64,000 bases of DNA from Setoptus koraiensis (taxonomy: Eukaryota; Animalia; Arthropoda): assembly GCA_048013815.1 (NCBI GenBank), contig CM106585.1:620001-684000 (forward strand). The letters are read 5' to 3'. Of the stretch, positions 1 through 64,000 are shown piece by piece. The notes under the pieces were generated by a model. It was given only the letters and a program-made list of their open reading frames with translations, did no database searches and was not told the origin of the DNA. Made by a program: the position numbers and the translations under genes. Each line of letters begins with the position of its first letter. Within the stretch, counting starts at the first letter, position 1.

Positions 1-297
1 ATTTATAACAAAGAGTAAACAAGCCAGCGCTGGTAGAGAATCGTCTAGAATCGAAGCCAAAAGTAGCTTAGACATCTGTAGATGACTGAGTCGTGGCGAA
101 GTTCTTGCTGTTCGTCTATCTGGAAAGTGACAAGTCGATGAACAAACTCAATTGAATAAACGACATGTAGAAAAAATGACAACTGCAACAAAATTGAGAG
201 TGATCTCAGTTTTGTTGCAGATCTATTAATTGGTGATCAATCAATTTTAGATTTATTTAATTGAAAATGTCAACATTATTCTCGAAACAGTATCTTT

Positions 298-573
298 CTA
301 CCAACTGGTTACTGGCCTGCCATAGTCTTGAAATTCTTCTCTGGCATGCCAGCCGACATAAGTGCCCTGATCTACTCCAGGAACCACTTCCTCTTCCCAT
401 TCCTTTGCGTAATTCTTTCCGTCTTTTCCTGTTGTGTAATCGTCATCATCATCATTTGCATCTCTCCATTTTGTTTTAGTGAATGCGTGATTTTTGTAAG
501 AACCTGCAGAAACTGCGGTGGCGACCATGAGGACCACGAATACAAGAGCTAGAGTAATCTGACTGAAATTCAT
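298..573 (-). CDS. Small secreted acidic peptide, family copy 1 (91 aa)
   Basis: Intronless ORF with hydrophobic signal peptide MNFSQITLALVFVVLMVATAVSAG, a DDDDDY run and a C-terminal W. Upstream TATAAAAG at 721-714 and downstream AATAAA at 257-252. Three paralogs lie within 4.6 kb. Confidence 0.85.
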   Translation of the reverse strand: MNFSQITLALVFVVLMVATAVSAGSYKNHAFTKTKWRDANDDDDDYTTGKDGKNYAKEWEEEVVPGVDQGTYVGWHAREEFQDYGRPVTSW

Positions 574-689
574 CGTAATTTTTAGCGAAACTGCTTAATT
601 AGCTATTTATGTGTGGGTAATTGGGTAACGTATAGTATCTCTAAATTGAACTGGATTTGTTGTCTGATGAATCGCTTATTTATTTTGTG

Positions 690-790
690 TGCTTTTGTGA
701 TAAAAAGCGATCTCTTTTATAGTCGGCGTCGACTCGGAACATTCCGAAAAATGGTACCCGAAGTCTAAATTTGGCACTTGGTGACGTTAG
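690..790 (-). promoter_or_regulatory. Conserved upstream (TATA) module of the peptide family
   Basis: TATAAAAG at 721-714. The same ~100-bp block lies upstream of each paralog: TATA at 2181-2174, at 4774-4767, and inverted as TATAACAG at 3366-3373. Degenerate orphan copies occur at ~1085-1170 and ~3848-3935. Confidence 0.7.
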
Positions 791-1282
791 CTCGAGGGAA
801 TGCTGCAAATAATAGTCTAGTGTCTAAACTAAGAGTAAACAAGCCAGCGCGCGTGATGTTTCAAAGAATGTTGTTTTCATCACTGTTGCCATACAAAACG
901 CAAGCTGCAGAACGAGTCCCAAAAGAAATGTCAAATCTAAAAACTAAAATATCGCTAAGCGATTCCTATGTTGGATCATGATAGGCCTATCTGAACACTA
1001 TCGATCGCCATCATTATGACACTATACACGTTATTCATGAGTTTATTCATCGATGAATTGTTCATATATTGTTTGTCGCTTTGCGGTGAAAAGAGATACC
1101 TTCGATAGTCGCCGTCGACTTGTGACATTACGAAAAATGGTGCCCGAGGTCCGAAATTGTCTCTTTGTGACTCGAACAGAATAGTAACATTGGTAACATA
1201 GATTCATGCCGGTGAAGGCTGGTTGAGAATCGAAGTCAAAAATAGCTTAGACATCTGTATTTTTTGCTGACATTTGCTATCA

Positions 1283-1499
1283 CTCTTAGTTTTTGTTATT
1301 CTCTTATGCCATGCTGCTGTTACATTCGCCGAAATAGACTCGATTCTGCTTGCTTCTATCCCTAGAAGTGTTAACATGTAATGGATTGAGACCAGCCTGC
1401 TCTTTGGGTTTGTCATTTGGGGTTTTGACTCCTTCCTGTTTCGTGATAGAAGGAAAAAAAACAAATTATCATTCTAATCATGAAAAAATAAAGGAAAAA
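1283..1499 (-). pseudogene. Duplicated, internally deleted last exon plus intron end of the lipase gene
   Basis: Matches 5380-5620 (CAG acceptor, AATGACAAACCCAAAGAGC...GAATCGAGTCTATTTCGGCGAATGTAA) but lacks the segment encoding RLEYSSVLC and is shifted in frame. Confidence 0.85.
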
Positions 1500-1696
1500 C
1501 TTGGTATCCCCTCAGTCGGTGGACTGAGGCGCAGAGATCGTGGGTCGGAGAGGACCTCTCCGAGAGGTGCTGTTCATTTGCTTCTTCCAAGTCTTCCCTC
1601 ACACTCCCAAATCTCAAGAGACCTAAAGAAAAAGGAAAATTTCAGCTGACGAGAGAAAAGGTGTGAGCGAATTCATGACCGATATCGTGACATTTC
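1500..1696 (-). mobile_element. Helentron/HINE-like non-autonomous element, truncated copy A
   Basis: Perfect stem-loop CCTCAGTC-GGTG-GACTGAGG at 1510-1529. The body matches 2318-2571 and 20552-20795. It sits in an A-run of the duplicated lipase intron. Confidence 0.7.
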
Positions 1697-1775
1697 AACT
1701 GATTGATTTATTTTGGAAAAAAAATCAAAATTAGGATACAGTTAGACAAAAAAAAACCATTCGAAATCAATGTGA

Positions 1776-2045
1776 TCACCAATGTGTAATTGGCCCACCT
1801 CGGTCTTGGTTTCGATCGCTGTCATAGTAAGGGCCATCAACGCCCTTTGCGAGCCATTGCCCCGGATGGAGACTCTCTTTTGCGTAAATCTTTCCGTCTA
1901 TCCCTGTTACGTAATCGTCATCATCATCAGTATCATCTCTCCATTTTGTTTTAATGAATGCGAGATTCTCAGAAACTGCAGAAACTGCGGTGGCGACCAT
2001 GAGGGCCACGAATACGAGAGCTAGAGTAATATGACTGAAATTCAT
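1776..2045 (-). CDS. Small secreted acidic peptide, family copy 2 (89 aa)
   Basis: Signal peptide almost identical to copy 1. KTKWRDDTDDDDDY and the C-terminal W are kept; the C-terminal half is divergent. Own TATA module at 2181-2174. Confidence 0.85.
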   Translation of the reverse strand: MNFSHITLALVFVALMVATAVSAVSENLAFIKTKWRDDTDDDDDYVTGIDGKIYAKESLHPGQWLAKGVDGPYYDSDRNQDRGGPITHW

Positions 2046-2317
2046 CGTAATTTTTAGCGCTACTTCTTGAGTAGGTATTTATGTGTGTTTAATTAAGTAA
2101 CTAAATTGAACTGGATTTGTTGTCTGATGAATCGCTTATTTATTTTGTGTGCTTTTGTGATAAAAGGGGATCTCTTTTATAGTCGGCATATGTACATTTC
2201 AAAAAATGGTACCCGAAGTCTAAATTTGGCACTTTGTGACGTTTGATCGAGGGAATTCTGCTCGTCTCCTGCTTGGTGGTAGAAGAAAAAACAAATTATC
2301 ATTAGAATCCTGAAAAA

Positions 2318-2571
2318 AGTCGGTGGACTGAGGCGCGGAGATTGTAGTTCGGAGAGGATCTCTCCGAGAGGTGCTGTTCAGTTGCTTCTCCCAAGTCCTC
2401 CCAGGTCCTCCCTCACACTCCCAAATCTCAAGAGAACTGAAGAAAAAGGAAAATTTCAGCTGACGAGAAAAAAGGTGTGAGCGATCTCGTGACCAATATC
2501 GTGACCGCTATCGTGACATTTCTCCTTATTAAAAGTTAAAAGATCTACGTACGTAACCTCCCTACGATCTA
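2318..2571 (-). mobile_element. Helentron/HINE-like element, copy B
   Basis: Shares body, 12-bp internal repeats (gtgacc..tatc) and the terminal CCTACGATCT with copy C. It is absent at the paralogous site in the intact lipase intron (~5610-5635). Confidence 0.75.
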
Positions 2572-2574
2572 AAA

Positions 2575-2770
2575 TACTTATGAGGAAATAGTGTGTTCAA
2601 CAGGTTACTCACTTGTAGTCTATGTTGCTCATGTAGTTAATTCTGGGGTTTTTGATTTTGGTGGGATCTATGCCATCCAACGAAAGCATGGTACCTTTGG
2701 TGATCTTTCGCACCTTGTTGGCAGTGGTCAACAAAAGTGTATGTCATATGGACGCGAGGTATCATCGTGG
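2575..2770 (-). pseudogene. Duplicated fragment of the lipase penultimate exon and last-intron donor
   Basis: Nearly identical to 5635-5800 (encodes INYMSNIDYK followed by GTGAGT). An internal deletion joins it to sequence matching ~5875-5895. Confidence 0.9.
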
Positions 2771-3432
2771 TCAAGACTATCTGCCTGAGTATCATGACTT
2801 GTTGAAAGTCACCACTTGGTAGCTGGTGATTCGCTTAACAAGCTTGCCAGTGCAATCGATGTAAAGTTTTTAGCTGAACAAAATAGCTGTGAGTCGATAG
2901 AACAATCACGTAACGACGAACAAATGGACATACAATTTGATTGCACACAAAATCTTTGACTCCTAAAAGGCACCTGGCTTTATTCTATTTTCAACTGATT
3001 GATTTCTTTTGGAAAAAAATCAAAATAGACTAAAATATCGCTAAGCGATTGCTATGTTGGATCATGATGGTGGCCCATCTGAACACTATCGATAACCAAC
3101 ATCAACCAACATAGAGATTTGGAACGCTCCAATCATAGCGATCAAAACTCTTTTCTGAAGGGCGGCTGCTAATATAGGGTGTTCTAAGCTAGAACTTCGA
3201 ACTGACGAACTTTTTCTTGAATAACTTCCGATCCCTCAGCAGGCACTTTACCTTTTTTCAGAGAATATTAGTTGTAGGTAATAGGTTTACTAGAATTCTA
3301 TCATTAGGTGTACCAAATTTAGTCTTCGGGTACTATTTTATGGAATGTTCCACGTCGACACTGACTATAACAGATATCGCTCTTTAGCACAAAAGCACAC
3401 ACAATAAATAAGCAGTAGAGCTAAAAATTGCG

Positions 3433-3717
3433 ATGAATTTTCGTCGTATTGCCTTAGCTCTTGTATTCGCGGTCCTCATGGTCGCCACAACAGTTTCTGT
3501 AGGTTTTGAGAGATCAAAATGGGTAGAAGCAGAGTATGATGCTCACGATAATTCGAGAGGCGATGAGGGAAAACAGGAATGGTCGGCGGATGTCGCTTCT
3601 GAAGTCCAGCAGGACTCGTATGTCGCTCACTCGCGCGTAACCGAGGCAGAGGGACGCCATCAACTAAATGGCAAAAAAAAATATTGTTTCGAGATTAATG
3701 TTGCCATTTTCTTTTGA
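3433..3717 (+). CDS. Inverted, diverged peptide family copy 3 (94 aa), possibly frameshifted or pseudogenising
   Basis: Signal peptide MNFRRIALALVFAVLMVATTVSVG and an inverted promoter module at ~3305-3410. The ORF reads through sequence equivalent to the paralogs' 3' UTR (tattgtttcgagattaatgttgccatttt). Confidence 0.65.
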   Translation: MNFRRIALALVFAVLMVATTVSVGFERSKWVEAEYDAHDNSRGDEGKQEWSADVASEVQQDSYVAHSRVTEAEGRHQLNGKKKYCFEINVAIFF

Positions 3718-4339
3718 TCGAGATGAAGTTGATAAACGTAGAAAGCAAACCGAAATTCGTGCATAGAAAAAATGCAATTATTGAAGCTGTTATTTATTCA
3801 ATTGAGTTCATTCATCGATAAATTGTTCATTCACTGTTTGTCGCTTCGCGGTGAAAAGGGATACCCCATATAGTCACCGTCGACTTGTGACATTACGAAA
3901 AATGGTGCCCAAGGTCCGAAATTTACTCTATGTGACTCTAACAGAATAGCGACATTGGTAACCCACGCCGGTGAAGGCTGGTAGAGAATCGTCTGGAATC
4001 GAAGTCAAAAATAGCTTAGACATCTGTAAATGACTGAGTTGTGGCGAAGTTTTCACTGTTCGTCCCTCTGGAAAGTGACAAGTCGTGCAGCTCAATTCGC
4101 CTCGACGTTTTATGCTAGGAGTTTCAATTCGACACAATAAATAAAAAGAATCCACGTTATTGTCGACGATTCATCGACGATGAACAAACCCAATTAAATA
4201 AACGACATTTAGAAAAAATGACAACTGCAACAAAATCGAGAGTGATCTCAGTTTTGTTGTAGATCTATTAATTGGTGAACAATCAATTTTAGATTTATTT
4301 AATTGAAAATGTCAACATTATTCTCGAAACAATATCTTT

Positions 4340-4618
4340 TTACCAACGTTGGACTACTGGCGTGCCATAGTCTCTAAATTCGTCTCTGGCATGCCAGCCG
4401 ACATAACTGCCCTGGTCTACTCCAGGAACCACTTCCTCTTCCCATTCCTTTGCGTATTTACTTCCGCTTTTTCCTGTTACGAAATCTTCATCATCATCAT
4501 TTGCGTCTCTCCATTTTGTTTTCATGAATGCGAGATTCTTGTAAGAACCTGCAGAAACTGCGGTGGCGACCATGAGGACCACGAATACAAGAGCTAGAGT
4601 AAAATGACTGAAATTCAT
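4340..4618 (-). CDS. Small secreted acidic peptide, family copy 4 (92 aa)
   Basis: Closest paralog of copy 1 (AKEWEEEVVPGVDQG.YVGWHAR). TATA at 4774-4767. Confidence 0.85.
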   Translation of the reverse strand: MNFSHFTLALVFVVLMVATAVSAGSYKNLAFMKTKWRDANDDDEDFVTGKSGSKYAKEWEEEVVPGVDQGSYVGWHARDEFRDYGTPVVQRW

Positions 4619-5407
4619 CGTAATTTTTAGCGCTACTGCTTATTTAGTTAATTAGCTATTTGTGTGTGTTTAATTGGGTAACGTATAGTATCTCTAAATT
4701 GAACTAGATTTATTGGCTTGTGAATCGCTTATTTATTGTTCGTGTTCTTGTGATAAAAAGTGATCTCTTTTATAGTCGGCGTCGATTTGGAACATTCCGA
4801 AAAATGGTACCTGAAGTCTAAATTTGGGACTTGGTGACGTTAGCTCGAGGGAATACTGCAAATAATAGTCTAGTGTCTAGACTGAGGGTAAACAAGCCAG
4901 CGCACCTGATGCTTCAAAGAATGTTGTTTTCATCACTGTTGCCGTACCGAACTCAAGCTGCAGAACAAGTCCCAAAAGAAATGCCAAATTTCAAAACTTC
5001 AAAATATTGCTGATCGAGCGAAAAATAAACCCTGAGTCATGATAGTGGCCTATCTAAAACCATCTATAACTAACACCAACCAATATAGAATATCGATTTG
5101 GAACGCTTCGACCATAGCGACTAAAGAAGTCCTTCTTTCTGAAGGTCAGAAATGATAGTCTCAAAGTTGAACAAATGCAGTCTTTATCATGTGTGTACAT
5201 TTTTATCTTCGATTGTTTGAATTTCAATGTATGCATCGCCAATTGGTGGACATTTTCTAAACATCAATGTTTACTCGATATTGATTTCAAGAACGACTGA
5301 GAAGTTGTCGATTTGCTTGTCAAATGGTCTTAGTTTCTTCATCTCAACAATATTGAACTCGACTCCAAATGAGCATGTCGCTATCACTCTTAATTTTTGC
5401 TATTCTC

Positions 5408-8400
5408 TCATGCCAAGCCGCTATTACATTCGCCGAAATAGACTCGATTCTGCTTGATTTTGTCCTTAGAAGTGTTAACATGCAATGGATTGAGACCAGT
5501 TTGCTCTTTGGGTTTGTCATTGGTGGTTTTGACGACACATAACACTGACGAATACTCTAATCGTTTCCTGTTTCGTGATAGAAGAAAAAAAAGACAAATT
5601 ATCATTAGAATCATGAAAAAAAAAATGATGAATACTTGTGAAGAGTTAGTGTGTTCAACAGGTTACTCACTTGTAGTCTATGTTGCTCATGTAGTTAATT
5701 CTGAGGTTTTTGATTTTGGTGGGATCTACACCATCCAACGAAAGCATGGTACCTTTGGTGATCTTTCGCACCTTGTTGGCAGTGGTCAACAGAAGTGTAT
5801 ATCTCAGATCGTTAACCTTGTAGCCGAATTCTTCGGTCGAAAGCGAATTCTTGTCAGTCCTAACAGCTTCAGATAGACGCGAGGTATCGTCGTTGTCTTT
5901 GCGATCCGCATCGGATGCCCGAATGTCTTGCAACACTAGCGACAATTGAGGTTTCAATGGTGTATCAAATGGCGAATGCAAGTCCATTATTATTTGATAT
6001 TGATAATTACAGTACGGTTGCGTATCGCCCGTCCTCAAGAACATTCTCATTTTGCCATCGGGTCTCTTCTCGGCGCCCTCAACGTTTGGCTCGTTGCCGT
6101 CCGGTTTAACCAAACCCTGTTGATGGTTGTTATTATTATTATGATTGTAGTTGTTGTTTTGGTGTTGATTGTTGTTTTGGTGTTGATTGTTGTTTTGGTG
6201 TTGATTGTTGTTTTGGTGTTGATTGTTGTTTTGGTGTTGATTGTTGTTTTGGTGTTGATTGTTGTTTGGACGATGGCCATCGGATAGGCCGGTCTGTTTA
6301 AGAAAGTTACCACCGTTGTTGTTGCTGTTCTGATTATTATTCTCGTAGCTGTTTTGCATGGTGGACTCGAGCTGGCTCTGATGATTGGACGGCTTCAGTA
6401 CCGATGACATAGTTGAGCTAGCCGGTTTCAAAATTGCAGCCGCGGCCGGTTTCAGTATCGATGAAATTAAGTCGCGCTTGCCTATGATCCGTCTAGTACC
6501 TCCTTGATACCCTTGTCCTTGGTATCCGTATCCGTGCCCATGATTGTTTTCGTTGGACGACGGGCCGTAGTTGGACTGATCGCCGTAATTGGAGTTGCTG
6601 CCATTACTCTCGTTGTCGTAATTACTGCTCGATCCCGAGTGGCCGCCCTGCTGACCATTGTTGTTATGACCATAGCCATGATTTTGGTATCCGTTGTTTT
6701 GGTAGTCGTGATTATTTCCCGATCCCGAGTGACCGTAGCCGTGGTTTTGGTTGCCGTTATTGCTGGAGCCCCAGTTACCGCTCGAGCTCGACTGGCCGTG
6801 GTTGTTGTGCTGGCCATAGTTGTTGTGCTGGCCATTAGTGTTGTGCTGACCATTAATGTTGTGGCCAGAGCCCTGATTTTGGTAGCCGTTATTCTGGTAT
6901 TCGTGATTGCTTCCCGATCCCGAGTGGCCGTAGCCGTGATTTTGGCTGTCGTAACTGTTTGAGCCGGACCCATAGTTGCCATGGCCCTGATTATGGCCAG
7001 AGTTTCCGGTAGCTTTTGCGGTCTTGTTAGGATATTGCCAGTTGAGGCCAACCAATAGACATTGACTGTTGTTTTCGTCACAGTATCCACAGTGGCCGTG
7101 CTTGTAGTTTTCCCAGCTATCACACTCGTAGGCCACCATTTGACAATCGTTGTCATCATTGTCGCCCTGACCCTGATGATGTCTGTAGGCCATGAGCATG
7201 GGAGCTCGGGAATGACTGCACGCAATGGCGCCACCATCGCCACCCTCTGACAGTGCCCATGAATGAAGAAAAGATAAATCAGAAGCGTATATTAGTTTGA
7301 AATCAGGTTAGATCTAGATTGATTTTGAATATCAGCAGTTACGACTAAAGTGTGTGTGCGTACCTAGCGTGAGTGTCTCCAACGATTTGATTATACCCGT
7401 CACCCCGTGTGTGCAACCCGGCTGGCTTGCGCCACCCTCCACAAATACCGAATATTGACCAAGATTTGCGTCGAGACCCAAAAGTTCCGAATTGGTCACC
7501 ACAGTGATCACCTCCTCAGCGTCAGTGGGCGCCAGCCGTTTGTTTGCCGGGTAGATATTACTTAGGTAGCCCAGTTTACCAAACAGGGTACCGAAGCACG
7601 GGCCGGCCGGATCAAGACCGTAGATGCGCCCGATGCGACTTTTGGTGTTTTTGGCTGTAAAACCGGCCACGTGACTGCCCAGCGAATGACCGACAAGCTG
7701 AATTTGGCGCGAATCAACGCCCAGCTCGTCTACAAGACGATCGATGAATTTTACTAGGTATGCGGCCACAATGGGCACGTTGGCGGTGGCTCGCAAATAA
7801 TTTATGCTACGCGCGCCAAAGTGCCAATTTACGACGAACAAATTCTGGCTTGCCAATTGTTTGTTGGGATTCTTGCGCTCATTAATTGTATAAATGTCAA
7901 CAATTCCCGTCATCCAAGCCTGAAGGGGATATCCACTTGTGAATCCGTGGATGAGAAACGTACTGGGTGCCCGCGGATTGAAGCCCTGCTCTCGCAAAGC
8001 GTCCAAGCTGACATTGTCTACGTTGAAACGAAACTCATTGAGAGTAGTCTCGCCGACGGCCGATCGGAGCATCTCCTCTGAACGGGGCCTCTGGCTGGTG
8101 CGTCTACTGTCACCTGACTGATATTGGTTGTGTCTGCCACCGCCGTAATTGCTCTGGTTTGGTCTGTTGTGATTGGGACGCCCGGTAGAGTAACCGTTGT
8201 AGTCGTTGTTGTTTTGGTTGCTGCCGAAGTTGTTGTGATTTTGTTGGTTGTGGTTTGGGCGAGGCGACGACGAATAGTTGTTGTCGTTTTTGTTGCGATC
8301 CTGATAATAGCCGTCAGTGTCTTGGTTGTTGCGGTCATTGTTGTTGCGGTCATTGTTGTCGCGTTCGTTGTTGCGTTCGTTGTTGCGGTCGTTGTTGCGG

Positions 8401-8759
8401 TCGTTGTTGCGGTCGTTGTTGCGGTCGTTGTTGCGGTCGTTGTTGCGGTCGTTGTTGTAGTTTGACTGGCCTGATTGGTCGTTGATGCTGGTTTCACGCG
8501 TAAGCCTTGTCGATATGAATATCATTTCTGGCGAAACGGCCGCCTGGTCAGATGACAAAATGGGCGCACCGCAAACCGGTGCCGATTCCGGAACTATGCT
8601 TTGAGCGGCGCCAATGCCGCCGGTTGTCAATTTGTTAAATACATCCTTCACCGCGTTCACCAGTTGCGCCTCAGTTGCGGAAAATTGTCCGCAGATACAA
8701 ACGAATGAGATCACCAGTAGGCCTAGTGAGGCACTTGTGAGCAATTTCCTAGATTTCAT
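5408..8759 (-). CDS. Secreted pancreatic-lipase-family triacylglycerol lipase/phospholipase with low-complexity inserts and C-terminal PLAT-like domain (3 exons, 1043 aa)
   Basis: Model complement(join(5408..5567,5671..7246,7364..8759)) with GT-AG introns of 103 and 117 bp and frame preserved. Signal peptide; catalytic triad motifs GHSLG, LDPAGP and CSHSRA; GG..QPGC; C-terminal YMSNIDYKKRLEYSSVLC. Confidence 0.92.
6153..6267 (-). repeat. 18-bp coding tandem repeat (NNNQHQ x~6) in the lipase
   Basis: ttgttgttttggtgttga repeated on the + strand. Confidence 0.95.
8325..8457 (-). repeat. 12-bp coding tandem repeat (NNDR/NNER x~10) in the lipase N-terminal insert
   Basis: gttgttgcggtc repeated on the + strand. 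Confidence 0.95.
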
Positions 8760-8979
8760 GTTGGCACTATTAATGATTGATATTTTCTTTGCTTGTTGTT
8801 GTGACTATCGATTGAACTAACTAGGATTATTTTATATGTTCGGTGGAAACTGAATTTATAACTAATAGTCGAGATGAGAATGTGAAAAATGTGAGAAATG
8901 CTAAAAATGAAAATGTGAACTTGAACTTTAATCGGTGTGTGACCTCTGGTTTGAACTTGACAAACGTGAGCGATTGATT

Positions 8980-9013
8980 AAATGACCGTCTCAAAACAAA
9001 CACATTTTATATA
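8980..9013 (-). promoter_or_regulatory. TATA + Initiator core promoter of the lipase gene
   Basis: TATATAAAA at 9013-9005 and TCATTT (arthropod Inr consensus TCAKTY) at 8985-8980, about 28-30 bp apart and ~220 bp upstream of the ATG. Confidence 0.65.
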
Positions 9014-9761
9014 CGAGCGAGATTGTTAGATTTAAAGTTACTCTGTTGCTACGATGCAGCAATGAACTAATAAAACTACAGATACAAATTGTAAATAATT
9101 AAAAGGGATGCCTACTCTCTACTCACACTACACAACTACCAACCGCAATAAACAAAGAAAACTCTGCACCAAGGCAGCACAAGGAAAGATACTGACTCAA
9201 CTATCAATTTTAGCAAGCTAGCTAGAGTTGTTTAGATAGTGGGCGTAAAGCAGATCGGACGACGGTTGGTTGTGGCAACCTGTTTGATTAGCATATGTGT
9301 GTGGCCTTACAATGTTATCAAGGGTCTGATACGATGAAACGACGGGCTGCTCATATCGATTGTGAGGGTTCTAGAGTGTAGATACAGCACACACAGCATA
9401 CATAGTAATTGGTAGTAGTTGCTCTGTAGCAAAGGGCATTACATTTGCAAAAGTTGTTGTTGTTGTTTTAATCAAGATTTCTTCATTTGAATACTGGCAA
9501 ACACTGTTTGCCAAATGATGATAATAGCTGCTAATAGCTGTGATGTTAGAAATATAAAAAGATCTCTAAAGTATGCGGATGTGAGTGTTGGGGGATACAG
9601 ATGGAGATTGCAAAAGACTGACTACCACCAGCCGTGTTCACGACACATGTAATTGCCAGCGACTACGTGCCTGTTTGCAGCAACAATGCGGAAGAGTAGC
9701 CACCACAATAATCTGATAATAATTATCTCATGAGTGGAAGAGCTTTCTATTGCCTATACAT

Positions 9762-10259
9762 TTATTTGTTTATTGTTTTGACGCTCTTCTTAGAAATTGT
9801 GATGCTCTTACTAGAAGTCAACGAAGTCTTACTAGTCAGCTTTTGATTTTGTTGCTGCTGCTGCTGACGATTTTGTTCTATTAGTGCCTTGGCCATTGCC
9901 TTTACATCGTCTGGGGCGTCTTCGCGTTGGGCCATTTTAATTACATCAATTGCGCGTAAATCTGCGCTCGGTTGGGCGCCTCTCTTTTGTTTTTTGTATC
10001 GGCCAAGGTTGGCCGATTGCGACGCACTAATTAGTTCATCTTTTATATTATTGTCTACGAGCATTGCGTTTTTGAATGCTATAAAGAAGGCCAACAATAG
10101 CAGGGCTGTCACAACACCAACGGGCATACCATAAAGAAAAAGAATGTACGGAGCAGTTCCTCTTATACATTCTTTTGGCGTTGTAATCGTCGTGCTGGTC
10201 GTTGTCGTGGTCGTAATTTCATTACTGTTAGATGTAGGTGGTGTCAATGTTTGGTTCAT
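9762..10259 (-). CDS. Hypothetical single-pass membrane protein (165 aa)
   Basis: Thr-rich N-terminus, one hydrophobic segment (VVTALLLLAFFIAF) and a Ser/Lys-rich basic tail. No family recognised. Confidence 0.6.
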   Translation of the reverse strand: MNQTLTPPTSNSNEITTTTTTSTTITTPKECIRGTAPYILFLYGMPVGVVTALLLLAFFIAFKNAMLVDNNIKDELISASQSANLGRYKKQKRGAQPSADLRAIDVIKMAQREDAPDDVKAMAKALIEQNRQQQQQQNQKLTSKTSLTSSKSITISKKSVKTINK

Positions 10260-10819
10260 GTTATCAAGTTATCCAGCAATGCAAATAACACAATTTCATT
10301 GTATGCATGTCCATCGCAGCAGCAGCAGCAGCGAACAGCGGCTAGTGTAAAAATCTCAAATTTATATTGAGTATATCTCAAATTTTGGCAGTCGATATTG
10401 GCCGCAACCGATTTCGGCGAATTGTTGACGATCTGTCGAAAATTCGTGAGCGATTGTCGTGTCGAATTGTAGTTTTTTAATCGTCGATGTAGTTGAGGGT
10501 GGCCACTGTCGATAGTTACAAATGCTCGCTGCTTAATTCAAATGCAGGCACACATGACAGGCGACAGGTAACGGGCGACAGGTAAATTACAGTACATTTA
10601 AGGTCAATGCGGAATAAAAGCAGCATGAATATCAGTTGACATCACCCGTTGATCCCGCGCGCTGTCAATTGATCGGTTCTGCAGTGCGATGCAATCAGTA
10701 CTCAACGCAATTGCACTATTGCCTTCCAAGATCAATGTGTAAACACCATACGAGATTGGTGATTGTTATCTCACCTGTTGGAAAACATCACCAAGGAAAC
10801 AAATAAACAAATAACGGCC

Positions 10820-12331
10820 ATGTCAAATCCATTGTCTGTTGCGGCAAATCAGTTTGGCATGGATTTGTTCAGATGCTATCTGAGGAGGCACGGCGACAAA
10901 TACAAGAATCTTCTTCTCTGTCCATATCTCATTTTCCATTCGTTGGCCATGATGTTAGTGGGTGCCGAGGGTCAAACAGCGGCCCAATTAAAGAAGGTGC
11001 TGCATGTGCCCGATCATCCCGACACGCAGCACAGTAGCATCAACACAAATTTTGGGCAAAATTCTTCAAATTTAGCTTCTTGCTCGCATATCAATCTGGT
11101 GAGTTTGGCGGCAGCAAAGAAACAGCGCGGACAGCATCACAACAGCAGCGCTAACAAATCTATTATAGAGAGCGTGGATAACATTGAAAAAGTTGAAAAA
11201 TCAACAGATCCCAGATTGAATTTCAAACACAGCAAATCAGACTCTTCGACGGCTGCCAAGCCAACAATTCAATTGGACGAGGCAACAGTGTCAAAGCATC
11301 GCGAATATTTGCTATTAACGGAACAATTGTTGCACGGCAATCACGATTTTGTTCACATAGCCAGTTTTATTTATCTTGACAAGTCCACAAAGAGAACGGA
11401 GAAATTCAAGCAGATATTGCGCGATTATTATGAGACTAAACCAAAGAAGATTCTGTTCGATGACACCGATGCAGTGGTGAAAACAATCAACGAAGATGTT
11501 GCACGAACAACAGAAAATATCTACAGTGAAATACTGAGCAAACAAGAGGCCCTGAAATTTGATAAAACCTTCATGTTGCTAGTGAATGCGGTGTTTTTCA
11601 GAGGCTTCTGGTCGGCCAATTTCACCGACGTAACCAAATTACCCTTTTACAATCGCACTATTAACGATAAGCAAAAATTCGATGTTCAAATGATGTCCAA
11701 GTTGGACTATCTGAAGATATACGAAGACAAAGAACTGGAGGCCAAATGTATCAGGTTGACGTATGAGGCTAGCGATTTGCAAATGATGATAATACTGCCA
11801 GTAAAAAAAGACAACGATTCCACTTATTTGTGTGACAAAATATCAGCTACTAAAATAAATGAGCTTATGAAGGCACATTCGTCAACTAAGGGCAAATTTG
11901 TCAAAGTAACAATGCCAATATTTTGCGTTGATTCAGGAAAAATATCCATACAATCGACACTGATCGAAATGGGAGCCAGCGACATTTTCAACAAGCAACA
12001 GGCGGACATGTCAGGATTGTGTAGCAATAAAAAAGTTTGGCTTAACAAAATATTGCATAGATGTTTCATTATTTGTGACAATAGAGGCTCAATAACTTCC
12101 GGTTCTACGGAAAAGTTCAGAAAACGACAACCGACGATAGGCAATCAAGATATTGAAGAATTTCTAGTTGATCATCCTTTTATGTATCTGATAATTGATT
12201 CTGTTACAAAGACAGTGCTACTATCAGGTCTATACAGGGATCCTCGCGACACTTTAGAGGTAGTTCATGAGACACAATTGAACGCCGATGAGGCGCATTC
12301 GTTGCTCACAGAAGGAGTGTATAAAACCTGA
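10820..12331 (+). CDS. Serpin family protein, intracellular, with a large insert
   Basis: N-terminal NQFGMDLFR...NLLLCPYLIFHSLAMMLVGAEGQTAAQLKKVL, LVNAVFFRGFW and C-terminal FLVDHPFMYLI. No signal peptide. Likely start ATG 10820. Confidence 0.9.
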   Translation: MSNPLSVAANQFGMDLFRCYLRRHGDKYKNLLLCPYLIFHSLAMMLVGAEGQTAAQLKKVLHVPDHPDTQHSSINTNFGQNSSNLASCSHINLVSLAAAKKQRGQHHNSSANKSIIESVDNIEKVEKSTDPRLNFKHSKSDSSTAAKPTIQLDEATVSKHREYLLLTEQLLHGNHDFVHIASFIYLDKSTKRTEKFKQILRDYYETKPKKILFDDTDAVVKTINEDVARTTENIYSEILSKQEALKFDKTFMLLVNAVFFRGFWSANFTDVTKLPFYNRTINDKQKFDVQMMSKLDYLKIYEDKELEAKCIRLTYEASDLQMMIILPVKKDNDSTYLCDKISATKINELMKAHSSTKGKFVKVTMPIFCVDSGKISIQSTLIEMGASDIFNKQQADMSGLCSNKKVWLNKILHRCFIICDNRGSITSGSTEKFRKRQPTIGNQDIEEFLVDHPFMYLIIDSVTKTVLLSGLYRDPRDTLEVVHETQLNADEAHSLLTEGVYKT

Positions 12332-12482
12332 TGATAATTAACTCATACGAACTATCTCATAAAAAAAAGAACCGGCAAATTATCATTTCTGTTTGAAAAA
12401 CAGATTACAACTGATATATACATGCTTTGTGAGCCAGTAGAACATTTCATATCATAACAAGTTGATTGGTGTCTACATTTAT

Positions 12483-12968
12483 TCATGTTCCATCTCGGTT
12501 TTCGCGCTTTTTGCCTTTTTTGAGTTCATTTTTTTCCCAACTACCCTTGTACATCACATGCACCTCGCCTGATTTTAAAGCAGGCAGCGTGAGGCTCTGC
12601 TTCCTCTTAACGCCGCTTCGACTGCCAGCATCGCTCACGTAACTACCTTGCGATGAATCTGAGTTGATTGGTCGATCTGACGTATCCAGTGTAGATCCTT
12701 GCAAATTAGAAGCATCAATGCCTTTCTTGGGGTCAGCTTGTTGACGATTTGACCGTGCCGTCGATGTTGGTTGCGCCAGGATTCTATCTTTGGTACTGGT
12801 GGTCATTCGGGTAGATAAGTTAGGCTTGCTATGAGGAGCGAAATTCCATGCGCCATCTAGGCAGCCAGTTGGTACTCGTTTGTAATCGGCGTAAGTGAAA
12901 CTAGCTGAAAAGTGCGGCGCCTTGGGATCATTGTCATGCCCGTTGCGTTCTCTTTTGTCAGCGACCAT
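12483..12968 (-). CDS. Hypothetical protein (161 aa)
   Basis: ATG-initiated ORF filling an intergenic gap, Ser/Lys-rich. No recognised domain. Confidence 0.4.
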   Translation of the reverse strand: MVADKRERNGHDNDPKAPHFSASFTYADYKRVPTGCLDGAWNFAPHSKPNLSTRMTTSTKDRILAQPTSTARSNRQQADPKKGIDASNLQGSTLDTSDRPINSDSSQGSYVSDAGSRSGVKRKQSLTLPALKSGEVHVMYKGSWEKNELKKGKKRENRDGT

Positions 12969-13619
12969 TTCTTTTGTGACACTAGAAAACTATCGCAAGA
13001 ATATGATGGAAAATTCGAATAGCTGACAATTCAACGCAAACCTTCGCAGAAGATTGTGACAATCAAGAGATTTCCATTTTTTATTTTATTCTCATCAATG
13101 ATAATTCACGTGGTCTGTTTGCACATTTCCCAGAAACCGCACCTCTTTTCTCCCAATTTTCCCTACAAACTATCTCAACGACAGGATGTAGTGCATTGAT
13201 TTTTCCAGTTAGGTCATCTCGATGATGCAATATCTTCTCGAGACTTGAATTACAATTCGATTGAAACTCACTTTTAACATTATTTGAAAGCGCGAGTTGT
13301 TTCTGACTGTGTAGATCTATCTTATTTCATCATTATCGCTCGTGATGAAACAATTTCAACCTATCTAACGTAATTGATTTTGTAGCATAATAGCTAACAA
13401 ATGAGCATTGAAACTGACAAGTAAGTGAGTTAAAATCTTGCGTATCACATTAATAGATCCCAAGATATCGCATGATCTACGTGTACAAATGAAGCGATCG
13501 TGATATTCTTTAGAAAACAGCATTAAATGTACAATCTCTTTATTGATTTTGTGGTATAATTTTTCGATTTACTAAGATATATTCTAGATTACTATCAAGG
13601 TAGTTTAATTCTTAGCTAG

Positions 13620-15194
13620 ATGCTGTCATCATTGTTTTCGAGACTATTTTTGAGCAAAATCGATCATGTGGTTCACAACGATATAAGTAACGGTCGTGAA
13701 AAGAACAAAATACCCGCTATTAGCAATAATTTCCGAGATTCAGCGCCCACTGATTATCACTATGTTACCGAGGATGTCGAGGGGACACCGATGTCCGTCG
13801 ATCGGTCTCTAGGGGTTATGAATGTAAGTAATCTAAATGCGAGATTGCATTTTCCGCTCCATCCGAACTAGAACCAAATCGGCTCGAAATCTTTACATTA
13901 TTGATGCATTAATTAATGGCTAATATCTAATGATAAAAAACAATGTTTTTTATTTTATCATACATTATAGAGCTGTGACTGCGAGGATGATTGCTCTTCA
14001 GAGTCATGCGCCTGCTCCACCACATACAATAGTGTTCCATGTTATAAAGATGGCAAATTGTCGCCAGACTATAATCTCGATCAACCTGAGGTTATTTATG
14101 AATGCAATATTGGGTGCAAATGTAAACAAGATTGCAAGAATCGTGTTATTCAACGCGGTCCAGATTTGAGATTGGTATTGTTCAAAACTCACAATCGCGG
14201 CTGGGGCATCAAGACAATGCGAACTATTAAAAAGGGAGCATTTATCGGTGTCTATAGTGGCGAATTGATTACATCGGAGGAATCGTGCAATCGTCTCGAC
14301 GACACTTATTTGTTTAATTTGAGTTTCTCAAAAAGAAACAACGACCAACAGTATGTGTGTGATGCGAAATTCTTTGGAAATTACACAAGATTTATCAATC
14401 ATTCGTGTCAACCAAACGTTATTGGTATTAGATCATTTACAGTGCATCAAGATACTAAATTTCCACATATAGCATTCTTTGCTTTGGAAAAGATAGCGGC
14501 CAAGACTGAATTGACATTGAATTATGGCGACAATTATTGGCTTGTCAAATGTAAAAGAGACAAACAATATTGTTTGTGTAAGAATGCCAAGTGCCGATTT
14601 ACAAGGCGTACTTTTCACGAGACATATAAGAAGGCTATGGAACGTAAAAAGAAAGAAGATGCAGAGAAATCAAAGCTATTAGAGGAGACAACTGTGCCGG
14701 AGAAGAGTGAACTCGACGAAGAGAATGTGACCTCTTATGATGGGCAGTCTTGTGTTGAACAGATCAAAGCTGAAGAGAAGGAAGGAGAGGAGACGGCACC
14801 AATAGGTAATGAGGGAGATGAGCAGCTAATGAGTGAACAAGAGCAGCTAATGAGTGAGCAAGAGCAGCTAATGAGTGAACAAGAGCAGGTTACGGGAACT
14901 TCTTACAATGATGAATCTGAGCTGTTAAAGAATGGAGAGGATGAAGAAAATGCGACCTTTTATGATGTCGAACATGAACTGGGCGTGAGTGAACAAGAGG
15001 TCGAATTGTCTGACGCCGAGGAATTGTCAGAGAGCGCCGAATATGAGTTCGAAATTGAAAGTGATCGAGACTCACAGCAAGAGAAACAACAAATTGAGGA
15101 CATACGAGAACAGATTGCTTGCGCTCTAGACAGTATGGAAGATTTATCTGGCATTTATGACATTTCCGATAGTTATTCAAATCAATCAATCTAG
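13620..15194 (+). CDS. G9a/EHMT-like H3K9 methyltransferase (pre-SET, SET, post-SET) with acidic tail; 5' end unresolved
   Basis: Phase-0 intron 13824-13970 joins DISNGREKNKIP...DYHYV to SCDCEDDCSSESCAC. Motifs NRVIQRG, RGWGI, RFINHSCQPN, ELTLNYG and CLCKNAKC. Possible first micro-exon ATGAGCATTGAAACTGACAA|GTAAGT at 13401-13420. EQEQLMS x3 (21-bp repeat) at ~14820-14890. Confidence 0.88.
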
Positions 15195-16417
15195 AGTAAA
15201 AATTTAGTCATTCGCACAATCAACTGCAAATATCAAGTTACATCTACTAGTCGACTAATATCTCTGAACTTGAAAATAAACCGAAACAGGTAAATCGAAT
15301 ATCTACCAGGGCAGCCACATTTAGCGTGACGCTGTCAACGACAGTAGCTTGCTACCTTTGAATTCTATCATAATTTGCCAGCCCTTGAAAAATCCCAGTA
15401 GCAGTTAGTATGAAAATTTGTTCTTAGCTTACTCGCTCCATTGTTTATCCTCGTACATTTTATTTGGATAGGATGTCAATGTTGTTGCCAACAATCGAAC
15501 ACCCCAATCAGTAATAACTAGCAGGCTGCAAGTAGTAGCTCATAGTGGCATCCGCCAACCCAACGGCCTGCTTCTCATTTTGATCTTTATCGATTCTGTA
15601 CTGTTTATTTGGGCCCCTATACCTTCATTGTGTTGAATCCCAAACTATATGTCGCAACAAGTCCGATATTGGACGATTCGGCACAAAAGTTCTGAAAGCA
15701 CACCAGTCAGGTATAAAAGAACATTTTTATGGTGTTAATACGAGAGAAAGCTAGAATGATTTATAATGGTACTGGTAAGGCTAAGTTTTGCCTACTAGCC
15801 AAATGAAAAGAAGTAATAGCAGACTACAGATGATTGTTGGACAACTTCCGGTCAGATAGGTTCAGCTGATTTGCTGAATAGTTTTCTGAAAGAAGATTGT
15901 GTGGGTCGCATCACTAGTAATGGTACTAATTGTTTTTCAGTTCAAATTGTAGAGTGATCACTAGGAGTAATGGAAGTGTCACATTGCGCCACAAAATTAG
16001 AGATTTGTGCTATTTACACCAGTACCGGTGCAAACAATGGTTTGTGCGTTTGTGTGTCTGCCTGTTTGTCTGTTGTGTTTATCATCTATCCATTGTAAAA
16101 CAGTGTAAAAATTGAAAATTGTTTAGCAATGAAAATTGATGCTTTGTGACTTATTCATCTTACACTATTCTTTTATTACCATTAAATCACTGTATTGATA
16201 TAGATATACTCTCTGAATGTTGCCACCAATGTAACACAGCCGATGGACAGTAATCTAGATCAGGTTACCAGATGAATAGTACTAATATTATTATCAGTCA
16301 ATATTATACCAATGTTCACAATCTGGTCACAACATCAATTGGGATATTCAATTTAACAAGCAAACAATCATTGTTATTATTATTATCAACATTATTGGCC
16401 CACCCAAGTAACCACCA

Positions 16418-17263
16418 ATGCCTCAGAATAGCACGCTGTTTTTCTGTTTATTCATTCTGGTTATATCATTAGCTACTAGATCAATAATAATAGATGCTGT
16501 TCGCGTAGCAACTAGACCTTTGAAAGATAACCAGGATAGTTCTACATTATTAGACAATAATAACATTGACAATGAACTCTATGATTATAATAATAATACC
16601 TATGACTATGGTGATGATGATATTGAAACAACGGAGTACAACCAACCAAAAACCGACGTAAAATGTTATTGTAATTATGATCACTGCGGAAACAATACAT
16701 GTCAAACAACAAGCTATTGTTTTGCTTACGTTGAAAGAATTGAGGACGATGACGGACTATTTGTAGACGAATACTCGTATGGTTGCCTACCGGCGGCTGA
16801 AGGAGCCCTAATGCAATGCCGATCTCATATAACACGCCACAAGTCACCGAAAAATATCACTTGTTGCCATGGTCACGACTACTGTAACAAATTCTCTAGG
16901 CCATATTATCATTTAAGACCAGATCAAATCAAAGTGATATTCTTTTCTGATCAAAATCTCCACTATATTATGTTTACATTTTTACTTGTTATTGGATTAA
17001 TTTTTTCCGCTATAACAATCAGATCTCTCAACCGGTGGTTGAGAACGTCGAAACTGTTACCACCACCACCACCACCATCAAAAGCACAGCAACTTCAACA
17101 ACATGAACAACATGAGCAACAATATCATCATCACCGGCAGCACCATCAATTCTGCCAGCGGCATAATGAATTTCGATATCAGCACAATCAATTCTTTCAA
17201 CACTATATATATCAACCGATGATTTTTAATACTGACACTACTATGCCTATTTGCACAGGCTAA
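16418..17263 (+). CDS. TGF-beta/BMP type I receptor-like (Tkv-like) ectodomain plus TM, no kinase in the ORF
   Basis: Signal peptide, 10-Cys Activin_recp pattern ending CCHGHDYCN, TM helix, then a P/Q/H low-complexity tail and stop. Confidence 0.8.
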   Translation: MPQNSTLFFCLFILVISLATRSIIIDAVRVATRPLKDNQDSSTLLDNNNIDNELYDYNNNTYDYGDDDIETTEYNQPKTDVKCYCNYDHCGNNTCQTTSYCFAYVERIEDDDGLFVDEYSYGCLPAAEGALMQCRSHITRHKSPKNITCCHGHDYCNKFSRPYYHLRPDQIKVIFFSDQNLHYIMFTFLLVIGLIFSAITIRSLNRWLRTSKLLPPPPPPSKAQQLQQHEQHEQQYHHHRQHHQFCQRHNEFRYQHNQFFQHYIYQPMIFNTDTTMPICTG

Positions 17264-17852
17264 ATCTATCGCTCGTTGTTTGGCCATAGGATATCATGTT
17301 GACATCAGGAACCTTGTACCATGATCACAATTATGCTTCTGTTGTCAGACTCTGGCTAGACGAACGATTGTCACTAATGGCTGTTAAGGATCTTCATGAC
17401 AAGATTGACAAGCAATCTATCTCTGCCTACGGATATCATCGTGTTTGCTGTGTGAAAAACACCAGTTAGATTGGACAATATAATAGAAACACTGAGCTTT
17501 TATAAAATTAAATTCTTATACTATCCTACTATTTTATAATACTGCAAGTGACTCCACCAGCCCATTACAGCAGGTAAGTTTTCGTCACCTGAACTGGCAA
17601 AGATAAAGAAGGTATGAATCCACAATTGGATCTTGTTTTTCTCCAGTTTCGTTTGCATTAGTTGCGAGCTTGATAATACCTATGACGATTTGAATAAAAA
17701 TATCGATCATAGCAGCGCTTAGGCTAACTATTTGGATTCTGGTGGGTTTAGAATGGACGAGTGGACAGTTACACGTATTCGCAACATTGATGACAAAAAT
17801 CCATCTAATCTAAAATCTCTTTGTTTATTAAGATATTCAATTTGTAATCATT

Positions 17853-18134
17853 TTGAGACGCGAGAAATTTCGATTTAACTATGTGAATGGTTTTTATCAG
17901 GAACATTTGAATTATCAAAACGACCCAGATCTTTCGTTGATTACGTCAAAAATTAAACTGCTGATTAGAGAGATTGAATTTATGAGGGATAGCTACAGTG
18001 AGTTTCAGCGAACTCAATCACCACAAGAACATGACATCAAAGAGAGGGTCGATGATAAGGAATTTTATAACTATTGTTATTCTCAGCAGGCAGTGATCCA
18101 ACACAGTATCAATCTGGATTTTACTGTTCACTAA
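17853..18134 (+). pseudogene. Possible remnant of an orphan protein gene
   Basis: 93-aa non-ATG ORF with coding-like composition; upstream frames are interrupted by stops. Weak. Confidence 0.25.
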
Positions 18135-18171
18135 CAAAAAAAAAACACATATGCCATCAAGTTCTTGATTG

Positions 18172-18726
18172 CTATTCTATTCCCTGGTAATATAAAGGGT
18201 TATTGTATTCCATTGCACCAAACAATCTGATCAAACCTTCATCATGCATGTGGGTCGCATAATAGTATTGTGTGAACTGATCAGTGAAAGCAAATTCTTT
18301 GTTGTCGTCGTCTACTTCGTTCAAAAGACTATCAATGCCTTTCGAGCTTGGAAATTCAATAGCTTTACGCCTTGACATTTTTGGCGAAGAAATCAGGTTA
18401 GCCAGCTCATACCAGTACTGAGAGACTTTGATTTCGGCTTCTGCAACCCATTTTGCCTGTTCCTCTTTTAGTTCACGGTCTATTCTATAATTCTTATAGG
18501 GACCGGCACCTTCCGGTGTGTACAGGGCTATGTTGACATATCCTATGTGCCGTAGCAAGGTTTTTGTTGGACAATTTTCTTGGATGAATTCAAGAGTTTG
18601 ATTATTGCTTGCAAAACTCTGAGAGAGTGTATCACACTCTGACAATTCGCTGCCAGGAGCAACACTGACCAATGTTGCAACAAGTGCCAAGATTATCAAC
18701 ACCGTCACCATTTTGATCTCGACCAT
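18172..18726 (-). CDS. Orphan secreted protein (184 aa)
   Basis: Signal peptide MVTVLIILALVATLVSVAPG, two Cys, predicted helical and aromatic-rich C-terminus. No family recognised. Confidence 0.75.
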   Translation of the reverse strand: MVEIKMVTVLIILALVATLVSVAPGSELSECDTLSQSFASNNQTLEFIQENCPTKTLLRHIGYVNIALYTPEGAGPYKNYRIDRELKEEQAKWVAEAEIKVSQYWYELANLISSPKMSRRKAIEFPSSKGIDSLLNEVDDDNKEFAFTDQFTQYYYATHMHDEGLIRLFGAMEYNNPLYYQGIE

Positions 18727-18863
18727 AGTTAGATCCTGATCCTAGAATGCAAACCAGTTATCTAGATTGATTAACCTTGCCAGATGTGGAAGTTATGAAT
18801 TTTAATGATTAAAATGTTTTATCTGACTGATCTCATTCGACGTTCTGTTCGTTGTGTTATGGC

Positions 18864-19128
18864 TAGTGCTGCGGGCGGATTGCGGCCCAAGCTGGGAATG
18901 CCCAATTTTGGGCGGTTTTGGGCGGATGGGCGGCTTGGGTGGCGATAAATAGTTAAGTAATACTGAGCAAGATTGAAATATTTGCGTTTTAGATAGTACA
19001 AACTAACGAGTTGTAAATGATGCTGGCTATTTGATGCGACTGGGGCCTCTAAATTCGCAGCCCAAGCCGCCCGAAACCGCCCAAAATTGGGCATGCCCGC
19101 CCTGGGCGACAATCCGCCCGCAGCACTA
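18864..19128. mobile_element. hAT-superfamily MITE (265 bp)
   Basis: Perfect 19-bp TIR TAGTGCTGCGGGCGGATTG, extending imperfectly to ~80 bp. 8-bp TSD GTTATGGC at 18856-18863 and 19129-19136. Confidence 0.93.
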
Positions 19129-19531
19129 GTTATGGCAACTCATCATCGTATTTCTAACGAATATTGTCATTCCTAAAAATAACCTCAACTGATTGTGTGA
19201 GTGCACAAACAAGAAGACCCACAATTTGTCATTGTCGTCTGCCGGTCGCTAGTCAAATATTCTTTTTCGTTCCATAACGTTGAGCGAAAGCATTGTTAAT
19301 CTACGTTGTTGAAAAGTTGTTCTAATAATAAACTTGTCTCGGATACCAATTCGCAGACACAGGTCGCTAAAGGTCTGGATTCCAGACAAAAAAAAACATC
19401 AATAAACTATATCCACAGAATCCGTCCAATAGAACAATCGCATATGCTAGTTAACATATTTCGATCCAAGCGGAAACCTTCAATGTATAAATTTCAACTT
19501 TTTCTTAATTGACGTGTTCCAATAAATATCG

Positions 19532-20245
19532 ATGATGTATGCATCGAATGTCCGAAGCATTGCTCTTGGAGTTCTTATGTTCTTCATGAGTTTCAGCCCT
19601 GCAATCGTTCAAGGACAGAAACGTACTTTGGAACAAATAGAGGCAATCAATGATCAAGTTGAAAAATGGTACAACAATGAACATCATACATTGTCGAATC
19701 TCAAGGGTGCATTCGGTCATGGCAGTGCGGCTCATCTACAAAGTAAGGCTCATCATTGGCCCAGAGAAATGATGAGAGTATTACAAATGGTCACGCACGT
19801 AGATCCATCGGATGAGGTCGACATACAAAAGGTCAACCATTTTATTTCCGGTTTGCATCAAGGCAATGAAGAAGTGAAGAAACAATTTAGCACTGATTTC
19901 AACCACTCTTTAGACCTCAAATTGAATGATGGGGTTACAAAGAGGGATGTGTATTTCGAGCAAGTGAAAGAATTGTGCTTACGTCCCAGTTTCCAGAGCA
20001 AAGATGGTTTCCTTTTCCGAAGAGCAATCGAGGATCTTCTACAAGGGATTGAGGGGGAAAGGGTTGACGATGAACAGTTCAAGAAGCTTGTCATCACTAG
20101 TGAGCCGATTGGACTACTCTACGCGTCCGAAAAGATTTGTCAAGCAATTACAGAGGCGTACTTTGAGCTTCCTTACAAAGATCACTTTGAATGGACTCAA
20201 TTCAGCGAAGGCAAGTTCAAGGCATTACCCTACCCAATTATGTGA
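19532..20245 (+). CDS. Orphan secreted protein (237 aa)
   Basis: Signal peptide (IALGVLMFFMSFSPAIVQG), intronless, two C-terminal Cys (KELC...KICQAI). Confidence 0.8.
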   Translation: MMYASNVRSIALGVLMFFMSFSPAIVQGQKRTLEQIEAINDQVEKWYNNEHHTLSNLKGAFGHGSAAHLQSKAHHWPREMMRVLQMVTHVDPSDEVDIQKVNHFISGLHQGNEEVKKQFSTDFNHSLDLKLNDGVTKRDVYFEQVKELCLRPSFQSKDGFLFRRAIEDLLQGIEGERVDDEQFKKLVITSEPIGLLYASEKICQAITEAYFELPYKDHFEWTQFSEGKFKALPYPIM

Positions 20246-20551
20246 TCCTGGAGACATGTCGACGGCTAGAAATCAGTTTCAGAAGATTGGTGAAATGAAG
20301 ATCTATGAAATTAATCTAGATTAAAGACGCCAAACAATCTGAGAGCAATGTCACATTTTTTTGCTAGTTTCGGATCGCGGCGTCTAGTCAAAGAGACCCA
20401 CGATTTGCAGAGTTGTCAAAGTAGCGAAATAATCTTTTCTTCTTCGTTTCACAATTTTTATGCTATGCACATAGACTGTCTCAGGGTGAGTGAGAGCATT
20501 GGTAGATAACACCAATGAAAAGTTGTGTCAGTGATAAACTTCAATCAGATA

Positions 20552-20795
20552 CTTGGTGTTCCCTCAGTCGGTGGACTGAGGTAGGGAGATCGTAGGTCGG
20601 GAAGATTCTATCGATTTTCTACTCCCCTGTTCTCCCTCACTCTCCCAAATCTCCAGAAAACTAAAAAAAAAGAAAATTTTCAGCTGACGAGAAAAAAAGT
20701 GTGACCAATATTGTGACAAATATCGTGACAAATATCGTGACATTTCTCGTTATTAAAGTTTAAAAGATCTACGATCGTATCCTCCCTACGATCTA
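20552..20795 (-). mobile_element. Helentron/HINE (DINE-1-like) element, apparently complete copy C (~244 bp)
   Basis: Subterminal inverted repeats AGATCGTAGG (20587-20596) and CCTACGATCT (20785-20794). Short IR GATCGTA (20773-20779) pairs with one subTIR. Terminal stem-loop at 20562-20581; internal 12-bp tandem repeats at 20701-20744; no TSD. Confidence 0.8.
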
Positions 20796-21182
20796 ACAAA
20801 TCTTTCTGCCTATTCAATCCTTATCTGAGAGGCTATCATCAGACGCCGCTAAACTTCACCAACTGATGATGCTTCATACGAAAGACGAGTAACCGGTGTG
20901 CACGTGACAAGCTCGATCAGTTCCTTGCAGAAAGAGAAAAAAACGTTGCATGCCGTAATCCAGCGTGTCAAATCATCTGTGTGTATCTTCGACTCGTTAG
21001 CAGCCGATAATCAGTTGTTTTAACTGCAATTTTAAGGCCGCCCTAGCGGTGATTTAATCTTTTCGATGGTGATTACCCGTGTTACTCAATAGATTAACAA
21101 TTGCGATAAATTGTTGCATGTTACAACGATCTCTCTCATGATTCAATGATTGTTGCAATAAATCATGTTTATTTCATGAAAA

Positions 21183-22706
21183 ATGATCGTCGTATTCATA
21201 ATGATAATATTTGCAATAGCGAGCAAACAATTGATAATATCAAACGAGTATCTCGCAGCAACATCAACATCTGCCATAATGACATATGGCCAGCCAATAC
21301 AACCTACTTTTGATGAGTGTAACATTACAAACGGTACAAATTGTAAGATATTCTATAAGAAACCGTACTTTGCGACTACGCCAAATTTTTCTATGAGTTG
21401 CACAATTGAGAAGTTACAATATTCATATGAAAAAAATTGCAGCGATATCATTTGGTTTGATGGCAAAGAGTTGGATTTTTATTTGGTGACAGTGGAAAAG
21501 AGTTACAATATGACCATAGATGTCATTGCGCCAATATTGTCTAAGCCATGGATTATAACCGCCATGCGATTTGGCTACAAAATAGAGCCAGATAGAGACG
21601 ACATTCCAGACGTCACTAATGGCACGTATGGTCATTACTTTCCTGATGAATTTTTCCCACCAAATCAACATGACAGATACAGATTAGTGCGTCAGATCTC
21701 ATTTATAAATCTTTATTTAGTTCCTACTGAATTCGCTAAACTAATGAAATTGTTCTCTAATGGATCAATAATAGAATTCAAGATACCTGAAAATTACAAG
21801 AGAGTATTCGATACGTCCAATTTGACTGGCCCATCGACGACGAGTGGCCGCTATCGTGAGTCTTTTATATCACCAAAATTTCTATCTCCTACCTATTTAA
21901 CTTACTATATATTTGCCTCGGACATCGTCATCACCTCCGCCGATTCCTTGGTGTTGGATATGGGCCGGTTGGAAGACGGCAGCACATTTCAGATGCTCTT
22001 CTCAAGCAACAGAACATATCCGAATTCGTTGATTATGGAAATGAATTCCTTATTTATTACAAACTCAAAGATTCCAAATAGTGATATGATACCACCGAAT
22101 AGGCCAAAACCAACAAAATTAATCATTACCTTCGACTCGTTCGAAGTGAAGAACGATCTTAGCATGACCATTAGAGATTTCGAGAGAGTGCCCAAATTTT
22201 CAAATGTTGTGCTAGATTTCGATTTGGGCTCTCATGAGGTGTCTGTACCAGGTGATATTGTTATATTGGCAAAAAATGGCTACGATTTCGAGCACAATAG
22301 TTGCGATCAGTCTATTGATTATACAAATAATCGAGCTAAGCGGACACTTAATTGTCACAAGAACCCCATTTGTCAATCTATTAAAGCCAACACAGAGACG
22401 TGGATGAAACATGTGACAGCATTGTGTCATATTTGTAAAAATGACGGACATTACAGCGAAGATTGCCCACTAGTATTGATCAATCAAACAAGCGAGAGTT
22501 CCTTGAAACAATTAGTGTGTATAGATGTAGACCGACATGGTGGTGACAGGAGCATATCAAAATTATTAATATTTATGACGGTAGTGTATTGCATAATCTT
22601 TTTGGCGATAGCAGTCGGCCTATACTACGCCTTGAAAAAAATAATTCGTAACTCTAATGAGAGAAAGAAAAGCGTAACTAACAGAAAAATAAGAAACACA
22701 AAATGA
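21183..22706 (+). CDS. Orphan type I membrane glycoprotein (507 aa), possibly a degenerate LRR-like ectodomain
   Basis: Signal peptide, many N-x-S/T sites, Cys clusters at both ends of the ectodomain, TM (LLIFMTVVYCIIFLAIAVGLYYAL) and a short basic tail. Confidence 0.8.
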   Translation: MIVVFIMIIFAIASKQLIISNEYLAATSTSAIMTYGQPIQPTFDECNITNGTNCKIFYKKPYFATTPNFSMSCTIEKLQYSYEKNCSDIIWFDGKELDFYLVTVEKSYNMTIDVIAPILSKPWIITAMRFGYKIEPDRDDIPDVTNGTYGHYFPDEFFPPNQHDRYRLVRQISFINLYLVPTEFAKLMKLFSNGSIIEFKIPENYKRVFDTSNLTGPSTTSGRYRESFISPKFLSPTYLTYYIFASDIVITSADSLVLDMGRLEDGSTFQMLFSSNRTYPNSLIMEMNSLFITNSKIPNSDMIPPNRPKPTKLIITFDSFEVKNDLSMTIRDFERVPKFSNVVLDFDLGSHEVSVPGDIVILAKNGYDFEHNSCDQSIDYTNNRAKRTLNCHKNPICQSIKANTETWMKHVTALCHICKNDGHYSEDCPLVLINQTSESSLKQLVCIDVDRHGGDRSISKLLIFMTVVYCIIFLAIAVGLYYALKKIIRNSNERKKSVTNRKIRNTK

Positions 22707-22724
22707 ATTTGAAGCTGTTGCTAA

Positions 22725-24223
22725 TCAAACAACGCCACCGTTCTTATTGGTGTTGTCGACATTTGTTTTTGCTGTTGTTGTTGTTGTTGCCGTTGCTGTT
22801 GGTGCATCAATTTGTGTTTGGGCCGTATCTGCGGGTACAGACGGCGAATGTAAAACAGGCATTTTGGCCAACAGATCGCCAGTGCTTTTGACCTTTAACG
22901 TGTAATCTCTCAATTTTGCAATCTCTTTCATCATCAATTTGTTTGATTTTATTGGGTCCGATTTGAGCATTGTCTCACACAAGTAAGTCAACCAGATCAA
23001 GTTGCTTTTTGGCGTATAATTGGACCATTTGTTCTCTGTTGTGGTCACCATTTGTCTGTAGGCTCTGTTCTGGAGTGACATCTTGATTGCGGGCTTGTTA
23101 CCGGCGTACGATCGAAGCGTTGACTTGAGATCACGATAATAAACGCGCCCGTCGCGAGATAAACGCGAAAAAGTGGCGTCTATTATGGTTGATTTAACGC
23201 CGAATGTTTCTATATTGTAATGTGTACCATCCAATATATAGGGCAATGTTTTTTTGCTGGTTGGCTTTATCAATATGTTGCTGATATGCAAATCACGATG
23301 CTCATATTTGTAAACTTTCTCCGCGATGGCCAAACCAACAACCACCTGAATGAGCACACTGGCCATTTGAAATTCATTTAATTTTCCGTGATTCATCATC
23401 CACCACAATGGATGACCGTCGTGTTTCATCACACTAACAACATATTCTTTTGGCAATATCTCAATCAACATTCTTTCCTCTTCACTTAATTTTTTCTCTT
23501 CCTCTAAACGTTTCTCTCGTTTCTTCTTTTCCCCTTCATCACTTTGTGGCGAGTTTCCGTCGTGCACTTTTGTGCCGCTAGTCACCGACCGTTCCATATC
23601 GCCACATAATACCTTTATCTCGTAAATGCGACAAAAAAATTGAGTTTTATACATTTGATCGTTGACAACGACACCACGGTGCAAATCTGACAGTGCCTGT
23701 GTAATGACAATCTCATTCATGATGTCATTGTATGATTGGCATCCATTCGAGGCAAAATAAGGCACCTTTTTGATGATTTGCTTTGAAATGGCGCGAATAA
23801 TTTTCATCACAACAGTTTGATTATCTTTGGAATTGGTTGCCTTGAGCACCTCCGAGTATGTGCTCGACTCGAAGCGTTCAATCTTCTTGAAAATGCCACT
23901 GCGATATGGTGGTGATGATGATGATATGAGCAGGAAATAACCGATATGATTAACGGTGATGCGACAACATTAATTCTGTGCTAAATTATTGTGCGATGTT
24001 TGACTTACCTGGTGGAATATTCCTCGAACGGTTTTGGCTCATCTTGGTTGCAGGCCCGCAATACACGACGACGGTATTTGTCAGTGTCAATTAATCTTCT
24101 GATTGTGTTTGCCTTCTCCTCGAAACTGTCCATACTGGTTCGAGTACGATTCTCGACTAACTCATCTTTAACAAGTTCACAGCTGTTTAGAGCTATGTGA
24201 GCGCTGGACCTAACAAGCAGCAA
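22725..24223 (-). CDS. Haspin-like atypical Ser/Thr kinase (5' end unresolved)
   Basis: Phase-2 intron 23899-24008 gives RVLRACNQDEPKPF...KKIERFESSTYSEV. Motifs VVMKI, MNEIVI, YEHRDLHISNILI, IIDATFSR and QNRAYRQM...W..YTPKSNLIW. Confidence 0.85.
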
Positions 24224-24961
24224 CTAACTAAATAATTTGATAGCTGACTACTGTAACTAGCTCAAACCTATCTATTCAGATATCGAGCACTAGCGCGTGA
24301 CCAGTCTTACCGATATACCAATACCAAACTGTGAACTGTAGTAGTTGAGCAAGTGAATCTCGCGGGTTCATACTTGCTACAGTGCACATGTTTTTAGCTA
24401 CAAATGTAATGTAATTGATAAAGACAAACAATTATTTTCTAGTGGAAATGTTCGTCAATCAACAAGTTATAGCTGTGAGTATTTTTTTGCATTGGCCGCT
24501 ATGTTTTTTTTCCTGAAAAGACTGCACATTTTTGAAAGAACATTAGCTCATTGAACATTTCTCTCTGGCTTGTTCGAGGCGCCAACTTGAAATACACTTG
24601 TAATTTCACTCCAATCAGAATTCTTTCTTGTTTTCTGACTAACCAAGATGTGACCAGTCTGTGTGGTGCGCTGTTTGCGTTGCTGAAGCCCGGCTATGAT
24701 TGACCCGACAGGTCAGTTAGGATACAGATGCGGATAAAAGGTGTCTGTACCCATAGACCCAACAAGATTAGATGGACAGACAAAATCGACAATCACTCGC
24801 GTGACGACCATATCTGTTTCACTTGTGGAAGATAGTTTGGTTCGATATCAACGACTAGCATCACTCTTATAAATTTTAGTGTCAACATATTAATGCATCA
24901 AATTAATTTCAAACAAACAAGTTACCTCTATGACATACCGATTAAATATCTAGTTCCGGTT

Positions 24962-27184
24962 TCACAGTACAAATTGCAGAATTAGTATTATACCAGATGT
25001 AATCCACCCAAAAAGCTACTCCAGAGCGTAATATAAATTGAGATGGTGACAAAATTAATAGTTAAATGTAATTAACTCTAGAGAATTTTTGTAGCTGAAA
25101 CTTCTGACAACGATCGATATTAGCTCTGATTGAGCCACGAGTACGTACTGAAGGCAAATTTCCAAGAGTCACCGGATATAAATTGACGACAAAAAATGCA
25201 ATATTGTTGATATCACCTAAATATTCCAACACAATTATCAATTGTGTCAAGTTCCAGCTACTCATGAGCGATTGGTAGATGATTAGATTCTGAAGTGCAT
25301 GATAGATTGCTTCGAACTAGTGAGAAATATTAGAGAAAACAATGAGAGAATTTTATAATCATTGATTTTGTATGTAATTTATGTAAAGATTCTCTAGCAT
25401 GGTCATGGATGTTAGATGTTCGGATAGTGTTAGATTAGAAGACGCCAGGTGGTTCTAACTAAAATCATATTTATATGCACCTTGCGATGTATAAGGGCAG
25501 AAGTGTAAGTGACTATCATAATGGGTATCCAATAACTGGCAAAAATGATGTGGATTCCCTGAAGCTGGAGATCGTCCAACTCGGATATTATCATGAGTGA
25601 GGCGATGGTAAACATAATGCAGGGCATTTTGATGATAACCTCTAGATTGAGATAAAGAGTGAAATTTCGCTTCAATTCATCGAATTCTGACCGCAGCTCG
25701 CAGATCATTCTAATAAGTTTATCGATGTTCTCGGACAACTCACTGAGATTTTTTCCTCCTTCATCGATTATTCTATCCGCTGGTTGACAAATAAACGTCC
25801 CATTTATCAATTTTCTCTTCATCTTATCATAGCCACCGCCATTATTGACAATCACAGATGGCTCATCTTCATGATACTGATTAACTGTGTTATTCCTCTT
25901 CATAATGCTTCCGTTTTCATGGATACTAGGAGAGCTGAAGGCATTTGTTGTTTGTTGCCGGTGAAACGAATAGAGTTTGATTATGTGTAGGGTGAAATTC
26001 AATGTATGCTCTGCCTTGTTATAACAAACTATCCAATCCAGAACAAATTTTGCTACGTCGCTCATTTGAAACACACAAATAGTAGCCGCAGTTGCCGCCA
26101 GCATGTATGGAAATATACGTTGATCAATGAATAGCGTTATTGAATCGTGACAGCCATGAAACTCTACTAAAAAAGAGACGCGGACCAATAAAATATCAGT
26201 GATTGTAACGCCTATGAGGCTCGCTAAGTACAAATAAAATAAGCGTCTCATTGTCTTCATATCCATTATGTATGGGGTACCATCTTTGCGAAGTATTTTC
26301 GGAAATTTAAACTGATAATCGATCTCTCGAAAATCATCATTGAAATTAAACAATTGTCCCTTGTAAGTAAATTCTTCATATTTATCTGGATACGGTCTAG
26401 ACAATTCTGTATAAATATCACCATTCCAACGACTATAATAACTTCTACGAAGCGATTTTCTTGAGTGTCGAATCTCGTTATGCTGACGATGTGTTCGGCC
26501 AGCCATAATGTTATTTTCTGACGTTCCACGATTTTTCTGAACGCCTGTGAAAAGTTGCGACTCCAATCTGCCTATATGAGTAGAGTATTTAATTTTATCA
26601 CAATGTACTTTATCTCTACTTTGAACCACATCAGTTAGGCCCATAATATAAAGCCATCCTCGCAAAGTTAAATTGAGACAAGCGATGTAAGTGAATGATA
26701 GGTCATAGTGTCGGTGACGATAATTGGTACTCAAACATCTTTTTAAGTTTCGTATACGCATGTAATAAGTCTCTATTATAAGTACACCTAAAACCTTGCT
26801 CAACATACGAGAGTATGTATAATATACAAATAAGTTCAATGTCAAATTCAGCTCTTCCAATTTTAGAATGAGACTGTCGCTACCAAAACCGTAAACCATT
26901 AAATCGAATGCCAAATAGAATCCCAAGCAAAAATCAATCGTCAGCCACCCTAAATACCAAGACTTTTGATGTCTAATTCTCAAAAATAGCCTTATTCGAT
27001 CTCTCATTCTCTGTATGAATTTTTGCTTCAATAATTTTTTTTCACCATCATACTGTTTTATCATTGTACTAGGTTCGTCTTTGTGTACATTATTGTTGAG
27101 CAAAAGGTTCACTGAACTATTGACTGTTGTGCAAGTTAAAATAATCGGTCTAAATATATTTATTTTGATAAAATCCATCTTCAA
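24962..27184 (-). CDS. Gustatory receptor (7TM chemoreceptor family), 3 exons, 641 aa
   Basis: Model complement(join(24962..25015,25149..25316,25481..27184)) with two phase-0 3' introns. The last exon reads LFGWITSGIILILQFVL*, matching the GR TM7 T-hhhh-QF signature. Multiple TM segments. Confidence 0.85.
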
Positions 27185-27966
27185 GTTTGTTGAAAATTGT
27201 TTTCGATCCTTCTATGAAAAATTGCTATGTGAAAGAATCTAAGATTGGTTCATCAAACATTTCTGCATTATACGGGCAATTTACAGTGAATTGTTCTTAT
27301 TGTTAGAATCTATACAAAGTATATTATAATTACTAATTTGGATTATAAATTTTAGCTTGAGTTCTTGGCTGGACGACACACTTAATCCAATGGAACGATC
27401 GTTAATTCACTCCAATATCAATAAAAACTGTTTATTATTTATGTATGTATCTAAGTCTAATTGAAATACTTAAAATGTCAAAGTGGTTACGCTCGAATAG
27501 ATGTACCACAGAATATACAAGATTCATAAGTTGGCGTGCTTGGGATAGATTTGAGAAAATGCACGCCACGAGGCGTTCGACATGTCGTTAAGTATATTTA
27601 CGGTGCTCATTTCAGGTGAAAGTAGCGTAGTACCGATGACATCAGAGCGCCATGTATTTAAGAGATCGCCTTGTCTCCCAAACAATCGTGCAGCTAATGT
27701 AATGTAGTATACTACAAGCTGCAACCTGTCGTCTCGTTATTTAAAATTTTATTTTGTTTTCATCCTGCTCTAGAAGTTCGATGGAGAGCGTTCCTGGCGA
27801 GATTTCAACCATTGGGGAATGAAGAACTCACTCCGAGTGTACTCCCTGAAAAAGTTTTTTCGCGTTACCCTTCCTTTATTTAGGTTGCGAATAGAAGTAA
27901 GAGCAAGAGAACAAAGTAATCTTCTGCGATGTCTAGGCAAAAAATGATAATAAATAGCTTTTACGT

Positions 27967-29391
27967 TTATTTGGCGCTGTTTTTTTTCTGCTTCATCAGT
28001 TCTCCATATTGCGATATTGACTTAACACCACCCCGAGTCTTCATAACCTGATTATAATAAGTAGACCCCGTCGACTCTTGCGAAGGACTCTTCTTAGGTG
28101 CTGATGCGGTGCCTCCGCCACTCGCACCACCAGCCGTAGCAATGACAGGAGACAATAATGGGCTGATGCCATTTCCGGTCGGCCTGTAGGGCGAGGTTGC
28201 AACCACTGGGTGAAGGGTAACAATTTGTTGTCTTGGTGCTGGTATCTGTTCTTCCTGCACCGACAAACTGCCGGATCTGTTGGTGACAACTCTGCACATG
28301 TGATAAAATAGTCGCAGCATCATATAGAGTACGATTGAGGTTAAATAGGCACATCCCACCGATATTAGCCAATGCTGGCAATGATCTGGACAAAAGGAGA
28401 CGCTAATGATGGCGCTGCCCGCCCAAACGCCAGTTCCAGCGCCTACAAGAAGACTTAGATACATATAATAGACGACGGCGAATGGGCCGTAACCGAGACT
28501 TCGAGCATAGGCCCTCTTTATGCCATACTTGAGTATTATAGCCACCATTAATCCCCCAGCTAAACCTATGGCGCCCACAATAACACCCTTTATAATTGAT
28601 ACTTTCATTTCATCTAATTTGCCAAAAAAGCTCTCTTGGCAGGTCAAAAAAAACATAACAGAGGAGAACAAATAAAATAGAATTGTGTAATCTATCCACG
28701 TTAAATGGGCGCTCATAGTGAAAGTTTCATGTTGTTCGCCCCCAACATAGGAAATGTCACCCGATAAATCGGCATCAAAGCAAGCGTTAGGTTTAGAGGC
28801 CGAACCATAGACCGATATGTAGCTCATAATGGGGAAAAATACCTTGAAATTGTGTTCGCGTCCACGAATTTCCATAGCGTAAACCATTATCCTTGCGTCG
28901 CTTTCTGGGCAATTATGCGTTAATCTAATTGTTGCTGGCTTCCTCAATCTGCAGGGTCTATGTAACCAAAAGCGTATCACTCTCAAATCAAAATATCGTT
29001 CGTCGTCGATGGGTTGCGTGGGCGAATCCCTTTTGCCGAATATCACATGACCAGGTATACTAAGCCGTGTCGCCATTGACTGGTGCTCATCAAACATATC
29101 CACTGTTATTGTCGTCCTTCTTCTATTGTACATGGCCGATATGTCGCCCGTTCTTATTTCAACTAAATAGCTATGTGTTGCCGTGTTTTTGTTACAACAA
29201 TCATAGAGGTGGGTGGCATGTAATGATTTGATTAATGTGCGCAATATCACCACCACCAACATCAAACCAATAATCCAAAATGGTAGCCCGGTAATCAGTA
29301 GGCCAAGGGGGAAGGAGTCCCTCCCACAATCATGGGCACCTGTAGGTTTTGCGTTTGAAGTTGCCATTTTCAGCAATACGATGATTGACAA
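27967..29391 (-). CDS. Truncated polycystin-1-like membrane protein with PLAT/LH2 domain (474 aa)
   Basis: A TM, then YLVEIRTG...TITVDMF...IRLTHN...FFPIMSYISV (PLAT-like), about 4 further TMs and an S/K-rich tail. No large ectodomain or GPS site. Confidence 0.7.
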   Translation of the reverse strand: MSIIVLLKMATSNAKPTGAHDCGRDSFPLGLLITGLPFWIIGLMLVVVILRTLIKSLHATHLYDCCNKNTATHSYLVEIRTGDISAMYNRRRTTITVDMFDEHQSMATRLSIPGHVIFGKRDSPTQPIDDERYFDLRVIRFWLHRPCRLRKPATIRLTHNCPESDARIMVYAMEIRGREHNFKVFFPIMSYISVYGSASKPNACFDADLSGDISYVGGEQHETFTMSAHLTWIDYTILFYLFSSVMFFLTCQESFFGKLDEMKVSIIKGVIVGAIGLAGGLMVAIILKYGIKRAYARSLGYGPFAVVYYMYLSLLVGAGTGVWAGSAIISVSFCPDHCQHWLISVGCAYLTSIVLYMMLRLFYHMCRVVTNRSGSLSVQEEQIPAPRQQIVTLHPVVATSPYRPTGNGISPLLSPVIATAGGASGGGTASAPKKSPSQESTGSTYYNQVMKTRGGVKSISQYGELMKQKKNSAK

Positions 29392-30399
29392 ATACGATTG
29401 CTGTCGTTGTCAGGCTTGTTCATTTGTGGATGTTTTCGTTTGGTTTCTCATTTAGTCTTTCAAATTGCTACTCGGAAATGCAGTACATTCATTGCACTCA
29501 TTACTACTATGCAGGCACAATCTTTACTTGTCACTGCGACGGCATCTCGTGCTGCTGGAAAATCAACTGGCACAAAATAAATAAAAAACACAGTAAAAGA
29601 AAGGAAAATAAAGAAGACAGAAAAGACGGAGAATATCAATATTATTTTTCTTCATCAAGAACAAAACGAAAATTGAATTTTAAATAAGATTCAATGCAAT
29701 AATTTTGTGAATTATTGTAACAATAGACAGAATTTCTCTATAAGGGCCAATTATGGCAGTTGACGCACAACAGTACCAGTCAGAATCGTGGTTCTTAGAA
29801 TCACAAGATTTCGACCCATTAACGGTGTCATGTATTTGCTTCTGCACGATTGTACAAATAATTGGCGTCGTTTATATGCTGTGGAGCTTGATGCCGTGGA
29901 TATTTGAGAATGATCAGGGCAATTGGGTATGACAACATGACGTGAAACACTTCGCGTGATTATTATCCAGTGCTGTCTTAGTTGGACTATGCAAGCTCGA
30001 AGTGATTCTTTCGCGTCGACATTTCGCTTAATTTTTTGGAGAAAAAAAACCCTCAGAATCCAAGATGAATATTTCAGTTTGCGGAATCCGCCTGACACCA
30101 TAAATGAAGCCAAGTTAACTTGATAGGTTCCTGCTCATACGATCGGGATATCGAAGTGACATCCTTCACAATTGAATCGACCGATGGGCGAAACTAACTA
30201 GCCAACCAATTAGAAATAAACACTGAACGAGTAGTATGAAAATCAATTGATTGTTTTTTATGAATACATATCGCTACTCTACAATCTACATTTATCTACA
30301 ATTAAGCTTATACTATCAACACGGGGCTGGGTTGATAGAGAAACTTTCGGTGAGACTGTATAGGAGATGAACTAGTCCAATTCTGTTTTCGCGTTCAGA

Positions 30400-33120
30400 T
30401 TAGTCTGTCTCAAGACGGATTATACGAATTTTTTCGCGTTCCACTAGAATGCAGGCCGCATCGTTTGTGGCGCCACAATAGTGTGACGACGAGAATACCG
30501 TTATCACTTTACCATTGCAGTGTAGCGCATAGCCTGGCGGAACGCACTCGTGGGCCCTAATAACGTGTGACAGTGTATTGACATGAAGAAATCGCTTGAT
30601 AGCCTCCTCTGAAAAAAAGAACGCCGTACCGCGCTTTGTGTTGGGCAAGAAACCTTGCATGTTGCTTACGGCAGCCTGGCCGCCGGGTTGTTTGCGAAGC
30701 AAGTCCGCATATTCGGTGTATTCTGTGCTCGAAACGGGGTCATTCCACAATATCTCCCAAGCGGCTGGCGATTGATGTTCCGGGTCTATGAGTGGCGAGG
30801 GTATATTCACCAGTTCGTCGAGCCGGGTGGCCGAGGTGGGTATGCCGCCGTGCGAACAATAGATCTGATCGTCGATGGTGGCCGCCACGGGCATCAAATC
30901 AAAACATTTATTTAATGTCTCCCACACTTGTGTGCCCAATTGTTGATTCTTAAATTTTTCACACACCTCCCTAAAGAAGGTGAACGCCTGCTGAATGGAG
31001 CGCAATTCGTGATTCCCGCGCAACAAAAAGAACGCCTTCGGGGCCAACACTTTCATCGACAACAAATATATAATACACTCTAGGCCGTAGTCGCCCCTGT
31101 CCACGTAGTCGCCCAAAAACAAATACGAGGCCGTGATACAAGTGGGCGCATGGGGCCACAGTACGCGCTCATAGCAGCGCAAATCTTTCAGATTGCCATG
31201 AATGTCGCCCAAGACGTAACAGGGCGACGTCACTCCCACTATGCGGGCCTCGCGCTTAAAAATAGCCTCGGATTGCTGACAGACGCGCCTAATGTCGTCG
31301 GCCAATAATTGTCTATCCGCCTTCTCCCAGGCGGTTTGTCTCAGTTCGCTGGGATTTGTTTTGTTGCCCAACACAGTCCAATAGGCAGTGACCATATCTA
31401 TGAGTTTGTTTGGTGTGCTGTCGCTGGCAAATACGGCCCGCGACAATTGTCTCTGGGCCCTACTAATAGGCGGCGGATACTCATCGAAACGCACCTCGGT
31501 GGGCTCAACAATTTGCGCGTCGTGCGTCAGCTTGACCGTATGCAAAGCGAGCACGTATTTCTTTTCTTTGCATCGCGGACAGGTGCCCTTCTTTTGCAGC
31601 TCGCCACCCACTAGATTTCCCTCGATATCCGTGAGAGCGTGCTTCTCGATTATAGTCTCGTAGTGTTGTTTGATGGGCAAAACGCTGACGTTCGAGCGAA
31701 ACAATGATGACGTGCCGCGGAGTTGCATTGAGCCAACGGCGCGCATAAACAACATCTCGTTGATGGGTTCGCCCAGCTTAACGCCCACACTATTGTATAT
31801 CCGTTCGACGTCCTTCTTAATGGCCACTGCTGTTAGCTCGCCCGAATTTGACTTGCTCTTCTGCTGGCCGGCCTCGTTTTGGGGCGCGGTGCCTGGCGCC
31901 GCCACTTGCGAGGCCAAAAAGCCTGTTTTTTGCGATATGCGCGAACTCTTTCGTTTTAGACCATCTATGGCCATATTGTGGATGTCTTGCAGCGTCAAAT
32001 GACCCGTCCCATTTGAGTCGTAATAGCGAAATATGTAGGCGCATCTCACCTCGCCCGAATGTCCGCCATGCTGGGTATTTCGGTCCATGGCGGCCAGGCC
32101 CAATAGCAACTCGTGGAATGTCACATAGGGCATGTGATTGAAACGGAAGGCCCTGAATAAGGCACCAATATCCAACAATGAATTTGCGTGATCGTAGCCG
32201 AGCTTGTGCATGTAACGCTGAAATGAAACAAAATTCATATTTTGCGAGGGATAACAATGCTGAACATAATCACTATATAAACGCAATATGTCACCACGCT
32301 CAAAATGGCACGATTTTAACATTTCCTCTTGGAATGTGCGCGCAACATCGCGCGGCTGAAAGCGCATCGCCTCCCTGAGAGTATATTCACTATAGGCACC
32401 TCGTTCCACACTGTTAGTGGCAAATGCCAGCGTAAGAATGCCCGGCTCCGGTCCCCAAATTTCCAATTTTTGTTCCTCTTTGATAATTGTATCGTGTCTG
32501 AGCCACCTAACGCCCTGATAGCCGTCCTGGCAACAGTCAACAGTTTGATTGATGGCACTGGGACTGGTCTCTCTGCCGCCACTACCCACCGATCCGGCCT
32601 GTTGAAACATTCCACCACCCGAATTAGAGCCGCCCGGTTGGTTAGTTGGTGATGTCTGGTTCTGTTGTTGCAACGTTGTCATAAACACCACACGAGTGAC
32701 ATACTTGAACACTTCCGGTAGTTGAATGCGCATTATGTGCATTATTTCGGGCGGCGTAAACACACTAGACGACTTTACGCCAACTCTTAGGCCAAACAAT
32801 GAACGCAACCTGTTTACAATGGCCGAGTACCAGCCCTCAGATTGTTTCAACATCACATAGGGCAACCACAGGCCGCGATGGCTGGGACACGGCACTAGAG
32901 CAAATTTGTGATGCTTCGGACAATAGACAAGAACGGCAACAACATCGGACAAATTTCTGCCATACGACGTTGTCACTGAAGCAGTTGTTGCGTAATCATA
33001 GCCAGAGTCTCTGCCACCACTAATTCTTTGGCTGGATGTGGAGGCGGTGGACGCGGTTGATTCTAATGAGCCTGTCTTGCGCGCCCTCCTTGGAGGTGCT
33101 TGTGCTTGCTGATCCATCAA
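30400..33120 (-). CDS. PPP-family Ser/Thr phosphatase with N-terminal EF-hand region (906 aa, intronless)
   Basis: GDIHG, GDYVDRG, RGNHE, HGG, RAHE and FSSSHY motifs; EF-hand loop IFRYYDSNGTGHLTLQD. Confidence 0.93.
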   Translation of the reverse strand: MMDQQAQAPPRRARKTGSLESTASTASTSSQRISGGRDSGYDYATTASVTTSYGRNLSDVVAVLVYCPKHHKFALVPCPSHRGLWLPYVMLKQSEGWYSAIVNRLRSLFGLRVGVKSSSVFTPPEIMHIMRIQLPEVFKYVTRVVFMTTLQQQNQTSPTNQPGGSNSGGGMFQQAGSVGSGGRETSPSAINQTVDCCQDGYQGVRWLRHDTIIKEEQKLEIWGPEPGILTLAFATNSVERGAYSEYTLREAMRFQPRDVARTFQEEMLKSCHFERGDILRLYSDYVQHCYPSQNMNFVSFQRYMHKLGYDHANSLLDIGALFRAFRFNHMPYVTFHELLLGLAAMDRNTQHGGHSGEVRCAYIFRYYDSNGTGHLTLQDIHNMAIDGLKRKSSRISQKTGFLASQVAAPGTAPQNEAGQQKSKSNSGELTAVAIKKDVERIYNSVGVKLGEPINEMLFMRAVGSMQLRGTSSLFRSNVSVLPIKQHYETIIEKHALTDIEGNLVGGELQKKGTCPRCKEKKYVLALHTVKLTHDAQIVEPTEVRFDEYPPPISRAQRQLSRAVFASDSTPNKLIDMVTAYWTVLGNKTNPSELRQTAWEKADRQLLADDIRRVCQQSEAIFKREARIVGVTSPCYVLGDIHGNLKDLRCYERVLWPHAPTCITASYLFLGDYVDRGDYGLECIIYLLSMKVLAPKAFFLLRGNHELRSIQQAFTFFREVCEKFKNQQLGTQVWETLNKCFDLMPVAATIDDQIYCSHGGIPTSATRLDELVNIPSPLIDPEHQSPAAWEILWNDPVSSTEYTEYADLLRKQPGGQAAVSNMQGFLPNTKRGTAFFFSEEAIKRFLHVNTLSHVIRAHECVPPGYALHCNGKVITVFSSSHYCGATNDAACILVEREKIRIIRLETD

Positions 33121-33706
33121 TCTTCCTAGATAATATAATTATCTGATTTGTAATTGGGTACGTGTATATTTACTGCTCCATAGACTGTATCAGTCCACTA
33201 GTGATGTTGCTGTCCATTATCCGAATAATCACATAATCTCAATAATGGTAGTGATATTACAAACGAAACGAAAATAAATTGGTTAATTAGTTGATAGTAG
33301 ACGAGAGAAAAAACAAGTCTACCGTTTCTACAATAGATATTGTCAGATGAGATGATCTACTGTGACTATCACAATGAGTTTTGTCTTCATTGGAACTGGA
33401 TCACGCGGCCGGGGAGTATTTTTTTTTTTTTTGCAAATGAACACATCAATCAAATTGAATGATCGGGCGCGAGATGTAACGCCAATAGTCGTGATATGCT
33501 TGATAAAAGATAAACAAAGTACAGCACACACTGCGACAAATTTCTTATCGAAACAACACACAACTATTGTTTACACACATTGTTGTTCGGACGCATTGTG
33601 CAATCTGGACAATTTGGCAACTTTTAGATGGCACTCTCGATCGAAAGCCATCATAGCTTCATAAGTTGCACAACCGGAAGCATCTAGTCAATATTAAAAT
33701 CTTAGG

Positions 33707-35302
33707 ATGCCACCCCTGGCGAGATCGTCCACAAGCTCCAAATCGTTTAAGGGTCCCCCATTGAACAGGGGTCGAAATCCTAGACTGGATGATCTGGCCA
33801 TGAAGCGCATCAAGGCGCTTCTGTTCGATGAACCGGATTTTTCAATGCGCCTCGAAGCCATTGAACAGCATGCTCGAATGTCCGTCTTGCAACATATAGG
33901 TCAGTCATCTATGTCATCATCATCGAGTAAACCAAACCAGCAGCAACACCAAGAGAATAAATCTCCGGATTTGAAAGCAAACATTACACCAGATCATACG
34001 TTTATTCCGGTCAGTGGCAATCAAACAACAAATAATACTAATAATGATACCTCAACGCAACATGACAACAAACATAAGCTATCCTCAATGAACGTTACAC
34101 ACCATGAACAATTGATTTCATTTGATCCTCATCCTGTTACGAACCAGCCAGCGTCCAAACAAGCAACTACTGTTGCGTCGCCAGCTCTGTCAACAACGTC
34201 GCCAAATTCATCGTCGTCGTCGTCGTCGTCGTTAAAATCATCTTCACTGTCCTCAAACAGTAGATCACCATCGCCTGTCAACAATAAAAACGTTGGACAA
34301 GCTACTGATCAGTCTCTGCAGCAGCAACCACCAGACAAAACTAACAAAATCAGTGACACCAGTCTGATAGTTACTTCAACTAACGACAGCAAACAACTAC
34401 AACCAAGCATCAAGAATGGCGCTGGGCCATCGCCTGTGGCCCAACAGCAATCACGATCACAACAACAACAACAATCAAAGGCCAATCTTGTGGGATTGAT
34501 GGCTTCCAGTCAGAGTGGAATGTCGGCCATGGATCATTCATTGGACGCAATGATCAAATCACTCACTGATAAGCCGTTATTAGCCAATTCGGGCCGATTA
34601 AAGAATGAGCACCAATCTATGAAAGACAACTTTGAGCTTATTTCCAGCTCCAATTTCATTAGGTATCATGGCTACAGAATGCACAGATTTATGAACAATA
34701 TTTTGAATGCGAATTACGATTTACGGCGTGCATCGTCTAACACTTTCGATTTAAAAATTGAGGTTGAAAATGAGGTGTACTTCGTTCACAAGTTTGTCAT
34801 TGAAATGCAAGTGCCGCACATCATAGATAAAATGATTGATATATCCGACAATAGCGTCAAAAAAGCCAGCTTGATTACACGAATAGAGCTGAGAAATGTC
34901 GTCAACGAGGGCTTCAAGTCTATCTATCATTTTATTTATGGTGGTCATGTAGAGCCAACAAAAGATAATTTTTTGCCAACATTGGACGCGGCCGTTAGAT
35001 TGTTTATGATTGATTTTGCGCGCATTTGGATCTGTGAGCTAGCGCTGCAATACAGAAAAAAATCCAAATGGATCACAGCACTGATTGACATTAGCAAAAA
35101 GTACGGCTGGAAAGAAGAAAAGCTTAAGATGCGCGAATTACGATTCAAATTGATTCAAGAGGAAAAGGATAGCAAGTCAGAGGAAACATCGAAAAATCGC
35201 AGATCAAAATCTATATCGGTGGACAGTGAACAAAAACAGGACACCAATCAAAAAACAAATTTGTCCCCTGGTGGTAAACATTCGAAGTCAAATATCTTGT
35301 AA
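33707..35302 (+). CDS. BTB/POZ domain protein with long S/Q/N-rich N-terminus (531 aa)
   Basis: FDLKIEVENEVYFVHKFVI...FKSIYHFIYGGHV...LDAAVRLF. Confidence 0.8.
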   Translation: MPPLARSSTSSKSFKGPPLNRGRNPRLDDLAMKRIKALLFDEPDFSMRLEAIEQHARMSVLQHIGQSSMSSSSSKPNQQQHQENKSPDLKANITPDHTFIPVSGNQTTNNTNNDTSTQHDNKHKLSSMNVTHHEQLISFDPHPVTNQPASKQATTVASPALSTTSPNSSSSSSSSLKSSSLSSNSRSPSPVNNKNVGQATDQSLQQQPPDKTNKISDTSLIVTSTNDSKQLQPSIKNGAGPSPVAQQQSRSQQQQQSKANLVGLMASSQSGMSAMDHSLDAMIKSLTDKPLLANSGRLKNEHQSMKDNFELISSSNFIRYHGYRMHRFMNNILNANYDLRRASSNTFDLKIEVENEVYFVHKFVIEMQVPHIIDKMIDISDNSVKKASLITRIELRNVVNEGFKSIYHFIYGGHVEPTKDNFLPTLDAAVRLFMIDFARIWICELALQYRKKSKWITALIDISKKYGWKEEKLKMRELRFKLIQEEKDSKSEETSKNRRSKSISVDSEQKQDTNQKTNLSPGGKHSKSNIL

Positions 35303-35620
35303 ACTCTATAAATCTTGATCCCCGCCCCCCCCCTCCCAAAAAAAAAATAGACAGAGAAAACGAGAAAAAAAAACGAATTTGTTGCTGGAAACCGAATCTA
35401 AACTTTAGTCAGCAAAAATTTTCGCTTGCAAGTTGCTGGTGTGTTTTTTCTTTTTACTTATTTACATATTTACATTGTCATGCAATATACATGAATGCTC
35501 ATAGATGAGCATTTATTTATGGAGGTTTTAAAGATAGGAAAAGATGTAAACAAAATTAGTGTCAGAAATGTCATCATTACCAGATTGTTCTCGAAAGTAC
35601 CAGTACGACAATGGTACCAC

Positions 35621-36430
35621 TTATTGGGGTACTGGCCCTTCGAACTCTATTGATAACAAACTGCTAACAATGGTAAATTCGCGGCTAGCATTTGGGGGCA
35701 ATTGTTTGTTTTCCGGTCTCTGAATTAGTACTACTTGAAGGCCAGCCTCACGGGCCGCTTTTCCTTCATCGTAGGTATCTGTTACAAACAATAGATCTTT
35801 TGGTTGGGCCATCAAGAATTGGGTGCATAATTTCTTGAAAGTTAATGAGTTAGTCTTTGGCCCAATCAATAAATCGAAATAATTCTCGATAAAATTCAAT
35901 AGATTGCCGTGTGTAGAATTGGCAAATAACAATTGTTGTGCAACTGCCATGCCTGTCGAATAGGCAAACAAGCGCATACCATAGCCTTTCCATTTTCTAA
36001 ATGCCGGCGCAACGTCATCGTAAACGTGACCCTTCAAATCGCCAACCTCATAACCATATATCCAAACTAATATTTGCAGCTGTTTCAATGCAGTATTATG
36101 TCTTTTCGATTCCATTTGCCACAAAACATTGGTCACAACTGAGGTTATAGCCGCTTCAAGATTGTCGGTTTCGTGGGGCTTTATCATTCTTGGTGGCTGT
36201 AGTCCCTCGGCTCTATCTCTGTTCTCTTGTCTGTATAAACGGGCCATTGTTGCAGTGACATCGTCTGAGTTCCAGCGTTCTTTTAGAAATCTGTATAAGC
36301 TCCGCCTGATATAGGGAAACAGTGTGTCTTTAATAAAACGAAGCGATGTAGTTGTACCCTCTATATCGAGCACAATACAGCTGGGCGAACGAAATTTAGC
36401 CGTATTGGCCAGGATTGTCGATGTTTGCAC
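35621..36430 (-). CDS. ENOPH1: Enolase-phosphatase E1 (HAD superfamily, methionine salvage); true start unresolved
   Basis: IVLDIEGTTTS..FIKDTLFPY, TALKQLQ..W..GY, YSTG...AQQLLF, FVTD...E..AA. Likely acceptor at 36381 rather than the GTG start. Confidence 0.9.
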   Translation of the reverse strand: MQTSTILANTAKFRSPSCIVLDIEGTTTSLRFIKDTLFPYIRRSLYRFLKERWNSDDVTATMARLYRQENRDRAEGLQPPRMIKPHETDNLEAAITSVVTNVLWQMESKRHNTALKQLQILVWIYGYEVGDLKGHVYDDVAPAFRKWKGYGMRLFAYSTGMAVAQQLLFANSTHGNLLNFIENYFDLLIGPKTNSLTFKKLCTQFLMAQPKDLLFVTDTYDEGKAAREAGLQVVLIQRPENKQLPPNASREFTIVSSLLSIEFEGPVPQ

Positions 36431-36947
36431 GAAGTTTCAGCTAGAAAAATTATACCCGTTTAACCAGTATATGAATAGTAATTTGTTATATGCTTTATTT
36501 TTGTCTGCCAAATGAACTTCCCAACCGATCTAATTCCTATGGTAATACAGTCATCACATGACATATGGTCATACTAAACATGGAAGCCAGAATGTTGCCG
36601 GAGTTCTCCTGTGAGTGAGAGATCCAAAGATGAAAAGAACTGCGCGCATAATATACCAAATGACTCTGTCTCGTGAAATAAACTTTGAAAGACTCAGTGT
36701 GCAAAACGATAAATAATTTATTGTGAAAATCAACATTCAAGCAAACGGTCGTTTGGAATTTTTCTAACTATTTTGACTAGCTTAGAGTCATATTTGTGGT
36801 ATGCCCTTTAACAGCTAGCTGAACTGCATTAACAAGACACTTTGCCCTATCTGAAATTTCCATTGTGAACCAGCTTGAACGGTTTGGAGCAGATTCTTCT
36901 TCTCAAATGATGTCCATCCTCAAGTAACTTACGTGATTCAAATACAA

Positions 36948-37403
36948 ATGAACTCATCATTCAGCAACCTTGATGGTCTTCTCGACGATTATGATGACAA
37001 CTACTACAGTCAATCTAAAGATGAGAACTTTCGCGCCAATCAAGTAAGTTCTTTTTTCTTCATTCGTGGTCTTCATGATACACATAATTCATGTGACACA
37101 CCGTTCTATTTGTTTTGATTTATTCAACAATAATTTTTTCAGTTTGAAAAGCCAATCCAGAGGGTGCCAGTTAAAGAAATATTGTTAGCTCTATTGTTAT
37201 TACTTGTTGGACTTCTTTGTCTCACTCTTCTAGTGGTCGACTTCTTCAAGATGAATAACATGCACGAAAAGCGACGCAATGGAACCGTTTTTCTTAGTTT
37301 GACTCTACTAACTCTGGTACCTGGAATCTATCACGTACGATTGGCCTGGTTAGCCTACCTTGAAGTTCCCGGTTACACTTACGACCTCATTGCTGCCAAT
37401 TGA
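36948..37403 (+). CDS. TMEM230: Transmembrane protein 230 (2 exons, 118 aa)
   Basis: join(36948..37043,37143..37403). [24 protein letters not shown]...LVPGIYHVRLAWLAY...GYTYD matches the TMEM230 pattern. Confidence 0.85.
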
Positions 37404-37501
37404 TTGATGATGACTCACCATCGATGATTGATAGTTATATTAAGTCGAATGACCTAATCTAGCCCGAATACCTATCACATTGCTTGAAAATAAATGATCT
37501 T

Positions 37502-38437
37502 CTAATTTTGTTTTTCAGTGCTGGTCGCTACAAGCCTTGGCTCTGGTTCTGTTTCAGATCCGGTAGATCCCACTGGTGCCGATTGGGTTGATCCTAGGTT
37601 GATCACAGGTATTATTTTAACTGAATAATTGGTTTGGCGCCAATATTTATATTTTATGCATTGTGTAAATACAAAATCGATACTTGTTGATAGTATAGCC
37701 AAAGCAAATAGAAATGTCGTTAGCCAAAATAAGACAGTTATGTACAATGATAAATGGTGCTGTTGAAATGGCATGTCACGATACGAATAAATTGAGTAGC
37801 TCAATAATGAGCCGATTGAAAGAATATATAGTGAAAATAAGAAAGCACTTAAGTAGAAAGCCCAGTCGTGATATAGATCTAATTCTCTTATGAAATCTAA
37901 AAACGACTTTTGCCTTTGTTCATAGTTATAGTAAAAGTTACAGTAAGGACACTTTTGTAAGCCTGTCTCTTCCAACCATTGATTAATGCAAGTTTCATGT
38001 TGATACGACCTAAAACCTGAGCAGGAGCAACATCTCACCAATGGGCCGCTCATGCGGCCATCGTTCAATTTGGAGAATGCTTTTCTCAAACAAATGGAAC
38101 AAATTAGATCATCTTTCAATCTTCGCCTAGGTATCCTCTTGATTCTCCATTTGCTTCGTATCATTAACGAATCCACATTGTTTTGAAGATTTGTTGCCAC
38201 TTTTTGATCGCTATTCTCTAATAGTTTTGAAACGTCCAAACCAGTAGAGGTATCTTTGAGTTCTGTATTGGTCGCAACATCACTTGAGGCTTTATTACTT
38301 GCGACATTCTGGTCTGAAATCTTTCCATTCGGTGTGTCATTCCCGGGTATTTTATTTGGGTCAATGCCATGACTATTGATCCAAGTGTTCGATTTTTCAA
38401 CTGTAGATTTTTTCTTTGGTCTTTGATGATCCTCCAT
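37502..38437 (-). CDS. MARCH-family RING-CH E3 ubiquitin ligase (311 aa)
   Basis: CSICL...CCSCSG..SYQHETCINQWL.....KCPYC followed by two TM helices. Confidence 0.88.
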   Translation of the reverse strand: MEDHQRPKKKSTVEKSNTWINSHGIDPNKIPGNDTPNGKISDQNVASNKASSDVATNTELKDTSTGLDVSKLLENSDQKVATNLQNNVDSLMIRSKWRIKRIPRRRLKDDLICSICLRKAFSKLNDGRMSGPLVRCCSCSGFRSYQHETCINQWLEETGLQKCPYCNFYYNYEQRQKSFLDFIRELDLYHDWAFYLSAFLFSLYILSIGSLLSYSIYSYRDMPFQQHHLSLYITVLFWLTTFLFALAILSTSIDFVFTQCIKYKYWRQTNYSVKIIPVINLGSTQSAPVGSTGSETEPEPRLVATSTEKQN

Positions 38438-39171
38438 GGAACTTATCGAATTTGAGTTGGATGATAAATACTTCGATCAAAATCGATCTATCAAAGAAAA
38501 AATAGCAAATATAACCGTAATCAGCTCGTTAAAAAGAAACGCTCACGAGGGACACAAATCAGTAGTTGAGCGACTGTCGATTGGTCTGGATAAGAAAAAA
38601 CACGACATCATGTCGACGAAAAATGGACGCCATATCTCTTCTTCGGCATCAAATAGGTTCCCTTATATCTGGGTGTTTGTCTTTCGGGTCTTGGATTCTC
38701 CTATGAACAGTCACCTCATAACCAACACATAATCAATATGCAAGTGAGAGAAGTAATGAATGATTGCCTATCATCTTGTTCGATATGGATTATTGTGTGA
38801 AAAGTCTCGAGAAATACACTCGATTTCCACAAAATCGTTCGCTCATAGTTCAGTAGAGAAGGTTGAAAAAAGTTCAACTTGTATCGGCACTCCTTCGTAG
38901 TAAGACGGTGCCCCAAAGTCAAAATTCCGCGAATGAAAAGTGTGGCTCGTGAGCGACAGGAACGGATATCAACCAGATTCTTGCGTTCACCCTTAGGTAG
39001 ATCGACTTAAAAGAAAATACCCAGAAGTGGGAGAACCCGGTAGATAGTGCGTCTATTTTCCGTCTACATAAAATCGAGTTTTTTATTATGGCCATATAGG
39101 GGCAGCATGATTCTTTTCTTTGTTATTTTCTGTTTTCTATTTTCATAATGACAGTTCGAGGAAAGAGACTC

Positions 39172-41217
39172 TCATTTTGTAGCCTTTTTAATGCTATTCG
39201 ATTGTGACATGTTCGAAATAGCTGACATTTTCGATGCTGGTGATGATTTGCTAGCTAGCTTTGCATCACCGGATTTCGTTGATGTTAATGGTGTTTCCAC
39301 AGTGCCCGATGATTTCCTGGCTCCGGGACTTAGAACACTTCTTGTAGTGGCAACGTCAACAAGATCTGTTGACCTAGTAGGTTCAATCTTAGCTGTTTTG
39401 TTATCAATTACCACTGTCTGTGGCGCAATTGGCTTTTTGTCATCTTGATCTCTATCATTCGCTTTTTCGTTTTTGGCTGCCTCATTCTCGTCTGATATCC
39501 CGCCGGCACGAAAAAATAGTAAACAACTGAGAAATATTATGGCCATCAAAATAATGATGCCCACCATATAAAGGATGACACTCTGCCAAGTACTTGTGGC
39601 GCCCTTGCGTGGTAGGCTTGAGCATTTTTCCTGCAACGCGCAATCGATTGGTTTTCTACTGCCCTGTGATAGTAGGAAATGATAAGACTCAGGCTTGCAG
39701 CTGTCATTAGCATAGATTTTATAGCTACAAGAGCCGAATAACATTTTCCCTATTTTCGGGTCTTGGATCATGCGACAGAATTCTATTGAATTGCATTCGA
39801 TATTGCTATCATATTCATCAGTCAAATATCTGTACTTTTCGTCATCGTTGAAGAACGGCATATCAACCTGCATCTGTACTGACTTATCATCCGGATTATG
39901 AAGAAGTTTAAACTCGCTTGGCGATAAATAGCCAAAATCTTCCCTGAATTTATATTTGATTAGATCTAACGCAATTAACACACAATGTGTCTTGTTCGCT
40001 ATTGGTGGTGAAGAGGTGCTGACAGTGGTTTCGGGCGGCTCCGTGTCGTTGTATCTTGTTGGCTTGCCATGTATTAACTTGCTAATACGCTCTATATATT
40101 GATACCCAGCCCTTTTTTCTATAGTTTTTCTATAGTTTTCTATAGGACCTATCTTAAACATTCTGGATAGTTTCGACTCGAGCTTCACATTCTCAAATCT
40201 AACAATCACTGGACTGTCTGGGCATTCCACACGAATAACGCCGTCGCCTATGATAAGCTCACCATTACCTTTACCAGTATCCTTACCATAACGAAAAACC
40301 AAATTCTCCACAGATTTAGGTATATGCAACTTGTGCGACTCAGGTATTGTCAACGATTCAAATGTCAATATCCAGACGGTGGATCTCTCCCACATGCCAG
40401 GCGATATCATCGATCCATACTCTGGGGACGAGCTGATAGGTAATACTGAACCCAAGTCCACCTGACCTCCCCACCTATATTCGAAATTTTCCAACCACCA
40501 ATAATCATGGAAAACTATCCAAGTCTGAGCGGTCACATTCTGGTTGACCAAACACAAATGGGTTATTTGTTTATTGGAAAAAGGTGTGTGTCGATAAGAT
40601 TCGAAAATATTCTCTATTTCATGACCCTTGCTAATCGATTCGCTTTTGTAGTCCTCGAAAACCAATATAATGTCTTTATACAAAAGGATATCTCGAATTT
40701 CATTCTTACCAAATATGCTAAATTCTTCGGCCGTCATCACTTCATCGTCTGTATTCAAAAAACGAAATTCAAGCGGAGCCGAAAGGTTCTTTGGAGGCTC
40801 TTGCTTTTCCACAAACGATCGACAACTCTCAGTTTCAATCCTGTCAGAAAGTTCACATCTTAAATAGTAATATCTATCATCTCTCTCATTGTACTCGCAT
40901 AGATATGATGAGCCCGCCATACAAACTCTATCCGTAATGTTTCTTGATGATTGATCTTTCGCGTATGCTTGTCTTTTTCCAATCGGTGCTGCCTCATATG
41001 TAGCCCCACTAGCTGAGGCTACCTCATTCAAGTTCGTAATTGGACCGGGGTTTGCATCTGTTACTATTATAAAGTTAGTCTGCATGAATAGTAGGCTGGC
41101 TACGATACATGCAGCAGGTGATATATCCTTCAACTTGTTGGCTGTCATTCTTTCAAAGCACTTTTTGAAGATCTGAGGTTTCAGCTGAGGTCCCAAATCA
41201 GATGCTGGCATTTTCAT
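39172..41217 (-). CDS. Orphan type I membrane protein (681 aa), paralog of 43565-45589
   Basis: Signal segment, Cys clusters flanking the ectodomain, TM (WQSVILYMVGIIILMAIIFLSCLLFF) and an S/K/T-rich tail. Shares motifs with the 43565 gene. Confidence 0.85.
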   Translation of the reverse strand: MKMPASDLGPQLKPQIFKKCFERMTANKLKDISPAACIVASLLFMQTNFIIVTDANPGPITNLNEVASASGATYEAAPIGKRQAYAKDQSSRNITDRVCMAGSSYLCEYNERDDRYYYLRCELSDRIETESCRSFVEKQEPPKNLSAPLEFRFLNTDDEVMTAEEFSIFGKNEIRDILLYKDIILVFEDYKSESISKGHEIENIFESYRHTPFSNKQITHLCLVNQNVTAQTWIVFHDYWWLENFEYRWGGQVDLGSVLPISSSPEYGSMISPGMWERSTVWILTFESLTIPESHKLHIPKSVENLVFRYGKDTGKGNGELIIGDGVIRVECPDSPVIVRFENVKLESKLSRMFKIGPIENYRKTIEKRAGYQYIERISKLIHGKPTRYNDTEPPETTVSTSSPPIANKTHCVLIALDLIKYKFREDFGYLSPSEFKLLHNPDDKSVQMQVDMPFFNDDEKYRYLTDEYDSNIECNSIEFCRMIQDPKIGKMLFGSCSYKIYANDSCKPESYHFLLSQGSRKPIDCALQEKCSSLPRKGATSTWQSVILYMVGIIILMAIIFLSCLLFFRAGGISDENEAAKNEKANDRDQDDKKPIAPQTVVIDNKTAKIEPTRSTDLVDVATTRSVLSPGARKSSGTVETPLTSTKSGDAKLASKSSPASKMSAISNMSQSNSIKKATK

Positions 41218-41761
41218 CGAATGTCAAATCGACAAATTTTTCGTTGTGCATTGCAAACTGTTGTCGAATATAGGGTCTTGGATGTTTTGGAGGTGCAATA
41301 GAGTTACTCAATTCTCTGCAGAGGCAGCCAAGCAAAATCCGTTTTGTTTTGTCAGAGGCAAAAGATAAGCCGTATTTGTCGTTTCTCGCTGTCGAGCGCG
41401 TGAGACATTCATTCATTTGGGATACTCACAGATCTGTGATCTTTTTTTTCAAATCGAAATCTTGCAGAAGATATTACACAAATGCATTAGTAAACTTTTA
41501 TTGTACTTTTATTGTACAGTGAGATGAGAGTTTGTTAAGTATCGGTTTGTTCACATTGCACTGTACTGACTGACCGGAAGCATGCGTGTGTGCGCCTGCA
41601 AAAAAAAACGTAACACTACTGAAATATAGCTATCGGATCAATAAATTAACAACAGCAACAACTGCAACAGTGGGCCGTGGTAGTGACTTAGAGTCAATCA
41701 TTGACTTTATTCCATCGTCGGTCCCATGTGTCGTCTGTAGTACCCCTTTGAGAATTCAGCC

Positions 41762-43128
41762 ATGACGGAAAATGCAGGGCCAGCGGCGAAATCAGTAACT
41801 TTATTTTCCATGTCAAAGTTTGATGAAACAAAAGATTTACCAATCATTTACAATGACAACTACAATGTATCCATATTAGGCATGAGCTGTTTATTTCCGG
41901 GGGACAGTGCAAAATGGCGCAAAACGTCAGAATTGCTGAACGGTTACTTTGCGGTACAGTGTCACCACTCAATTCCAACTACTATTACTACAAATAAAAA
42001 TTATGGCGCCTCTGAAAGCGCCTTTGGAACTCTTATACTAATCATTAATCAATTGTCAATCAATCATTTCGTTCGTTCACGTAGGTCACGCCGTACGCTT
42101 GCAAAGATGGCGAAGAATTAAAAATCAAGTACGCCTCCCCAAATAGACCTGTATCTTTTGAAGAATTAAGAATCGCACATTCCGGAAGTTATCTAGACGA
42201 TGTGCATAGTTCACGGTCCACCCTGGCTAGTATCACAGAATCGTGGATTATTATGATGTTACCAATGTGCTATCTCAATTCGCACCTCTTAGATCCTGTT
42301 AAATGGCAAGTGGCAGGTTCACTTATGGCCGCCTATATTGCTCTGAAGGCAGGCTGGTCGATTAATTTGGGCGGTGGCTTTCATCAAGCCTCGTCGAAGC
42401 AGGGCGAAACGTTTTGTATATTTGCTGATATAACCTTCATTATAATGCATTTGTGGCGCAATAATGACCAAAAACACAAATTTCTTATTATTGATTTAGA
42501 TGCGCACCAAGGCACTGGTATTGAACGTGACATAGCCAAATTACCTGCCAGTAGAAGATCAAATGTTTTTGTATTTGATGTCTGTAACAGCACGGCACAT
42601 CCCGATGATCCCGTTGCAGATAGTGGCTGCGATTGTAAAGTTCCCCTGGCCAGATTCACAGCGGATTCAACTTATTTGAAACAATTAAAACGAAATCTCA
42701 GAAAAGTTGTCAAAAAATTTCAACCCACATTGATTATCTACAATGCCGGTAGTGATTGCCTGAAAAATGATCCACTGGGACTGATGAATCTCAGCGATGA
42801 TGCATTGATGATAAGAGACGAGCTTGTATTTAAGGCAGCGAAAAAAATCAAATCGCCTATAGTGATGCTACTCAGTGGCGGTTATCTAATGCGATCCTCA
42901 ACTGTTGTTGCAAAATCAATCAGAAATCTATATATCAAAGGAATAATACAAGGACCTCGCGATGGAAGTGGTGAGGAGAGAAAGAAACTATTGCTGAGGT
43001 GCAACATTAAATATGGACAATCTGAAAAAGAACCACCTTCCTCATCTATTGATTTCAGTTTAGAATCGTCGAAAACGCTCGCTTCGACGTTGCCAAGCTC
43101 TAGCAAAAGACTCCCAACAAACAAGTAA
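41762..43128 (+). CDS. HDAC11: Class IV histone deacetylase HDAC11-like (2 exons, 411 aa) with His143->Gln
   Basis: join(41762..41953,42085..43128). Motifs LPIIYNDNYNV, AHSGSYL, WSINLGGGFHQAS, DLDAHQG, YNAGSD..KNDPLG and LLSGGY. Confidence 0.9.
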
Positions 43129-43564
43129 AGTTTTTTCTCGACTTCATCAAACTTTTGCTGTCTGAGTTGATGTGATATCTTGTATATCTTTCTTGTTTTG
43201 TCACAAACGCCTGACTTGGTCTGTTTTGGGTTTATTTCTCTCATCTCGTGCACCAAAAGGGTGCGATAATGATACTTACAGTAGTGTACTGTATTATAGT
43301 GTGTCTTCTGCTGGATTCAACGAAAAAAAAACAACTCATTCTACTCAGCCTTTTTCAGGTGAATCTATTGTCTCACGCGCTAGATACATGTAGTTGAGAA
43401 GCGGATCAAAAACATAAATTGACAAGGGCAATTCATCTTTGCGCGTTGACAAATCCACTACAGATTGGAGATTTATTGCTTAGCGGATTAAGAAAAAAAT
43501 AAGTTCTAGTAACTCAAATCTTAGATCAGATCAGTTTTCGTAGCAATGCACAATTGAGAATTCA

Positions 43565-45589
43565 ATGATTAATAAATCAAAGAAAATGTCGGCAGCCAAA
43601 TCGAGGCCGCAGGTAAAAAGCCAAATTTTAATGGGATGCTCCGAGACAAAAATGTTGAGAAACATTCTTGTTTTTGGGTTCATTGCAGTTTATCTGCTAT
43701 TGATGCAGGCTACTTTTACCACGGTAGCAAATGCGAAGCCGGATCCGAAGAAATCATACAGGGAAACCAGGCCTACATTCGGCAAAAAAAATGGCACCAT
43801 GGAAAATAGCACCATGGCAGAGGAGTGTGTGTTACCCGGCCCGTTTCATTGCAAGGTGGACCAATCACCAGTTAGATTATTTTGTGAATATAACGAAAAA
43901 CCCAAGGCCACTGATTTAGATTGCTCTTCACTCGACTGGAAAGAGGATAAGATTCTTATCATATTGATAAATTCCTTCATGAATCAAGAGTTTAAGCTGA
44001 CTCCATTCAACGCAGCTATTAAAAAATGGTCGAATAAGGAAATTCGATTGGTTTTCGACGGCTCTACCAACGGGAAACTTACAGGCCTATTATTAGAGGG
44101 CGATAAAACGGACACAGATAATGTGCACCGTTTAGCTTTGATAGACCAAAATACCTCTGTCCCTTCTTGGGATGCTTTTCATAATTATAGAAAATTGAGC
44201 CACTTGGAGTATCATTTGTCAGGCGCAATGGACTTTGGGGCTCTAGGGTTCTCCGACGATCCTAGAGTAGTAATTGGAATCTCGCCTAATCATTGGGACC
44301 AAGCTAGGATCTGGATACTTCGATTTGGTAGTTCGCTGAAGATACCTCAGCCTTATCAGCTGGCGATACCAGCAAGTGTGGAAACTTTAGTATTTAATGG
44401 TTTAAAGGATGACACTCCAATCGATATCGCCGATAACGCTATTAACGTAGTGTTATCTGGTCGCAAGACACCACTGTTTGTTCGATTCCTGAATGTACAT
44501 CTCAAGTCAAAAGTATCTAAAATGTTCCGGGTTGTGCCGGCATTGGAAATTTTCAATTTACAGCAAAACGGTACTACGGCTACAACACTCACTACGCAGC
44601 CGCCGATTAATGAAAATGGTGTGCTACTTGAATTAGGTGATAAGTATAGTTTCGATGATATCGAATCTCTATCGCCAGATTTTAAAATTTATTTAAATGG
44701 CAAACTAAGTGAGGAAATATCAGGGTTTGGTCGGCCTCTTATAGATTCAGATTATTTTAAACCGGCCATTTCAAAAGAATTTGAAATTCCCGGTTGCATG
44801 GAAAAAAACTTCTGTGAAAAGGTCATGAATGATCATGCAGTAAAAATAAGAATGTTCGGTGTTTGTTATATGAACCCACCAGCCAAAGATTGCGGCAAGC
44901 GTGAAGTGTTTGAAATATCTAAGCATTTGGATATATATAGGAACAGTGAAGGAATCTTTGACTGTGATGCATGGGAGCGCTGCAACAAAAACAATAGGCC
45001 CATAACTCCCAAACCTCCCCCTCCAAGTGACAGTAAACCAGTGCCGAAAAGCCCTAATTGGCTGAGTATTCTCATTTATGTAATTGGAGGTATTGTTTTG
45101 ATGGCTATAGTATTTCTTACTTGTGCCTTGATTTTCTGCTCACCAATAGATGCACCAAAAGTCAACGACAGGGCAGTCAATGAAGAGACCCCTACGGTTA
45201 CCGTGGTCGAGACTGCAACCGGATCTACGTCTACTCCGACAGTAAAATCACAGCTTGACGGACGAAAATCTGTCCAACTTGACGGGCGAAAATCTGTCCA
45301 GCTTGACGGGCGAAAATCTGTCCAGCTTGACGGGCGAAAATCTGTGCAATTGGACACAGTTAAATCAGTAACAAAATCTGCCAGAAGTCGCCCCAAAAAA
45401 GGAGTCTCGATTGAGAAACTTGGCGCCAGCTCTAAAGGTGGTTTGATCAAAAAAACTGTGGATCACGAAGGAACGCCAGTAAGATCGGCGATGAAATCCG
45501 AAGGCATCAGGAAGAAGAACGCTAAAAAATCTTCGTCAGCTTCAAGACAGTCACCGAAATCGCCCGGAAAGAAGAGCACTGCAAAATAG
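43565..45589 (+). CDS. Orphan type I membrane protein (674 aa), paralog of 39172-41217
   Basis: Shared motifs W..FH.Y..L...EY, ISP..W....WIL.F, IP.SVE.LVF and P..VRF.NV.L.SK.S.MF. TM; tail with QLDGRKSV x4 (24-bp repeat at ~45250-45350). Confidence 0.85.
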   Translation: MINKSKKMSAAKSRPQVKSQILMGCSETKMLRNILVFGFIAVYLLLMQATFTTVANAKPDPKKSYRETRPTFGKKNGTMENSTMAEECVLPGPFHCKVDQSPVRLFCEYNEKPKATDLDCSSLDWKEDKILIILINSFMNQEFKLTPFNAAIKKWSNKEIRLVFDGSTNGKLTGLLLEGDKTDTDNVHRLALIDQNTSVPSWDAFHNYRKLSHLEYHLSGAMDFGALGFSDDPRVVIGISPNHWDQARIWILRFGSSLKIPQPYQLAIPASVETLVFNGLKDDTPIDIADNAINVVLSGRKTPLFVRFLNVHLKSKVSKMFRVVPALEIFNLQQNGTTATTLTTQPPINENGVLLELGDKYSFDDIESLSPDFKIYLNGKLSEEISGFGRPLIDSDYFKPAISKEFEIPGCMEKNFCEKVMNDHAVKIRMFGVCYMNPPAKDCGKREVFEISKHLDIYRNSEGIFDCDAWERCNKNNRPITPKPPPPSDSKPVPKSPNWLSILIYVIGGIVLMAIVFLTCALIFCSPIDAPKVNDRAVNEETPTVTVVETATGSTSTPTVKSQLDGRKSVQLDGRKSVQLDGRKSVQLDGRKSVQLDTVKSVTKSARSRPKKGVSIEKLGASSKGGLIKKTVDHEGTPVRSAMKSEGIRKKNAKKSSSASRQSPKSPGKKSTAK

Positions 45590-46911
45590 TCGTGATTTTT
45601 CTATTTTTATTGTCAACTTAAAAAAGTAGCTAGATACCGATGTTCTTCCGCCTCTCTTGCATGTAAACAGAAGAAATGTTTTTAGAGAGTTAATATATGG
45701 GCGTACATTTTCACTCAATTTTTTTCACTTTGAAAAATTCGTTTCCATGCATCAATTCAATTATATTTATCCTTCAAATGAATAAGCAGAACAGAATTGG
45801 TCTTGGTTTTTAAAAAATGATTCGGGCACAAACAACGAGAGATTGCGTCATAGACCCCGTTTTTCAGTTTTAGATCTTTCGCGAAACACCCTTTTCACAT
45901 ACTGTTTTGAAAAAGATGTTGGAATCTTGGTATCAGAAGATTTAAGACAACAGCGGCAATTCCATAGAAAATACAGAAATAATCACGATGATCATAACAT
46001 GTGATGATAACGTTATACGTGTATTCATTGAACAAACCTATCTCTTCATGCCACTAACTCTCAGGCCCTTTTTTGAGATAACGTACATTCTGACGTGGAA
46101 TCATTATGCTTATTATTCAACACCAACTCTGAGTGTCGGAAGTGCCTTGTATCGTCTAGTTTATCTCTTGATTCTTAATTTGGGAATTCTATACCTCCAA
46201 GTTTCCTCAAGAATCTTGCCTCGAAGTGCACTGATCGAGTTCACGGTGTTATCATCGCTCATTGTTGAGGTTATTCTGAACGATGAAGCACTTTGCAAAA
46301 TGTCTGTTGTGTATCAATCTCCCATCAATTCAAATGAGCTGGCCACTGGCGCTCACTGCCCTCGAACGCAATTAATACTGCTATAACTTTAATAATTAAT
46401 AATATTTTGCTTGCTGTACGATGTCGCATGACTTCAATTATTTAACTTCAATTGAGAGTCCTTGGTGAATACTTACAATAGACTATGTTTCCAATGCATG
46501 CTTCTGTGCGCTCAGCCGAGTGCGAACAATGTGTGATCAATGAATCGAAAATTCTTATTGCATTGTTGCATTAAGTTTGATGCAACTACGATGAAATGAT
46601 AATCCAACTCAGAGCATCGCTTGAGGCTTATCAAATGGTAATTCAAATGATTGCTCGAAGGCTTCTGCTGTAACAGAAACACGTGGCATGATTGCGGAAT
46701 GCAATTTCGGCAGTAGTAAGTCGGCCTCCTCACTTAGAGGCCCCAAATGATTCGTTTCGCCGGTATGTGCCTCCACTGTGGTGTGGATTATCATCGTGGC
46801 GATAAGATACATGTATGTGCCTGGTAAGAGACCAAATAATTTAACGCGTCAATTTATAGCAAAAATTGCATCTCTTTGATTACTTCACCTTCATTTTATG
46901 CTTATGGCCCC

Positions 46912-47886
46912 CTACTTATAACTATGCTCAGATGAGCTCGCTGACCCTCCTTGACGAAAGCGCAAGCCGGAAGCACGCAGATTATCGCGGGGTACTGACA
47001 TGGTCGCCCGGCTCAGGTGGTGATTTTCGTTTTCTAGCACCATTATGTGGGGATTTTTCTCTGACCATTCGCGAAACAGGTTATATTTCCATTTTATGTA
47101 GCTCCACGTGGCCAAAGTAATCAATAGCAACCAAACAAGAGATATGAAGTAGACAAATTCAAGTATAGTGTCGACTATTATGGTTGTTCTTTCCTTAAGT
47201 GCCATTATCGTGAGGCCACTACTATTCACATCAATTGTTTTAGTATTGTTGGCAAACCACTCTTGTGAGCTATGGTCAAGCATGGTACCGCTGAGGATTA
47301 AGCCCAAGCCAACTTGATAAAAGGCAAAGGCGAATACATTGAGAGTAACGAGTATCTCACTCAGTTCATTAGTGTGCTGTCTACTGTACATTGAATAAAA
47401 TTCATTACAAGAATCGTCATCAGTGTTGTCGTATAGTTCATCAGTTACATTTTTTCCATTGTGTTTTTTTGGCTCAACAAGCCAATTCTGGAATGACCTG
47501 GAATGATAATGTAATTTGAATTTGTATCTGCATATATCACAATTTACATGTTTGGTTACACTCAACCAATTGGCAAGGCATATCTGATGGACATAGGAAA
47601 AAATACCGCGACAATTACACGGTTTTATGAGATCCTGAGTAAATGAGGGATCCAATAATTGGCCTATCGTTGGACTTAGCATTATTTGCTGACTTCGTCC
47701 GTCTAGTCCAAATTTGAATTCTCTTTGGAAGCAGATACGGCACACATCGAACGGGCCAGGTGCCTGATTTCGTTCTTTATCCATCACTTGTCTACCGAGC
47801 ACATTATTAGTAAGCTCGGAACAACGAAAAACCGATAACGACGCATAGAAAAACTTACGTCTACAGCATTTGGGAACAGTCGACAC
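46912..47886 (-). CDS. Second MARCH-family RING-CH E3 ligase (324 aa)
   Basis: CRICF...LIKPCNCRGIFSYVHQICLANWL.....NCDICRYKF plus two TM helices. Confidence 0.9.
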   Translation of the reverse strand: MSTVPKCCRRKFFYASLSVFRCSELTNNVLGRQVMDKERNQAPGPFDVCRICFQREFKFGLDGRSQQIMLSPTIGQLLDPSFTQDLIKPCNCRGIFSYVHQICLANWLSVTKHVNCDICRYKFKLHYHSRSFQNWLVEPKKHNGKNVTDELYDNTDDDSCNEFYSMYSRQHTNELSEILVTLNVFAFAFYQVGLGLILSGTMLDHSSQEWFANNTKTIDVNSSGLTIMALKERTTIIVDTILEFVYFISLVWLLLITLATWSYIKWKYNLFREWSEKNPHIMVLENENHHLSRATMSVPRDNLRASGLRFRQGGSASSSEHSYK

Positions 47887-48130
47887 AGTGAGTTGAACCG
47901 CTTACTGTGGACAGGACAGTGAGTAACAGATAGTAGAGGTTTCTGTTTTTTGCTCATCACGTGAGACATTCTTACTTGTCACTTGAAATTTATCAGCCAA
48001 AAGCCATCTCGCGCTTCCTGCGGTCTAATTTGATTCGTTCGGTGTTCTTGCTATAGATTTTCTTCCATTTTTTCGTTCTTCTATTGGGATCGCGAAAAAC
48101 AAAAAAAAACCTGTTTTCATTGATGATTGG

Positions 48131-50257
48131 ATGGGGATTGTTATTAGATATGTTGTGAGAGCATTGATAATCATCATATTTCTTGGACTCTTGGTGACAT
48201 TGTTTATATTATGGCCGCAAATAATAAAATCGAGCCTCGAAAACAATATTGTATACAGAAGTGGCTCTGAGCCACTGTATAGATTTCAAACTAATGATGG
48301 CGCTATCTTGAAATGGCATTTTCATTTGTTTCATGTAGAAAATTGGCACCTTATCGTAACAGATAATACGAGAGAGTTCATCCTGAAAGAAGTGGGGCCC
48401 ATCGTTATGGATCAGTATCAGACTAGGTCTATAATAGATCACGACCAGAAGAAAGGTGAGATAACTTTCAAAGTGGAACGTTATTGGATCTATAATAAAC
48501 GAGAGTCAGCAGTGCCTTTCGACCGAAAAATTACCATTCCAAATATGCCTGTTTTAGGCCTAGCTGAAGCTCTATCTGATGTTGACACGATTAGAAGGTG
48601 GATTTTCCGATATTTATTCCTCACAGAACGGTATGTAACAAAGGAGAAAGAGTTGATTAATGGAACAATTAAGGAATTTCTGTTTGATGGCCAAAAGAAC
48701 AAAATGTTGGAAGCAGCACAAGCTGAGGTTGAAGAATCATCTTACAAAGATATAGTCTTAGATCAATTGGGTGGCAGATGGCCACTGGAGGACAATATGT
48801 TTGCGTTTTTCTACAAGCGGAACAACTCTCAGAGCATGCTCTACGACAATTTTACTATAACTATGGATACAGGCGAAATCAATTTGGACAATATAGGGAA
48901 GATCGTCAAATGGGATGGGGTAACCAACCTAAATAAATGGCCAGATGATCCGAAAAATTGCAATTCATTGGGAGTGCCGTTGGGCGAATCATTTGGGCCA
49001 TATCTGGAGAAGAACAATACGAAAAAATTGGAACTATTTGTGCCAGATCTTTGTATGAAGCTAAAATTTATCAGAGAAAACGAGAATGAGTACTGGCGAG
49101 GAATCAGAACCTTAAAGTTCACACTGGACAACGAAACTTTTTTCGCTCCTAGCAAGAATGCTGGAAACAAGTGTTATTGTTTTAATAGTACAAAAAATAA
49201 ATGGTGCGATTATGATGGAATAATCGAAATGGAAACATGTCACAGCAAAGGCTTCTACACATCGATGCATCATTTCTATAACGCATCGGAGGAGATTTGG
49301 AAAATGAATCCCAACTCTCGCATCACTGGGTTCCGTCGGCCCAATAAAGATGATACAAGTTACATATTGATTGAACCAAATACAGGTATCACAATTTATG
49401 CGAGCGTCAAGGTGCAATTGAACGTCAAAATTCAATATAGTTATTTGGATGATAATTTCAACGAATTTAAAGGATCAAACAATCACATTCTATTGCCAGT
49501 TCTGAAATTACAAATGTTAGCCCATGCAAATGGCTGGACAGCTTTTAAAATCCTAATCAAATTATGGTTTATCAAATATTGGGTTGTAGCGATATTGACT
49601 ATTTTAATGGCTTCTGTGACAATGGTCATAACCGAATGGTTTTTCTTGCACCAAAAACAATCAGAAACAAAACAGGGATCGTCTGAAGATCCCACAACTC
49701 TAAGTTCGCGACAGCGAACGCAATCGCCGACCAGAATTTCAAGAGTTACTAAATTTCCTCTATTTACAATAATTCCAAAGAGCGCAAAATCGCGAATAAT
49801 TCCAAAGAGCGCAAAATCGCAGATAATTCCAAAGAGCGCAAAATCTCGAATAATTCCAAAGAGCGCAAAATCTCGAATAATTCCAAAGAACGCAAAATCG
49901 CGGATAATTCCAAAGAACACAAAATCGTGGATAATTCCAAAGAGCGCAAAATCGTGGATAATTCCAAAAAGCGCAAAATCGCGGATAATTCCAAAAAGCG
50001 CAAACTCACGAATATTCCCAAAAAGCGGAAAATCGCGAATACTCCCAACGAGCGCAAAATCGCGAATAATTCCAAAATCGCCCGAGAAATCGGGAGGAAA
50101 ACGAATCCCGAAATTGTCGACAAGTCCAAAATCGGGATGGGGTCTACACTCACCAAGGACTATAGAATCTTCAGGGTCGAGAAAACAACGGAAGAGGCCC
50201 AAGTCACCTAAAACACCCAAAATATCTAATTCGACCACATCGCAGTTGTATTTTTAA
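48131..50257 (+). CDS. CD36/scavenger receptor class B family protein with long basic repeat tail (708 aa)
   Basis: N- and C-terminal TMs, LKEVGPIV, ITIPNMP, KWDG..NL..W, C..DG....C...FY.S..HFY and IEPNTG...A.VKVQLN. Confidence 0.88.
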   Translation: MGIVIRYVVRALIIIIFLGLLVTLFILWPQIIKSSLENNIVYRSGSEPLYRFQTNDGAILKWHFHLFHVENWHLIVTDNTREFILKEVGPIVMDQYQTRSIIDHDQKKGEITFKVERYWIYNKRESAVPFDRKITIPNMPVLGLAEALSDVDTIRRWIFRYLFLTERYVTKEKELINGTIKEFLFDGQKNKMLEAAQAEVEESSYKDIVLDQLGGRWPLEDNMFAFFYKRNNSQSMLYDNFTITMDTGEINLDNIGKIVKWDGVTNLNKWPDDPKNCNSLGVPLGESFGPYLEKNNTKKLELFVPDLCMKLKFIRENENEYWRGIRTLKFTLDNETFFAPSKNAGNKCYCFNSTKNKWCDYDGIIEMETCHSKGFYTSMHHFYNASEEIWKMNPNSRITGFRRPNKDDTSYILIEPNTGITIYASVKVQLNVKIQYSYLDDNFNEFKGSNNHILLPVLKLQMLAHANGWTAFKILIKLWFIKYWVVAILTILMASVTMVITEWFFLHQKQSETKQGSSEDPTTLSSRQRTQSPTRISRVTKFPLFTIIPKSAKSRIIPKSAKSQIIPKSAKSRIIPKSAKSRIIPKNAKSRIIPKNTKSWIIPKSAKSWIIPKSAKSRIIPKSANSRIFPKSGKSRILPTSAKSRIIPKSPEKSGGKRIPKLSTSPKSGWGLHSPRTIESSGSRKQRKRPKSPKTPKISNSTTSQLYF
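49769..50080 (+). repeat. 27-bp coding tandem repeat (IIPKSAKSR x~12)
   Basis: ataattccaaagagcgcaaaatcgcga and variants. Confidence 0.95.
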
Positions 50258-51460
50258 TGTATCACAGAAAGTAACCAATTCGATTGAATGCATTTGACAT
50301 GACAACGAATATCTCTGCTAGCGATTGATATAATATCCTCACAAGAAGTGGCTTTCTGTCTTGGATGGCTTCCCGAGTCACCGTAACATGCTACAGGTTT
50401 CTCAGAACCAACACAAAATGCGAATACATCATCAGTAGGGTAGGGCAAATCGGTCACTAAAATTAACTAAAATCGGTTCTTATGGGAGCAAATATAGCAT
50501 TTTCTCGGTTTTTTCGTTTTTTGGGGTCTCGATACTTTTGAAACACCATATACAGTGAGTGCAGGGTGCGTCGAGAATCGATGGTTTTGTTGCGTTTTCT
50601 GACAGAGTAATATCCGTAATATCGGCGCGACTTTGTTATGCTGACCGAAGTCAATAAATATCACAAGTGATCAGTGATCAATTGCCCAGCAACCGACTCT
50701 CGGAAACCCCAACAGGGCAGCTTTTCTTTATAATTTGGGCTAAATTTCTATTCTTTTCCATGAAAACCACCCGTATTTCGGTCCCTATGTGCAAGTTGGT
50801 GAAAATCGGTGATTATGAGGGAAATGAGTTGAATTTCGGTTTTTCGGTGACCACAAATACGTCTCAAAATCATCCTTATGATGAGAATGACTCGCTAGAA
50901 AATTCTTGGGGTTTTTGCCATGCACAGGAATAGTTCGGCTCGGAACCGATTTGCCCTACCCTAATCATCAGCATCTACCATTTTCTTCGCGTTCTAGATC
51001 TGATGGTTAACTGAAAAGTGCTGGTGGAATATCAAAGGAATTTTTCTCACTTTAACCACGACCAGCGACTGTCACCATGGTTCTGACCTTCGCTAATAAG
51101 TGATCACCAATTGAACTAATGAACATCGGAACAGTCGACGGAAATTCATTCCATTTTCCAAGTCCAACGGCTCACTTAACTTTATTAGGCCTATATCATG
51201 AATCAGGTTAACAGAATCGGTGGTTCTTCTCGCTAAATCTGCAGAAATCATTTTGAAATCTGGCCTTTTCCAGTAGATAAAAGATATATTTTAGATAAAA
51301 ATTTTGTAGATACAATCGAGGAATACAGTGTTTCGTTGACTCAATTAAACTATAGATTTCAATTCACAACCTAGCCGCACACCCATAAATCAAGGTTAAA
51401 CTGTCTTACAGCGTGATTCAAATGTTTTTAGATCCACTAATACTATCCACACCTAAAAAT
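50254..51460 (-). pseudogene. Trypsin-like serine protease pseudogene interrupted by a MITE
   Basis: HDIGLIKLSEPL at 51200-51165 (catalytic Asp motif), TVAGRG* (GWG-like) and FCVG....ACYGDSGS at 50382-50368 (catalytic Ser motif), in colinear order but with stops and frameshifts. The His motif is not clearly recoverable. Confidence 0.72.
50436..50963. mobile_element. hAT-superfamily MITE (528 bp)
   Basis: Perfect 19-bp TIR TAGGGTAGGGCAAATCGGT. 8-bp TSD ATCATCAG at 50428-50435 and 50964-50971. Confidence 0.93.
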
Positions 51461-51804
51461 CGTTTGTCCACTGCGAAAAATCTTTCAATTCCATCATGTT
51501 CCTATTCGAAGTGAGGGGGTTGAATCTCGGTGGAAATAAATGGGTCTCAAACGACTTTTATGTGCATGATTTGCTCACATACGAACTGATCTATTTCCAG
51601 CAGGGAAATAAATCAGTGATTCATCGATTCTGTTAGCCTTACAATTGAGCATTGTTCAGAAAGAGAACAATTTTCAGTTGCCACAATTAAACTGTTTCAA
51701 ATGTATGACAATGGAAATATGAATACATGATCCTTCAATTTATATCTGAAGGAATGATTTGTAGAATGAAGAAAAGAAGGGCGGAAATCACACTCGTTCT
51801 TGGC

Positions 51805-52833
51805 TCAATAAGTTCGCAAGTATTCGAATTGGCTTTGAAGATCAGGGCTAATGTCTTCAAATTGATCAGCCACATCAAATCTCTTCGGCTCTAGTGGCCG
51901 AAGCAAGCTGCCAGGTATTACATGTTGCGGAGGAGGTATTGATATTTCTACAACTTGGCAATATTGAACAATTCTGAGCCACCGACAGACTCTTGGACTG
52001 CTCTTCAATTTGTCGTCTGTAACGTTGTCTTCTCCGGCCCTGAAGCGATGGAAAGCTAATATCATCATGGGATTAATTGAGTTTTGCGCGTAACTATCGA
52101 TCAACTGGCAAGATTGCTTAAGATCCTCAAACTGTTTGACCTCCTCTTGGCTATCCAGACGAATAACTCTGCTGGTCCCTTGCTTTCTGAGTCCACGTTC
52201 AGCATTTCTCAACATCACAGTTTCTGCTGTAAGGAGTTTCTCCGGTAGGTCAACTTCTGAAATGGGCACACTCTCTTCGACCAGTCTACGAACAATTTGA
52301 TCATTTTCGACAACATCTAGGCTCCGTTTAAGGGCCTCGTCTGATTGTTCTGCTTGCTCTAGTTTTGTTTCGAGACTTCCTTTGCAAATTCGAATGATCT
52401 GACCGAATATTAATGATGTGAATTGGAACAGTCCATGGGTTCTCTTGCCAGGTTCAATTCGTCTACTCATGCCAGCAATGAGATCCAACAATTCTTGGAT
52501 TAAATTCTTTTCGCACACAGAATGTAATGTTCGAATTCTTTGAACCATTTCGTACAAAGCTCTCACATCTCCCACACCATCATAACTGCTCAAGCAGTCG
52601 TCAATAAGAAAATGAGTTTTCTCACTCTCAAGTTCTGGTGTTTTTTCCATCTCTTCTGCGAATTCTATGAATTTAGATATTGAGTTGAGAGATTCTATTC
52701 TGTATTTGCAACGAGATTTCGATGATGTCCATCGTCGTTCCTCCTCCCGCTCGCGCCTAGTTGCGCTGCAAGGCACGTACCAACCAACGACGCCGACGAT
52801 CAAAAATAACAAGAACACTTGTTGAACTGACAT
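51805..52833 (-). CDS. 6-Cys secreted protein family, member 1 (342 aa)
   Basis: Signal peptide and family motifs WTSS...C, CL.S.DG.GD, HSVCE, CK..LE.KLEQAEQSD, C.LID.YA and LKSS.RV.RW....YCQ. TATAAATA at 52941-52934. Confidence 0.88.
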   Translation of the reverse strand: MSVQQVFLLFLIVGVVGWYVPCSATRREREEERRWTSSKSRCKYRIESLNSISKFIEFAEEMEKTPELESEKTHFLIDDCLSSYDGVGDVRALYEMVQRIRTLHSVCEKNLIQELLDLIAGMSRRIEPGKRTHGLFQFTSLIFGQIIRICKGSLETKLEQAEQSDEALKRSLDVVENDQIVRRLVEESVPISEVDLPEKLLTAETVMLRNAERGLRKQGTSRVIRLDSQEEVKQFEDLKQSCQLIDSYAQNSINPMMILAFHRFRAGEDNVTDDKLKSSPRVCRWLRIVQYCQVVEISIPPPQHVIPGSLLRPLEPKRFDVADQFEDISPDLQSQFEYLRTY

Positions 52834-53464
52834 CTTAATCTGTATCTATTATTCGATCCACTGAGTCCTACTGTTTATTGTTTCATTTAAGCACAATTTC
52901 TGGGATAAAATTATTGCTTTTCACTGCCGTCCCTATTTATACCAGTCCGAAATTGCTCACCCCAAAAAGCCATATGAAAGAAGCTCTATTTTTACATCGC
53001 GATATTATCAATTGACTAACATGAGTAGTTAGATTCGCAGTAACCCAAATAGTCTCTGAAATATTTATTCTAGCTGAAACAGTCATTGAAGATTTCTCTC
53101 GCAAAGCAGTTTTTATCAGTCATACGAATATGTAGCATGGAACAATGCAGAGTTGTTTGTCACAAATGGACCAACAAATCTATTTTGGTTTCTATATTTG
53201 CGAACACAACAATCGATTGAAACTACCAGACGCGTTATATGACTAATCGCCTCCTAAAGGGTGTTTCAGTCAGATTGCACATCTATGAAACATACTAGCT
53301 GGCACATATTCTTTATGAAGTAGTGATCAAATTAAACTCAGCCTAACAAATCAGATGGGTAGTGTTGAGGTCAAGAAAAGTCCCAATTTGGGAGAATTAT
53401 TAATCTCGCGCTACATTCACAATCTATCTATTAAACCTTTCATATGCTGACATGTGCAACATAA

Positions 53465-54580
53465 CTAACTTGGTAAGTTAGTATCATTTAAATGATCGAT
53501 CTTCTTCTGACGCTTCAGAATCCATCCTTTGATTCTCTCATCGGAGCCTTCAGGGATCTCTGCTTTCGTAAGGTAGCTTTCTAAGTCCCACTCGATCTCA
53601 GTGAATATTTCTGGCTCTTCGAATTTATATTTGTATGGTTCATCACTTATAGCGGCTGTTTTCTCATCTTCCACATCAGGAAGAACTTTAATCAACGATA
53701 TACTCTGACAATATTGCACGACGTCAAGCCATCTAATGACTCGTGGGCTACTCTTCAATCTGTTATCGGTAACATCATCGACCTCGCCAGCTCTATAACC
53801 GCTCAGAGCGAGTAAAGATACGGGATAAATAGAACTCTGAGCGTATTTATCGATTAATTTGCAAGCATTTTTGATTTTCATCAATTCAGCCACCATTTCC
53901 TGGTCATCTAAAGCGATAGGAAACAACTTTAATGATCCATCCTTAGACTTCAAAGAGCCAGTCATGAAAATGTAATCCGCCAGATCAGCATTTGAATATT
54001 TTCTGCGTGGCATAATTTTTTCGATCAGGGGGCCTAGACTTTTATCCAATGGCTGTACGTTCCTTTTTTCTACCCTATCTTCAATGGAATTTAAACTTTG
54101 CCTCAGAGCCTCATCTGACTCTTCTGCTTGCTCTAATTTCTTTTCTATATTTCTTTTGCACGTGAGAATAACCTGTCCAGTAAATAATGTGAAAAATCGA
54201 GTAAGTCCATGTGAATATTTGATTTTGAAAAATTTGTCGACAGTTGCGTTGGCGATCATCCGTTTCTTGAATTGAACTAATTTGTCGATAAAATTCGGCT
54301 CGCAAACCGAGTCTATTCCAGGTATTTCCTCAACAATTTCCCTACATGCTACTATATCGCCCAATCCATCAGAGCTGCGTAGACAGGTGTTGGCTAAGTC
54401 GCGACTTTGGTCCTGAATGGTCCGATCGAAATCTTTAACGAAGCTCTTAAATTCTTCTACAGAGTCTATGCGTTCGACCTTCTCCCAACAGCTAACTCCT
54501 GAAGAGGTCCAAGGAGCCTTTTCTTCCAAATCACTGAAAAAGCATCCCACACAGGCGAAGGCGAATATTGAGCTCCACAT
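53465..54580 (-). CDS. 6-Cys secreted protein family, member 2 (371 aa)
   Basis: Same motifs; TATAAAA at 54840-54834. Confidence 0.88.
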   Translation of the reverse strand: MWSSIFAFACVGCFFSDLEEKAPWTSSGVSCWEKVERIDSVEEFKSFVKDFDRTIQDQSRDLANTCLRSSDGLGDIVACREIVEEIPGIDSVCEPNFIDKLVQFKKRMIANATVDKFFKIKYSHGLTRFFTLFTGQVILTCKRNIEKKLEQAEESDEALRQSLNSIEDRVEKRNVQPLDKSLGPLIEKIMPRRKYSNADLADYIFMTGSLKSKDGSLKLFPIALDDQEMVAELMKIKNACKLIDKYAQSSIYPVSLLALSGYRAGEVDDVTDNRLKSSPRVIRWLDVVQYCQSISLIKVLPDVEDEKTAAISDEPYKYKFEEPEIFTEIEWDLESYLTKAEIPEGSDERIKGWILKRQKKIDHLNDTNLPS

Positions 54581-55285
54581 TGAAATCGAGATTGATATTG
54601 AAATTTATTTATTTACTTAAATCTCTACTTTAGGTATCGTTCTGACGAATGGATTCTTTTCCTCCTCCTTGCGACAAATCTCGATCGATAAGAGCTTCTT
54701 TGGGATCTTCCAACTGAAGATCTTTGGATACACCTGATGTAACCAGATGTTATTTCTCTCATAGAGTTGACTAATAATAGAATTGTTTTATACATGAATT
54801 TATCACTTTGACGTGTTTCATATCTCCTCTGTATTTTATATCAGGTCTATCAAACGTGAACACAGCTCCATGTTCTATTTTTAAATTTAAGTCATAACTT
54901 ACTTCAATGACCAACAAATCAAGCCAATCGAGCTCGAGCTAACACATGGCGAAATTTTTTTCCACCTTCATCTCACTGGCGCCCACCATTGAGACCCATC
55001 TTTCAAACCAACATGTAGAGGGTAAGCTATCAAAAGGTCAGATACACTGCGCTTGTGTTCAGCAAACGTTTTGGAGATAGTCAGATACAGAAGCATTCTC
55101 ATAAGATGCAGAATCTAAATCTCCCTAGAAATCAGAAATTGAGTTAAATCAAGTGGTGCAATCGAATAATGTGGTTTTAAAAAATATACACGATTTATTT
55201 TGATAGGGTCACTTGATATTGCATAAATTTTTTCAACGTACACGGTTTATTCTCTTCGATATACACTAATGATAATCTAAATAAT

Positions 55286-56395
55286 TTATTTTTGATCTTT
55301 CTTGAACCGTTTCTGGATCCGACCCTTGACTCCATTATGAGAACTTTTCGGGGGATCAAAATAGCACTTTAGATCCCAACCAATATCGTCAAATGTTTCA
55401 ATTTCGTCGAATTCATGCCACTCCACTTGTTTAGTCTCTTCATCGTCCAATGCTTGCTGTGGTAGACTTTGTTTAATTTCTTCCGCCATATCCAAATCAA
55501 CATGGATGAGGGACACACTTTGGCAGTATTCGACGGTGTTGAACCATCGAGTAACTCTTAAACTCTTCTTCAAGCTTGCATCGACATCACCATCAACGTC
55601 TCCCGCTCGACAACCTCTTAATGCAAGTCTACTTATGGGATAGATAGAGCTCTTGGCGTATTTATCAATTAATTTACAAGCCTTCTTTATATTCAAAAAA
55701 TGCTCCAATGTTTCTTTGCCTCTCAAAGTGAGACGAAACAATCGCGGAGAACCATTTGTTGACTCGATAGACTCGGCCATGAAAATATCCTCTGGTAAAA
55801 CAGGTTTCATAGTTCTGCCTTGCTTTATTGAGTTAACTGAGGAGCGTAGCTCATCCACTTTCTGTTCTGCTGTCTCGACATATTCTAGGCTCTGTCTGAG
55901 TGTTGCATCTGATTGTTCTGCTTGCTCAAGTTTCTTTTCGAGATTTCTTTTGCATGTCAAGATAACTTGACCAGTGAATAAAGTGAAAAATCGAGTGAAT
56001 CCATGGGTCGATTTGTGCCGAAAAGCTTTGTTGCATGTAGCATTGTCATGCATTTGTTTTTTGAAGTCCAACAATTGGTCAATGAAATCCGGCTCGCATA
56101 CAGAATGAATTGTTTGTAACTGTTGAACTATTATATTCAAATTTATTAGATCAACTAAGCCGTTGGAACTTCGAAGACAGTTATTTACAAGCTGTGTTAT
56201 TTGTTTCTCATCTTTTTTCGTGTTATCCAAATCATGAATGAAGGCTTCAAATCTTTTCACTGAGTTCATAAATTTGACCTCCTCCCAACATTTATCCTTT
56301 GAAGAAGTCCATCGGGCTTCTATTCCGTTTGCCGTGATAACCCTATCGCTGAAAAGGCAACCGAAACATATTAAAATGAATATCAGACTCAGCAT
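55286..56395 (-). CDS. 6-Cys secreted protein family, member 3 (369 aa)
   Basis: Same motifs; TATAAATA at 56648-56641. Confidence 0.88.
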   Translation of the reverse strand: MLSLIFILICFGCLFSDRVITANGIEARWTSSKDKCWEEVKFMNSVKRFEAFIHDLDNTKKDEKQITQLVNNCLRSSNGLVDLINLNIIVQQLQTIHSVCEPDFIDQLLDFKKQMHDNATCNKAFRHKSTHGFTRFFTLFTGQVILTCKRNLEKKLEQAEQSDATLRQSLEYVETAEQKVDELRSSVNSIKQGRTMKPVLPEDIFMAESIESTNGSPRLFRLTLRGKETLEHFLNIKKACKLIDKYAKSSIYPISRLALRGCRAGDVDGDVDASLKKSLRVTRWFNTVEYCQSVSLIHVDLDMAEEIKQSLPQQALDDEETKQVEWHEFDEIETFDDIGWDLKCYFDPPKSSHNGVKGRIQKRFKKDQK

Positions 56396-57216
56396 TGTAA
56401 TCTAAACTTATGTATCAACTCTTTCTGCGAACAATTTTTTTATCTTCGAATTTCCTTGATTTTTCGAGGATAGAATGCTCTTTTTTGGAAAGTATTGAGA
56501 GCTCCAAGAGCTGATAGACAAATCAAACTTGCGATCGCACTAAACAGGGTCAGAAGGCCTCGAGTATTCAACCGCTTTGACAATCATTCGACTTTCGTAT
56601 AACTTACCTTTGGGATGAGGCGAATCTACCCAACAGTGTCTATTTATAGATTTAATCTAGGAAAAATGCTTCAATCTAGACCCATGCTGAGGTTGTTTTT
56701 TGGATACTCCCATATGACTAGACAATTGATTTCTTTCCATTCGATTTGAGTCCTACTGAGATCTCGATTTTATTTTTGCAATTGGTCCGCTATGTTGAAT
56801 GGTGCAGCACATAGAAGCCGGGCAATTCTGAAAATATAGGCCTGCATGAAGCATAATTTCTATGAGGCGTTTTAGTCATCTGATAGAGCGAATTCGTGAT
56901 GGCAACACCAGCTTAAGATCAATTGATTAACTTCACTAATTTTTCTATGGTACCCATTTGTACAAGTGACTTAAGATGACGCTTATATGTGAATCGTGTC
57001 CACGACAGTGCTGTAGACGCAAAATCAAATGCTATATGAATCAACATATATTGTCATGATTATTTGATATTTATTCTTTTGTCTCGTATGCACAATATCT
57101 ATTACCAAATACTTATATTGAGTTCTTTCGTGATGTTCACTGTGTTTATATCTCAGATTTCCTCTCATCCGTTCCATATTCCATTTTCAATGAAATGAAG
57201 GTCTCTAATTATCGGA

Positions 57217-58320
57217 TCAGATTTGTCTGCGCCGAATTATCAGACTCCGGTTTTTCAATCCTTTAGCTTTAGGCTCCGGTGAATGAACAGAACAATGTAA
57301 GTCCCAACCGATATCTTCAAATTTGTCATCAACTTCGAATCTCTTCCGCTCCAATTTGGTCTGTCCTTCATCCGATATATCGTGCATAAAACTCTCAGGA
57401 ACAAAACAGTGCGGGATAACTTTTACCAGAGAAAATCCCTGACAGTATTGGACAGCGCTTATCCATCTAACGACCCGCGAGCTACTCTTTAGTTTGCTGT
57501 TCGTAACATCATTATCGTCTTCGGCCTTTATTCCAACCATAGCAAATCTGGTTATGGGATGAACAGAGTTTTGAGCGTAACTATCGATCAATTTGCAAGC
57601 CTGCTTGACCTTCGCAACTAGCTCGACCATTTCTTTGCTCTCCAATGTGAGAGAAGCGTGCACTCCTTGTCCGTGCCTAGCCTTTATGGCAGCAGTCAGT
57701 ATGATATTCTCAGGTAGATCGATACTCTTTGATCTACTTGGTAAAAGTGATTCGAATGAGGGCCTAATACTTTTATCATTCACAATAACATCCAAGCTCT
57801 GTCTGAGTCTTGCATCTGATTGTTCTGCTTGCTCGAGTTTCTTTTCGAGATTTCTTTTGCAAGTCAAGACAATCTGACCAGTGAATAATGTATAGAATCG
57901 CAACAATCCATGAGACCGCTTAGAGTTCTTATTGCTACTTCCATTGTCACGCATGCGTTTGGTAAATTTGAACAATTGATCAATGAACTCGGATTCGCAC
58001 ACTGAATGTATAGTGGGCAACTGCTCTATAATTCTGTTCAACGATCTGATATCTCCCTCGCCATCAACACTATTCAAACAATCGTTGATGGTTTTGGTAA
58101 TTTGTGCTTTTTCTTGCTTTCGCTCTGTAGGTAAGTCTAACTCTCTCGCAAATTTCAAGAAATCTTGCACTGAATCAAGCAATTGCAATCTATCAAGACA
58201 TATAACTTCCGATGCGGTCCACGGAGCTTCGATCTGATCTTCTGAAGCCCCGGCGCCTAGGAAATATCCATCGAGAAAGGTAACAATAAATGTTGACATT
58301 AACAACCAGTGCACCGACAT
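57217..58320 (-). CDS. 6-Cys secreted protein family, member 4 (367 aa)
   Basis: Same motifs; TATAAATA at 58456-58449, with the CTGGTATAAATA context shared with member 1. Confidence 0.88.
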   Translation of the reverse strand: MSVHWLLMSTFIVTFLDGYFLGAGASEDQIEAPWTASEVICLDRLQLLDSVQDFLKFARELDLPTERKQEKAQITKTINDCLNSVDGEGDIRSLNRIIEQLPTIHSVCESEFIDQLFKFTKRMRDNGSSNKNSKRSHGLLRFYTLFTGQIVLTCKRNLEKKLEQAEQSDARLRQSLDVIVNDKSIRPSFESLLPSRSKSIDLPENIILTAAIKARHGQGVHASLTLESKEMVELVAKVKQACKLIDSYAQNSVHPITRFAMVGIKAEDDNDVTNSKLKSSSRVVRWISAVQYCQGFSLVKVIPHCFVPESFMHDISDEGQTKLERKRFEVDDKFEDIGWDLHCSVHSPEPKAKGLKNRSLIIRRRQI

Positions 58321-58807
58321 TGCAATTTGGCTCTCTCTAAATGATCAAACCTTTATTTGATTGTTTGAGATAGCCTATGGTCACTACTATTTGCTTTGGC
58401 GAATTTCTAAAACATTTCTACTAACAATCCTTCGTTGAACATTGCATTTATTTATACCAGATCGTCATCGTCATTCAGACAACATTTCTGATGCTTGTTT
58501 ACAACAATTCTATTTTTATATAAACGGATGTAAAGAATGCTATTGACAACATATTGAGAGATGTTTAACAAGTTATTTTAGAAAAAAAAAATTTATTTCT
58601 ATCTTGGGACGTTCCGCGGACTCTGATATGTAGTTGTTTTCAATCCCTTTCATTAATCGTATATCGAATTCATGTTCAAACATTTTAGAGGGTAGTTTGA
58701 AAAAGCCCTGTTTCTATATTACTATAGGAGCTACCGAAATCTATCAAAATGTTGTCTGTATTTTCTCATCAACAATTACAAGGATACTGGTCAATCTCGT
58801 ATTTTTT

Positions 58808-60232
58808 TCAATTTTTCGATCTCATGTATCTACCAGTAAGCAAACGAACCATGAAAAGCAGTGCAATTAAGGCAATACCGGCGATGCATACCCACCAGAT
58901 TGTCGCTAAGGCATGGTGTGTACCCGCGGATACTGTTGCGACGTGATGACCCGCTGCGGCACTTGTTGTAACAGCATGACTCGTCAGCAGGCTCGTACTG
59001 CCCCCAAATTTGACTTCTCCCTCTGGGTCCAAATCAGAAAACATTGAATCTTTAACATTTGGTTCCCGACCTATGCCCAGTTTCGTAAACATCCTATCAG
59101 CTAGTTTATCACTCACTTTCCCTAGGCGTCTCACGAGCCAACCTTTCAATCCCGATGTCGGAGTAGTGAAAGATTGTATGCCACTATCGAATTTATCGAA
59201 TGTTTCCACGTCTTTATATCTGTGATACTCTAAAAGTTTTGTCTTCTCTTTATTCAAATCGTCCCATCGCAAACTCTTAGGAATCTCTTCTTCAATATCC
59301 AATTGAGGCTTAATCATCAGTACGCTCTGACAGTATTGAACCGCTTTGAGCCAACGAACAACTTTTGAGCTGCTCTTCAGGTTATTGTCCAAAATCTTCG
59401 ACTCATCTCTAGCAAAATAACCATTTAGAGCGAGTTTAGCTATGGCATATGTCGAGCTTTCTGCCCAATGGTCAACAGACAAGCAAGCTTTTTTCATTTT
59501 CGCAAATTGTTTTACCATATCGAGGCTATTCAAAGTGATATAGACAGATTGTGGTGTTCCATCTGGTGACTTAAGTGACTCGGCCAAAAATAGATTATCC
59601 GGCACAACCCCTACAATTGAACTGCTTAAAATCATTTTTTTCATCAAGAAGCGCATACCTTTACTCAATGGCAGATCGTCAATGGGGACAGTCTGTGTCT
59701 GTGACTCGTCAATGACTTTCAAGCTCTCTACGATAACATCCGATTGTTCTGCTTCATCTACTTTCCTTTCCAAGCTCTTTTTGCATATCACAATAACCTG
59801 GCTGGCTAACATTATGAAAAATCGTGATAATCTGTGCTTCTTTGAGAATTTTCCACTGTTATTCATCCGAAAGTTGAATTCCAACAACAGTTTAGTGAAA
59901 TGCGGTTCACAAACAGAATGAATTTTCGGCAAAGACTCTACGATGTTTTCCAATTCTTTGATATCACCCAGACCGTCAACACTACGGAGACATTTGTTGA
60001 TAGTTTGTGTGATTAGTTGTTGATTACTGTTATGCTCTAATGCTAGTTTCAAATCATTGCTGAAGCCCAAAAATTTCTCCACTGAATCCAACTCTGCAAC
60101 CTTCTTAACGCATTCCGTTTTTGACGTGGTCCAATCATGGATTGCAACAGCTTCTCGGCTGAAAAAGAAGCCACCAAGACAGGTCATAAAGAGTATCGAG
60201 CTCGTCAACGGAAGTACCAACATGTTAGCCAA
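58808..60232 (-). CDS. 6-Cys family, member 5, with C-terminal TM anchor (474 aa)
   Basis: Same motifs plus an extra stalk and TM (IWWVCIAGIALIALLFMV) followed by RLLTGRYMRSKN. Confidence 0.88.
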   Translation of the reverse strand: MANMLVLPLTSSILFMTCLGGFFFSREAVAIHDWTTSKTECVKKVAELDSVEKFLGFSNDLKLALEHNSNQQLITQTINKCLRSVDGLGDIKELENIVESLPKIHSVCEPHFTKLLLEFNFRMNNSGKFSKKHRLSRFFIMLASQVIVICKKSLERKVDEAEQSDVIVESLKVIDESQTQTVPIDDLPLSKGMRFLMKKMILSSSIVGVVPDNLFLAESLKSPDGTPQSVYITLNSLDMVKQFAKMKKACLSVDHWAESSTYAIAKLALNGYFARDESKILDNNLKSSSKVVRWLKAVQYCQSVLMIKPQLDIEEEIPKSLRWDDLNKEKTKLLEYHRYKDVETFDKFDSGIQSFTTPTSGLKGWLVRRLGKVSDKLADRMFTKLGIGREPNVKDSMFSDLDPEGEVKFGGSTSLLTSHAVTTSAAAGHHVATVSAGTHHALATIWWVCIAGIALIALLFMVRLLTGRYMRSKN

Positions 60233-61468
60233 AATATCTTTTCACGCCTTCCGTTCAAGCGAAGGATAACTTGCTCACCTAATTCGTTTTATTTAAATAA
60301 GTATTGTGCTGAAAGATAATCAACTCTTTTCAAGCCAAAGCGAGACCCACTTTCATTCACTCACTACTATTTAGTTTTTTGCAATAATAATTGCCACTGC
60401 AAACAGTTCTATGTAAAAATTCTATTTTCGTTGAAACATTATTAGAAGCGATGTTTGATGATAACGCTAAAAAAGTATTTCTGTTTAAAAAATTACCTAA
60501 AAAAAATTCCTCTGCCTTAGAAATGCACATTTTATTCACAAGAGTCTATTTTCGGATGAGTTTGCACAGTCAACATGAGTTTATAGAGTTTTTTCATTTT
60601 CACTGCTAACTCGAAATTCTTTTTAACAAACCCTCAACGCTGCAGATTTCCGTCACTGGTTTCTGTCACTATTTTTTGTTCGGATCAGAATTGATCTATT
60701 TTTCACAACTTTTTTTAACAGGATGTAAGCTTTTCACAGCAAAGAGGATCTGTTGACGAATGTCTTCCATTTCCAGAAGCTGATCGATCGAAAGAGTGTT
60801 GTGGTTCATGCAAACGAACGCCTCACCGTCATTTTATGAGGGCTGTAGTTTCGACAAACGACTTGCATGATTGGGTTCAAGTTATTATTATGATTATTAT
60901 TATTCATATGCCAATTTTTTACTTATCATATTTACAGAGGAAATAGTATTTATACACTATGCCCAATACTTGTTCACATCGTGACAGAAAACGACATTAG
61001 TAACAAAGTTTCTTCGATTACTTTTCGCGTGTCTGCTTGCAACTCTCAATCTGGTTCCTTGGTGATTCGATCTGACCCGAGGTCGGTAAACAACAAAGTT
61101 TAAAAATAGCAGCGACTCTTGCATTGACTCGTAGAATAGTTCCGGTAGTTCCATTATCGCTTTTCTATGACATTTGACCCCTCATTCCGTCACTCCCTAA
61201 GCGTGCTATATGTAATCTTGTGCGTCTTCGGTGTCAATATTGTCGACTCTGAACCAACGAAGCGATAAAACAACGTTCGCCCGTCCACAACGAAGGAATT
61301 ATCTTTATAGAGAAAGAATCGACCCTCGATCAAGAGATTCGCTATAACTTGATTGAAATTCCGAAACTGACCATACAAGTACAAGAACTCATCAACTACA
61401 ATTGACATCAACATAAAGTTGGTGAATTCATCATATTACTGCTTCGATGGCTGGCTACCAATGAGTAA

Positions 61469-62540
61469 TTAGGATTGCATTTGTGTCATGATGCTCGAGA
61501 ATAGATTAATCTGATTTTGCTGGCCAAGCTGTTGCTGTTGATGATGATGATTTGCGGTTACACCTGATGATGCTGCAGCGGCAGCAGCAGCAGCGGCTGC
61601 TGCGGCCGCGTTAAACACCGTGTTTGTATTACAAAACAAATTATACGATTGGGGACCTATGAGCATCGCCTGTAGCATGCGCTGTTGTTGTTGTTGATAT
61701 TGTAGGTGATCGAATTTAATTGATGGTGGCCTCTGTTGACTATTGATTGCGGTCGCCGACACTGATTGTGTATTACTGATTGGTTGTTGTGCACTGTTGA
61801 TTGGAACTGTCAATTGTGCTGGCATTGTTATTGGCGTTGTTGTCATGGCGATGGGCATTGGCAGTGGCACTGGAATGTTGTGAGTTATAGTGCTAACGGG
61901 CTCAAATAACGGACTCTTTTTCGCCACTGAATGGTCACTATTATCTTGCTCTGAGTGTTTACTGTTTACTGTTGTTTGCTCGCTTGGTTCGTTGATATGT
62001 TGTCGTTGTTGTTGCTGTTGTTGTTGCTGTTGTTGCTGATGTTGAGTTGCCGTCAGACACATGCCTGCATTTGTGACACCGTGATGATACGCATGATGAT
62101 GATGATTGTTTTGAGCAGCCGCGGCCGCAGCCAATAGCGACGTGGGCGAGTTATGTTGAGCTGCGGCCGCCGCCACTGCCGCCACCTGTAAATTGTTCAC
62201 AATTGACCTGCTCAACTGCTCGTGGTTGCTTAGATGCGAGGCTAAATTGGCCGAACAGGCAAGATACAGACTCGTCGAGTCGCCTTGTTGCTGATAACGG
62301 TGCTGATTGTTGTTGGCGTTGCTGTTGTTGTTGTGATAAACAGCCGGATGTAGGTATGAATGGTGCGGTTTGGTGATGGTGGCATGAGCTTGATTTGTTG
62401 CTGGTTCATTGTTGCTGCTGTCGGTGCTGTTAGACGCCGATATGGACTCTTCCAAACTGGAGCTGCCACTGGTATAGCCATCACTTATGCGCTTACTTAG
62501 TTTGGCATCAATGTATTGATTGTAGATGTCATTATTGTGC

Positions 62541-62592
<52 letters not shown>

Positions 62593-63094
62593 GCTGTTGC
62601 GTCATCATTGTATGTTTCTTTATAGAAGCACTAGTGACAGTGTCATTGGATGCTGTGGTTGTTGTCGATATAGGTGGAGGCGTCAATGAAGTGTCGATGA
62701 GTGTTGTTAGGGGGTTGTTGTTGTTGTTGGCTGCAGAGTAGAATGTTGAGTTGTGAAACGGCATGTGATCGTTGCTGCTGTTTGTATCTAGTTTGTTGTT
62801 GCGCTTATTACCTATATGTTTCATCAAGGTGCTCTCTCCTGGTCTCTGTTGTAGTTGTAGTTGTTGTTGATGATGTTGTTGTTGTTGTTGTTGTTGCTGC
62901 TGCTGCTGCTGATAGTCGTAGTGGTGCTGGTACTGCATTTGCATTTGTAACTGTTCTTTTGCAGTGAATAAGTCAAACTGTGGCAAATTGTTGCTGTCAT
63001 ATTGTTTATTGGTGTTGGTGCTGTTGTAAATATGATGATGTTCGGTATTGTTGAATGACGTTGGCCCATTTGTTTGCACACCAACTTGTGCACC

Positions 63095-63129
<35 letters not shown>

Positions 63130-63931
63130 TTGCATGATTGTTGCTGTTGTTGTTGTTCGTTTGTGTGGCCAAACCAGCCAAAGTGTGCTGATGATGCATG
63201 CTGGCGGCACTTGACACAGCCATGGATTGAACATGATTGATTAACGAATAACGTTTGTATCGTTTGCGACGCCTCAAAAAGCTGCCATTGTCGAACATGT
63301 CCTCCGAATGCGGATCTAAACTCCAATAGTTGCCCTTGCCTGGATTTGCGGCCTCGCGAGCCACCTTCACAAAACAATCATTCAACGATAGATTGTGTCT
63401 AATACTATTCTGCCACAATGGATATTTGTCTTTATAATAGGGGAAACGTGACTTAATAAAATCACAAATACCCGCCAATGTTGTGCGTCGATTGTGCGAT
63501 TGCAATATGGCCATTGTAATGAGTGCTATGTAAGAGTAGGGTGGCTTTGGGTGCACAGTGGTGGTGCTTTTCATTAATTGTTTATTACCAGCCAATTGAT
63601 TACATACAGCGGCTTGGCTGTTACTTTTGGCATTGTTTGTTGGCTTGTTGTGTTGCTTTATTGCTTGCTTGCCATTACTACTACTGGTCAGTTTGTTGTT
63701 ACTAGAATGCTGTTTTTTCGCTTTGGCCATTTTACTATTGGTGCTGTTGTGATTGTTGCTTGTGCAAGTTTGCAAGCTATCGCCGCTGTTACTATAATCG
63801 TCGCTTATGTCATAGGCCACTGGATCAATCATGTCCTCGTCGTTGTCGCTGTCTGCACCTTGCAACGTTGTCTTGCCGTCGTCGTGATGACGAGGCGAAC
63901 TGGTCGGCTCCACATGATTGTCGCGATTCAT
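61469..63931 (-). CDS. FoxD: Forkhead box D transcription factor with poly-Q/N/A/T/H tracts (~820 aa from ATG 63931)
   Basis: [17 protein letters not shown]...[13 protein letters not shown]...[17 protein letters not shown]...[31 protein letters not shown]. Confidence 0.92.
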
Positions 63932-64000
63932 ATTCACCACTGATCGTTGATTATTGACTGTTAATGTAAAAATTACTGATTTCTTACGACTTACCAATGA

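Follow-up and report, generated by a model that had tools for sequence, protein, structure and literature searches.

Introduction

Osteoprotegerin and DcR3 are secreted decoy members of the TNF-receptor superfamily, and Ly6/uPAR clusters contain secreted (SLURP) members together with GPI-anchored ones. Eriophyoid-type mites are minute plant parasites whose molecular means of host manipulation are unknown; for the eriophyoid Aculops lycopersici, 612 secreted proteins have been predicted, more than half of them without orthologues outside the species (PMC7738191). Here we describe a locus at which one membrane-anchored and four anchor-less proteins are encoded side by side. Very probably, five maintained paralogues from an undescribed superfamily are arrayed here in tandem, descended from an anchored ancestor through a single loss of the anchor and held under moderate purifying selection.

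Results

The window analysed is a stretch of 64,000 nucleotides from a very compact animal genome, whose style makes a gall or rust mite the probable source. On its minus strand, between positions 51805 and 60223, lie five co-oriented intronless genes (m1-m5, Table 1), all of them paralogues with 31-47% identity, as the initial annotation had described. Exactly five copies were recovered from the window by tblastn (pairwise E values of 1e-39 to 1e-97), and no additional copies or relics were found in these 64 kb. The flanks of the array in the window are a CD36-family gene and a forkhead gene. The 5'-most gene of the array is m5, whose listed reading frame (58808-60232) begins at a TTG (60232) located 9 nt upstream of the first ATG. 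Since this ATG is codon 4 of the frame, it is the more likely start, and the coordinates that it gives are used in Table 1.

Table 1. Coordinates of genes and features of the array within the window
Feature	Position	Strand	Description	Basis
m1	51805-52833	-	anchor-less, 342 aa	ORF list, alignment
TATA box (GGTATAAATA)	52936-52941	-	-108 relative to m1 ATG	
m2	53465-54580	-	anchor-less, 371 aa	ORF list, alignment, tblastn
m3	55286-56395	-	anchor-less, 369 aa	ORF list, alignment, tblastn
m4	57217-58320	-	anchor-less, 367 aa	ORF list, alignment, tblastn, AF2 model
TATA box (GGTATAAATA)	58451-58456	-	-136 relative to m4 ATG	
m5	58808-60223	-	membrane-anchored, 471 aa from first ATG	ORF, alignment, hydropathy, AF2
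m5 transmembrane helix	58838-58909	-	residues ~439-462 from ATG	hydropathy, sequence

Four of the genes had been credited with an upstream TATA box, and this claim held in part. The elements of m1 and m4 are clear, and the orthologue of m4 in a related species has the same element at -137, indicating that its position is conserved. For m2 only a distant TATA box was found, at -212, and m5 has a TATTTAAATA-like upstream element; no TATA box is present within 220 nt upstream of m3.

All five proteins share an extracellular domain, mostly helical and about 330 residues long, that contains six invariant cysteines and a small sheet and follows a cleavable-looking leader. Alignment of m1-m5 yielded 50 invariant columns, which include the six cysteines and the common motifs already picked out in the initial annotation. 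Divergence is greatest in the loops and at the C-terminal ends, as the initial annotation had noted for linkers and C-termini. Leaders were called by hydropathy, and membrane segments by hydropathy combined with an AF2 model. The N-terminus of all five proteins contains an uncharged hydrophobic run of 12-22 residues, in agreement with the signal peptides assigned to them; the only other hydrophobic run detected by hydropathy is the C-terminal anchor, a late helix found among the five in m5 only. The predicted layout of m5 is a leader, the six-Cys helical ectodomain, a His-rich stalk, the membrane helix (residues 439-473 in the AF2 model, numbering from the listed TTG) and a short basic tail of 8-9 residues. 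A search downstream of m1-m4 for relics of the stalk or membrane segment found none, and no hidden anchor exon. Hydropathy, the AF2 model and the relic search thus bear out the view that m5 alone keeps a stalk, transmembrane segment and short tail.

Other features vary among the copies. One loop carries a conserved N-glycosylation sequon in four of them. The m1 protein is without this glycosylated loop and has the shortest C-terminus, and it is also the fastest-evolving copy, with an end branch of 1.0. The C-terminal ends of m2-m4 are basic, and a KDEL/HDEL-type end is absent from m1-m4. The conserved columns other than cysteine hold F, L, V, K, E, G, W and Q, among which there is no protease- or hydrolase-like set of residues. 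From the architecture, and because none of the invariant residues looks catalytic, we infer that the domain binds rather than catalyses.

Rooted trees were used to order the events at the locus. The anchor-less genes form one clade, with support of 93/99 in the full-length tree and 89/97 in a tree of the ectodomain only. This clade is sister to m5 and its orthologue P0008, and lies within an anchored clade supported at 100/100. Because the anchor-less genes nest as a single clade inside the anchored forms, the trees support an ancestral anchored form and one loss of the anchor, followed by tandem duplication, which is the order that had been proposed from the sequence of the array. The related species (sample SRR33593474) shares the gene order of the array: its sequence L001 carries the anchored gene and then an m4-like gene, and its sequence L005 an m3-like and then an m2-like gene. 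Judged from these sequences, the loss of the anchor is old and came before the divergence of a species in which the orthologues share only 55-71% identity.

Comparison of orthologues also provided a measure of selection. The orthologue of m5 (P0008) is 55% identical to it, that of m4 (P0001) 67% with a dN/dS of 0.24, and that of m3 (P0005) 68% with a dN/dS of 0.15; a partial orthologue of m2, found in L005 on the downstream side of the m3 orthologue, is 71% identical with a dN/dS of 0.17. Over all orthologues dN/dS was 0.15-0.31 (0.15-0.24 for the anchor-less genes), these values being rough, as dS is about 1 and so close to saturation. No window with dN/dS above 1 was found in the anchor-less comparisons, and neither the orthologue values nor the windowed analysis gave an arms-race signature. 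The anchor-less genes change more slowly, with a dN of 0.18-0.20 compared to 0.31 for the anchored gene. Within the species (run X2), there were 6 differences in 636 intergenic bases compared to 5 in approximately 3,640 coding bases. The orthologue values indicate that all five are maintained genes under moderate purifying selection and not decaying copies. Four runs holding the locus were found in a run search; all are contig sets from this one species (identity of at least 99%), and none is on record as RNA.

The array is, by sequence comparison, one branch of a wider orphan superfamily that has other soluble and anchored branches as well as other loci. An exhaustive HMMER search recovered 57 representative relatives at E ≤1e-3 (33 at E ≤1e-10), and for most of them the match extends over some 300 or more positions of the 373-position profile. 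In an alignment of 40 members, with m1-m5 and the weakest HMMER matches among them, every member has cysteine in all six columns. Most relatives are anchored and about 520 aa long, and ordinary host genes adjoin relatives in other species. These data bear on the proposal that a lineage-specific protein gave rise to the array by duplication and anchor loss: the order of events stands, but the family reaches beyond both the array and the species. The sources of 30 relatives looked up by exact sequence, and of 26 word-search rows, were raw-read assemblies or metagenomes only (Logan, ENA, JGI). The one name found among the looked-up relatives was 'hypothetical protein', and neither the 30 look-ups nor the word-search rows contained an NCBI or UniRef entry.

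Structural searches gave no kin for the domain. The AF2 model of mature m4 is confident (pLDDT 91.1, pTM 0.90) and mainly helical, yet has no structural neighbour by Foldseek, the best E being 0.96. The same model gave a best Z of 5.2 in the wide VIA search, with no chain at Z ≥5 on the whole model, and TM values of at most 0.29 against the ESM Atlas. With the first model of m5 (pLDDT 75), Foldseek against PDB, BFVD and the ESM Atlas found nothing at E ≤0.001, and the best wide VIA match (Z 6.6) was confined to the N-terminal bundle. A Pfam scan of m1-m5 and 30 relatives returned sub-threshold noise only, and a 53-member profile had zero matches at E up to 10 against all PDB sequences. Feature and structure searches with P0065, a relative from a metagenome, were likewise blank; the model of this protein in the Atlas itself is poor. 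The initial annotation had recognised no named domain, and the blank Pfam, PDB sequence and fold searches agree with it.

Two families of similar outline were considered. Insect odorant-binding proteins are six-Cys and helical, with three disulfides in about 120 residues; the domain described here is about three times larger, m1-m5 had no PBP_GOBP match in Pfam, and no fold match was found with the m4 model. Glypicans have a helical Cys-rich core with a C-terminal anchor. No match to the Pfam Glypican profile was obtained in the 35 members scanned, which include those with a C-terminal hydrophobic end, and glypican is absent from the Foldseek and VIA fold lists.

Discussion

The explanation that we favour joins this architecture and evolution to a proposed mechanism, and taken whole we have somewhat more confidence than doubt in it. 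Very probably the ancestor was a type I single-pass membrane protein with an ectodomain, stalk, membrane helix and tail, a form that m5 retains, and a single ancestor of m1-m4 shed the stalk and membrane helix; its duplications followed at the same site and are older than the split from the related species. The m5 protein would reside on a membrane, facing the cell outside or an organelle lumen, as a receptor- or adhesion-like binding module. The m1-m4 proteins would be released as free ectodomains that bind the same partner class in solution, and may act as soluble modulators, competitors or carriers, either in mite physiology or at the feeding interface. This division into a displayed module and released ectodomains is the tentative part of the explanation, possible but leaning towards doubtful. 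The basic C-termini of m2-m4 could, against free diffusion, tether these proteins to membranes or to the anchored paralogue. A bolder version, which we think rather unlikely, is that the domain represents a new extracellular fold, one born in eriophyoid-type mites or restricted to them, with the array serving as a receptor and soluble-ectodomain system whose released paralogues work outside the mite's cells, regulating the ligand of the anchored receptor or reaching the host plant.

Alternatively, m1-m4 could be salivary effectors, products of the salivary gland that are injected into plant cells and suppress defence or reprogram tissue. Anchor-less proteins with secretion-type leaders, from a lineage-restricted and locally duplicating family, would suit such a role, as would the compact, intron-poor genome, which is like that of A. 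lycopersici. The selection data point the other way, with orthologues under purifying selection, no window above 1, and the anchor-less genes changing more slowly than the anchored gene. No RNA run is among the four that hold the locus, and the superfamily has many anchored, single-copy, syntenic branches that resemble housekeeping membrane proteins. We therefore regard effectors as unlikely.

It is also conceivable that the family resides in organelles: the anchored forms would be membrane proteins of endosomes or lysosomes (or of the ER/Golgi) and the anchor-less copies their soluble luminal partners, in the manner of the accessory subunit OSTM1. A distant anchored clade (clade C) suggests this, being single-copy and adjoining a kinesin gene in several species, and having a conserved cytoplasmic tail of 60-70 residues. 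This tail mostly ends in Tyr-Lys-Pro and a hydrophobic residue, which we take to resemble a Tyr-x-x-hydrophobic sorting signal at the extreme C-terminus. The tail of m5 and its close kin has only 8-20 residues and is without the motif, and m1-m4 do not have the ER-type ends. An OSTM1 chain does appear among the weak fold rows (Z 4.4), but this row does not rise above noise, and nothing came from the better model, that of m4. We consider luminal residence distinctly unlikely.

Domestication of genes for viral envelope (class I fusion) glycoproteins is highly improbable. Language-model features place m4 nearest to baculovirus F, gypsy Env, paramyxovirus F, haemagglutinin and coronavirus spike, and a type I architecture with a C-terminal anchor would be in keeping with such an origin. 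The score was 0.84, with a low recognition value; a score below 0.9 is a lead only, and a third of shuffled proteins also receive ten same-clan matches. For m1-m5 there was no Pfam match to Baculo_F, Gypsy or Fusion_gly at E up to 1, and neither model had a fold match in BFVD or PDB (the best BFVD hits, at E 0.07, were unrelated proteins). The lead was rejected, as PDB Foldseek, VIA and BFVD returned no fusion protein above noise. Neither flank of the array is a retroelement, and its relatives adjoin ordinary host genes. That m1-m4 are non-functional, truncated copies of m5 can hardly be credited: the missing anchor, and the long branch and deleted loop of m1, would fit decay, but the reading frames are intact, conservation extends to the six cysteines and to a TATA box, coding DNA is less polymorphic than intergenic DNA, and the orthologues kept in the second species, with their low dN/dS, contradict decay for m2-m4.

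An array of maintained paralogues with an anchored ancestor would be of value in several ways. With about 330 residues, a confident prediction and no neighbour in sequence or structure, the domain is a good target for structure determination. The locus is a natural experiment in which a membrane protein gave rise to a set of predicted soluble paralogues, in an order of events that a rooted tree and the synteny of a second species together resolve, and m1-m5 are concrete genes for work on secretion, saliva and binding partners. If the fold is new and the paralogues are released, they would form the first family of structured effector or decoy candidates in a group of crop pests; if they are ordinary internal membrane or luminal proteins, they would still be a new conserved family for the annotation of such genomes.

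Among known systems, a Plasmodium 6-Cys (s48/45) domain has only a nickname in common with the one described here. That family of surface and secreted proteins has six cysteines and both anchored and non-anchored members, but s48/45 folds as a beta sandwich of some 120 residues, whereas the six cysteines of the array span about 250 residues of a helical domain. Membership was rejected, there being no Pfam s48_45 match at E up to 1 and the model being mainly helical. OSTM1, the accessory subunit of the CLC-7 chloride transporter, is like m5 a type I single-pass protein with a disulfide-stabilised helical luminal domain and a short tail. It differs from the array proteins in size and cysteine pattern; kinship was rejected, the match with the m5 model extending over 62 residues and being absent with the m4 model, and no Pfam OSTMP1 match being found. 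As with osteoprotegerin and DcR3, the array belongs to an anchored ectodomain family of which some paralogues are anchor-less and would be released. TNF-receptor domains, however, are small cysteine-rich beta modules, and have no sequence or fold relation to a helical domain of this size with six cysteines; 'decoy' is applied to m1-m4 purely as an analogy. The Ly6/uPAR clusters resemble the array in that a disulfide-locked extracellular module is repeated in tandem, with anchored and soluble paralogues adjacent, but the Ly6 unit, a three-finger beta fold, comprises only about 80 residues and has no similarity to the array domain. The secretome families of eriophyoid and spider mites (A. lycopersici, PMC7738191) share with the array orphan, leader-bearing proteins, a compact mite-type genome and the absence of homologues in annotated proteomes; no link between the array family and a named orthogroup emerged. 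What distinguishes the array from them is a large structured domain and an ancestral anchor, in place of a short, fast-evolving peptide.

A tandem array of six-Cys genes with one anchored member

We examined the minus-strand array by ORF analysis, tblastn, alignment and hydropathy. These analyses confirmed the five co-oriented paralogues (m1–m5) of the initial annotation, each with a leader, six Cys residues and shared motifs, and with a membrane anchor found in m5 only. In the direction of transcription the order is m5, m4, m3, m2, m1, with intergenic spacers of 487–821 nt, and none of the genes is broken. Of the two extents listed for m5, the shorter is the likelier gene, because the first ATG is codon 4 of the ORF that opens with TTG. 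Comparison of the five proteins to the 64-kb window by tblastn matched exactly five places, no sixth copy or relic being found there. The window is packed with long intronless ORFs set apart by short spacers, which makes an eriophyoid mite, presumably a plant feeder, the likely source; the only eriophyoid genome published has a size of 32.5 Mb and 84% intronless genes (PMC7738191). The flanking CD36-family gene has a feature unusual for CD36/SNMP proteins: over roughly its last 150 codons, past the second membrane segment, the 9-residue unit Ile-Ile-Pro-Lys-Ser-Ala-Lys-Ser-Arg is repeated in tandem approximately 14 times. The forkhead gene encodes several long polyglutamine and polyalanine runs.

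Coordinates of the array, its neighbors and related features (window positions unless a contig of a relative is named)
Feature	Coordinates	Strand	Description
Array	51805-60232	-	Five long ORFs, m1-m5
m1	51805-52833	-	342 aa ORF
m2	53465-54580	-	371 aa ORF
m3	55286-56395	-	369 aa ORF
m4	57217-58320	-	367 aa ORF
m5, as listed	58808-60232	-	474 aa, TTG start
m5, likelier gene	58808-60223	-	471 aa
CD36-family gene	48131-50257	+	Pfam; flanks array
Forkhead gene	61469-63997	-	Pfam; flanks array, upstream side
His-rich stalk	58910-59030	-	Near membrane
m3 codon 121	56035		Cys-to-Arg difference, runs X2/X3
Most conserved motif regions	55908-55972, 57815-57880, 59961-60067		Matched by run X1 contigs
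Clade C loci	L002:10001-11578; L009-L011:10001-11584		After kinesin gene
Second locus, related species	L008:1342-5146		Soluble and anchored genes
Possible relic	L005:34-159		Upstream of m3 orthologue

The five proteins are 31–47% identical in pairwise comparisons, and their alignment contains 50 invariant columns, among them the six Cys and the motifs quoted in the initial annotation. Every member begins with an uncharged hydrophobic run of 12–22 residues. An N-x-S/T sequon lies in one common loop in four of the five, and likewise in several orthologues, which is consistent with entry into the secretory pathway. Past the shared domain only m5 extends, with a five-His stalk, a hydrophobic helix at approximately residues 439–462 and a basic tail of 8–9 residues; when the tails of m5 and of three relatives served as queries in a permissive tblastn search, no stalk or anchor remnant was found downstream of m1–m4. 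A His-rich stalk immediately external to the membrane occurs in all anchored members of clade A, the clade containing m5 (relatives P0006, P0008, P0010, P0013 and P0014, the last with a Gly/His repeat), and was lost from the anchor-less genes along with the anchor; its composition may point to a sensitivity to metal or pH. The Cys at m3 codon 121, which differs within the species, lies outside the six invariant Cys.

A TATA box had been attributed to four of the genes. Identical GGTATAAATA boxes are present upstream of m1 (-108) and m4 (-136), the latter repeated at -137 before the m4 orthologue of another species, so the attribution holds for these two; no clear box was found within 200 nt upstream of m2, m3 or m5.

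Family and fold searches

The earlier failure to recognize a named domain was borne out by database searches. Pfam searches with m1–m5 and 30 relatives gave only sub-threshold noise, and searching all PDB sequences with a 53-sequence profile gave zero matches at E values up to 10. For m5, the AlphaFold2 model, based on 14 sequences, had a pLDDT of 75 overall and values close to 90 or higher for most of the ectodomain core; a BFVD search with it gave no match. The model of mature m4, based on 53 sequences, reached a pLDDT of 91.1 and a pTM of 0.90; it comprises approximately 16 helices together with a small four- to five-stranded sheet. Searches with this model gave a best E of 0.96 against the PDB (Foldseek), TM values of no more than 0.29 against the ESM Atlas, and, in an exhaustive VIA-align comparison to 48,161 chains, a best Z of 5.2, with none at Z 5 on the whole model. 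Because helical models lacking a true match typically still reach a Z of about 14 according to the notes of the tool, the predicted structure is unusually isolated among known ones. Although an absent match is no proof of a new fold, no solved fold comes close to the modeled one.

Distribution of the superfamily

The relatives recovered by word search numbered only nine, and each came from a raw-read (Logan) assembly. With a 14-sequence profile, exhaustive searching by HMMER recovered 57 representatives at E ≤1e-3, 33 of them at E ≤1e-10. Exact-sequence look-up of 30 relatives traced them to Logan, ENA or JGI only, with one named 'hypothetical protein' and none in NCBI or UniRef; 26 rows from three word searches, partly overlapping these 30, had the same types of source. 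In a 40-sequence alignment that included the weakest HMMER matches, all 40 have Cys in all six columns, making homology of even the weak matches credible. On the contigs of the relatives, the ORFs for Med23, an FMR1-like protein, hexokinase and an integrin-linked-kinase-like protein are long and uninterrupted, which marks the hosts as intron-poor animals. Several other contigs of run X1, from the same species as the window, are 80–90% identical to the most conserved motif regions (one is 12.7 kb long), which suggests that more family members lie elsewhere in this genome.

The superfamily contains both anchored and soluble forms. Members of clade A are anchored proteins of 480–520 aa whose stalk is His-rich and whose tail is short, and the anchor-less genes of the window are nested within this clade. 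Clades B and C are anchored proteins of 520–600 aa with cytoplasmic tails of 60–70 residues, which in clade C mostly end in Tyr-Lys-Pro plus a hydrophobic residue, an ending that resembles an endosomal or lysosomal sorting signal. Groups D and E are soluble; an Asn-Phe-Leu motif close to the end characterizes one and an acidic tail the other. Group F comprises forms ending in a hydrophobic stretch. A kinesin gene adjoins clade C genes in two or more species; this distant clade is single-copy, and at the tabulated loci it directly follows the kinesin gene in several species. A clade C gene and a soluble gene of the acidic-tail type co-occur in one sample.

Loss of the anchor and order of duplication

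We used clades B and C to root a maximum-likelihood tree of 34 full-length members. In this tree m1–m4 group with five anchor-less proteins from a related species in a single clade (93/99), and the sister of this clade is m5 with its orthologues (100/99). The two are contained in a 100/100 clade; its eight remaining members are all anchored, and three of these are truncated at the C-terminus. A potential concern is that the tail could drive this result, so the tree was rebuilt from the ectodomain columns only; the topology was the same (anchor-less clade 89/97, clade A 100/100). Because the anchor-less clade nests among anchored forms in both trees, the anchor was lost once within clade A, followed by duplication, which supports the initial proposal that a surface protein gave rise to soluble ones through tandem duplication and anchor loss. 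Across the superfamily, the ectodomain tree requires at least three changes of anchor state.

In the related species (sample SRR33593474), the m4 orthologue comes after the anchored one on contig L001 and the m2 orthologue after that of m3 on contig L005. Four or more additional copies of the m1/m4 sub-clade lie on L004, L006 and L007. This conserved order and the extra copies indicate that the array predates the split of the two species and that its membership turns over. A second locus of this sample, which may mix species, carries a soluble group-D gene (P0045), an anchored clade-A gene (P0006) and then a cathepsin L gene; pairs of soluble and anchored genes may be a recurring arrangement. 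A short stretch of L005, 60% identical to m2 residues 179–220, may be the relic of a further copy.

Selection and variation

Nei-Gojobori dN/dS ratios for orthologue pairs, rough because dS (0.8–1.3) is near saturation, were 0.31 for m5, 0.24 for m4, 0.15 for m3 and 0.17 for a partial m2 pair. Sliding windows revealed no stretch with a ratio above 1 in m3 or m4, and one stretch near 1 in m5 (residues 101–160). The four runs holding the locus are all of the same species (at least 99% identity) and all contig sets. Run X2 showed six differences over 636 intergenic bases as compared to five over approximately 3,640 coding bases. Coding differences were too few to interpret: three non-synonymous and zero synonymous in m3/m4, two non-synonymous and four synonymous in m5. 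The low ratios and the scarcity of coding relative to intergenic differences indicate that all five genes are maintained.

Contig depth in runs X2/X3 over window positions 54650–60600 was 12.9 across m2–m4, 3.6–5 across the m4–m5 spacer and the 3' part of m5, and 97 across the 5' part of m5 and upstream; it was flat at 105.6 along the locus in run X1. The jumps could be due to uneven whole-genome amplification or an RNA-like library.

Discussion

The analyses establish how the proteins are built, their descent, their conservation and their separation from known families. We infer that the domain enters the secretory pathway, since it has a leader, a sequon and six invariant Cys and since its anchored forms are type I in topology. 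Apart from Cys, the conserved columns hold hydrophobic residues or single K, E, W, G and Q; nothing among them resembles a hydrolase set, so the domain would act as a binding module. m5 would display this module on a membrane and m1–m4 would be free copies of it. Our tentative preference, held at well below even confidence, is that m1–m4 and the anchored protein share a class of binding partner, with the soluble copies serving as modulators, competitors or carriers. It is rather unlikely that m1–m4 are saliva proteins or effectors, since the fast, positively selected evolution expected of arms-race proteins is not seen in the orthologue ratios, and the anchor-less genes evolve more slowly (dN of 0.20, 0.19 and 0.18 for m4, m3 and m2) than m5 (dN 0.31). 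Slightly less probable still is residence in an organelle lumen, to which the terminal Tyr motif of clade C points, but m5 lacks this motif. Capture of a viral envelope gene, raised only by a language-model score of 0.84, was rejected as very improbable since neither profile nor fold searches produced a match, and it is equally improbable that m1–m4 are decaying copies, which the selection data contradict.

What appears new here is the domain, a family not previously described whose predicted fold stands alone. Orphan secreted families are common in compact genomes of the eriophyoid type (PMC7738191), and a membrane protein that spawns soluble paralogues in a tandem array is already familiar.
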